Below, in pieces: positions 1 through 64,000 of a DNA stretch of 64,000 nt (positions within the stretch are counted from its first letter, which is position 1; each line of letters opens with the position of its first letter). This stretch comes from Chrysomallon squamiferum (lineage: Eukaryota > Animalia > Mollusca). The notes under the pieces are model-generated. The model was not told the DNA's origin and did not search any database. It saw nothing but the letters and a program-made list of their open reading frames with translations. The stretch covers positions 5,828,001-5,892,000 of the forward strand of contig CM022671.1 in assembly GCA_012295275.1 (NCBI GenBank). The letters run 5' to 3'. The position numbers were made by a program, and so were the translations under genes.

Positions 1-390
1 ACGTTAGTATTAATGTTCACAACACTGGTAACACACTATGGTTACAGGTTACTGTTAATGTTTACAACACTGGAAACAGACACCATGGTTACAGGTTAGT
101 ATTAATGTTTACAACACTGGTAACAGACACTATGATTACAGGTTAGTATTAATATTTACAACAGAGGTAACACACTATGGTTACAGGTTACTGTTAATGT
201 TTACAACACTGGTAACAAACACTACACTTACAGTTTAGTATTAATGTTTACAACACTGGTAAAACACTATGGTTACAGGTTACTGTTAATGTTTACAACA
301 CTGGTAACAGACACTGTAGTTACAGGTTAGTCATAATGTTTACAACACTGGTAACAAACACTACAGTTTTACAGATTAGTATTAATGTTT
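1..390. repeat. Intronic minisatellite, ~45-47 bp unit, ~8 copies (truncated at window edge)
   Basis: The unit taatgtttacaacactggtaac(ag)acactatggttacaggtta(ctgt/gtat) recurs near 11, 56, 103, 150, 196, 242, 287, 334 and 383. Confidence 0.95.
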
Positions 391-562
391 TGGGCTGTTT
401 TTTATTTTTCATTATTATTTTTTTATTGAAAATATCTTTGATGAGTTCAGAACATTTCTATAAAAAGTAATAAAAACTATTCTGAGAAATGTGTATCATT
501 TGAATGACACATATTTATCACTATTCATGGATATTTGGTTGACAAGTAACTTGTATTCTCAG

Positions 563-970
563 ACTGTCAACAGAGGAAACCACTGGAAGAGGTTTGTTCG
601 AGGATTCCAGTCAGAGTAGAATTCCCTCCTCCTCATTACCAATCCGCAGAGCTCTGGACAGAGACTTTGAGTCAAGGACACCTTCACCAACTCGAGGCTA
701 CATTTCCCTGGACAGTGGGATCAATTCCAGGCCCGTGTCAAGAAAGTCACCCCAAAGAAGCCCGCCCAGAACATCTGACAGAGAGTTTGGAGGGGAGAAG
801 ATGCTGAGGGGAGGAGTATACAGCACACCTATGCCCATCTCTAGAGGGAGAAACACTTCTAAGGTAAGATTATCTTAAATTCATTTTTGTTGTAGTTCTA
901 GTAGTCAGGTGAGTTGAAAATTTTGTTGAAAGTGGTTACACTGGGTAATCTTAATTAAGTAGAAAACTTT

Positions 971-1044
<74 letters not shown>

Positions 1045-1695
1045 TACAGACAGATATATGCATACTTATACCCACACATACACTCACATTACACTGACTT
1101 ACTCATATACTGTGGATGAGATGAAATGATTAAATATGAATTATGCTTTATTTTATTCTTAGGTTTTATTTATTTTTTTGATGAAAAACATATTTTCATT
1201 TATTAAATTTATAAATGCAGAAATATGTTGAATTTTTAAGAGTTCACCAGTTTCATGTTTATTTCAGTCATTTTCTTCTGAAAACAGAAGTGTTAGAAAA
1301 AGTCCTCGTCCAACATCTCCTGTGACAGACGAACTGTCAGATGGACATGTGGATCAGAGTTTGGACAGTCATCCAGGATTAGTGGACAGTCACCACAATA
1401 CAGAGCGTGATGACTCTTACTTGTCAAACAGGTGTGTCACTGTCATTATTTATTTATTTAGTGATTTATTTATTTATTTAATTATTTCGTTATTTATATA
1501 GTTATTTATTTATGTATTTATTTGTATTATGTATTTAATATTTATTTATTTATTTAAGTATTTAGTTATTTACTTATTTATATATTATTTATTTATTTTT
1601 GTTTTATTTTTATTTATATTTTTGTGTATTTATTTATTTATTTATGTATTTTATTGATTTATTTATTTTTGTTTTTTATTTTTTAATTAAATTTT

Positions 1696-1742
<47 letters not shown>

Positions 1743-2501
1743 TTTTAATTATATTTTTATTTACTTACTTGCTTATGTATTTAAAAAATATTTTGCTTAA
1801 CTGATGTAATCATTCATTTGTTTTTTGTTTTGACAACTACACATGCGTTCTGTATTATTTCATTTTTTTCTGTAGTACATAAAATGTAGTCCAGTATGTT
1901 AATATTTCACTAAAGAGATGTGTTACCTGTTACAGCTCCAAGTTACGAGAGAAGCACATCAGAGCAATGTCTGACCTCAGGTCATACTATGAGTCCGAGA
2001 TTCAGGACTTGAGAGACGCCCTGGCAGTGGCCAGTCCAGTGAGAGAGACGGTCAAAGAGAGAATATTGCAGGAAGAAAACCAGGAACTGAAACAGAGGTG
2101 TGACGATTTAGTGGAACAGGTGCATGCCACTAGAATGTAAGTATTTGTTTTCTCACAGATATTTTTTAACTTAAAATTAAATTCCTTTTACAATGAAAAA
2201 GAGTATTTAAAATTGGGAATTCTGAAAAATTAAACCAAATAAAAGAATGATAAGATTGTGATATCAAGAATTTAATTATTTTTGAAAAATTTTTAAATTA
2301 TTTTTGTCATTTAGACCAAGCTCTATTCTTGTTATTCAACAAATGCCTCTTCAGTATAGTTAATCAAGATAAATATTCAGAAATTTTGATTGTTATTATG
2401 AAATTAACATATTTGTTTGTTGGTTGAAAGAATGCAGAAAAATGTTTTTTTCTATATATGCATTTTGTTTATTTATTATTTTTATTTATTTATTTACTTT
2501 T

Positions 2502-2550
<49 letters not shown>

Positions 2551-2860
2551 TATTTATTTATTTATTTATTGATTGATTGATTTTACAGTCATAATCGTGA
2601 ACTGGAACAGAAAATCCATGGATTAGAAATTCGTGCTGTAAGTTTATACAACATAATTAAATATATATATATAATTCTTTTTTTTCACTACAATTAATTT
2701 TGTTGTTTTCATCATTATAATTATTATTATTATTTTCATCACTGTCATTATTATTATCATCATAATTATTGTTTTTATCATTTTGATAGTTATCATCATC
2801 ATCATTATTACTATTATTATTATTATTATTATTTAATATATTTATTTTTGTTATTATTAC

Positions 2861-2904
<44 letters not shown>

Positions 2905-5900
2905 TTATGGCTACAAGTATTATCTTTATTCTATAAACATTACTATGTTTAAATATATTTTTTCAGAACGATTATGCGAATCGTTACGATGATTCTCAGA
3001 GAACTGTGTTGTCTCTGAAGAGTCGTTTAGAAGAACTACACTCCTATGCCAAGGAAAGAGACCAGATGATAGAAGAACTGGAAATCAGACTGAAAGAACA
3101 GAATATGTCTCTTCAAAACGCTTACAAGGTTCTTTCTTGAAAAATATAAATTTTGTAGAGGGTTATTAATGTAGCAGAGAGGATTCATTTCATTTTGAAA
3201 TTGTGCAGAGAGATATAAATGAAAAACTGTAGATTTATTTCAGTTACAAATATGTGTCTGAAGTATTTTTTACTGGTTTATGTTAATTAAGCTTATTTTT
3301 TTTTCAACTTAATTTGTGTAAGAAAGTTTATATATTTAGTGGCATATGGTACACACAACACACATGCTGATACACACACACACATACATAAACATTTGTA
3401 GAAATACAATTACAAGATATGCATCCATGTAGACAAATGTTCGATAATTATCAGTTATCAATTTCAAACTGATGACAATTAAACTTAAAAAATAAACTGT
3501 ATTCCAACATTTTTCTTAATATGTATAATTTTTTATCTTCAGAAAATAGATGAAATGACAGAGAACAACAGAAGAGATAAAACTACATTGCAGAAGGTAA
3601 AAAGTAAATTTATTTTTATTTTGCTTGTCCTCAGTTTTACCTAACTAAAATTTAAATTTCCCATTTGTTTATTTTGTTATTAGACTTTGTACAGTCATTG
3701 CATTAGAAACATTAGTTAACTTAAATGTTATTAACATTAATATTACTAAATCATTACAATTAATATATTTATTTTTTGTTACTATAGATATTGGAAAAAT
3801 ATGAAGGTTTAGAAAAAGAATATCACATTGTAAAAGTAAGTAAATATTTTTTCTCTTCTGTTCTGTACCAGCTGTTGTTTTCATTTTGATAAAATCAAAA
3901 TATATCTTCCTTAATTTATATTTCACTTTATCAAATAGAACTAATATAAATAAGTGCAATTAAATCAAGTATAAAACTAATTTTTTTTAGCTGAATTAAT
4001 GATTAATGGTGAACATCTTGAAATATTTTAATATTAACAGGTTTTGAATTTTTAGCAAGGTTTTTATTTTTTATTTTTTTGTTTTAATGCATAATATTTT
4101 TTTTTTTTTAAATTATAATTAGTGATATTTATTTATATATTTAATTTTTTTAATTATTTAGTTTTTTTTAATTATTCAATTATTTAGATTATTTATTTTA
4201 ATTATTTATATTTCATTCATTCATTTAATATCTATTATTATTATTTTTTTATTTACTAGATTTATTTATTTATTTATTTATCATGATAAATATATAAAAT
4301 AATAAAGTCTGTGTAACTTCAAGGTTTTATCTTATCTATTAGCAGCTAGAAATATTTTATTTCCACCTTCCCATAGACAGCCACAGTTCAGAAAAATGCC
4401 ATTACTGTTTGTCTCTTTGTGTTTCTCTAGTAGTTACTTTTGTCAGTATTAAAACAGACATTTTGTTTTTCTAACAGGACTCTGCCAGACAAACAGAAGA
4501 GAAGTATTACAATGCTAAACAGGAAGTGGTAGACTTAAACAAGTCAGTTGTATTTATTTTCAAATATTATTAATATTATTTAAGAAAAAGATACTTCATT
4601 ATTATTACTAATGTTGTTATTACTGTTTTAGCTGCATTTAATATGTCATTACTATTTTTATATTGTTGTTGTTAATGTTGATGCCACCTTTGTTGTCATT
4701 ATTAAATATTTATTTATATTTTAGTACAAACTGCAATGTTTCTTACCATGTTACATAAACAGATAAATAGAAATATTCAAATTAAATGGTGTTTTTTTTT
4801 TTTTTTAGGATTCTTTCAAAACTCGAGCTGCAGATAAAACATTTAAATAGAGAGAATGACAATCTCAGACACAAAGCTGCTGTAGCCATGAAGTAAGTAC
4901 AAAATGGTGGTATGTCAGTTCAAATCCTGATAGTTCCATTTTGAATATTGTTTTTAATATACACGGATAATTTTTGAATTTTTAAAATTTATTGTTATTA
5001 TTATTATTAAATTTTATTTTTAAATTTATCAAATTTTTATTTTATGTTTAAATTTACTATAATTAAATATTTTTATTTACTGTATTATTGTATTATTATT
5101 ATTATTATTATTACTTATTTTATACTATTATTTTTTTGGTTCTTTAAATTTTTAAGAAATAACAGCTGTATTGTTCAGGATACAGTATTTAATTATTATT
5201 ATTTTTTTTTTTTGGTCATTTCCTTTAACAAATCTAACTCTTATTATTATTATTATTTTTTTTTATGCATAATTAATTTTTTGATTACATTATGCTATTC
5301 TTTCCAATACATAATCGGCTGACTATCTATTCCAACTTCAGAAAGAGTGTATATATATTGACTCTTTCACAATATAATTAAAAATATTTCCTAGGGTGGG
5401 TAGCCACAAACATGTCTGATGTTATTTCATTTCATAGCATAATGAGATTTAAAGATCCTGCTTTACACAGTAAAAATAAAATTTTGAATGGATAAATCCA
5501 TTTATTGCAAGGAAAGGGTTAAAAAAAAAAGAAACATTATTATTAGAGTTTTGTCATTTACATTTCTTATAAATTATATAAAGAAGAAAGAGTTAGGCAA
5601 ATAAAAGAAAGAAAGATGGACTGTAAATATAAGCTTTTTAACTTGTTTATTATCACAAATATTTTACTTTACATTTTCTGTAGATTGTGTAGTACAAGAA
5701 TGTCAGTGTTTGTTAACATCAATAAACGACTTTTACAACGACTCCTGATTTAAAAAAAAAAATTCTTACTTCAGCATGGCTTCCGTCACAACAACAAGTT
5801 ACGAAGACTCGTTTGGTCTGTCAACAGATCACAGACGCAGCTTCATCAACAGCAACTGTGACATCAACGTCACCAGTCGTTCAACTACAGGAAATAGACC

Positions 5901-7691
5901 GTAATTAATTTACAAATATTGAATTTTGATGTTGTAGAGAAAACAAAAGCAGATGAACTCGACATGTTATTTCCACATATCTTGATTTTTTTAGTTTTGT
6001 TGTTAAATAAATTTTACAGATATCAAAACTGTGATTTGCAAAAGATATTTAATTTATTATTTTAATCCTCACAGCTAAAAATTAATTGAATTTTTTTTTT
6101 TCATCTACAGGTTAATTGTTAATGACCCAAGTTTTGCTGAAGAAACCTCATCAGATGCTGACAGTGAGAAAAGCAATGTATCACCACTGATAAAAGCTGA
6201 AAGAGAACTTCTCAAACTTCAGAAGCAACAGAACTTCGCAACAAAACTGTCACCTTCGTCAGCCAAAAAATACTACGGTAGCGATTTGTCGTTCCTAGGA
6301 AAACAAAGCACCGAGTATGAATACAGCAAGAAGTATTGTCACCAGTCACCTAAATATTCCACAAAGCAGTCACCCCCACGTTCAAAAACATCACCCCAGT
6401 GTCCAAACCGATCACCCTCACATACATCATCTTCAAAACAGAGAAGCAGGACATCAAGCACACCAAAACCAGACAGTCGAGAAAACAGCCGATTAGCAAA
6501 AACTCCTCCGAAAATTCACATACAACCGAAGAAATATTCGTCTCCAACACGATTTGATGTCGACCTCGACTATCAGACCAAGTATGACAGACAGAAAGAC
6601 TCGCGGATTGTGGATGGTGAAGACAGCTATGAAAGAAAGGTGTCTAATTCGAGATCGCAGACTCCAAACAGAACTCAAGGTAAGTAAGATTAATTGTCCC
6701 CGTTTTTGATTTTATTTTTTTATATAAATTGTATTAAAATGTTTGTCTGCATAGAAGTGAAGACAGCAGCAGTTTTTTGCATCATTGTTTATTATTGTTG
6801 TTTGTGTATTAATAAGAAATTTGTATTTTATTTTATTTTATTTTTTTTTTTTTTTTTTTATTATTATTTTTTTTTTTTGCTTGCTTATTTATTAATTTAA
6901 TTTATTTTTTTATTTTAATTTATACTTGGTTTGTTTATTTGTTTATTTATTCAGTATGTGATTTTTGGACTTTTTTAAAAATATTGTTTCTTTATTAATT
7001 TATATATTTATTTATTTGTTTATTTGTGTATTTATTTATTTATTTGTTTATTTGTTTATTTATTTGTTTGTTTTGTTTGTTTATTTTGTTTGTTTATTTA
7101 TTTATTTATTTGTTTGTTTGTTTGTTTGTTTGTTTATTTGTTTATTTTGTTTGTTTGTTTATTTATATATTTATTTATTTATTTATTACAGTCACAAACA
7201 AGACAGTGGCTGACACTCTGGACCGGGTGAAGGCAGGTGACTTTGTTTCCAGACCACAGTGGGAAGATGTTCACACTTCACTTGCCAAACCTAAATCATC
7301 TACCTTTGTACCATTAGCTACCATGGTAATAACCTTTATATCATGATCATCATCTTCAAATCATCATTGTTGTTGTCATCATCTCACATAATCTGTTGTT
7401 AATGAAAAATCACGATCATCTTCTGATGTTACTTGACATCTCCTTTGTGTTTGTTTGGGTCTGAATCTTAATTTCGTTCACTAAAAAATATTATATATAC
7501 CAATATAAAAGTTAAAGTTTGTTTATTTCTTTATTTATTTATATCTTTATTTGTTTGTTTGTTCATTTATTTATTTATTTTATTTATTTATTTATTTATT
7601 TATTTATTTGTTTATTTATTTATTTATTTTTGTTTTTATTTATTTGTATCTTTATTAATTAATTTATTTGTTTGTTTATTTATTTAGTTAC

Positions 7692-7726
<35 letters not shown>

Positions 7727-8153
7727 TTTTATCTATCTGTCTTATCTGTCTTGTTAGATAGATTGTCTCTGTATTTTTTTTGAATGAATAAGACACAAAG
7801 TAAATTGCTTTTTGATAAATGTGTGATTTGAAACAACAAGAGTAAAACGTAGGGTAGGGGTGGGAGAGAGATAAATTAAGACAGAGAGATAGTGACAGAA
7901 TGAGGAATGAGAGAAAGAACAACAAAGGATGTAAAGATGAAAATAAGACAGAAATCAACTTCTTCTTTTTTTTCCTTTTATTATAGTCCAGAGAACAGAG
8001 ACTGGAAGAAAGACTGAAAACTATAGAAAAGCTTGAGAAGAAATATGAAGAGCTGCAGGCTGAAAAGAGAAAGGTAAAAATAAAATTTAGTGTCTGTGAA
8101 TTGACCTCTGTACAGTTTGTCTTAATCAGTGTAAGACTGAGAATGTGGTAGTA

Positions 8154-8219
<66 letters not shown>

Positions 8220-9042
8220 GTGCGTGCGTGCCTGTTCTTGAGTGTATCTTTGAGTTGCATATGTGTGTTTATGTTTGTATGTGGATGTGTGGGTACATGC
8301 ATGTCTGTGAGTATATTCTAGAAATATTATTATAATTTGTTTTCTGTTTTTTTAGTTGGAGTCTGCTCTAACAAGAATCCCAAGTCATGGGCATTTGAGA
8401 CAAAAGGTAAATTCAGTTTGAATCTTATTCCAAATAGTAGTTCTGTTTTCCAAATATTTTACTTACACTGATACTGTATCCAAATAATGCATTAAAAAAA
8501 AAAAAACCAAAGAGAAATAAATACATGTGACGTTTTCTGTTTGTTTTATCAGTAATTTTGTCATCAACTAGAATTTTCAGTTGTTTAAAAAAATAAAAAT
8601 AAAAAATCTTGTCTGATAAATAAATTCAAACATGTGTGCATTAGCTTGTTCATAAAAGCCTGAGCTGTTCCTGTTCAGGGGTAGGTAGATACATACAAAA
8701 TATTTTTGCTGCTAATCATTGCCATTTCACACAAGAATTGTCTAAAAGAAAAATAATGTACTGATTGTCAGTAAAAAAAATGTCATTCTTATTTTAACCA
8801 AAGAAAGTTTGTAAGTAAATGATTCTTTTTAAAACAATATAATCACATTTTCTGAGAATAGTGAAGTCCATGAAAATAAAAGAAGGTATAAAACAATTAC
8901 TGTGTATTTATGTAGGTGTCTATATTTAAAATGTTTTTGTTTGTAGGAAGAACTGGAAGACCAGTATGACAAAGTGGAGAAAGAGCTGGGATCTGTGAGA
9001 ATGTCACTCAAACGTTTCCAAGTTATCAAATCAACCATTTAA
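563..9042 (+). CDS. MPHOSPH9: M-phase phosphoprotein 9 homolog (5'-partial, last 15 coding exons, ~729 aa in window)
   Basis: GT-AG exons with consistent phases: 563-863, 1268-1431, 1936-2136, 2589-2637, 2967-3128, 3543-3596, 3788-3835, 4478-4542, 4809-4892, 5775-5900, 6111-6679, 7192-7325, 7987-8073, 8356-8406, 8947-9042 (TAA). Motifs KLREKHIRAMSDLRSYYESEI, a central coiled coil and the C-terminus LESALTRIP...EKELGSVRMSLKRFQVIK match MPHOSPH9 as I recall it. Confidence 0.9.
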
Positions 9043-12000
9043 AAAAATCATCCTTCTCTTTTTATATATAAAAAAAAAAACACGAGCAAAAACATTTAAC
9101 ATTTACTTCACCCATTACATTAAATCAGAAAGACATTATCACTACGTTTTCATTTTTATATAATACTTGAAGATATCTTAGTTCAAATGTGCTGAGATTG
9201 CTGATATGATCAGAACCAATTTCAATTTCAAGATGATATTGTTGGAACTTGTTAATGAAAAGTTGGATGATGAAGGGATTTATACAGTTGGTGTTGATGT
9301 AACTAGAATCAAGTTTAATTTTGACTATGTTGATAGTGGGCAAATTAATGTACTGATGGAAATTATAATACTGAATAAACTAGTTACTATTAGTGTCTAG
9401 TTAAATTCTAACTGTCATCACTGAGCAGATTAGAATTAATCTTTTGGTGGAAATTATTAATACAACACTGGGTGATAAACAAATGACTAAAAATGTATTG
9501 TTAGTGTAGATATTACTAGAGTCTAGTTAAATGGTAACAATGAACAAATTAATACATTTGGATGTGTTTATAATCTATTAATAGTTCACAATGTCAGTAA
9601 TGGAGAAATTAATATTAATGTGTTTATTAATTGATTTATTATTGGAAATTATTAATATAAAACTGCATGATACAGTGGCAAACAAATTAATACAAATATA
9701 TAGTTTGTGTTATAATTATTAGAGTAGTTAAATTTTAACTATTAATAGTGTACACATTAATTATAAGGTGTTTTTGGAAATTATTAATGTAATAATGATA
9801 AAATGATGGACAGGTTGATAAAAATATGTTATGGGCAAAGAAATTCTGTAACATTTCCTTTAAGTTATATGAAAAATTAATATTAAACATGTTAGATGTT
9901 AGTTAAAATTTCAGTTTAATAAAATACTGGGTGATATGATTGTGGAAAATTAATATAAATGTATTATTAGTTTAGATACTAATATATTAATAGTGGATAC
10001 ACATAAATGTACTTGTCAAAGTTCAGTTAATAATATAATAATATGACTGTTCAGTTAATATGGTACTAATATATTAGTTGATGCTAAATTCTAACTACAG
10101 TATTACTGAAAGGACAAACAAAATACGTATTAATAGTATAGTGCCTGTCGGTCAAAATGTCAGCATAACATTTACATAAATTTGTTATTTTCAAGTTGAA
10201 GTATTATTGAAAGTTAAAAAAAAATGAATATATCATACAAATCTTAGCATAATGAAAGAAATATTAGATATAATTTCAGTCCAGTTTTAGTTTAATTTTC
10301 AGTCTGCATGTGTGTATATATAGAGAGAGAGAGAGAGAGAGGTTAAAATGTTTTGCATTGAAAGATAATTAAGAATTCACTATAAATAATAGGGTAATTT
10401 AGAAGTTTTAATATAATTAATATTACAAGTTAGTTAAAATTTCAGAACATTCAATACTCTAATTCTGAAAATAGTAACATTATTAGTATGATGATGATAA
10501 TTATGAGTATTTTAATGATTATGCTGATCATGATGGTGATGATGATGATGATTATTATTAATATTACTATTACTACTTCTACTACTAACTATTATTATTA
10601 TTATTATTATTATTGCTGCTACTACTACTACTACTACTATTATTATTATTATCATTTTGACTGTGGTTAACTGCTGTGGACTTCATTTTGCTTCTACTCA
10701 AATAATTCTCATCCTGTCAAAGGATGCTAACATCAGGATACTTATATGCAAATCATCTCACTTGTATCACTGCCACCTGCATTTTTTTACCTTTACAATT
10801 CAATTAAAAGTAATATTCTTTCAACATTCCAATAGAAATATATCTATGATATATATATATATATATATATATCCAGCTATCTGTCTACCTATATATATAT
10901 GGTATTTTTTAACTGATTTTTATATGTTTATAATGGATATCTTCTTTTTTTTTTTTATCCTGTATAAATCAGCTTATCCGTCCATTATACATTTTGTCAG
11001 TTACATCAAAAGATTAATGCAGAAAAAGTGTTAGTGTATTTTGTATATTCATTTCATGTCTGATTTTGTCTTTAAAATTTACAAAAATTTACAGTGGTGT
11101 TTTATTCAGATAGTTGAACATTTCTTTAAGGGGACGAAAAAAGTGACGTAAATTTTATTATTTATTTGTTTCTTTTTAAACATGATAATGTCAAGTTATA
11201 AATTTCTGTCACATTTTTCTGTGTCAAATTTCAACATAAGACCATAGGTGAAGTGTTGTATGTTTTGTGGGTATTTTATTATTTTTATACTTATACTGTT
11301 CTGAGATAAACATTTTTTCATTTTATCTATATGTCATCTATGCATTTAGAGTCATACTGCTGATAAAAATATATTCTATACTCTGTATACTGTTTTAACA
11401 TTTTATTAAGCATTTATTGTTTTGTTTAATTTTCTTTTACTCCAAAAAAGTTTTCTCCTTTCATTGTCACAGAGAAAAATCCAGTTAATAAGACAGTAAC
11501 AAATTTGGGTTTCCATTTTTGTTACTCTAATAATTAAATAAAAAAATTATAACTATTTATTTATATATATATTAATTTTTTTTTTTTATTTTTTTTTTTT
11601 TTTCAGTGTTTTTTTTTTAATACATAAGAGTTGCTAGTAGTTAAAATGTACGTATTTTATTATACTTAATTAAACATTCATTTTTTTAAATTTCACTTTG
11701 TCATCTAATTTATTTTCAGTTTATGCATTGTATGGTGAATTTTATTTTTATTTTTCACTGCTTATATTGTTATTTATTTTTAAAAAAGCATTGATCAGTC
11801 ATAAAAGGATGTGTTAGTACAAAATGAAATGATGTATTTAAAGCTGTCATTGTAAATGTGTTGTGGGTGTTTAATTATTTTTATAAATTACCACATTCAT
11901 TTGGCAGCTTAGTGTTTTTTCTTTATGTTTTAGTTTATAAGTTGTTTTAAGTTTTTATTTGATATGTTCAAGACTGAAGAGAGAAAATTTTGTTTAATTT

Positions 12001-14189
12001 TTGTTACGTTTTTTTTTTTTTTAAATTTTATTATATTTTTTGGTTATTATTATTTTATGGAAAATATTTGTTGGTAATTAGGGATATTTGTCTTTTATTT
12101 ATTTTATTTATTTAGAAATGATGTTTATTTATTTATTTATTTATTACTACTCTTTAACAACAGAAAAGAAAAATGTCACAGAAAGCTGTAAAACTTTATA
12201 AAATATTATTTAATTTCTGTGAGTATGTAATAGTTTTTTGACTTGGTATTGTTGAGAATCCAGATCATACTTAAAAAAAAAATTCTTCTTTTATTTTTAA
12301 TTAGTAATTTATTTATTTTTAAAAAGACAATAATGAAAGACAGAAAATTACTTTGAAATTTGCTAGCACTATTTTTTTTCTCAAATGAAAAAAAATGTGT
12401 TTGGTAAAACTGATATAATATTTCTATATTTTGTTTATAATTTGTACTTCATAATATTTATGTATTATAATATTTCTTTCTGAAGTTTTTGAACACATTT
12501 TGTGAAAAATTATGAGTTGCTATTACTAATACATAGAAAAAATCACAATAAGAATAAAAATACAATTATAAATGCTAATTAAGTTACACAGAATTCCTAA
12601 AACAGACTTTAGAAATCAGTCTGGAATTTCTTACAGTTCTGTTAAAATTACTTGATATGCTTTTGAATCCTTATTTTCATGGGATATTTTGAATAAATAA
12701 ATAAATAAATAAAGAAAGAAAGAAAGATAACAAAAAAGATGGCAGTAGTTGTGTACAAATGAACATATAATTCTAATTCCATGTCAATGAAAGCAAAGGT
12801 GACACCTTAAATAAATCTTCTGCATTTAATAACAGTTATTTTAATTGCTTGATTTCTCTTTAACAAAAAAGTTTTTAAAAAAACAATTAAGAAAATTATA
12901 TAATTTGTTTTCTAAACTACAAGTGAACAAATTAAATTCAGCTCAATTAAGAATAACAAATAACAAAATGAAAAATGGATGTAATGAGTGTAAGATTAAT
13001 CAATAAAATAAACATTTATGAAATAATGATTTATACTTTGAATTTGCCTCATGTAAATAATGACTGTGTCTCAAATAAATGTTTTTTATTACAGTTATTT
13101 GACATTCTAAACTGATTTCAAAGGTCTCTTTCGCAAAAAAAAAATGTTTCGTACTTAGACCTGAAGTCAGTCTGTTTTAGAAATTCTGTACTTACTTTTA
13201 TTCTTAATAATACTCCAACTACTACTACCAAGACTACCTTTACTACTAGTACTACTACTTAATTGTACTTTTTTCACTTTTCATAAACAAAAAGATGAAC
13301 AAATCATACATAAATGTAACAAAATTTACATGTAGTGTCAGGCAAGTTTACAATGTCACAAAATCATTTAATCTTTTAAACATTTAAGTGGAAACTATTT
13401 GTAGTAAAAAAAAAATAGAAACGGGTGCATTTTACATACATCATTTTTTATCCTTTAAGTGTAAACATTCATCACTGAAGAAATTTCCATTTTTTTTCTT
13501 GACAAACTGCCAGTTTTCTCATTTTTTTCAATTCAGTATTCATTTTATCATGTGTTTATGATGTATCACAAAAAAAAAAAATAAAAAAAAAAAAAAAAAA
13601 AAAAATAAAAAAATAAAATAAAATATAGACATAATTAGATACAGTAGAAAAAAAATGTTAATATAAGTATCATTTTTTTTTCTTCAATTATTTGAAATGT
13701 AGTTAGAATTGAATATACTGTAAGAATTCAGAAATATTACAAATTTATTTCAGACATAAACATTTTGTTTGAGAAAAAATAGAAACAGAATAGAAATTTA
13801 TTATATAAAGTATTTTTCTTTTTTCAGTTCAGATTACTTGTGTGCAGTATTAAATAAAAGTTAGCAACAGTTAAATTATTCTGATTCTGTTGTATGATGC
13901 AGCATCTATTTTTATTTATTATGTATTGTCAGTAAGCTTGTATTAATAAACATTATAACTAAGTTTTTTGTATTTTTTGGGGAGGGTAGTGTACTTACTT
14001 TAATTATTATTACTGCTATTGTTATCATCCGTTTTTGGTTTTGAAATGCAAATAATTACTGTGTGCTAAATATGAAGCACAGGGTATAATTATAAAAATA
14101 TTAATATATTTGTTACTAGTAAGCATTTTAACACAACACATTTTAATTTATAAGATATCAAATGTTATCTAAAAATATTATGGGTTATT

Positions 14190-14290
14190 CTCAGCAAGTG
14201 ATCTTTTATATATATGTGCCTTCCCTTGAGCTGCATTTGAAAATCTGGGTATGAGCACTGGTTGGAAGTAAAAATAGACCAGTGAGAATT
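14190..14290 (-). mobile_element. Degenerate SINE-like dispersed repeat fragment
   Basis: agcaagtgatcttttatat and gagcactggttggaagtaaaaatagacc share blocks with 22496-22520 (agcagcaagggatcctttctat) and 44185-44210 (gagtactggctggaacgagaaaaagc). They resemble a gastropod tRNA-derived SINE from memory. Confidence 0.5.
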
Positions 14291-14579
14291 GTGACTGCTT
14301 CACTATTTCACAAACAGGAGTTAATAAATAAATAAATAAATAAATAAAGTTAAAATGATAAAACAGAAAAATAAGGAAGAACAAAGTTAGTATATTTTAT
14401 TGCACAATAACAAAATACAAGTTATTGGAAATGCTTTTTTAAAATGTTAATATTTTAAGGTGATTTTTGTGTATATTTTAACCATTTAAAACTAATCATA
14501 TAACCAGCAAGCTCTTTTAACAGTCATTTCATAATAATTACAAATACACATCAACAAACATGCCAATTCAATAATTCTA

Positions 14580-14615
<36 letters not shown>

Positions 14616-15330
14616 AATCATTTGGTCTATTAAAAAAAAAAAGAGAATATTAAACATGTCTGCCACTACTGCAGGCTTACATTACATTTTATCTTGCCTG
14701 GTTCACTTAAATTATCTTGAAGCACTTTATAAATAAATGTTTTTTTTTGCATAGCTCAGACTTGAACAGTTCCAAAATCATTGAAATATCTCCCATATTA
14801 AATGCAGGGTTGGTAAATATATTAAAATAAAAAAATGCAGCTTTCATCTGTGGTGTATCTTTCAATCATGTACCTCTTAAAATTTAAAAAAAAAAATATA
14901 TATATATATATAACCCCAGTCTCTTTCTAGATGTAAAAATATTTGCAGAATATTATAAACCTTAATGTTAAAACAATAATAATATTTCAAAGTGTGTTTA
15001 TGCAGTACCAAGTAAAAATCAAAATAACTAATTAATTTTTGATAAATGACAGAAGGAACAAAATAAACCACCATTAATGTATTTAAAAAAAAAAAAATAA
15101 TAACTTTTAAGTTAATGTAAAGCAAAACCATATTTATTATCTTCATCTTCTTCTTTTTATTTATATTTTTTTTTAAATAATGCTTACATAAAAATAAAAA
15201 TAATAATAAAAAAAAGAGGTTCTTTGTACCGCTGTTTTCACAAACTGAAGTTAACATATTATTTACCCATATGATCACAATGTACCAAAAAGCAATTCAG
15301 CTCAGTTTATTTTGTTACTTTTTGTTTCTG

Positions 15331-18300
15331 CTAACTTAAATCTGTCTCTGACCACGTGCTTTCCATGTCACTCCCTTCAAAGTCAGCCTGAAATATAAAC
15401 AAATAAATAAACTGATAATGATAAAAAAAATTCAATAAACTAAAAAAAAAAATAATGTAAATATAGTCATCTATTAATAATGTAATGTAATATAATATAA
15501 TATAACATAACATAACATAATATAATAAATATAATTGGATATAATGTAAACAAACTATTCAAAAAGAAACCAAATTTTTTTGAAAATAAAATTCATATCA
15601 TAATGAAATTAAATAATACACAAATCAACAAAAAATATTTTTAATAAATTAATTACAGGTAAACTATCTTCTTTTCTTCACCTTATAAAAAATCTTGCAA
15701 TACCTTTCATTTTATAATGCTTGCTCTCGCTAATTTTACATAAATTTTACTTTTGTTAACAAAACCTAGAACACGCAAGACTCGCAGAATAAGAGTTAGT
15801 AATGTTTTATTACATCATCGTTGTCACTGCCACCCATCTCCACCTCAACATCGTAGCTGCTCTCCAGCCCTCCTCCCTCATTGTGTTTCTCCAGTTTTAA
15901 CATGGCTTCCTGAGCTCGCTTGTTGTAAGGCTGCATCCTTTGAAAATGAGAAAAAACGTTTTTTTTATATATTAATATTTGTTCTTAATACACACACACA
16001 CACACACACACAATATATATATAAAAAAAACTTCATCACCATAAAGGACCCAGGCCGCACTTAGTTAACTGATAATATTTACCAGTAGTTATTTGGTTTG
16101 TGTTATTAAACCTTTCTGAATCAGTGATGTAGGAGACAGAAAGGACAAATACCCAGTGCCAATCAGCCAACAAAACAGTTACTGAGTTAGTATAAAATTA
16201 ATACATTACTTGATATTAATGTGTTAAATAAATAAATAAATAAATAAGTTTATTTAAATTAAAATGTATGGTAAAATTCTGTAACTCAAATTTTTTTAAA
16301 ACAAATTCAGGATGAAATCAAAATGATTATTAAACCATATTAAACATGTTTTACCTATCTTACATCAAAATTATGTAATATATAAACATCATCACACTCA
16401 TATTAAATTGATGTTATACTACATATTAAATAACGCAGACACTAATAAACGTGTATTATTTAACTTACGTCAGAGAGATGCTGTATTAAAGTGATGTTAT
16501 ACTACATATTAAATACCACTGACATTAATAAACATGTATTATTTAACTTACATCAGAGTGATGCTGTATTAAAGTGATGTTATACTACATATTAAATACC
16601 ACTGACACTAATAAACGTGTATTATTTACGTCAGAGTGATGCTGTATTAAAGCGATGTTATACTACATATTAAATAACACTGACACTAATAAACGTGTAT
16701 TATTTACGTCAGAGTGATGCTGTATTAAAGTGATGTTATACTACATATTAAATAACACTGACACTAATAAACGTGTATTATTTAACTTACGTCAGAGTGA
16801 TGCTGTATTAAAGTGATGTTATACTACATATTAAATACCGCTGACACTTATAAACATGTATTATTTACGTCAGAGTGATGCTGTATTCGTCCATGGCTTC
16901 CTGATGGCGACCAGCAGCTGTGAGAAAATCAGCCAACATCTGATGGAGTCTGGCAGTGTTGTGTGACACAAGATGCTGCTGTATCCTAACAAACAGAAAC
17001 ATTTCTTCTTTTTATTTCACAGTCTGGACACATGTTTTCAACATATAACATTCTCTCTTATCGTAGATAGAATATTTGTTTCTGTTTATGAGAACATTCT
17101 CATAAAAAAATTCCTTACTGCTAAATGATACCCAAAAGAGATTTTCTTCTCTCATATGACAGTTAGTTATCAAACCTAACTGACATATTACTATTAATAA
17201 TAAAATATTATAAACAAATATTTATTAATATTCTCATATTGCTAGATAAAAATATTTTAAAAATATATATTTGACATGTAACTATGTAAAAAGTAACTAT
17301 TAATAATAATAAATTACAATAAATAAATATTTGTTAATTTTCTCATATTTCTAGATATTAAAAAAACCCATTTTATTTGACCTATAACTATTAGTAAAAA
17401 AATATGATAAATACATATTTATTAATGTTCTCGTACTTCTAGATATTAAAAAAAGTTATAGTTGATATGTTGTTTATAATATTGATGTTGTTGGTGTTTT
17501 ACTAACAGTTTAATTCCTCTCTGGTGGTCCTGTCCCTGTGCGATGATGTCGGCCAAGATGTACACAGCGTCAACATGTGACGGATCCATCTCCATCGCCT
17601 TCATCAAGTATGGCTCAGCCTGATGTAGATAATAATAATAATAATAATAACAATAATAATAATAATAATAATAACAATAACAATAACAATAATAACAATA
17701 ACAATAACAATAATAATAATAACAATAACAATAACAATAACAATAACAATAATAATCATAATCATAATAATAATAATAATAACAATAACAATAACAATAA
17801 CAATAATAATAATAACAATAATAATAAATAATAATAATTAATAATAATAACAATACTAAATAACGACAACAACAACAATTAAGAAACAACAATAAAGATA
17901 ATCATAAAATAATATTAACAATTGATCATCATCATGTTAATAGTAATAATCATCATGTTTACAGAAATAATAACAGAATAAAAATAAAAATAAAAGAAAT
18001 AATAATAACTAGATATCTGAGAACTGGCTATCTAAGAATGAGGAAGAAAGAAAATGATTTCTATTTAAACTGTCAAATACATGTATAAAAAACCCCCAGT
18101 GGTTTACTGCACTGCTATACATTAACTAAGAACAATTTATTACTAATACAACTTTTTTCTCTTTAAATATTAAATAATTTTTACCTTTGCCACTGTGTTG
18201 GTGTCTTTAGCAAGAACAGAAGCATAGAGCTGAAAAGAAACAACAAACTTTTGTCAGAACTGATTATAAACTTTGTTGATGTATCCATACCTAAATTTAT

Positions 18301-19704
18301 CTAGAATTACAAAATAATTTAAATACACTATGGCATGATCAATGTGTGTGTGTGTGCATACATACACAAAATACCAATATATTGATGTAGCATTTTAAAT
18401 AAAAAACATAAAACCAGTAGTTGTATAATAATAAAAACTTACAGTAAATGTACGAGCACTATTTCCAAGAGTTCTAATCATTCTGCTAGCCCAAGTCAAA
18501 GCATCCTTGATTCTGTTGTTAGCCAAGTAACATTCTATCAGACCTGAAACAAGAATAAACTTTGTTTTTAATCCCAGAATGCACCGATTCATTTTCTGTC
18601 ACAAGCTATTTAACTTACTCTACACGAGAAAACATCAGTTAATTTTCTCTCACAACTGTCCCCTGTTACTGAGTGTAAAACACTTCTTTAAGAGACCACC
18701 CCTAAAATACATTAAGTTTACTTTCTCTTATAACTATCCATACATTTAATAATTCAGACAAAATAATACTTTAGAGAAAATCCTTTATTTTAGCTGCACA
18801 GAACATTGTAAACTTTTTTTTGATTGTTGTTCATAAGGAAAGGTTAGTATATATGGGAAAGTTCTGAAAGAGTATGTGTGTGTTAAATGTGATAAAATAA
18901 ACACAAATAAAAAACACAAATTTAAAAAAGCTGGGGTAAACAACTGTGATAAAAATAAACAAGAATAAAAAAGCTCAAATTTAAAAAGATTAAAAAAGAT
19001 TGTTAAAAACTATAATAAAATAAAAAATGTTTTTAAAAATTCATGTTTTTTTTTTTAAAGTGTTAAAAACTGATAAAATAAACAAAAGTAAAACATCACA
19101 AATTTAAAAAAAAATAGGTTTAAAAACCGTGAAAAAAATAAACAAGAATAAAAAAGCTCAAATTAAAAAAAAAAGATTCTCAAAAACTATGAAAAATAAA
19201 TTTAAAAAATAAAACTTGTTAAAATCTGATAGAAAAAACAACAAACAAGAACCAAAAAATCTGAAATTTTAAAAAAAATATGTTAATAATCCACTGAGGC
19301 TGCTCACCGCTGTATGCCTCAAACCGATGTGGAGCCACTCTGACAGCCTCCATGAAGTGCAGCGTGGCATCGTGAAGTTTTTTCAAATCTAACAACGACG
19401 AAGCTTTCAGCAGCAGAGCCTGGATAGACCGAGGATCGAGAGTGTATGCCTGGAAAACATAAACATTAATTTAAAAAACACCTGTGTGAAATGTTAATTT
19501 ATAAAAACATCTGCTAAATAAGTAATTTATAAACACATCTGTTAAATATTTAATTTATAAATACATCTACTACATGAGTAATATGCCATTTTCATACAAA
19601 GCATAAGGTGCTGTGATTTTTCAAAGACTTTGCTTTCTGAATTTTTAAAAACATTAATTTATTTATTTTATTTTATTTTTCTAATTACATCTCTCTATCT
19701 ATCA

Positions 19705-19762
<58 letters not shown>

Positions 19763-22700
19763 ATATATATATATATATAAAAAATTAGAAAAATAAAATA
19801 AAATAAATAAATCATTTCAAAATAACTCTTAACCTTTTGTGCAAAATAAACTGCTCGAATTGATCTTTCCTTTATCTTGGTAAAATTCAACATGGAGTAG
19901 TAACCCATGGCAACCCAAGATTCTGCCGCATTCTCTGAGACTCCCATCAGTCTCTGTGCTAATCTGAAATTAAATAACTTGAAAATTATAAAATGGAAAC
20001 AGAAATATAATAAATAAACAAATACAATTTTTTTTCTTCAAAAATCCAATATTTTTTCAGTAATGATTTTTCACTGCTATTTAATGTTAAAAAAATGGTG
20101 GTGTTAATTAATAAGACTAAATAGATTTCATATATTTTCAAGTTTTTCTCTTTTTCGTTACAGAAGATGAAAGCTATATTCTTTCTTAGATTACTATTTG
20201 TATTTAGGCTGTTTTTTGAAGCATTAAACATACAGATGTATATTCACTATTGTCATGTATATTAATTAACAAACTCCTTAAGTAAATTATCCAATACACT
20301 AAATATGTAAATTTACTAATACACTAAATATGTAAATTAACCGATACACTAAATATGTAAATTAACTGATATCCTAATTATGCAAATTAAATATGCAAAT
20401 GAGCTTACTGTGACAGTTCTGTGACTCGTGTTTCCTGGGACAACAAGTAAGCGTACAGGTCCATGTTCTTCATACACAGCGGATCCAAACTGTGAGCCTG
20501 CAAGTTAAAACACATTTTACATTTCAACATGTTTTATTTACATTTAGGTACAAACTTTACTTTTCAACATTTTTCATTTATATTTAAATACTAACATTAT
20601 ATTTCAACAAAAAATGTTTTATTAACATTTAAATACAAAATTTACATTTCAACTCAAAACATTTACATTTCAACTCTTAACTTACATTTCAACACAAAAT
20701 GTTTTATTTTCATTTAATTACAGAATTTTACATTTCAGCATAATTAAACTTCACAATCAAAAACTAACTTTTACATTTAAATACTAAATTTTACATTCCA
20801 ACAGAAAACACAGTTCAACATAAACAATTTACATTTAGATACAAAACATTAAATTTGAACTAACTCATTAACAGCATTTTTAACGACAAACGGGTGTTTA
20901 AATTCTAAATTAAAATTAAATTTGTTACATAGTTCACTAACATAACAACATACTAACTCTTTGTAAAACTACTAAAGCATCAGCATATCTTCCTTCATAG
21001 AACATCGCTTCTCCGATACAGTTCAACAGTGGAACACTGTCTCTCAGACAAGTCTGAAACAAACATCACATCATGGATATATATTTATATATTTTTCCAT
21101 ATATATATATACATTTACATGTATTACTATTTTCATCTTGAATTTTCTGTAATATTTTTGTAAAACAATAGAACACAGTAAAAAAAATTTTTAAAAACAA
21201 TTTAATTCTTATTTTCATCTTGAAATATTTTTAAAAAGAACAAAAATGTTAAAATTTTGTAAATATAAATTAAAACTCTTTAGTCAAATTTTCATTTTTT
21301 TTTTCTTTTTATTTATTATTTTCTGAATTAGTCTATAAACTTATTGCAATAAAAGATCAAATATTGCATTTTGAATCAACTTTAATATAATTTCTTTTAT
21401 CTGGATTTTAATCAAAGATCAATAAAAACTGCCAGAGACTTCAAGAATGAGTCATTTATAAAGAATTAAAACTGAAAAGAAAAAAAACAGAGAAATAAAA
21501 TTGAGATAAAAACCTTCTTATCCATGTTTCTGAACGTTGTCACAGCATTTGTGAATTCTTTAGCAGCTACTTGGGCATGACCTTTCAACCAACCATGTAA
21601 CCTTGAAACACAATATACATTAATTTTTTTTTATTTTACCAACATTACACAAAATCTTATGAAAAACTTTGAAACAGTTGCAAGGCACAGATATCAAAAC
21701 AACTGAATATTTGCTGCTTATTAAAACCTCAAAACAAAAAAAAAAAAATTTTGTGCCGATCTCAGTTGAGAATTGTATAATGATGATGAAGTAGAAAGAG
21801 AAACTCTTACTACAAACTGTTATTTTTTCTTACTGTTAGCAATAAGCTGTCTTTTATTTTCATGTTTACATAGAAATGAAAGCAGATGTCCATATTCTTT
21901 GAGAAACAGTGACAGGATAATGGCAGACAAATCAGAGGACAAACTAAGAAAGATTGATTCTGGGACTTATCTTTTCTTTATCAAATATACTATCATTCTG
22001 GGATAGCCTTACAAAAATAAAACAAATAAAGACTAAACAGAAATATAAATTTTAAAATAACTGAACTTTTAAGGTGTTATTAATACTTAAAATTTTCCCA
22101 TCTTATGGTTTAAAACTATAAATTATCATATTCTTTACACAATTATGTAACTATTGATAAATAACACATGATGGTAATAAATATTAGTTTAAATGTAACT
22201 TTATGTCATCAAAATAAATGTAAAATTTTATTTTTTTTTATTTTTATACCATTCCACATTGGCTCCGTGAGGCAGGTTGTTTGTGATGAGTGAGATGACA
22301 TCGGCTCCTTTCATTCCTAGTGACAACAACCCCATCGCTGCCTCCAGTGCCAATGGCTGTTCTCTGCAAAAATGAAAATGTATTTAACAACACCAAAACT
22401 CATGTTGAATTAACAGCTATTAAATGTGGTTTCATATGATGTTACATGACAAAAGAAATATGCCGCTATGATTTTGTCAATTCTCTTATGAGTTCAGCAG
22501 CAAGGGATCCTTTCTATGTACTTTTCTATAAACAAGTAAAAATAAACCATGAACAAATTTAATGGACAAAAATTTTATAAATATCCAAATTTCTTGTTTT
22601 AAAAACAAATTTGCTGTCCCATTAAAAAAAAGATATATATATACATGTAATAAAATTGGTAGTTTTAAAATTTACCTTAAAGTTTAATTTTCAAATAAAA

Positions 22701-24959
22701 GGAAATCCATTTTTTATGTTGTTTCTCATACAATAAACAACAGGGACAAGAAAAATAAATATCCAATTTTAATTTCATAAATAAAGAAAAATACATATCC
22801 AATTCTAACGTAAAAAATAAATAAAGATAAATATCAAATTCTAACAAATAAAGAAAGATAAATATCAAATTTTAACCTAAGAAATAAATAAAGATAAATA
22901 TTCAAATCTAACCTGACAACTTCCTTGTAACATGTCATGGCTGAACGATCTCTTCCCTCTCTGAGGTTCAGTTTGGCTAAAGCAAGGTTAACTTTGGCTG
23001 TTCTTTGTTTTGTGTTGATACTCTCCAACTTTCACACAGTAAAATAAATCACAAATCAGTGTTTTTAAAAACAAAATGTAACATTAACAGCTAACAAAAA
23101 AACAACCAAAAATACTTCTGATGAAAAACATAACGAACACTTCATATAAAACAGCAGTTTCTATTTTTTTTAAATACTTCTAGAATGGGATACTTGGTTA
23201 TATTTTTGCTAACCCAGTTTGACTGAATAAAATTCAGATAAAAAAAAAAAAATTATAATAATATGAAAAATTCAGACAATAATTTTTGCTGTATTGTTGT
23301 ATTTTTTTGGACCCCTGGGGGTAACTGCATCCCCTCCCCTCTTCCTTCCCTAGTATCTGTGACTCACCACATTCAAAGCTTCTACTGTGTGTTTTAGATG
23401 ATCCAAACACTGATACAGTTTGTATTTAACCTCAACTTCTGAGGAAACATCCTGCACAAATATGAAAAAACAATTAATAAATATCAATGTCATACAGTTT
23501 GGATAACAAAAATAACAACAAACAACATTATAGCTTACATTTTATGAAAGAGAAAAATAGAACCAAAATTAACACTTCTCAAACTTTTTGATCATATCTG
23601 ACAATGTTATTTTTAAAGAAAAAACAAAACATTCAAACATAAACTGTTTAAATACTGTTTAATTTTAATTCACAAGATAAAATATATTTTACAGAACACT
23701 TCCATAATAACTTAAAGCAGACACTAAGCACTAATATGTCTGCACCATTGCACATAAAACAAACAATAAATTAACATTACCATACTGTAAGCTAACACTA
23801 AAAAATATTGCCCTGTCATAGTTTTTCAGAAAGAAAAAGTGACAATACATAACAACTAACAACTGATATAAACACAAAGAAAATTTTGGTGGATTTTTCT
23901 GAATCCCTCAATGAAAATGTTTGTCAAGTTTTTCCAGACCTTTCAATGATTTTCACCATTTGACAAGTCATATGTTTTCAAACACAGGAACTATGACTAT
24001 GTGAGGGTGGTATCAAACAGAGGCTTAAGACAGAAGGATTATAAATATTTAAAATGATATCTTATTTATTTGCAAAACTGCATTTTGTGAAAAAAAAAAA
24101 AATTACAAAAAAAAAAATAAAAGGTTATTGTTAAAGAAAGAATAATTATATACAGCCACAAATATTGTTCTATTAAAAAAAAAAAAAAAAAAAAAAAAAA
24201 CCTAATATTAAAAGTAATATTGAATTATTATAAATTGAAAGTAAATTTTGTTAATTCTGAAACACATACTGCAGAACTTCCATGTTTTCCTTTTGTCTTG
24301 TTGATGGCCTTCTTCAGAAGCAAAGATCTTCTGTAAACACCCTGTTTTAAAAATATTTATAAAAAAAAATAATAATAATATAATAATTTTATCTGTCCTA
24401 AACCACACAATTTTTTTTACTGAAAATCAGATTCCTTATGAAATGAAGGTGATTTTTATACCATCCTTCATTTCTGTTTTATATTTCCTTTCATTATTTG
24501 ATTTTGTTAATTTATATGAATTCCTGATATAAAAAATACACTAAACAAAAGGCATGTTTTGTGTACCAAATATCAATATTTGTAACAAATAACAAACATA
24601 ATATCATTTGTAAGAAAATAATTGTTTTATTTATTTCAATTTATTACTATTATTATTTTAGAAATTTTATATTATTATTTCTAACAATGCTGTTGAATTT
24701 GTTTCATTCTTTAATTTTTTATTCATTTATTTTTTTATTATTCATATAGAAAATACTTTATCTCAATGATAATTAATTATTTTCCTTCAAAATTTCAACA
24801 TTTTTACTTTAATCTTACAATTTTTCATATTTACAAAAACAATAATTTCAGAATAAAATAAACTTTAATACATACAAATGTTTAAGTTACTTCTAATACC
24901 TGAATTCTTTCTGTGTTTAAGTTTGAGAAAAACTAATTTTAATACATATAAATGTCTTC

Positions 24960-25002
<43 letters not shown>

Positions 25003-25579
25003 CCTCTGCCTTTTTATATTCACCAAGGTAGAAAAGAGCGTCACCATAATATACCAGACACTGGTACTTTTGTGGAAATGACAAGACGTCTGCATCTGTG
25101 TTGTTGTCACACACTGACAAAACCAGCGATGCCTAAAATACATTATTAATTTTATAATCGCAGCTCAAAGGTTTGTATTCATAAAATAAAATAAAATAAA
25201 AAAGATTTTGTCAAATTATTTTAACCGAGTAATAACATTTAAATAACGATATAACTGTCGTTTAATATTTCATTTTTAGAAATATTAATATTAAAACACA
25301 TTTTGTAGCTTAAGAATTCGACTTGTAATATGATTATTTGGAATATCTGACTTCCAAGATCAAAGCCTCAAGGCGAATTAGTTTAAAATTAACTGATACT
25401 TACGTTAGTCAACTTAGTGTTATAAATAAAATATGAAACAATGCCTGCTTGTATGTAACAAAATAGTCTAATAGATGGCCGAGTCTAAATTATTTAGCAT
25501 GTTAATAGCTTACGACAAGTTTCAGATCGCCATAGAGTTCCGCTTGATGCAGCTGCTTTATATTTTCGAATAATGCCAT
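15331..25579 (-). CDS. ANAPC7: Anaphase-promoting complex subunit 7 (TPR protein), complete, 17 exons, 560 aa
   Basis: Exons: 25579-25514 (ATG), 25132-25004, 24341-24270, 23451-23368, 23028-22913, 22363-22250, 21601-21514, 21053-20958, 20497-20409, 19963-19834, 19449-19308, 18543-18443, 18229-18185, 17619-17507, 16985-16869, 15937-15814, 15387-15331 (TAG). Total 1683 nt, in frame. Motifs QKYQCLVYYGDALF, SEVEVKYKLYQC, QRTAKVNLALAKL...YKEVVREQPLALEA, APHRFEAYSGLIECYLA and acidic tail DFEGSD..W are typical of APC7. Confidence 0.95.
16402..16887. repeat. ~78-83 bp tandem repeat (~6 units) in ANAPC7 intron 15, containing copies of the exon-15 end and its splice donor
   Basis: Unit gtcagagtgatgctgtattaaagtgatgttatactacatattaaataacactgacactaataaacgtgtattattt(aactt)ac; the last copy overlaps the exon end at 16869. 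Confidence 0.95.
17630..17855. repeat. (AAT/AAC)n microsatellite in ANAPC7 intron
   Basis: Direct reading of the sequence. Confidence 0.95.
22380..22540 (-). mobile_element. Degenerate SINE-like fragment in ANAPC7 intron
   Basis: Contains cagcagcaagggatcctttctatgtac, also seen in diverged form at 14190-14215; the flanking tatttaacaacacc block resembles the tail of the same remembered gastropod SINE. Confidence 0.45.
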
Positions 25580-26026
25580 TTAATTTAGCAAAGGTTCAGT
25601 AACTGAAAAAGAAAGGTTCCCTTTTATTTTGTTCAGAAATAAAGCTATTGCTCTCCCTTGAATAAAGAGAGTGCTCTCCCATTAATAAACTTCACTGGTT
25701 TCAAATACCTATTTAATTAATATTTGAAACCGATCTGCGCATCAAATATAAAAATCATAAAACTTTTAAAGTATCAAAATTTTTAGTTGTCGCATGCATT
25801 GGGATTTGCCTACATGTATTAATTGGGGAAATTATATTTGATCCAGTTTGTCATTTACCAAATTTAATTTAAAGGTATATAATTATAATATATCCCATTA
25901 TCCATTATCTCCCATAACTAAGCTGCTGTTTTATTTGGATGAATAATATTAATATTATGTGACTTGTGATATTGTAACATTCACATACATTGTTTGTTAT
26001 GATACATTTCGACTTTCACATTACAG
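25580..26026. promoter_or_regulatory. Bidirectional promoter between ANAPC7 (-) and PTRH2 (+), with putative non-coding PTRH2 exon ending at 26026
   Basis: The ANAPC7 ATG is at 25579. A plus-strand donor cag|gtaatt at 26027 and an acceptor ttccag at 26511 lie just before the PTRH2 ATG. CpG is locally present, with an inverted TTTGAAA pair at 25697-25731 and a ZNF143/Staf-like gcatgcattgggattt at 25792-25807. Confidence 0.7.
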
Positions 26027-26380
26027 GTAATTTCTAACTCTAAGCTATTAGTTTAATTATGTAAAATGATGGATTTATAATGAAAATTTTAAAAATAACT
26101 ATGAGCATGAATATACCTGTGAGTGATATTTTAATAAAAATTGTGCATGGGGAGGGAATTGTAAGACATTTTTACAATTAAAAAGTGCCCTTTGGTCCGT
26201 TAGCAGAGATTTTACTCAATATTTTGGAACAAGTTTTTGTTTCGTTTTACTGTTAATGGAGATAGTGAGATACAAAAATTTAATTTAAAAAGTAAACCCA
26301 CTTTTACTTGTCACACTTGTCAAATCAGTAATTTTTTCCGATGTAAACAGCGGAACAGTGCTAATGTTTCTTCTTCTTTC

Positions 26381-26411
<31 letters not shown>

Positions 26412-26519
26412 TTACATGGCGTTTTACTTTCAAGACCAGTTTTGTTTATAAAAGTAAATAAATAAAATGTATTATAAATATGTTTTATTTAATGTTATCG
26501 TTTTATTCCAGGTGTTAAA

Positions 26520-27178
26520 ATGTTTGTCACAGACAATGTTGTGATGCCTGTGATTACAGCGTTTGGTGTTGGAGTTGTGCTAGGATGGATTTTGAAGTCT
26601 AGAGGAAGCAGAGTGACAGCAACACTGTTAGGAATGTCTAGTTCAAATACAAAAAGTCAAGTGAATTCAATAGTAAGTATTGGGAGGTGTCATGGTGCCA
26701 TTGCCTAAGGGGTTCATTATGACATCTAGGGGATATAAATATTTTGAACACTATGACAAGGATTAGTTAATTTTTCTTTTGTGACAGTAATTTATATATT
26801 TCCACTAGATAAAAAAACACATCAATCCTTTTACTTTGTAGGAGCTAACCATGCAAATAACAACATAAATAGAACAGGTCATATAAATGACTTTCACATG
26901 GAAAAATAAACATTTATGTTAATAGATAGTTTTATCATCTCTGTTACAAGGGAGTGCTTCTATTTAAAAACTGATTTTATGTTTATTTATTCATTCTTCA
27001 CATAATCATTTGAATAACTTAAATGTAAGAAGAATATTTTTTTTTTATAATAAAATATATTTTCATTTCAGATGTCGGACAGAGGTGAATACAAGATGGT
27101 TATTGTTGTGAGAAATGATTTGAAGATGGGAAAAGGAAAAGCAGCAGCACAGGTTTTTATAGATCTGCTGTTAAATGC

Positions 27179-27221
<43 letters not shown>

Positions 27222-29172
27222 AGACTGTGAACTTGTTATTTGAAATAAAATTCAAAAAGAAATTATGGTGACCACTAAGTTCAAAATATTAAAATTTAAA
27301 ACTGAAAACTTTGCTGATAACATGTCCAGAATATTTTTTATTTATTTTGATGACACTAGTATTTTTCATTTGTTTCAACAAAATGTTTCTGCTTCTAATA
27401 TATTTATGATTTATGTCATTTTGAAGGATTTAAGTTTTTGCATGTAAATATCTTTTAAATATTTCAGGTTATTTCATTACTTTTTCTTACAGCCTGCCTC
27501 CCTAATGATGAGGTAGAGCAATAAAATAACAAGTGTTATTTCCCTTTTTATCATTAAGTTCCGATGCAGAATACATATTTCATCTGAAAACCAAAAAAAT
27601 ATTTGAACATAAATTTTACCAATATAAAATATTACAAATTGATGGTTATTTGAATATATATATATATATTTTTTATTTTTTAGAATTACTGGATGTATGT
27701 ATTATTGTTAAAAAAACAAAATGATGTTTTTGGTTTCAGTGTGCCCATGCTGCAGTGTCAGCTGTTGAGAATCTGTACAACACCGATAAAGCGTTGCTGT
27801 ACAAGTGGAAGCGATGTGGTCAGCCCAAAGTTGTAGTTAAGGTTGAAGATGAAGCAAGTTTGTAAGTTTGAAGTATGTTATTTTATGAGTAAAGTTGTTA
27901 GGTTCGTCGATTTTGGTGGGATTTTAGCATTATTGTTTTTAAAGTGTTTTTAAGGACAAACAACAACAAAATTAAAATAAAACACAACAACATTTATTGA
28001 AATATGCAATAGATATATAATAGTAAATAAATATAAATTATCAATGAAAATATAATATTAAAAAGTGTTTTAAAAAATATCACTATTAGACATAAAAGTA
28101 GATTTGTAAACATTTTTTAAAAGTGGTGAAAACATTTAAAAAAAAGATACATGCAGGTACACACAGAGTACCACATCAAATTAAGTATGAAAACAAATAT
28201 TTTAATATCTTTAAATAGGTTTGTTGGATGTATAATTTAACTGTTTGAGGGATTAGTGCAGATTAATTTCAATGCAGCTGAGACATCTTAATCTATTATA
28301 TTCTGGCAAATTTTATCATTTTTATTGTATTTTTATTTCACTTGAACATCCTCCAAGATCCAACATTCAGTGCATTTCTGCTACATTTCAAATATTACAA
28401 CTAGAATGATTTGACACACAGTATCATAAACTGCATTTAGTAGCTTTAAGCACGTAGCCCAATTTAAAAATTTCATGTTTATGAAACAAAAGAACAAAGA
28501 TTCTGTATGATGTAGTATATGATTTAACTGACATTACAAAACAAAGTGGAAATTTCTGTTAATCTCAGATTGGCTGTAGCTGAACGAGCTGCCACTGTGG
28601 GTTTGGCAACAAGTATAATCCGGGATGCAGGTCGGACACACAGATTGCCCCAGGATCAAAAACAGTACTTAGCATTGGTCCAGGTACATCTACAATCATT
28701 TATATCATAAATAATATTGTTAAATCAAGTGTATTTGAATTGCCGTTACCTTGCCAACTGGAAATGTTCAGTTTAAGTCATGCTGAAATTTTTGATATGC
28801 TTCCTTAAAATTATCCTTTAATTCAAAATAATCTGAGGAGAAACTGTTTAGTTTTTCCTTAAGTTTTAAAATAAAATAAAATAGATCTATTATGGTGTGT
28901 ATTTTGAAAAACTGGAACCATCCTGATTAAAAATAAAATTAGTAGTAACAAGTTAAATATTTAATAATGATTTTTTAAACAGTTACTGGATTATTAATTT
29001 AATGATGGTCTGCAAGTGAAATTAGGTGTAGTATGATGTTAGAGACAAAATTATGAAATTTGTTTAAAACGAGGACAAAGTTTGAGACTGAAACTAAATA
29101 ATGATTTTATTTCTAATTTCAGGGCTCGCCTTTGAAGTAGATAAAGTGACAGGACATTTAAAACTTTTTTGA
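26520..29172 (+). CDS. PTRH2: Peptidyl-tRNA hydrolase 2 (Pth2/Bit1), 5 coding exons, ~172 aa if a 2-nt insertion in exon 4 is removed
   Basis: Exons 26520-26672, 27072-27152, 27740-27861, 28569-28683, 29123-29172 (TGA). It has an N-terminal hydrophobic anchor and the motifs [46 protein letters not shown][[15 protein letters not shown]] and [17 protein letters not shown] at 29203-29208. An extra CA at about 28636-28642 shifts the frame. Confidence 0.93.
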
Positions 29173-30008
29173 ATGAGTATTATTTGTACATATTAATGTT
29201 TAAATAAAAATCTATATTTCTTTTTTAAACCTGCCTTGGTTTGTTTCTAATTGTTAACAAGCTGTGAAAACAAAATATTAATCTTAGGTTGTGTTGACAT
29301 TTACTCTTTTAAATGCTTTAGTTAATTTAATTATGATACAAACATGAACAACATTCAAATATTTAAAACAAAAAACTATAATGTTTATGGCTGTTTTGTA
29401 ACTGAATTAAAAAGTGTAATAGATTAATTAACAGGTAGTATAATTTAATCTAATCAAATATATTGTTTTCAACAGTATGCGTTTTGAAATGTTACCAGTG
29501 ATTTGGTTTTTTATACTTAATCTATGAGTATTTGAAAATCAGTATATATATCACATACTCCTTAAACTGTGTCACCATTGCACACAAACAGTTTTAAAAT
29601 CAACTAAGATTGTTCATGTACACTCTATCCAGTTGTCTGCACATATGGTGTGTGTGTGTGTGTGTTGTTTACTTTATATATTTGATTATCTATTTTAGAA
29701 AATCGGCTCATTTTGAGCAGTGGAAGATATTTGTCAACAAAAATAAATATTCAGCAGTAGTTACATACAACCAGCCATAACTATCAGATGCAAATCAATT
29801 TAAGAGGACATGATCCCATCCATTCTCACTTTAAAGTAATCACACTTTCATCAGACATTTTAAAATACTATCCTGTTTGCATAATTTTTCACAATATCAG
29901 TCTGCACTTTTTATGCTAGTAAACTTCCTACTGTCAGAAATGCCTGAAATATACCCTCTTTGAATCCACACCTGATCAAGTGTAGCTGCTGAAACACAAA
30001 AAACACTG

Positions 30009-32614
30009 CTAAATGAGTGATCTATGCAACACAGTTATTCCTCTTGATTTAGCCAGACGTGCCAACCTCTCCTCATTTTCAGCAGAAACTGGAACATGGT
30101 ACATGTCTACATGTTTCAGAGATGGACACGCTTCAACAAATTCCACAATGGCTGTGTCAGAAATTCCTTTGATCATGCTGATGTTGAGATGTTTCAAGTT
30201 TGTACAGTTTTTTCTCACAGCTCGCAGACTTCGGTCTGTCAGATACTGACACAAAGAGATGTTAAGTGATTCAAGATGTTTTAATTTCTGCAATAAAATG
30301 AAGTAATATTTTGTATAGAATTGATCCAACTTTTTAAAGGATATTTTTTTCTTTCTCTTAACTGGATGCATGTAATAAATAATTATTATTGTAAAAAAAA
30401 ATTTATAAGAAATAAATTGACTTAAATTTTTTCTTTTTATTATTACATTATTAAAATTTTAATTATTATTGTTATATTTAATATTAATAAAATATTTGTA
30501 ATTATTTGAATTTATCAGCAGTAATTTAGCCACAGTCTTTTTGATATTATAAACATTATTTTTATTAAATTAACCTTCAAAATTTGTTCCATTAGATCAT
30601 TAATCAAGATATAACCACAACTGGTTATTATTATTATTATTATCAGTGCAACTACTACTATTACTTTTACTCCAACTATACTACCATTTTTTCTACTACC
30701 TCAATACTACTATTTCTACTACCTCTATACTACTACTACTGTTTCTACTACCACTATATTTTTCTACTATTTTTACTACAACTATTTCTAGAACTAATAT
30801 TGTTCAATAATTAACCTTCAAAAGTTGTTCCATCAAGTTATCAGTCATGATATAGCCACAGTCTCTCAGACTGAGACTGCGAATGTTTGGACACTGAGAA
30901 CAGAGAGTTTTGAGAATGTTTTCTGTCAGATACAACCCCTCCAAGTCTACGTGCTCCAGGGTGGGGACAAACAAATGTTTTAAAATACTGTTGTTTAGTT
31001 TCTTCTGTCGCTTTCAGTCGATGGATCATTGAACTGTTTTCATATTTAAAAACAAAATTTAAAAAATTAAATAATACAGACATTTATCAGCCTACAAGTA
31101 TGAAAGAAATAAAAATATTTAACAAAAAAAAAAAAAAAAAAAAAAAAAAATGTCCTTCTGATAAACATGTTGATAGATATACATACATACATACATACAC
31201 AGACAGACTACAAAAAAAAAAAAAAAATAATAATAATAATAAAAGTCATTCTGATAAACACGTAGATAACCAGACAGACTACAAATGGAAAGACCTTTGT
31301 AAGTACATATGCATATAAAAATAATGTCTTTATTTTTCACTTTCTATTCACCAAAATTAGTTTTTAAATTTTTGACATATAAATGAGTAATTCTGATAAA
31401 TGTGGGAACAATTGTAGAAGAAAGAAGTATTAAAAAGATCATTATCATTATTTTTCAGAAAATTAAACATTACAACTTTAGAAGTGCCTGCAACCTGAGA
31501 TATAGCAAAACCACATGAAATTTTAGGACCTATATTTTAGAGAATAATTATAAATAAACATTTTGAGAACAAATGTTTGAAGTAAGTGAAATCATTGTGA
31601 ATGGAGCAGTATTAAGTCTAACAAATTGATCTCACATCAACATTTAACAACATTTTTGCTTTCTCTTACCTGATGATAAACTCATCTGGAAAGTCGTGAA
31701 GATCGTAATCTTGTAGATTTCTGATGACAGTTGTAATGCAGATTTCAAACAAAGTGTAAACCTTGCTGTCCTCATGGCATGGATTCTAAAACAAACAGCA
31801 TCTCAGTGACATAACTGTTACAGTTCTTTTAAAGTATAATGCTTTACACCTACAGCACAATATGAACTCTGATTCAGTGAGTTTCAGATTTATTAACATA
31901 ACTAATGTTAAAATTAATATATCCTTATCATCCCAAATGCAAGAAAAATAAATGTATTTATTGAAAAAACAGTCACGATTCCCTGACCCTCCCTATAACT
32001 CAATATTGGCTCTTTCATTTTAGTATCAATTATTAATTTTTCATTTTTTAAAATTTTTATTATTATTATTTTATTTTTTTGCCTTGTGATCTCAAAATAC
32101 AACTGATAAGTGAATAAGAAAATGATGAATTCTAATTACACATACCACATCAGATATTAAAATCTTTTATTACAAATACCTTTTCAAACTTCCTTCCAAA
32201 AGCTGCTCTCACTAAAGTTTTTTCATTTACTTTCTTTATTTCAAAACGTTTTGTGTTTCGACCAGACAGGGATGTTTCAAGTTCTTCAATAATTTCTTGT
32301 CTGCTGTGACTTTTCAGAAGAGGTACTGATATCAGCTCATCTAGTGACATGAAACCTGAAAATAAATAAATAAATTATTTTTATAATTATGTCATGTGAG
32401 ACAGAAAATAACAGCTATATTATATATATATTAATATCATTCCTTAACAAATTTCACAAATGTCTTCATCACAAAAATGTGTGTGTGTACCTGAATCATC
32501 CACATGGAGACCTTCCTTCAGTGCACCATATCGTAAAATATAACAGAGACGTTTTGACAAACGTCCATCTTGATAATGAAAAACTGTTTTGTTACAATTA
32601 TTTACCACTTCCAT
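30009..32614 (-). CDS. Fusion protein: Tpt1/KptA-like N-terminal RNA lobe + BC-box/cullin-box-like segment + AMN1-like LRRs; 5 exons, ~303 aa if a 1-nt insertion in exon 4 is removed
   Basis: Exons 32614-32491 (ATG with upstream in-frame stop), 32355-32180, 31785-31670, 31033-30816, 30287-30009 (TAG), all GT-AG. Translation includes DGRLSKRLCYILRYGALKEGLHVDDSGFMSLDEL...TKRFEIK...LVRAAFG, VYTLFEICITTV...FPDEFII and LRRs (IRSLSLRDCGYIMTD, LESLNISLCQYLTD, LKHLNISMIKGISD). Confidence 0.85.
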
Positions 32615-34402
32615 TTCTTCTTTTATTTATTTCATTTTAAAATAATTGTAAAGTTTCGGAAGTACATATATACTTTGCAAATGCTTTAAATTAAATATAT
32701 AACTGAAATGTCGTTATACGTTGAAAACAATTCATTGATTTCTCGGTGAAGTAAAATTTTTCGTCATTTTACATTTCTTCTTCTTGTGCAATTCTTATTC
32801 TGAATTCTCGAGAGCCAAACCATATTTTATTTTTAAAATGTTGGCAGTCGCCGCAATGTCACGATTGATGTAAAGTTAAATATAAAATTCTGATGTGCTG
32901 ATACTATTTAAAATAGAATCTTAGTAACAGAAAGCGAACAACAAATAAATAAATAATGTAACATATAATCTGTTGACATATCCAATCCATGATATCGTTC
33001 GATGTTTACCGGTTATTTATGGTCAGATAACTCTAGTTGACTAATTTGTGCATTTGTTCCTGTTGCCTTGCGTTTCTTTGCGATTTCCTCCCCGTTTCTG
33101 TGTGAGCCAACCAAAACGCATTGTTAAGTGACCATTTATTACATGTTTCTATTTTTATGCATATTAAATAAATAAATAATAATAGACAATGGTCAGGTTG
33201 GGTCTTCTACAAGGCGATGCATTTTCTTAATTTTCATACCAAATTAATAAAAATCCGTTACATCTTTGAATTTGAAATACATATTTTAGGATATATCGCA
33301 GATAGTTATCTTAATTTTTGAAAAATCGCCGACAGTAAGATTTTACCGACAATATGATCGCAGCGTCGGAAATATTTTGCGATATCACGTGTTGCTATAA
33401 CTACCCTGATAACTGCCATCATATTGTTTTAATTTTATTTATATATAATTTTTTTTTGTTTTTATTTTTTTGAGCAAATGAGGTTGATCAAAGAGCATTT
33501 AAAGAGTTTTTAGAAGTAACTCTGGCATTTTAGGGGGAACTATAAAGGTAGATGCTGAATGATCGTTATCACTCAGAATAGACAAAGAAATTAAAAATGG
33601 CGGCCTCCACGGAACAAACCTAGTAGCTGATAAAAACAAAGATTTCTTTCTGTTATTTTTATCTGCTTATTTCATAATTTCGCTGTTTAAGTAGGACTAT
33701 ATTTGTCTTTGTATTAATTTCTTACATGACCACAATTAGGAATCAGATTACTGTTCTACTCCAAATTTAAGACAAGTTTATATTTGAAAAACTTTTTATT
33801 CTTATCAGAAAATGCGAGATATTGGAGGATAATGAAGATTTTATATTCATTCGGAGCTGGTAGAAGACCCAGCCTGACTTCCCTTTCTTCATAGGACCTC
33901 GCTTTTCTTCAACTCCATCGACTAAAGCACACTTGTAGAAACGTCACTGGGAATGATATAGATAAAATTAAAATATTTCCGCACAGCAAATTCCATTGTA
34001 TGTAAAATGTTTTACAACGTATTTACAAGGACTTAGTCAAGATAGAATCTGAACATGAAAGAAAGAAAATTTACACAGTAGATGTTAATCTTAATTACTG
34101 TGGTGAAGTTCCAGCTGAGCTGGGACTTTGGTTTAGCCAACCTGTCAGATGAAATCAGTATCTAGGGTTGTTGTTAGTGATCATCCTAGACTAAAGGTTA
34201 AAACAGGTGTAATCACTTGATCAGAAACCGCAAGGACTTCTCTCATCAGGTGATAAGCTGCAGTTTCTTCATTGTAATGCACACTTTCTTCTTGATACGA
34301 GTATAGTTTGTGAACAAGTTTTCCAGGATATCACTAATGATATTGGACACGCACTGGGTTTGAGAAGCTGGCGACAAAATTAAAAAACTGGAACTTAAAA
34401 AA

Positions 34403-34765
34403 GGGATTATTTTCTTCAAGGTAACTGAACCTTACTGGCATCTCATTTCTAGCCACACTCACTATTCAGACTTTTTCAACTTTGTACAGATGTACTACTC
34501 CAGTTTCAAGGAATGGTCTAATTATGCTACTCCTATGCTAGACAAGAATGCTGGCCACACTTTCACTGAATTCCAGACAGAACTGAGCAAGGTGAACAAA
34601 CATCTCTACCTACCAGCCTCAACCCAGAATACAAAACACTTCTAAAAGAAACTCCCTTTAGAAACGCACTTAACTGACTTTCAACCTCATGGAAGATTGT
34701 TTAGCGTACAAAATCCAGAACTCCGTGAAAAGATGCAGCATTGCAGACTCACAAATCTTATTTAA
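34403..34765 (+). mobile_element. Decayed DNA-transposon (transposase-like) coding relic
   Basis: Intronless, frame-broken translation GIIFFKVTEPYWHLI...FKEWSNYATPML and HLTDFQPHGRLF...PELREKMQHCRLTNLI resembles invertebrate DDE-transposase-like sequences from memory. It has no start or splice context, and the surrounding 33.5-35.4 kb is non-simple, TE-like sequence. Confidence 0.5.
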
Positions 34766-35590
34766 TAACTAGATAGTATAATGGAGTCATTTATCTTTAA
34801 AATTATATCTCACATCTGGAAGATCAATGTACACAGGCTCGATCTCGTTTTTAATAATCTCAGTGTATCAGTATTAGAATAATGTAAATTAAATCAGTCG
34901 ACCTTGCGAAGATTTGACCCAGCGCTGACAAACAAGATAATGTCATATAACCCGGGAATAAACCCACACATTTGAAATCACTGCTTGCTTTACTTTATTC
35001 AGATCTGTTTTTCAGCTAGAACGCTCTGACATCAAAACAAGCCATGATGTGTTTGATGCAAAATGAGAAATAAATTGTATCAAATTAAGTTCCTAAGCTG
35101 TTTAAGCCTTTTTGTCATGGTGGGTTTTCTTCTTTCTTCTTCTTTTTTTCCCCCCCTGATCTATAGCGAACAAATAATTTCCTCCATACAAAACGTGAGA
35201 GCAGGAATCCAGCAGATTATTTACTTATTGATCGAGTCACAAGAAAACGCATTTATCAGGGGTTTTTTGGCTGGATTTTTTTTTGTTGTTGTTGTAATTT
35301 GGGCGTTGTGGCTGAGTTACGCAATGAAAGTCTTCTCTAAATCTTCAAGAGTCCCACTTTAAAGAGTCTAAATTAATTGGATACGGGAGAAACGTCGCCC
35401 AAGCCGACGTTTTACTATAATGTCGATTCATTTATGTACGAGACGTTGCTTAGAGTCTAAGTTTTTCTTACAGTGGCGAATTCTGAGAATTGTGGAGTTT
35501 TTCTACGATAAGGAAAGGAATCTGTAATTGTTTCATGACAGTCACATGCAGAGAAAAACAAATATCAGTGGTAAATTCTTTGACTTAGAT

Positions 35591-35659
35591 AGAACTTTCT
35601 AGAATAGTCAGAACCTTCTAGAATAATCAGAACCTTCTAGAATAATCAGAACTTTCTAC
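35591..35659. promoter_or_regulatory. 19-bp tandem repeat (about 3.5 copies) made of heat-shock-element consensus triplets
   Basis: agaactttctagaat and agaaccttctagaat (x2) each equal nGAAnnTTCnnGAAn; the fourth copy is partial. Confidence 0.6.
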
Positions 35660-36209
35660 AATTCAGAGGCCGTGCCTATGATAGGCATCCTCGAACAGAT
35701 AAGTAATGAACACATACCAAAAACTGTTCAGCATAACTATTCAATGATGTAGATGTAAGAGTCGGCAAAACATGCTGATGTACAGATGTACATAATTATG
35801 TTTTACGGTAATAAAAATAATATAATGCTTCTGATGACTGGTATTCAATCACTCTCTGTCTGGACAATCGCATCAGGCTGTTTCCAGTGCCTGTCAGTTT
35901 CTACGATTGATTTACTGAAGTCAAAATATGAAAAATCACTTACTGCGATTTCTTTCGAACACTCAGAAATATTTAACATCCAGGAACCTATGAAATGAAT
36001 ACCAGCTGGTGTCGATTTAAGTGTTAATAAATTAATGAATGAATAAGTAAACAAATAAATAATTAAATAATCAAACAAACAAATAGCAGTAACAATAATA
36101 ATGAATATGATATGACAATAACAATAATAACAAGTGATTTAATAAGTGAATAAATATAAATAATGGGAAACGAGGAAGGTTATACAGGAAGATCCACAAG
36201 ACAGAAAGA

Positions 36210-36356
<147 letters not shown>

Positions 36357-36797
36357 TTCGCCTTGTATGTATGATTAATAGTTGTTACAGGTGTTAGTAA
36401 TCTACATTCAGAACTTGCTCATACATCTGGCAAATTTCATTCGTACATTTATTCTAAGTAATATGAACGTCGTGTCTCCTGGCAATAAAATTAATAACCT
36501 GTCCTGTCTTATTTCTGACTGCCATAATCCATGATTTCAATCTGACGTTCAACTCACAACAAATTTGTCTGTATAAAAACAATTATTCTGCCAATAGCCC
36601 ACGATTTCTAAAATAAACGTGCAGTAGCCGGAGTGTCAAAAGGATTATTATGGACGTTTTAATGGAAATATGAGGTTTGCTTAGTTCAGTCTTCGGCTCT
36701 AATTTAATAAATCAACTCCACACGCGGATAATGATAAACTAATTATACCTGTGAATCGTAGCAGAAAAATCAACGCAGTGTTATGTCGATTATCGAT

Positions 36798-36830
<33 letters not shown>

Positions 36831-38641
36831 ACATGTTCATCACCGTCCGGTAAAAAGCCTCGATAATCTCTTACGTCTGAGAAGAATCGGATTTAGACAA
36901 AAGCTAAACAAACAACAGTTTTAGATTTCGCAGAATTAAAGGGGCCAGATTATGCAGGTTTATTTTAGGATGTCGTTAGCCAAACAGGGTGAATAAAGCT
37001 TCTATAATCCCACATGTATTTTTAATAAAAAAAAATTTTCTGTCGGCGTTTATCAAATAATGCTCCTAGATCTAAAAAAAGTTTTTTTTTTTTTTTTTTT
37101 TATTTTTTTATTTTACTTTATTATTTTATGTTATTTCATTTTATTTATTTATGTATTTATTATTATTATTATTTTTTTTTTTACGTTTTTATTTTTTTTT
37201 TTTTTTTTAGTTTATCTTAAAATATCTTTACATCTTGTCAGAATTTCACATTTTATCTTATATTAGTACTTGCGAAGTATGATCTTGACTGTATAAATTT
37301 TCCATGGAGAAAGGCTTTGAAGTTTAAAAACATTTTTTTAAATTTGTTCTCGTCATTTTTTGTAAGTTCAGATATTACATTACATCCTCGCCTTATCTAC
37401 ATTCGACCACAGGATTTTGGAAAAATGAACTAAGAAATCTGAATTTTTACCCGTGTTTTATGTTCTTTGCAAGGACTGTTTTTGTAGCTATATTTTGTTT
37501 CATTAAGGTTGATCTAACATTTAGATAATTTAATAAAACCCAAGAAATAAATGCACTCAAATAGGTAATTTAAAACATAAAATAAATGAAAGTTTACTGT
37601 AAACCTATAATTTTATGATTAAAATATAAATCACTGTGTACAAGACTACATTATAGTATGAATTATATTCATCAGTGATCATTTTCGAAACATTTATAAG
37701 CAAAAATGTAAACGCACACGACTTTTGTTTAAAATTCTTATTAAATGTTTAGTCTTTACGATAATCCAAAAACATGTTCAGTTCACATAGTTATTATTAA
37801 TAATAGTAACGATAAACCAAAATTAACTGGTACAAAATTTGTAAGAGAAACAAATGAGTTAATAAAGAGTGACAAGAGGTCAAAGATGAAGTACAGAAAT
37901 TGACAGCTTACTGGCCCACAGGAGAAATAAACTCGAATTAGAGCTCAAGACATTATTTTGTTCTTCCAAATAAAAGTATTCATGTTAAATAAATAAATAA
38001 ATACAATTTTTTTCATTTTCTTGGTTTCTCTCGACATACAAACGTTATTTGTGTGTGCGTGTTTATATATTAACGATTTGTTTGTTGTCTAATATGTTAA
38101 ATAATATTTACCCAAATATTATACGAATTTTTAATATTGTTTGTTATACTTACCAATAATTTCATTTTAACACATATGAACGCATAGTTACTTACATAGA
38201 CACACAAAAATATAATTCACGTCAAATAAGAAAATTAATCATAATTGACAGGTTTACGACGGTGTCTGCTTGACTCGCTCATTAGTTACATTCACCAGGG
38301 AAAAATAACCAGTCTACAATACACCGTCAATCTTAATTCCCGCCTTTTCCTTGGAGTCCATTAATTTAGAAAAAAAAAAGACGGAGTACAATTATGAACG
38401 GTACATTAAACATAGAACGAAGATATTAGTTATTTGTTCCTCCTACACTTAAGTTGTTATACTGTTTTATTTCTAAAAATAAACAGGATATGTGTATTAA
38501 TTTTAATACATTTCGATCGAAAATGCAAACGCTCTTTTCTTTACACACGAACTACTTCACCGAGCTTTACCGATCTGTAACGACTTTAGACAGGTTAAAC
38601 TTACTCAAATGTAATGGCCTGGCAATTGTTTTATTTGTGGC

Positions 38642-38677
<36 letters not shown>

Positions 38678-39098
38678 CGACAAATAGATAAATAAATAAA
38701 CTTAAACGTTTTGTTGCCTCTTTATAGTAGAACGTAGATTCTCTCTGGAACCTGAAGGATGCGACCCTGGACATATACACAATAATTTTTTCTTTTTTTC
38801 CATTTCTTCCTTTCTTTCCGTTTTTCTGCAAGAAAAATAAATAATAAATAAATAAATAATAAGTCTGTATGTAGTATGTGTGCAGTAGTGAACCTACATT
38901 TTTGGAAACAGCAAAATTTCTTGGTAACCACTGTTATTTTCTTCAGTGGGTTTGTTGCATGACAGAGCAGCATAAATGTTTTTAAAAATTAACCATGGCA
39001 TCTCAGATCAGGATTAAAATTTTGAATCAATGTGGACCAAAGTTGCTTCTCTGGCCCCCGTGTGTGTATTATTTATGTATGGATATATGTATGTATGT

Positions 39099-39148
<50 letters not shown>

Positions 39149-39372
39149 TTATGGATTAAAAATAATAATAATAAAAAAATTAAAAATGATAATGAGTATG
39201 ATTATGATGATGATAAAGATGATATATGAGAGAAAAAAAAAACTCGCTCTAATCACTCATTTGGCCTTTTTCATTTGACAGCAGCATGAAATATTTAATT
39301 TTACATCATTCAACATACAGAAACCACAATGATATTTGATAAACAGACTGGAACGAAAAACTGCTGATGATT

Positions 39373-39408
<36 letters not shown>

Positions 39409-40190
39409 TGACTATCAATTTCAGCAGTTTTTTTTTTTAAGTTTTTATTTAAATTTCTTTTTTCTTTTTACTTTTTTCGACATTTAATCCCTTTTTTTTT
39501 TTTTTTTCTTCATCATCCCTTTTATGTTTTCTTTTTTCTTCTATTTGTTCTCTTCTATTTATTTATCTATATCTATATCTATATCTATATATACTATTAT
39601 GATTTTCTTTTATATTTCACACGGTTAATTTAAGGTTCATTACGTTTCTAGAAACTACGTTATATATTTTTTTTTTTTCATATTCCTTTTTTCTTCTTCT
39701 TCTGAATGCAGAGCTATATCAATTACAGTTATATATTTATGTAAATTAAAGAACTTTATGAACTGTAGTATCTGTTTTCCTACACAATTTCACAGGTTTT
39801 CTTTTGAACGAGAGTTCGTCTGCTCGCTGTTACAAACATATTTTTCGTACCAGAGATTGATGGCGCACAGATATAGACCCGTCTGTCATCGTCCATCTTT
39901 TTATCTTTGAGATGAAAAGTGTTTTGTTTGGGGGGGGGGTAAAAAAAAAACACACGACGTATACATTAAATTTCCTATGGTTATTATTTATTTTTAAAGC
40001 GATATATATAACAATTTCCGTTATAAAAAAGAAAAGAAACTAGTTGTTCATTACTGGTATTATATTTATTATTATTATCAAGATTGTCACCTTTAGCATC
40101 ATCATTATTATTATTATCATCATCATAATCATTCTTTTTAAATAACATTATTATTATTATTGCTACTACTACTACTACTACTACTACTAC

Positions 40191-40229
<39 letters not shown>

Positions 40230-41747
40230 TTTTGTTTTTGTTGTTGTTATTATTCTGGATAATTCATAATTTTTTTTATTCACGTACTTACTTATTTCAA
40301 AGAAAAAACAGTATAAGCTATAAAAACAGCGAAATAAATATTATGAACGTGAACAGAATAAACTAATAAATAATAGTAAAAAAAGAACAGAAAAGAAAGA
40401 GAGAAAAGAAAAGGAAAAAGACAGTTATTTTTAATAGTATTTGATTAAAAGAATTTAAAAATAAAATAAATTTTAGAATGGATAAAAACCTTCGGCAAAA
40501 ATTATTGAGAAATATCTTCTTTTTCCCCCCTCCCTCTTTTTTTCAAAGTCATTTTTCTTTTCGTTAAAGTTTAAATGAACCTTGCCACTGGAAGAAGATA
40601 TGTGAAATTAGAAAATAAAGCTTCGTTCACACTAATCGATATATCAGAACGATACGAAATCGACTAAGACTCTTTTAATTCTGAATGTTGGCTTACACTT
40701 TCCTCTTCACACCCTCAGTGACGTGATATTTATTCTTTAAGCCAGAGCTGATGACGTCATAATAGTGTATGTAAAGGTTCATGGTATGTGATATCCCGTG
40801 CTGGGAAATGAACTAAAAAGGTTAATTGTTCTTAATTAATACAGAGGAAGTGTTCTGAATTTGATCTTTGAAATATCATAACAAAATCATTTTTAATATT
40901 CTCAAATGTTTTTCATTTACAGAAGCTGTGTATCAAAACAAAGCGTCACGTTTCTCTTGCACTGTGCCTGTAAATGATTTTTTGTTGTGAAGTGGTCGAT
41001 GTTTTCTTGGTTGTTCTGCAAACTGTTCACACTACATTCGTTTTTGTTATCAAGACCTATAAATCTTTATAAATCCTCAAATCCTATTTTTTATTTTTTT
41101 TGGTTTCATAAATCAAATAAATAATTTTAAATAAGGATTAAAAATAAATAAAGAATTAAAAATAAATAAAGAATTAATAATATAAAATAAAATGTAAAAT
41201 AAAATTTCAAATAAAATAAAATAAAATTAGACCAAATAAAATAAAATAATCTGAATCAAAAAAAAAAAAAAAAAAACAAAAAAAATAAAATAAAATAAAA
41301 TAAAATAAAATAAAGTAAAACAAAATTTAAATTAAAAATAAAGAAAATGAAATAAAATAAACTGAAAATATCATTAAGCAATAATCTTGTATTTAAAAAG
41401 ATACACCCCCCCCCATGCAGAAGAAATGGGAACATCATCGAAAAAACAAATTGCCAATTTGTATGGTTCGTACACCAGAAAATGATTTTTTGAACGATGC
41501 AACATTTAAATGCTTTCATCTTCTTGAGTTGACTGTTTCTAATTTTGTTCTTCGTACTGTTTGTGAATTGGTTATTACACTTTCTGTCCAATCTGGAAAT
41601 CGAAATTAGATATCAGTATGGAATTCATGCATGTAAACAATTTGAAATGAGCTAATTTTAACAAAATAAAAATATTTTTTTTTATAATCATTGTGTACCA
41701 GCTTTCTGTGATTGTGTTTTCCTTGTTAAATCTTTCCTGTTTAACAA

Positions 41748-41780
<33 letters not shown>

Positions 41781-42682
41781 AAATGTCATAAATGCTTAAC
41801 AAATGATGTATGGGATAGCAGTAGTAGTATCAATAGTTGCAGCAGTTGTAATAATTGTTGTGGTAGCAGTCGTTGTAATAGTAGTATTATAATGATAATG
41901 TCAATTATAACAGGAATAATAATTATAAACGATGATGATAATTCTAACAACAACAGCAGTAATCATAGTAGTAGTAGTAGTAGCTGTTGTCGTGTCTATA
42001 GTAGAGGGTATAGTAATTGCAATAATAATATCATAGTTGTTGTAGCAGTAGTAGTAATGTCGATGAGGAATGTTATGATCATAATTTTAACAATAACAAA
42101 ATAATAAATTAAAAAAAAATAAATAAATATATAATGAAAGAAATATCATTATCAGTATCAAAAAAAAAAAAAATAATAATAATAATAAATAAAAAAAAAA
42201 AAAAAAATAACAACTAAAAAACAATCATATACATTTATTTTTCAAAATAGGAAAATATCGACAGGGTTTCGAACCCACGAACTACTACTGTATTCTTTCA
42301 ATAGCATGCGCAAATACTTTGTTCCGTTTACAGCGGACAGATAATTTAATAAGAATTTCTGAGTCCATTGCTCGTTCGGCTGAAAACAACTTTCACACTG
42401 CAGGAAAATGTCATTATTTTCCCGTTAATGAAACACACTCAATAAGCAGTTTATTTAATTTCTGCTTTAGAAATTCACGCTTTGACAGCCTTCTGGGTAA
42501 TTATCCATCTCTATGTAAGCGTTGACCTGAAAGGGGAGGCAATTATGTTATTCCTAAGTCATATTATCTTTGTTATTATCATCCTAAATGAATTATCTTT
42601 TCAAACAAAATGGCGGAAAATGTTCAAAGCAAATATCTTTTGGTTCGAAGATAGATGAGTTTAAGTTGTTATTTTTTTATTC

Positions 42683-42725
<43 letters not shown>

Positions 42726-44859
42726 TAAAAATGAGGTTGTCAGAAAAAGTTAAAAGAAGATTTATCATGGGAAAATATTGTTGAAAATAGTTATTATATG
42801 ATTTATGTTATAATGAAGATTAATATATGTTTATTATCATTGTTATAACATTATTTTATTTATTTATTTACTGTTTTGGAGTTGTTTTTTTTCAATTATT
42901 ATTAAAAAAAAATTATGTATACTAAGATAAAACTTTACCGAGCGATAAATACAAGATAAATTCACGTGAACATTTTTAAAAAATGTCTTAATGCAATCTC
43001 TCTACCTAACATATTTGTTGTTGCTGTTGTAATAAAAAAAATCTTGCTGTCTAAAATGAATTTAGTGTTATATATATATTCATTTAAATAGAATAAAATT
43101 TTAAAAAAAAAAAAAATGTAATTACTTTCGTAAATCATGTAACTGAAAAAATGTAAACATCAATATATAGAAACATATCGCTTAATACGTAACAGATACA
43201 ATCAAGTCGACACGTAATGTAATTTACATGATATACTTATTGCTTAAATGATATGTTTCACTTATATTACTGTACGTATCACCGACATTAAAAAGATGTA
43301 TTGGTTTAGTACGTTTCAAAAATTCATGACCTTCGCTATCTTGTAACTGTTTATTTTGGCTTCATGCCATTATTATCAAAGCTTCATGCCTTGTAAATAC
43401 AACGAGACAGACGTATTTCGAGTTCAAACCGATATTTTAAGGTCTGGCTGCTTTGATTCTGGTTTATGTTGCACCATAATCAAATAAAACGACTCGGAAA
43501 AGTAACAGCTCTCCGAAAACTGCGAGTCTTTTTGAAAATTGTCTTCACTAGCCTCAGTTTCGTACAAACATGTCTGCCGCAGAATTGTCACATTTTCACC
43601 CCGGATTGTGTGCGTATCGGGTTCGTGTGATGCGCGCCATTTTTAATATCTCTGATGTAATCGTTCAGATTCTCATAGATCATCATGGAATCTATTTTAA
43701 TCTTGTTTTTGAAGCAGACGTCATTTCTTCGAGCAGACGGAATTATCTCTCTCGTTCGTATGTGTCTGTGTGAAGGTAATCACATTTCAACAGTTCACGA
43801 CCAAAGTCAATTTCATTTCTTTTAAAATATTTAACATGTAGCGCTAAAGATGTTGAGGAAAAGGTATCGACTGAGCTTCGTCGATTATTGGAAAATATTC
43901 CTTGATATGGATAATTCTGCACTTAATAACGTAAGACCGCTTTCCGTCAGATACCTTTTTTCAGCTGTAACGTTTATAAAAGAGTTCTGAACATCAAATG
44001 TAAATATTTAACACCTAAAAGAGATATTTCGACCAAATATAACTTTAAAACTTTAAAATTGATTTTGAACATCAAATGAAGACATTTAATTTCTTCAGAT
44101 AATCTTTTAAATCAAATTCTACTTAAAGACCATGATTATTCGTTCAAACGTGTATTTAAAAACATGATTAAACATTTTTATTTTGAGTACTGGCTGGAAC
44201 GAGAAAAAGCTGATATAAGCACATCGTGCAGTACTGATTATGTGATTATTATTTTTATTTTTAGCTGTTTACAGCCTTATATATATAACAAGAACATTTT
44301 TATTTGATATATATATTTATTTGTGTTTATATGTATGGGTACATTGGTGTGGTATTGAAAAAAAAAAAAATAAATAAAAAATAAAAAGCTACAGTAACAG
44401 TAACGATATAGGACGAAAATTTGTTTGTGTACAAAAATGTGATCCTGTTATAAGAGTTTAACTGAATTTTGATAAATTGTAGAACGTTCTTCAGATGTAA
44501 ATATTTTATTTCCTTAGTTAATAAGACCAGAGTATTTCTAAAAATCAGATTTCACTCTAACTACATTTAGCTCATTTATAAGTAAATATATGTGGACTGA
44601 AAATGTTTTTAAGAAGTACGGTAACATTAAATATAAATATTTTATCTGTCAACCCAGAGAGAAGCTTTTAAAACTCTGATTCCCGTGTAACCTAATTTAC
44701 GTAGGTCTGTAATTAATGGTTAAAAGCTTCTTAAAAAAAAGAAAGAAAAAGAAAAAGACTTTATAATCTTATTTAAATAATTTATTACTTTAGTTAATTT
44801 CATTTATATATTGTTTTTCATTCTTAATGTTTATTTATTTATTTTATTTTACATTTTTC

Positions 44860-44896
<37 letters not shown>

Positions 44897-45559
44897 CTGA
44901 GAAAATACCATTAATCATAGACTGTTTCGCCTCTTTAGCAAATCGATGCGGTGCAGTCTGAAGTTTTTGTCTTTTTCTTAACTTGACTTTACTCCTTTGA
45001 GATTATGACCATAAAAGGTAATGGTCTTAAATGGGTTAAAACGATGACCCAGGCACAGCCATTGTTTGTTTTTTTAGGGGGAAAACTGTAATAAATAAAG
45101 AAAGAAGGAAAGAAAAAGAAAGGAATTATAGATTGATATAGAAAACTTATTTCAGAAGATAAATATGCAGTCTCAATAATCCTTTAATAATGTTACCTTT
45201 GACCATAACATAAGATACTAGTCTAAAAAGAGGAGAAAATAAATAACAAAATACAAAAGAATGGAATAAAATAGAGAAAAAAAAAAAATAATTAATAATG
45301 AATAAATAAAATTAAATAAATAAATAATATAAATAAAATAAATAACAAAATAGAATAGAATGGAATTAAATAGAGAAAAAAAAGAAGTTAATAATGAGTA
45401 AATAAATTTAAATAAATAAATAATATAAATAAATGAATGAATAAAATAGAATAGAATAGAATAAAATTAAATGTGATAATTAATAATAGAATAAATAAAT
45501 TAAAACAAATAAAAAAAAAAAAAAAATGTACAAAAAAAAAAAAAAAATTTAAGGTTAAA

Positions 45560-45612
45560 GATTCGATCCCGGGTACTAAAGGTCTTGAAGCGCGTGCCCT
45601 ATCACTAAACTT
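45560..45612 (-). mobile_element. tRNA-derived SINE head remnant
   Basis: The minus strand reads tagtgatagggcacgcgcttcaagacctttagtacccgggatcgaatc, with A-box-like and B-box-like motifs at tRNA-like spacing but no complete cloverleaf. Confidence 0.4.
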
Positions 45613-48600
45613 CTTTGCGTGTTGTAAGTCACATTCATTACAAACTGTCGTCTGCAAACTCTGCCTTATCAGCCGACCACAGACAGGCTCGGTGTCTTGT
45701 TTTCTATCAGCAGACGATACTTCATAACCTTGAGAAACTGACTACCGACCTTTCATTAGATCGCTCTACTTCGTGACACAAAGATGAAAACGCTTTTAAA
45801 ATAGTTTATAGATTCATATTCTGCAAATTATATAAAGTATCTGACAGCAGTGACCTTGTTACACGTTCTGTCTCCTTTTATTGACGTCGTTCGGTTTCTA
45901 ATATACAAAAATTACCGCGCTGAGCTTGTTCGTATATTAAAATTGTGGTAGTTAATTTTGATATATGCTTGTAAAATCGTTTCGGAAATTGGACAGAGGA
46001 CACTAAACAATCCAGCTATTGTCGTTATTATTGCTTATATTGTATTAATTATTGTATTTTCGTCTCCTGACTTTGAAGTTCTGTTTAGAAATGTGATGTA
46101 TAAATTTTTGTTTATGAGTATTTTTCGTGTCTGAGTATTTTATTTATGAATATAGCCGGATTTGTGTAATAAAACACAAAAGTACAAATGTAGATACGTA
46201 CATATATATACATGCATATGTACATGTATACATACATAGATTTATACATACATTTGTATGCATATTTATATGCGTATACATACATACATACATACATTCA
46301 CATAAACAAATATACACACACACACACACACACACATACTCACACACACTAATAACCTGATGATCAATAAATGAGCTAAGCAGGCTTTATACAGACAGAT
46401 AATGTACAAGTATATAGTTATGTATAAGTAATAAATAAATCTATAGAGCTTTGACACTTCTTAATGCATCATTCTTTTTTCTTTTTTTCTTTATTTTTAT
46501 TTTTATTTTTTTTATTCACACCGTGTACACTGCAGACTGTGTGAACGTAACAGAACACAACAACAAGTGTGTTATAGACTTAAAACATTTACGTACACTA
46601 TTTTTATTTTTCCTCGATTCTTGTTCACCAGTTTTTGTTTGATGAAATATTCCGTCGCGTTGCTTCTATACAAGAACTCTCCGTCCTACTTCGGTTGTTC
46701 ACGTTAATCACTCGGCCCGCTTTGTGAAGAAAATAACCGGTTACGTTCACGCGATTCGCTTCTGAAAGCTGGTTCATGCTGGATACGTTTTATAGACTAA
46801 CATTGGCTTGTAAATCATGATAGATTTTTATTGAAATGAGTAGGGGCAAAAACAGAAAAGAGAGATGAAAAAGAAGAAGAAGAAAAAGAAAAAAGAAAAA
46901 AAAAAAAAAAGCTTTTACGTAAAGGTTAATAAAGGAATTCTTCGTCGTTAGGTTTAGATGTTTCCGCTTTTAAGCCGATCCGCAACAGTCATGGCGGAAG
47001 AAATGTTTAGATGAATAGTTAATGTTTGAATGTGTGTCGATTATTTTATTGTGTTTCTTTTCCTTTTGATGTCTGACTTCTAAACTTAAGCCAGTTTCTT
47101 TAAATTAAAGGACTTTTTTTTTTTTTTTTTTTCCTCTGATTTTTGGGGGGGGGGAGCTAGGAATAATAAATAAATAAAATAACAAAATGATATAAATTAT
47201 GTGTTTGTTGCGTAATATGTTCAGCCTGTAATAAATAAACAGATAAATAAATAAAAAGTTTAAATATATATATATATAAAGTTCAAATAAATAAATAAAT
47301 AAATATAAATAAATTAATAAGTGAAATTCGATATAAAATACTGAATACAAAAAAAAACAAACAAACAAACAAAAAAAAACCTAGAAAAACAAACAACAGA
47401 TATATCTAAAATGTATATAAGCACAAAATAATAATAATAATAATAAAAAAAATAATAATAATAATAATAATAATAATGGTGATAAAAAAAAAATGAGTAT
47501 GATGATGACAGTAATAATAATGAAACAAATGAAAATCATAATAATAATCATGGTAACAATGGTGATGATTTTAATAAATAAAACTGAATGAGTACTGACT
47601 GTACAAAAACACATCTTTCTTTGTACACCGACCGTACAATATACACTGACTGTACACTTAAATTTAAATATGTACTTAGCGCATAAGTTCAAACAGGTTA
47701 TTTGAAATTTTTTTTTTTTTTTGTTTTGTTATTGCAAACAAACTGTAAAAAGAATAAGTATATAGACTGTGGTTAAAAGTCGATGTCTGAGGGTTTGTAT
47801 TGAAAAAAGAATAAAAAAAGGAAAAATCTTTTATTTCTGCTTGAATACCTGTTTAAAAGAAAACTTGCGTCAAGCAGCGTGAGGCATATTACACACGTCT
47901 GGGTTATCACTTTTACAAAGTGCGTCTTGTTTTCTTTCCCTCAGTCTTCTCTTTCACTCGATGTTTTTCTTTTCTTTCTTACTCGCTGAACCGTAATAAA
48001 TAACTCAGACAGGTAAATTATATATATATATATTTTTTTTTTTTATTATTATTTTTTATTATAATTATAAAGAAGAATAAAAAAAAAAAAAAATATATTT
48101 GTCAGTCAAGTTATTATTGTAAATTAAAAAGAAAATGTTTTTTATTTGTTTGTTTTTTAATTATAATTATGAAGAATTAAAAAAAAATAAGAAAAATATA
48201 TTTGTCAGTCAAATTATTATTGTAAATTAAAAAGAAAGTGTTTTTTATTTGTTTTGTTTTTTCACCTAGTTGACAGAATAAAGAATATATCAAAATGATA
48301 CGTTTTTGTAAAGTTGTACAATCTTGTTTATTATCTTTTACTCTCTTTCTCTAGTTCTTTACATATTTTTATATATTTTTTTATATTTTTTTGGTTTCAT
48401 TGAGATATGGAGAAGTCAAAAGATTATTTTACGTACAAAATATCAGATAACTGTCAGTCAAATGTAAAATTACTGTCTAATTTGTTTTTTTCTTCATGTA
48501 GAATATTAAATTAATATTTCCATATCAATCCACCTTTTTTTTTTTTCTTGTTTTTATTTCATTTTCCTTTTTTAAAATTTGTTAGTGTCAATTTTTTCCT

Positions 48601-49529
48601 TTCTTCTTCTTTTAAAATCTTAAATTGAATACTTCAATATCAAGCTGGGATTTTTTAATCTTTTTATTTTTATTTTTATTTTTTTAATTTATTAACTGTT
48701 TTTTTATTTTTCTTCTTCTTCTTCTTCTTCAAGAACATTTAGTGACTGCCTCCAAATCAAGCCACATTTTCTCCGCACGGCAGACGTCTAGAAGCGAAAT
48801 CCCGCCAATTCTCGACTGACAGAAAGCTGGAAGGCAGTCGATGAACGCATTGCCCAATTTATCTGGCTGATCAGCCGAATTGCGTTCCGGTATTTTATCC
48901 GTGATATATTTTGTATAATATCTTAAGTTACGTTCCCGTTTCCCATGCGAAATAGACCATTCAAATACTTTTATAATAATTTCATTGTTCGTCTACGAGA
49001 GACGAATATAATAACCAGGAATCCGTTTCGGTGTTTCGCCTCGATTCAGTTTAATATGACATCATTATATTACTATTTCCAAGTCATTCTGTTATCGTGA
49101 CTTAGTTGTGTTCAGTGTTTGGAGAGGTTGTACTCTCGCGATAACTGTATTACGTTCCGGTGTGTTCGCCACGGATACTTTTATGACAACCGGCGATATT
49201 CGTGATAACTCGGCTCTTCTCGGTGGGACGTTGATTGAAACGTTGTGCAAGCGCTGGAAGAGTTTACGTACGTCTGTAATCAAAGTGTCGTTTCGTTAAA
49301 GGGTCTGCACGACTCGGATCTCTGACACTGATAACACACAAACTAATTTACACTTACAGCAGCGCTCAAGTGGCTCGAAAATGAATCTTTAAACAGAAAG
49401 AAATTGAAACACGGTCTTGACACGTGTTTGTATAGGTAAGTTACTTTTTCTTCTTCTTCTTCTTCTTCTTCTTTTTTTGTGAATTTTTTTACTTTTGTTG
49501 CGAACATATGTTCTTGTCTACATATCTAC

Positions 49530-49980
49530 TAACTTATTACCCACATACACATACATATATACTTACATACGCACATACAAACATGCATATACATATACAA
49601 ACATATAGAAACATACGAACATACATAGATACATACACTCCACACACACACACACATATATATACATATACATATATGGAATAAAAAGTTCATGCATTCA
49701 TACATAAATTTATACATGCATACATACATAGATACACACACACATACATACACACATTCATACATAAATTCACACACATACATACATATATACACACAAA
49801 CATACATACATGTATACATACATACATACATACACACACATACATATATACATACATACAAACATATATATATACACACACATATATACATACATACACA
49901 TACATACATACAAACATACACACATACATACATACGCACACACATACACACACACACACACACAAGAAGATACATATACC
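49530..49980. repeat. Imperfect (CA/TA/CATA)n simple-repeat tract
   Basis: Direct reading; it produces several artefactual ORFs. Confidence 0.95.
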
Positions 49981-52170
49981 CATTCACCTTCACAATTATA
50001 AATTACATAACAGATTCAATACACCTTTTTAGCGACTAGTTCACTGATCTGTTTATTTGTATATTTTCGACAATACGAAGTTTAACTATAAAAACATAAT
50101 TAGTTTAGAAACCTTCACAAAGACGTCACACAAACATTTACTGCGGTGAGCACGTTGAATACTCTGTTGTTTGTCTGAACCGAGCGCTGTCGTTGACGTT
50201 TTGCAACTTTAAACACCTGTAAACAGTCTCTCACTGTGTACTGTGTACGTAGACAGGTACAGTTGTAATACGCTAGTCAGATAAAATAGTTTAAGCTGAC
50301 AGTCATGGGTTCTGGAGTTTCTGTTTAACTCTGTGTTTCGTTACTGAGGACGGGATGTGAATTTGTGATGGTCCTGGGCGTTTTGTGTGTAACTATGTGT
50401 ATTCTACGTTGTTATAAATAGATGACAAAAACTGCAAATGTTACTGCTACTTCTACTACAACAACTACTCCTACTACTACTACTACTATTACTACAACCC
50501 TACTACTACTACTACGTCTACTCTGCTGCTGCTACTACTACTACAACAATACTACTACTCTACTACTATTACTACAACTCTACTAAAACTACTTCTACTA
50601 TTACTCTACTGCTACTACTACTGCTACAACTATACTACTACTCTACCTCTACTGCTACTACTCCTACTACAACTACAAGAACTCTGCTACTCTTCTGCTG
50701 CTACTACTACTACAATTCTACTACTTCTACTACCACTACTACCACTACTTCTACTATTGCTACCATTACTACTGATGCTATTACAACTGTTACTGTTGCC
50801 ACTTCTTCCACTATTGCTGCTGCTGCTACTATTAACATTATCATCATCATCATCATCATCATCACAACTGTTATTGCTTGCTTGCTATTGTTATTTTCCG
50901 TGAACGAAGCACAATCAACAGCACAAAGGTAGATTTCTGACAATGTTTAATACGCATTTTAAAGCACACCACAGCTTTTAATACATATTTCTATGTGGGT
51001 TTTTTTATCTCATCTATCACTTTTGATTGATGAGGTCATTAATCATTACATGCTTCGACAAATTTTACCGGCTGAACTAGCTTGTATGTTTTTTTTTTTC
51101 TTTATATTCCATTAAAAAAATATAAAAAATAAATATTTTTATATAAATAATTCCAAGTTGATCTATTCATGTCGGACACTGAAAGCTTCCCGTGTTAAAC
51201 TGATGTGTTTTTGATACCAGAAATTCGATTCCAGCGTCGCTGTTTGTAAACAGGTTTTGTTGCATGTTCAACAATCAATTCTCAGCATGGCAATTTGCTT
51301 CGCGTTAATCAAGTAACGATTAGACAGTGCATTAGTGAGTTTAATGATAGAGATAACTATGTCTTTATATATGTGTGTGTATGTGTGTGTGTGTTTGTAA
51401 TTGTGTATCTGTGTATGTATGTATGTATGTGTGTGTGTATATAAATATATATATATAACACATGTATATATATGTATATATGTATGTATGTATACATGCA
51501 TGCATGCATGTATGTATGTATATATATGTGTATGTATATATATATATGTGTGTGTGTGTATGTATATATATATATGTGTATATATATATATGTATATATA
51601 TAACATGTATGTATGTATGTAATTTAAAAAACATAATTGTACTTATAAATGTATGTATGCATGTGTATGTGTATATATGTATGTATGTATGTTCATGTAA
51701 TATATTATGCCTACATTAACATGTTGATCGTCTGAAGCAATAATTAAAAAGAATAATCAGTTTACATAATAACTAATAAATAGAAATCAAGTTTTTCCCA
51801 GACTGGTGATAATCCAGTGGTTAGATCGATCATTGGTTTGAAGTACTGAACGTCACTCGATCAAACCTTTGCTCTCAACTGAACAGTTGATAAAACAATT
51901 TGTTCAAGTCATTATATTATGTCATTTAATACAGACTGTGATTTGATTGTTCGACTATACGACAGTGTAAATTAAAAGACTGTAGTAAACAGAAGACAGA
52001 TAATTCTCGATTGTAGGCGTAAGCTGTTTTATCTGACTAGCATGTTAAAATTTTACCTGTCTAACTACAGGATATGGTGAGGTGTCACGTTTTAAAAAAA
52101 AAAAATAATTTGCCTTTGGAGTACTGATAGTGGATTTCACTTTCTTGTATCATTACATTAAAAATTGTGA

Positions 52171-52219
<49 letters not shown>

Positions 52220-52441
52220 CGTTAAGCAAATATTCTTTCTTTCTTTCTTTCATTCATTCATTTACTCATTCATTTATTCCTTCACTCAACCGTCATTTCT
52301 CATCACGAGATAAATATTTACGATGAGCTACATTTACATTTGTAGCCTTCGGAAATAATAGCAAATATCAACAGAAATCTACTCTTGGTTGTTTTTCATT
52401 TTTTTTTTTTTTTTTTTTTTTTTTAATTATTGTTGTTTTTA

Positions 52442-52511
<70 letters not shown>

Positions 52512-53870
52512 GTTATTATTATTATTATTTTAAGCTTTTGTAATAAATTGCTATAAACTAAATGACAATCCGTCGATACAAAACATCTACATACATTCAT
52601 GTTCATTATAATTATAGAGTAATTTTATCAGATTAAGCATTTATCGAAATCTGATGTCGATAACAATTAGATACTTGACTCTAACGTACGTTTTGACCTT
52701 TTGATTAATAAAAGAAAACAAAACGAGAGAGAGAGAAAAAAAAAGCAACTCTAAAATTAAAAACAAAATCTGACAAATAAATTCGATAACGCACAAACGT
52801 ATGGACATGGCGTGCCTTCCATTGGAAACTTGAGTAAACTGAGGAATTACAAATATTAGTGACACGGGAGAATTCTGTGTGTCACGGGCCAGGTGTTGTA
52901 TTACACAACTATATAGAGAACGATATTTGTCAGAAACATTCCCGCAGTAAAAAATACAACGAGACGTTCATTTGCCGCAGTCGTGCCTGTACAAATATAC
53001 AGTCACAAAAGACTGTTTTATGATGTACACACTGGAATGTGCAGTTTTCTTTTCAGTAAAATAAAAAGAATAAAAAATAAAAATTAAGAAAGAGCTATCT
53101 CTTACATCTCACGAATGTCAGCGTTACCGAGGCGGGTTTAAAGACTGACGTTAGGTTGTCTCTGTATTCAGAGTGAGGCTTCGTTTTGATGCGTTCTCGT
53201 TTGACGTGAACGGTTTGAATGATGTAAAGAGATATTATATCAGATTTCACAGAGCTCAGTGTTAAAGACTCTGAAAAAATAATCTGTTAATTCAGCATAA
53301 CCTAATTATAACTGTATTATTATTTTATTATATTTTTTTTTAAATCTGCCGTCTGCCAAAAAAATACTCCTTGATCTTTCCCTGGTTACAAACAAAACAA
53401 AATAAACTTAGCAAGATTTAGTAGTATATCTTCAAAACATTCGGAGAAATTTAACTGCAATATTTTTGCAAGATTTATGACTGAGGACTCTTTCTGTATC
53501 TATCGTAACAAAAAAAAAAAAAAAAATAAAAAACAACGTGAAGTCGAGCTTCTGACAGCAGACGATATAAATCTGACGGGGAATGGCTGGAATATTTTAC
53601 TCGCGTGATCCGCCAGAATCCAAATTCAATATCTTGTGTAACGCTTACGATCCGGGTTTTGTTATCCTCGCGTCTTCTGGTATCTGCCATAATATTTGTC
53701 ATTCTTGGCCTGTTCGATGAATCTGATTACAAAGTCAACAAATAAATAGAGATAGATATTTTTTATTTTTTTTCTCTCTGTGACCCAGGTCAAAACATCT
53801 GACCAAGGAATTCCCAGTTTTAACATATTCTGTAGACGCTGTGTGCACAGAAAATGATAAAAATTCTCAA

Positions 53871-53890
53871 GTGGCGCCCCCTAGCGGCAA
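53871..53890 (-). promoter_or_regulatory. CTCF-binding motif
   Basis: The minus strand reads ttgCCGCTAGGGGGCGCcac, a near-perfect match to the CTCF core CC(A/G)(C/G)(C/T)AG(A/G)GGGCGC, in a very AT-rich background. Confidence 0.65.
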
Positions 53891-54145
53891 GTCTAAAATG
53901 GTTGTTCGGTTCTGAGGGAATTTTTTTCTCAATTCTGGCAGCGTTTTGCTCAACTTGACCTTTTGTGACGCCAGCAGAGTTGTACATCTTTGTTGGCTTT
54001 AATAATCGAGGCTCGCTGCCATTGTTTGGAATAGTAGTGTCAATATCCGGTATCTTAAACATCTGTGTAAAACAAGACTACTAACACGTGGGTTGTTATT
54101 TTATAGCGTGTGTTTACTTACGTTTTTATAACTTTTGTTTACTTT

Positions 54146-54183
<38 letters not shown>

Positions 54184-55439
54184 CATTCTTTCCACAGTTA
54201 GAAAATATGTTGTGATGGATCTTTTAATAGAAAGAAAAAAATAAAGAAAAAAGTGATAGAAAGAAAGTTTCAAAGGACGAAAATGTTAGAAAAAACAAAG
54301 AAATGGAGGAAGGATGATAAAAGAAAACAAAGCAGTAGTTAAATAAACTTTAAAAAAATCAGTTTTGAGTTCTGTAATCAGAAACAAAGAAGAATAAATA
54401 GCAGAGATTAAAATAAATAAAGAAAGAAAGAAAAAAATAAAATAAAAATAAAAGAAGGACATTTTAAAAATCAGACGACGAACTCAGCTATAAAAAGTTT
54501 TCTGCTCCCACAACTTATATTCATGATCATAAAACTCTTATTTTATAATTTAATATTAAATAATTTTCAGATAAAAGAAACCTTGATGTAAATACAGCAT
54601 TTCAAAAATTAAAAATAAATAATCCCTTTTCATATTTTTTTTATTACAAAATTATTAACCGAAACACTGAAAATAAGTAGAATGATTTATCCCTTGACGA
54701 AAGATGCTCTAGGTGAACTCTCCGCCATTACTCTTTTGTATTGTGTAAATCCAACCTTTAATCAGTTTGAAAGCCGCGCACCGTTTCTTGCGTTCCCATC
54801 ATTACTGTAGGCACTAGTGTGTCCGACACGTTCTACTTGTTGAGGCAGACTTTCTCTGAACTTACCTAAATAAAAACAATGATTACTGTGAACTGATTAT
54901 TGAACAGAATCGACGTAAAAAACCGCAATTGATTCCGACGACCTTTCAGACAACGGAGGTTCTCCGCAGGAATTCGTTAAATTATTAACATTCTTCGTAC
55001 TATACTGACTCCGTTTTGTCGGCATTTAGCTTCTCTAAGTCTTCATTTCATTATTTCATTTATAAATATTAACGTACTGTCAGATTCAGTATGAAAGAAG
55101 TGATGGAGGGACTGTTCCAGTAATAAATGATTATGAAGTAAGTTAAAGGTGAAGATTAAACGGACTGTGATTAGCTTATTAATGTACTTTATTTTTATTT
55201 TTATTTTTGATTTCGATCTTATTTTCTGTTGCAGTGCATCGTTATTAACTAGGCTGAAGGTGAAAAAAATTGTGATATCTCTTATCAGGGAAGGGATCAG
55301 AAAATAATCCATTGATATCATATTTTTGATTTCGTTATTTTATCTCGAATAAATGGGCATTTTACATTTTCTGAACCCCGTCAATTTACTACTACTATAA
55401 ATTATAATTTAATGTAGGAATTGATGATACAGAAATGTC

Positions 55440-55710
55440 GTTGATAATGATATCCAAATACCCTTTATGGTGATATGCAAATACCTGTGATAGTGATATC
55501 CAAATATCCTTAATAGTGATATCCAAACACCCTTAATAGTGATATCCAAACACCATTTATAGTGACACCCAAATACCCTTGATAGTGATATCCAAATACC
55601 TTTATAGTGACACCCAAACACACTTAATAGTGATATCTAAACACCCTTAATAGTGATATCCAAATACCCTTGATAGTGATATCCAAATATCCTTTATAAT
55701 GTTATCCAAA
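55440..55710. repeat. ~22-23 bp minisatellite, ~12 copies
   Basis: Unit tagtgatatccaaa(t/c)acccttaa repeated in tandem. Confidence 0.95.
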
Positions 55711-57319
55711 AGCCATTGAGATAAGCAACTAGTGTACGTGAATACGTGTATATTTCATTAAGCTGGAGATAACATTATTTTGTAAAATTCATTTCAGTAT
55801 AATATGAAACATCTCATTGTAACGGATTTCACTTATATGAAAAATCTACTGGTAACGGACTGAATACCACAGTCACGTAACGTGTCTTACGTAACGTACT
55901 ACTGATAAGAAGAACGTTATTATAACGTTACACCTCGTTTTAGATGTCAATCATAGTTTTTATGACGTGTCTAACACCCATTTCATACTTCCTGTACAAA
56001 CTTCCTACGACTCTCATAATCGATGACACATACCCCTTCTCGACGTTTCTTACAAAACATCGTGAAAGACCGCAACGAACTAAGTGAAAGCAATCTTAGC
56101 GCTGAACTCATCAAATGGGCATCACGAGATCGATAGAAGCAGTTGTTGCCAATGAAGTAGTTTGTCCATGACGTGCACCACGCTGCTGAAAGGCTATCAA
56201 ACACTCATTCACTATCTCATCTGAAGAAAACCTTTTTTTCTTTTCTTTCTTTTAAATTACGTTCTGTTATTTTAGTTAGGTTTTTTTTCATTCTTTTTTT
56301 TTTTCAGAGATTGCGAGAAAGATTCTTTCAGTGACTTCATTATCTGTGTCTTCGTTTTCGTTGATACTGTTATCATTTTCTTTTTCATATTTCAGTTGTT
56401 GTTTTTTTCTTTCTTCTGGTTCTTTCTCTTTACGTTTTGTTCTCATTTTAATTATTTATCTTCAATAAGAACTATAATAACTACAAATATTACTACTATT
56501 ATTATAGCTATTTACTGCTACTTCTTCTACTTCTTCTGCTACTATTACTACTACTACTACCACCACATCTACTTATACCCATATTACTGCTACAATTACG
56601 CCAACTCTACTGCTAAAACTACTACTTCTACCACCATTATTTCTACAACTACTACAGCGCTAATGCTGCTACAACTACTAATAAAACAATTACTACCACT
56701 ATTACTACTACTACTGCTTCTACCATTACTTTACAGCTACAACTACTAAAACGCTGCTACTATTGTTACTACTACAACTATTTACTAGTACAAAAACTAC
56801 TGCTAATAATAATAATATTAATATTACTATTACTACTATAGCTACTACTTTTGCAATAACTGCGACAACAGTTACCACTACATCGCTATAACAATTCCGA
56901 AGCGTGATGATGGTATTATTTTCGTCCTGTGAGCGGCCGACCACTTGAATTTACGACATTTTCCTTTATGGAATCATTTCACAAAAGGCTCAGTCTAATC
57001 TCGAGTTATTATTTTGTGAGTGGCGGCAAAGCCAAAAAAGCCATCTCGAACTAACACAGGCTGGAAATGAGGTTTTTAACACGATTAAAATCAAATGATT
57101 TGAAGTCATTCCGCTCGCTTCACATGAAATGTTTCTTTTTTCACTTTTCTTTTTTCAGTTCACGAACAAAAATTTAAATAACGAACGAATGAGTGAAAGA
57201 CGACAAGAAAGACAGGTAGAAGAAAAATAACACTTTTTTTTCCCCCCGCTATATTTCATTGCTTTACTGAAGGAAAGAAGGAATTAAGAATAAATTTAAA
57301 AATACAGTTAATTTCTAGC

Positions 57320-57500
<181 letters not shown>

Positions 57501-57919
57501 TAATTCTTTTTCTTCTTCTTTTTATTATTATTATTGTTGTTTTTGTTGGTTTGTTGCTATTGTTATCATTTCAGTTCGTTTGAAAAAAACTATATAAAAA
57601 CTATTTTTAAAATATAAAACTAACTAAGGATTATTTGCGTTCTCATGTTATGGTTGCATGTTTTCCAATTATTTTCAATATTATTTCTTCTCGCAAATAA
57701 AGTACTTTTCAGTGAAGTAAATTCAGAACGGTACACGGAAATAAAATGAATGTGATTATTAATTTTGCACACGCAAGTTTTGGTGCAGAACTGTTCTGTT
57801 CTCAGTAGGAGTGTAGGAGTGTAATCTTTGCGATGATTTCCTTCTGAAATTGTTTTCCTCTAAGATAGACCCATCTCCTAGAGATATAATGCTGTCTGTG
57901 ATTGGTTTTTTTTTATGTG

Positions 57920-57921
<2 letters not shown>

Positions 57922-58005
<84 letters not shown>

Positions 58006-58109
58006 CTCTCTCTCTATATATATATATACATACACACACACACACACACACATACACACAGACTCGCACACACACATGTATAATCTCTTTTCATTCTTCT
58101 CTGTTTGTC

Positions 58110-58155
<46 letters not shown>
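57922..58155. repeat. (CT)n/(TA)n/(CA)n compound microsatellite
   Basis: Direct reading of the sequence. Confidence 0.95.
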
Positions 58156-58948
58156 TTCTGTCTTTCGATCTGTATCACGTGTGTAAGTGTTTTAGTTTCC
58201 TACTTCCAAAATTGTTTTCATATCATTTTTACCAGTAAGTACCATTTAAATATTCGTCCACAGATAATGTATAAAACTAAGACTTCTCAAAGTGAATTAT
58301 TTTCATACCTACTTAAAACAAACAAATTTTCGCCCGGCGAGATTTCCGGCTGATTACGGACGCTCAGACGACCCATTCCGGTACGCAGCGATAATCTTTG
58401 ATTGGCTGCCGAGAGTTGAGTGACGGCTTTAGCCGATTCGGCGTGTCTGATTTGATTATCCTATCGTACCGGCCTTATAGTTCGCGTCTTACTTTGAACC
58501 CGCGCTATCAAAATTTTGTGTGAATGTATTTCTAGGAAAGTATTGCTGTTAATTAATATCTGGACATTTCAGTGTGTCGCTGTAGGTAAGTAGTATTTTC
58601 GTTTTGCGTTTTTTTTTTTTTTTGCCTTTAATCTTTTATATGTATTTTTCAAACAAAACTTTCGATGTAGCAAACGTGAATCGGTAGAATGGACGAGAAA
58701 TAACGTAAATTTGCCTTTGACGGAAATCGATCGTAGAACATAAAGAACTTGATTATAATAATAATTATTAAAACAAAACAAATTGTGTGTGTGGCTGTGT
58801 GTGTGTGTTTTTTTGTGTGGGTGGGTTTTTTTTTTACACGTATTAATATGCTCAGTTCTCGCTGTCTGTTTTTTTTTTTTTTTTTTTTATTAATTTATTA
58901 TTATTTATTTTATTATCATCATCATCATCATCATCATTATCATCATCA

Positions 58949-58991
<43 letters not shown>

Positions 58992-61367
58992 CTCGTTTTC
59001 TCTCTTATAAACCTGCATTTCTTTAATTATTTCCATCCAGTTTGTCTGTCTCTGGCTCTGTTTCCTCCTCTTCACTAGTCATATAATGAGTATAACACAG
59101 AGGTTTAAATTAGCAAACACGTCATAATCTTACAAAAAAATAGTTTAGGTGTGCTAACTCGCTGAAAAACAATACGTCTTGGTTTTCAACACACAGATAT
59201 TAAAATCGTGAGTCACACTGTTCTTTGCAAAAGATATTTATTGAATAAATAAATGTGCTACACAAAACTTCATCTTGTTCATAAAACAAAGACGTGAGCA
59301 CTTCAGACACCAACCTGGTGCCAAACATAATAATGGAGTTCTCGCCCCAAGGGAGGAATTCAAAAAAGAAACAACACATGGCTTTCAGGAACGGCGGATT
59401 TATTATCTTACTCGAGCAGAAACAGACGGTATTGTTTTTATTCACAATTTAAGTTTAATGCATGACGCATTAAAAACGAACGAAGTAATTAAAGGTTAAT
59501 TTAAAGAGGGTTTTGATTTATTAAAAAAAATAAAAATAAAAACAAACAAACAAAAAAAATCATTATTCATTTCATTGTAGATTTAAAATGGTTTCCGATA
59601 AATTCGGTAAACAAATGGTTTGCTTTATTTTATTTTATTTTTTTTTTTCTTAAGAGAAACTGTCAAGGGAGATAAATGTTTAAACTAATTAAAGTGTCTG
59701 TTTTGTCATATGTCGTAACAAACTGAAAAGCTTCACGCGATAACAAAAATGAAAATTTGTATTTGCTTTTGTGTTGATAACTAACAGCAACAATCGTTTT
59801 TCTTATTTTAATACATTTATTATCATCTTCATCCATCATGATCATCATCATCATTATTATTATTACTATACTTCTATACTTTGGTGATATAAACACATTA
59901 AACATTTATTTTTCTGATTTGTAGATAACATGGGTTTTTTCTTAATAAAGTGTTTGTTTTTATTGGTTTCTTTTGTTAAAGTGTTAATGCTAATATAGTT
60001 GTTGTTTTTTTGTTGTTTTTTTTTTGATTTTCTGACAAATAGGCTATACAGATTTGTGCCTTTCCAACTGATTTTTTAAAATTATTATTAAACTTTTTTT
60101 ATATTAATAATATTATATTATATTTATTATTACTTTATGTTGTGTTATATTATGCCATGTTGTGTTATGCTGTTATGTTATGCTATGCTATGCTATGCTA
60201 TGCTAGTTTATTAAACTATACGAACCAGTTTATGCTACCACATAGCTTAATACGTTTCATAAATATGCAAATTATTTTGGGGTGCCTTATAATAATAAAC
60301 TATTCCAATAATACAAGAACGACAATGTAACAATTCATTGGCGATATTCGGAGGGCTCCTTTTCCTTTCTTATTTTCACCCAAAGTTACAAATTTAGAAA
60401 TAAATCAAAACTTCTGCCAGAAAAAAAAAAAAAAAAAAAAAAAGAAATAGTTTATTTACAAGTCGTAAACAAATCCATCTGCCACTTGACTCGACATCAA
60501 AATAACTGAAACATTACAACTGTATTTTCATTGTACTAAACTGAATTATCTTCAGAAAACTTTAAGTTTAGCTTCATCCTTCTCTAAGCTTACTTTTGTG
60601 TTCAAACTGTTGCAGGGTTGTCAAAATAATATTTCTGTGGGTTTTGAAAACGTCTGAGTGGTGCACCGAGAATAAGAGTCGTAAAGAGTCTCGATAAAAC
60701 AAGAACCATTAGCGTCAGACGTCGTTTGATTCGTACGCTATCTCAGTACTCGAGACACTCGTCAAGAGCGTGTTCGATTGCACCAGAATATCATTTTGTT
60801 GATTCTGTTGAGAAAAACAGAGATATGACATAAATGTGATAGAAATAAACTGCAATAATGATATTTTTTTTTACTTCAGCAACAACATCAGCAATAACGA
60901 CATGGACGATGATGAACTGTTTTTTAGTGACATTTAGTATTATTTAGTAATATATTTTTTTCCCATATAAGATTTTATAACTTTGGCTGTAAATGATATC
61001 CCTCTGTCTGCGTCTCTGTCTCTGTCTATCACTCTCCTTTTGTCTCAGTTCTGTGTCTTTCTCAGTATTATATATATAGATCTCTTTTCCTTTCGCTCTT
61101 TCTTTCCATCCCTGTCCTTCCTCTCTCTCTCTCTCTGTATCTATCCACGTGTGTGTGATTGTGTAGAATTTTAAATCAGTTCATCAAGACAGTTAAACTA
61201 GATATTTATTCTAACACAAGCACAGCAGACATAAACGCTACATTTGCAGCATATTAGCTGCTAAAGTATTTTTCTATTCTGTTTCTCCTGTATAAAAAAA
61301 TAAATAAAACAACACAACCGATATAACTGTATTGGCTATAATTTTCACCTGGCGATATATTTACCTT

Positions 61368-61422
<55 letters not shown>

Positions 61423-61757
61423 AATATATATTTTAACAATTAAAAACTGAAGTCACTGACATCGACCTAGATTTCTCTCTCGTACTTTTATATATACAAT
61501 ATATATTTAACGACATTTGTATGCACTTTTTCTTTTCACTGCGTCGTTTTAACCTTCATTTTTTTTTCTTGCTCTGTGCAAATAACGGATAGATATATAA
61601 ATGTTTAATAAACATACCACTCAGCAGTTCTGTTGAGTTCTGTGTGGTAGGCGTAGAAATGAATCAATGAATAATAGCAGTATAGAAGATAATTTTAAAA
61701 AGAGTGTAAAAAAACTGCACCCTAATAATAAATAAATAAATTTGGTGTATATATAGA

Positions 61758-61874
<117 letters not shown>

Positions 61875-62186
61875 GCGTATGTACATATATAAGCTGAATG
61901 GATGAATGAATAAACAAATACTTAAAAAAACAAAAAAAAAACAACAACAAAAAGACCAAAAAAATCAGTCAAACCAACAACATAACAGTTACAAAATTCT
62001 ATGACTATAACTAAATAAATAATAGTAAAATAAAATCAATAATGAAGCAAACAACCAACAAACATCACACCTGAATAATCAAGAAAACAAATAAATTTAA
62101 ATTAAAACAAACAAAAAAAAAATTCACTCTTAACTAAAATAAAAATGTAATACTGTTTAACAATTTCAGTTACAAGTTCAAGCTGA

Positions 62187-62247
<61 letters not shown>

Positions 62248-62499
62248 GATTCCACAAAATGTTTTTCTAATTTCACCAAGATTGTATTTCGTCAAAGTCT
62301 GAAACGACTTCGAAATAACGTCATAGAATAACGTTTTATTTTCTTTCCTTTTTTTTTTTTTTTTTTTTTTGGCCCTCTTCTTTTTATCATAGTTGTCTTT
62401 CCCTGACGAGTAAATAAAACGTGGTATGGCTTGTTAGACGATGTTTTTATTGCATCTCGTCTAATATTGATCACTTCTGAAGAAAAGGATTAACAACAA

Positions 62500-62598
62500 T
62501 CCACTCCGCTTTGAAGTAGGATCGCGATAAAAATGGCGGTGGACGCGTTCGGGCGATTATAGCAGTACGTTCTGAGACTGAAACCTCGATAAGTGAGT
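62500..62598 (+). promoter_or_regulatory. Probable promoter / first (non-coding) exon of a downstream gene
   Basis: A CpG-rich patch carries TTTGAA (62510), the palindrome ATCGCGAT (62521), YY1-type AAAATGGCGG (62530-62539) and a consensus donor aa|GTGAGT at 62593, followed by T-rich intron-like sequence. Confidence 0.55.
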
Positions 62599-63303
62599 TG
62601 TTCTGTGAAACGTTTTACTTGTAGAGTTTAGCTGGAAGTGATTTGTAGGGTATTATTTTAGCAGATATTTTACAGAAATTCTTCGTTTGTTATTTATTTT
62701 TTTTTTTTTGTGTGTGTGTTTGTTTAGCTGTTTATTTTCCTGTTCTTCTGCTTTTAAAATTGTTTTTAATTTTTTAATTTTTTTAAACTAGAGTTGTAGG
62801 TTTGAAATTGATGCGATTTTCAGTGGTATTTTTTAAATTATGTTTTAATGTATGGGTCTTGTTTTATATATATATATATATAACAGCACAACTGCTGTAT
62901 AGGTTATCACTTAACGATTACCGTTTCAAACTGAAATGCGAGTTTCTGGGATGTTTTAACAGCATTTTATGATCAGTAAATTTACTAGTTTTTGTTTCTT
63001 TTCAGCTTTATGTGTATTTTATTTTTGTTTTGTGACAAAAACTGCGATAACTGCTTAAATGTAATATCGCTTTGAGTACTTCAAGTGTTGTATTCAGTTT
63101 GAATTTCTACACCAGACCTGACAAGACGTGGTCAAACTAATTGAAAAGCTATACTCGATCATAAAATGGAAATTTGAAATTGTTTATGTTAAAAACATGT
63201 ACGCAATAACTGACACATTAAACATATAGCTGTGTTGTTAATGTACTTTAAAATATATAATCAATATCGATCAATAAAAATATAATAAATAATATAAAAT
63301 ATA

Positions 63304-63334
<31 letters not shown>

Positions 63335-63448
63335 AAATATAAATTATATAAAAAATATAAATAAATAAAGTAATAACTAACCAACCAACAGAGCTTCTAA
63401 GTTAGTTTTTATTCTTTCTGTCTATGTGTCTGGTTATCTCTCTATCTC

Positions 63449-63479
<31 letters not shown>

Positions 63480-63628
63480 GTCTGTCTCTATTCTGTCTAT
63501 CTATCTATTTAACCATCTGTCTATATATATATCTTTGTCTGTCTGTTTAACCATCTGTCTATATATATCTTTGTCTGTCTGTCTGTCTTTATATCTATCT
63601 ATATGTGTATTTATCTTTATGTCTGTAT

Positions 63629-63712
<84 letters not shown>

Positions 63713-64000
63713 GTGATTGTCTTACTTTATTTAACAAAGGTGTGTGTTTTAAATCACTGTAACATGTCTCTAAACCATGTGAGACTCGGACAATTGTTTT
63801 TATTTGTCTTTCTTAGTAAACCCAATTACACTTACTGCTTAAAACACGAGAGGCTGTTAATGTATTTTCTTTCACGTCAAAAGTCCAATTAAAATACTTT
63901 TATTATTAATAGGCTAATCTGCGATCAAGTTCAGTAACTCTGCATTAGCGCGAAGTTATCTCCTCTTGGAATCTGCCCTACTGGTAGGAATTATGTTTTT

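Follow-up and report, generated by a model that had tools for sequence, protein, structure and literature searches.

Our analysis shows that the window (the whole 64,000-nucleotide stretch of the Chrysomallon squamiferum genome examined here) contains a real, spliced, and widely conserved invertebrate gene, whose product joins a catalytically dead Tpt1/KptA RNA lobe to a BC-box-like helix and leucine-rich repeats (LRRs). The gene lies on the minus strand, from 32614 to 30009, has five exons, and encodes a protein of 303 amino acids (aa). It is an uncharacterized gene common to many invertebrates, from molluscs to amphioxus, and in the literature searched, the coverage of which is incomplete, no description of the Tpt1-lobe/BC-box/LRR fusion was found. 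The protein is likely, by prediction, an adaptor that would mark proteins for degradation in the vicinity of RNA with a stray phosphate.

A sequence-only reading of this DNA had proposed five phase-compatible exons and a product of about 303 aa after a 1-nt correction, and this gene model held: all exons have GT-AG ends, and the phases match (1, 0, 2, 0). Exon 1 (32491..32614, minus strand; aa 1-42) carries the start codon, a short variable N-terminus, and the first RNA-lobe helix, and exon 2 (32180..32355, minus; aa 42-100) carries the remainder of the Tpt1 RNA lobe. Exon 3 (31670..31785, minus; aa 101-139) encodes a conserved linker, the BC-box-like helix, and the start of a cullin-box-like segment. 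Two capping helices, the first two cysteine-type LRRs, and an extra base are found in exon 4 (30816..31033, minus; aa 139-211), while exon 5 (30009..30287, minus; aa 212-303 plus the stop codon) adds three more LRRs and a capping helix. In the assembly, translation meets a stop at codon 203; with one T removed from a three-T run (31012..31014, no strand assigned), the frame stays open for 303 codons. The surplus base is most likely an assembly error, because it is missing from all four sequencing runs represented in the Logan contigs (two RNA libraries, one possibly of DNA, and one of unknown kind). A pseudogene is ruled out by this result together with the silent nature of 10 of the 12 coding differences listed, the other two being Val-to-Ile changes.

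The transcript evidence bears on the junction between exons 2 and 3, for which RNA reads had been proposed as a check. A single 542-nt RNA contig (run X8, record 17) matches exons 3, 4, and 5 in order, and its 179-letter loose end opens with 30 letters equal to the 3' end of exon 2 (window positions 32182-32211), so that exons 2-3-4-5 are joined by one RNA contig. The exon 4-5 joint, which skips 528 nt, was found in both RNA runs, and exon 4 is covered by RNA contigs from X8 and X9. The exon 1-2 joint is based not on a transcript contig but on phase and on relatives, which align without gaps (288 columns, 52.8% to relative P0051). Among single-exon relatives, 18 of 20 have Val directly after the exon 2 boundary, as a GT donor would give, and five partial relatives stop at the same place at the exon 3 boundary. 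Downstream, contigs X9 record 21 (29828-30287) and X8 record 15 (29875-30289) read through, unspliced, from the stop codon into a probable 3' untranslated region (29828..30008, minus), whose limits are contig ends and not the true transcript end. Two separate genes are ruled out, as one contig joins exons 2-5 and the full-length relatives are single proteins.

The central claim of the sequence-only reading, a Tpt1/KptA RNA lobe without the NAD+ lobe, was confirmed, and the motifs that it quoted are present in the translation. Residues ~17-100 of the window protein have the Tpt1 RNA-lobe fold, as seen in a model predicted for its oyster ortholog (pLDDT 86.9, pTM 0.65, with a low-confidence linker). 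This model superposes on residues 19-104 of mouse TRPT1 (7yw2_A; Z 13.6, rmsd 1.6 A, 84 residues), where the RNA lobe spans residues 19-97 (PMC10415124), and on an archaeal-type Tpt1 with a Z score of 12.2. At the sequence level, exon 1 matches positions 3-27 of the 177 in the Pfam profile PTS_2-RNA (E 0.0032, under the curated cut-off) and exon 2 matches positions 30-82 (E 0.047). In the PDB, exon 1 gave only three sequence matches at E<=10, all of them TRPT1 (E 0.23-0.28), and exon 2 matched nothing but the helical protein A repeats, by chance. All 30 ESM Atlas matches of exon 2 are PTS_2-RNA (best score, 0.91); the exon also retrieved 30 relatives at E<=0.001, with no match among 14 candidates when it was compared with longer proteins. 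By sequence, the lobe is closest to the yeast, mouse, and human Tpt1 enzymes (E 2e-9 to 9e-7), whereas bacterial and archaeal enzymes score weaker (E 7e-6 and weaker); a control comparison of the lobe profile with Elongin C was empty.

The NAD+ lobe is absent. Among 11 relatives scanned, 10 scored above the PTS_2-RNA cut-off, each time inside profile positions 2-85, and nothing past position 85 was found in any of the 11. The HGT motif is absent from all 39 relatives and from the window protein, and in the oyster model the LRRs occupy the place of the NAD+ lobe. An active phosphotransferase is thus ruled out, since phosphate transfer in cis is not possible without that lobe, despite the UniRef label of 2'-phosphotransferase on at least 12 of the 32 family matches, all of which lack it. 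Three family matches are named as F-box proteins, and both kinds of label call for a database correction.

The phosphate pocket is largely preserved. The Tpt1 RNA lobe contacts its substrate through Ser6, Lys7, Tyr11, Arg14, His15, Lys60, Arg62, and Tyr74 (PMC12170183). In the window protein, exon 1 provides Ser20, Lys21, Tyr25, Arg28, and Tyr29 (His in Tpt1 enzymes), and exon 2 provides Arg78, Arg91, and Phe94 as well as the family-specific Ser70, Ser72, Arg74, and Arg96. Across the family, the pocket Lys is kept in 36/38 sequences, Tyr in 38/38, the two phosphate-binding Arg residues in 39/39 and 38/39, and Tyr/Phe in 39/39. As for the catalytic tetrad, the first Arg is kept in 39/39, the His, which holds the junction 3'-phosphate in Tpt1, is Tyr in 39/39, the next Arg is kept in 38/39, and the fourth disappeared with the NAD+ lobe. 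Furthermore, Gly replaces the base-contacting Ser in 21 of 38 relatives, the Lys two positions before Arg78 is not conserved, and the Tpt1 phosphate contacts Arg121 (PMC6333775) and Arg133 (PMC12170183) sit in the lobe that is missing here. Because of these changes, the ligand may differ from that of Tpt1 or may have been lost. Ser70, Ser72, Arg74, Glu99, and His104 are new invariant residues around the pocket.

The predicted ubiquitin-ligase module was upheld in part. Using the BC-box pattern (S,T,P)Lxxx(C,S,A)xxx-hydrophobic (PMC4878042), we found that the sole strict match in the window protein is aa 111-120 (31726..31755, minus), with Leu112 invariant and a small residue at 116. At this one aligned site, the strict pattern is present in 11 of 40 family members, the core in 35 of 40, and the small residue in all 40, and Leu112 is kept in 39/39; the strict count is low because position 111 is Arg in 25/39. 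Shuffled sequences match at rates of 0.0009 (strict) and 0.006 (core) per position, and each shuffled family protein has about two chance core matches. The cullin-box-like segment (31670..31692, minus, continuing into exon 4; aa 132-141) consists of a hydrophobic-Pro pair and then an amphipathic helix, and its Asp134 is kept in 38/39. The spacing of the Cul2 box consensus, hydrophobic-Pxx-hydrophobic-xxx-hydrophobic, is exact in 1 of 34 rows and one residue longer in 29 of 34; in the model, this region nevertheless superposes on the N-terminus of ZYG11B. The Cul5 box, LP-hydrophobic-P (PMC13061254), was not found: columns 125-146 contain a single Pro (133) and no LP-x-P.

Structural comparison points, at modest scores, to an Elongin-type adaptor: the closest solved folds of the modeled BC-box-like helix and LRRs are the Elongin C partners ZYG11B and Rad7. 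When a box sub-model of 111 residues was compared with 48,161 chains, only three reached Z>=5. These are ZYG11B residues 13-131 (Z 7.0, rmsd 2.8, 103 residues, collinear), a second ZYG11B chain (Z 5.6), and Rad7 (Z 5.7), all scores being below 8, in the range that the comparison tool calls common. The N-terminus (residues 8-91) of APPBP2, a CRL2 receptor, matches at Z 4.2, and Foldseek returned no match to the sub-model at E<=0.001.

The LRRs are recognized weakly by Pfam in exon 4 and above the cut-off in exon 5 (LRR_6, E 1.9e-06). In exon 4, Thr175, Gly198, Tyr199, and Asp203 are invariant in 31/31 relatives; an exon 5 search returned 19 generic LRR proteins, none from the family. The whole model is matched best by Rad7 in the Rad7-Elc1 complex (Z 17.7, rmsd 2.5, 167 residues), in an alignment that begins after the BC-box helix, with FBXL17 close behind (Z 16.6). 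By LRR sequence, the best scores are against the F-box proteins FBXL2, FBXL17, and SKP2, over their repeats only, and no F-box was found by Pfam at E<=0.1 in 11 relatives or in the precomputed annotation of 32. Because the pTM is 0.65 and the linker is of low confidence, the lobe and the LRRs need not face one target.

The same fusion, which the sequence-only reading had suggested looking for in other invertebrates, is present in 32 of the 34 matches of our family search. Its hosts are molluscs, an annelid, a brachiopod, rotifers, echinoderms (including sea urchins), hemichordates, and amphioxus; the 24 fusion matches with species names span eight animal phyla or subphyla, and the family tree follows animal groups. 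No vertebrate, arthropod, nematode, or cnidarian name occurs among the 34 matches (8 of the 32 fusion matches being unnamed), for which the best 7,999 candidates of 134-585 aa were scored. Family-specific patterns gave 43 matches in viral contigs and 40 in prokaryote genomes, none of which was confirmed as a relative.

We put at nearly, but not quite, an even chance that the protein is a substrate receptor of an Elongin BC-cullin ligase aimed by a phosphorylated RNA mark. Such a mechanism starts from the N-terminal ~85 residues, which have the Tpt1 RNA-lobe fold and no NAD+ lobe. Judging from its conserved residues, the pocket of Lys21, Tyr25, Arg28, Arg78, and Tyr/Phe94 would still accept the phosphate of a nucleotide, the likeliest candidates on broken or freshly ligated RNA being an internal 2'-phosphate and a terminal 2'-, 3'-, or 5'-phosphate, and the family-specific arginines 22, 74, and 96 would stand in for contacts lost with the NAD+ lobe. 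By motif and fold, residues 111-163 are predicted to bind Elongin C in the manner of ZYG11B and Rad7, with CUL2 as a first guess for the cullin recruited. In the last and weakest step, the LRR face may grip a protein on the marked RNA, which would then be ubiquitylated and removed or remodeled.

The evidence for an adaptor would be the same if the receptor's pocket read a protein (a phosphorylated degron, canonical TRPT1, or an RNA ligase) and had no RNA role. An arginine pocket suits any phosphate, and the fixed His-to-Tyr change and the new invariant residues around the pocket are as a changed ligand predicts. However, the family keeps base-stacking and ribose-touching residues that a peptide does not need (in Tpt1, Lys7, Tyr11, and Arg62 contact the ribose and stack against the base that is flipped out; PMC12170183). 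The lobe is also still net positive (17 K+R versus 12 D+E), and we consider a protein ligand unlikely. It is distinctly unlikely, in our estimate, that the lobe binds a metabolite, namely NADP+, 2',5'-ADP, pAp, or ADP-ribose-1''-phosphate (from canonical Tpt1), and so switches substrate binding by the LRRs. TIR1 and COI1, which are ligand-gated LRR receptors, are among the LRR matches, but their similarity is that of generic LRRs. Tpt1 RNA lobes have been crystallized with 2',5'-ADP, NADP+, and 5'-AMP (PMC12170183) and with the pAp end of CoA (PMC6333775), although these ligands sat in a two-lobed enzyme.

Other readings dispense with the ligase or retain the enzyme. The BC-box-like helix could be an N-terminal LRR cap, in which case the protein might be an RNA-binding scaffold or a dominant-negative TRPT1 competitor that shields 2'-phosphates. 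The scarcity of strict BC boxes and exact Cul2 boxes, the sub-model Z scores below 8, and the empty Foldseek search agree with this, and any such cap would be expected to bury a helix with an invariant Leu. We nevertheless hold it to be quite improbable: the three chains that alone reached Z>=5 belong to Elongin C partners, a match predicted ahead of the search; APPBP2 matches as well; and all 40 family members have a small residue four positions past the Leu. Alternatively, the RNA lobe might work in trans with an NAD+ lobe or another ADP-ribosyltransferase recruited by the LRRs, so that phosphate transfer or RNA ADP-ribosylation persists. We know of no stand-alone partner supplying an NAD+ lobe, no gene for one was seen nearby in the open reading frame lists and Pfam scans (which a spliced one could escape), and the linker runs straight into the BC-box-like helix. 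Thus, a split enzyme seems very improbable, even though the RNA lobe retains two of its three tetrad residues and, in one bacterial Tpt1 enzyme, step 2 is only threefold slower after the His is changed (PMC6333775).

Loss of Trpt1 is without effect in mice, and animal cells are not known to run the complete yeast-type ligation pathway; why Tpt1-type proteins persist in animals is an open question (PMC4090602, PMC13247085). The conservation of a noncatalytic copy of the phosphate-reading lobe suggests that such a mark serves as a signal in many invertebrates, where it would be wired to a predicted ubiquitin ligase. Taking the RNA-aimed ligase receptor further, the protein could be an RNA counterpart of DDB2, that is, a cullin receptor that reads 2'-phosphate scars or phosphorylated breaks arising from yeast-type RNA ligation or RNA damage and that ubiquitylates proteins or ribosomes on that RNA. 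It would be as old as the mollusc-amphioxus ancestor or older and apparently lost from vertebrates. This extended proposal is tentative and on balance doubtful; if true, the substrate pocket of a repair enzyme has become the trigger of a degradation pathway, and a role for the 2'-phosphate mark in animals is indicated.

The enzymes Tpt1/KptA/TRPT1 (Pfam PF01885) and the window family have the N-terminal winged-helix RNA lobe in common, with two tetrad arginines and most RNA-lobe contacts kept. The enzymes have an NAD+ lobe, the HGT motif, and the fourth tetrad Arg, whereas the family has none of these but has Tyr for the tetrad His, followed by the BC-box-like helix and LRRs. Tpt1 is also joined to an unrelated C-terminal domain in the fission yeast Tpt1-Yae1 fusion, but there the whole active Tpt1 is kept and the parts work unlinked, while half of the enzyme is gone here (PMC12810181). 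The CRL2 receptors ZYG11B and ZER1 show the same order of BC-box helix, cullin-box-like segment, and LRRs. ZYG11B differs in having its BC box at the very start and a length of ~750 aa; compared with these receptors, the window protein has an enzyme-derived lobe in front and ends after five LRRs, and its family's cullin-box spacing is one residue over the consensus.

Yeast Rad7, the best whole-model fold match, has a sequence match that starts more N-terminally than those of the other LRR proteins among the top matches. It is an Elongin C partner in nucleic acid damage repair and acts on DNA with Rad16; it has more LRRs and no Tpt1 lobe. The AMN1 likeness of the LRRs noted in the sequence-only reading is a lead only: apart from the family's own cluster, those of AMN1 are its closest neighbors in the ESM Atlas, with a score of 0.85, below the 0.9 bar. 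AMN1 is described in a 2026 E3 compendium as an LRR protein with a predicted BC/Cul box and is rated "inconclusive" as a CRL2/5 receptor. Its BC-box-plus-LRR part is similar in size to that of the window protein, and it has no Tpt1 lobe. DDB2, to which no homology is claimed, recognizes UV lesions in DNA through a WD40 domain and acts with DDB1-CUL4; DDB2-CRL4 serves as a working analogy of a cullin receptor that reads a nucleic acid mark and ubiquitylates nearby proteins.

The gene is present on the minus strand, in AT-rich animal DNA (GC 22 to 36%), as five exons with GT-AG ends and compatible phases (1, 0, 2, 0): exon 1 at 32614-32491, exon 2 at 32355-32180, exon 3 at 31785-31670, exon 4 at 31033-30816, and exon 5 at 30287-30009. 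As assembled, the frame meets a stop at codon 203; omitting a single base from the T run at 31012-31014 gives 303 open codons, and the extra T is missing from all four sequencing runs compared. The five-exon model and the one-nucleotide correction of the sequence-only reading are upheld. Part of the stretch is present in nine public runs of one organism, four of which were compared across exons 3 to 5, and the transcript evidence consists of contigs, not reads, from a single study. Contig 17 of one RNA run (X8) covers exons 3 and 4 and reaches into the start of exon 5, and the first 30 letters of its loose end are identical to 32182-32211, where exon 2 has its 3' end; exons 2 and 3 are thus joined in RNA, as that model requires. 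Both RNA runs show the exon 4-5 joint; the two remaining runs do not. Because the contig comparison covered exons 3 to 5, the exon 1-2 joint is based on phase and homology. The 12 listed coding differences comprise 10 silent changes and 2 Val-to-Ile substitutions. Within intron 4 lies a 52-nt copy (30568-30619, 83% identical) of the exon 4 3' end and donor site, with no sign of its use in either RNA run. The window protein stops (30009-30030) without the conserved tail of about 30 residues found in bivalve, chiton, and rotifer orthologs, which is also missing in deuterostome and Lingula orthologs; the RNA contigs continue unspliced past this stop codon.

Two other loci of the window may be mentioned. 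A probable neighbor gene, divergently transcribed, lies at 33600-34645 (+), with a weak Peptidase_M54 match (E 0.018) in the frame 34213-34380. A TPR-type exon at 19222-19470 (-) has a weak ANAPC3 Pfam match (E 0.0065) and resembles an anaphase-promoting-complex subunit.

The N-terminal part of the protein is the RNA lobe of the RNA 2'-phosphotransferase Tpt1/KptA/TRPT1. Exons 1 and 2 fall on positions 3-27 and 30-82, respectively, of the 177 positions of Pfam PTS_2-RNA, each alone below the cut-off; in relatives with joined exons, the match is above the cut-off in 10 of 11 and in none extends beyond position 85. The PDB matches of exon 1, which are weak, are TRPT1 chains (3/3), and the ESM Atlas matches of exon 2 are PTS_2-RNA clusters (30/30). 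The oyster ortholog P0058, modeled with AlphaFold2 from a 42-row alignment (pLDDT 86.9, pTM 0.65), superposes on residues 19-104 of mouse TRPT1 (Z 13.6, rmsd 1.6, 84 residues). The NAD+ lobe is absent downstream, and the HGT motif occurs in 0 of 39 relatives. Both the proposed identity of the lobe and the proposed loss of its NAD+-binding partner are supported. Three ESM Atlas clusters of 52 to 81 aa, mostly bacterial, contain nothing but the Tpt1 RNA lobe; they are probably fragments, the alternative being stand-alone lobes.

The accessible part of PMC12170183 lists, as contacts of the 2'-phosphate junction, Ser6, Lys7, Tyr11, Arg14, His15, Lys60, Arg62, and Tyr74 from the RNA lobe together with Arg133 from the NAD+ lobe; that of PMC6333775 gives the same set and an Arg-His-Arg-Arg tetrad. 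We transferred these positions from Tpt1 to the family through alignments. Lys21 (36/38), Tyr25 (38/38), Arg28 (39/39), and Arg78 (38/39) are kept, while the tetrad His is Tyr in 39/39. At position 20, where the window protein has Ser, Gly occurs in 21 of 38 and Ser in 13; at position 94, 27 have Tyr and 12 have Phe. The Lys two residues before Arg78 is variable, and a Lys or Arg stands one residue before it in 28/39. Newly conserved are Arg22 (33/38), Arg74 (32/39), Arg96 (34/39), Ser70, Ser72, Glu99, and His104. Conservation within the protein peaks in the first stretch of the lobe (mean top-residue share, 0.74; elsewhere, 0.41 to 0.68). From these counts, the phosphate-and-base pocket is therefore strongly selected, with a fixed change marking the family, and we infer from conservation that the lobe would bind RNA.

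Residues 111-120 match the BC-box consensus in the accessible part of PMC4878042 and are the sole strict match in the window protein. Over 40 rows, the strict form is found in 11 and the looser core form in 35, the Cys position carries a small residue in all 40, and Leu112 is invariant. Because shuffled proteins carry chance matches (about 2 core and 0.3 strict apiece), the case for a BC box lies in its fixed position and not in the motif alone. The Cul2 box is exact in 1/34 and has one extra residue in 29/34. The top structural match of the whole P0058 model is Rad7 of the Rad7-Elc1 complex (Z 17.7), then FBXL17 (16.6); the ZYG11B alignment starts at its residue 10, opposite residue 114 of the model (Z 13.0). 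Residues 113-223, modeled separately (pLDDT 86.3) and searched against 48,161 chains, matched only three with a Z of at least 5, namely, ZYG11B (7.0), Rad7 (5.7), and ZYG11B (5.6), the best over 103 residues collinear from ZYG11B residue 13; Foldseek returned nothing significant for this model. These scores are modest, yet the matched proteins are those that the hypothesis predicted. As for the AMN1 likeness, AMN1 clusters come next in the ESM Atlas after the family's own, at a score of only 0.85. The accessible part of an E3 compendium (PMC13061254) rates AMN1 itself as an inconclusive candidate and gives it an ELOB interaction and a predicted BC/Cul box. In the first two LRRs, residues 175, 198, 199, and 203, including a Gly-Tyr pair, are invariant in 31/31; they may serve as a binding surface or as a docking site for the lobe.

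The same fusion is found in other invertebrates. Exon 2 retrieved 30 relatives among 1.84 billion representatives, and 32 of the 34 matches of a four-sequence profile are family members. The 24 named members comprise Mollusca (gastropods, bivalves, and chitons), Capitella, Lingula, bdelloid rotifers, echinoderms, hemichordates, and amphioxus; a separate search added Lottia, Plakobranchus, and Sinanodonta. Vertebrate, arthropod, and nematode names are absent among the matches listed. Databases name the proteins uncharacterized, 2'-phosphotransferase, or F-box protein, and in the ESM Atlas the family appears as a 52-member cluster without a name. The window protein aligns with its best relative over 288 gap-free columns (52.8%). 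In a 32-row tree, which takes 31 near-full-length relatives from the 39 aligned and omits the 8 that are partial, it falls beside Lottia and Elysia (96/95) within a mollusc clade (99/96), and the remaining animal groups are recovered as expected; the root is midpoint only, with weak support for the deepest split (75/50). This grouping suggests one ortholog group inherited from the protostome-deuterostome ancestor. Val directly follows the exon 2 boundary in 18 of 20 single-exon matches, five partial proteins end at the exon 3 boundary, and intron positions look shared among members. A 487-aa Branchiostoma hybrid protein (P0029) repeats the helix-plus-first-LRR segment several times in tandem, perhaps through a genuine expansion, perhaps as an artifact of the assembly or gene model.

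One transcript thus encodes a dead Tpt1 lobe and LRRs, and the combination is deeply conserved. In the mechanism that we propose, Elongin C would bind the predicted adaptor segment, which we consider likely; the lobe would hold a phosphorylated nucleotide within RNA, for which the balance tips slightly in favor; and the LRRs would present a nearby protein for ubiquitylation. The joint reading, an RNA-aimed ligase receptor, falls a little short of an even chance. According to the accessible parts of PMC4090602, PMC10680797, PMC3400036, and PMC5434554, amphioxus has a yeast-type ligation pathway leaving 2'-phosphates, and mammals most probably lack it. The presence of gene and pathway together in this one species is a hint in favor of RNA. 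Molluscs and rotifers reportedly extend this co-occurrence. Alternatively, the lobe may recognize a protein or phosphodegron, which is unlikely; a small-nucleotide switch and, after it, a protein with no ligase role are less likely again, and a split enzyme is highly improbable.

The architecture is not mentioned in the accessible parts of PMC10415124, PMC12810181, PMC9503650, PMC10809525, and PMC13247085. Nor was it found described in a full-text search (AMN1/Elongin/CUL2, Tpt1/KptA with LRRs, pseudoenzymes, and RNA repair) of literature lying mostly outside subscription papers, in agreement with the sequence-only reading, which knew of no description. BC-box LRR receptors as such are already known; an enzyme-derived RNA-phosphate pocket would, to our knowledge, set this one apart from all of them.
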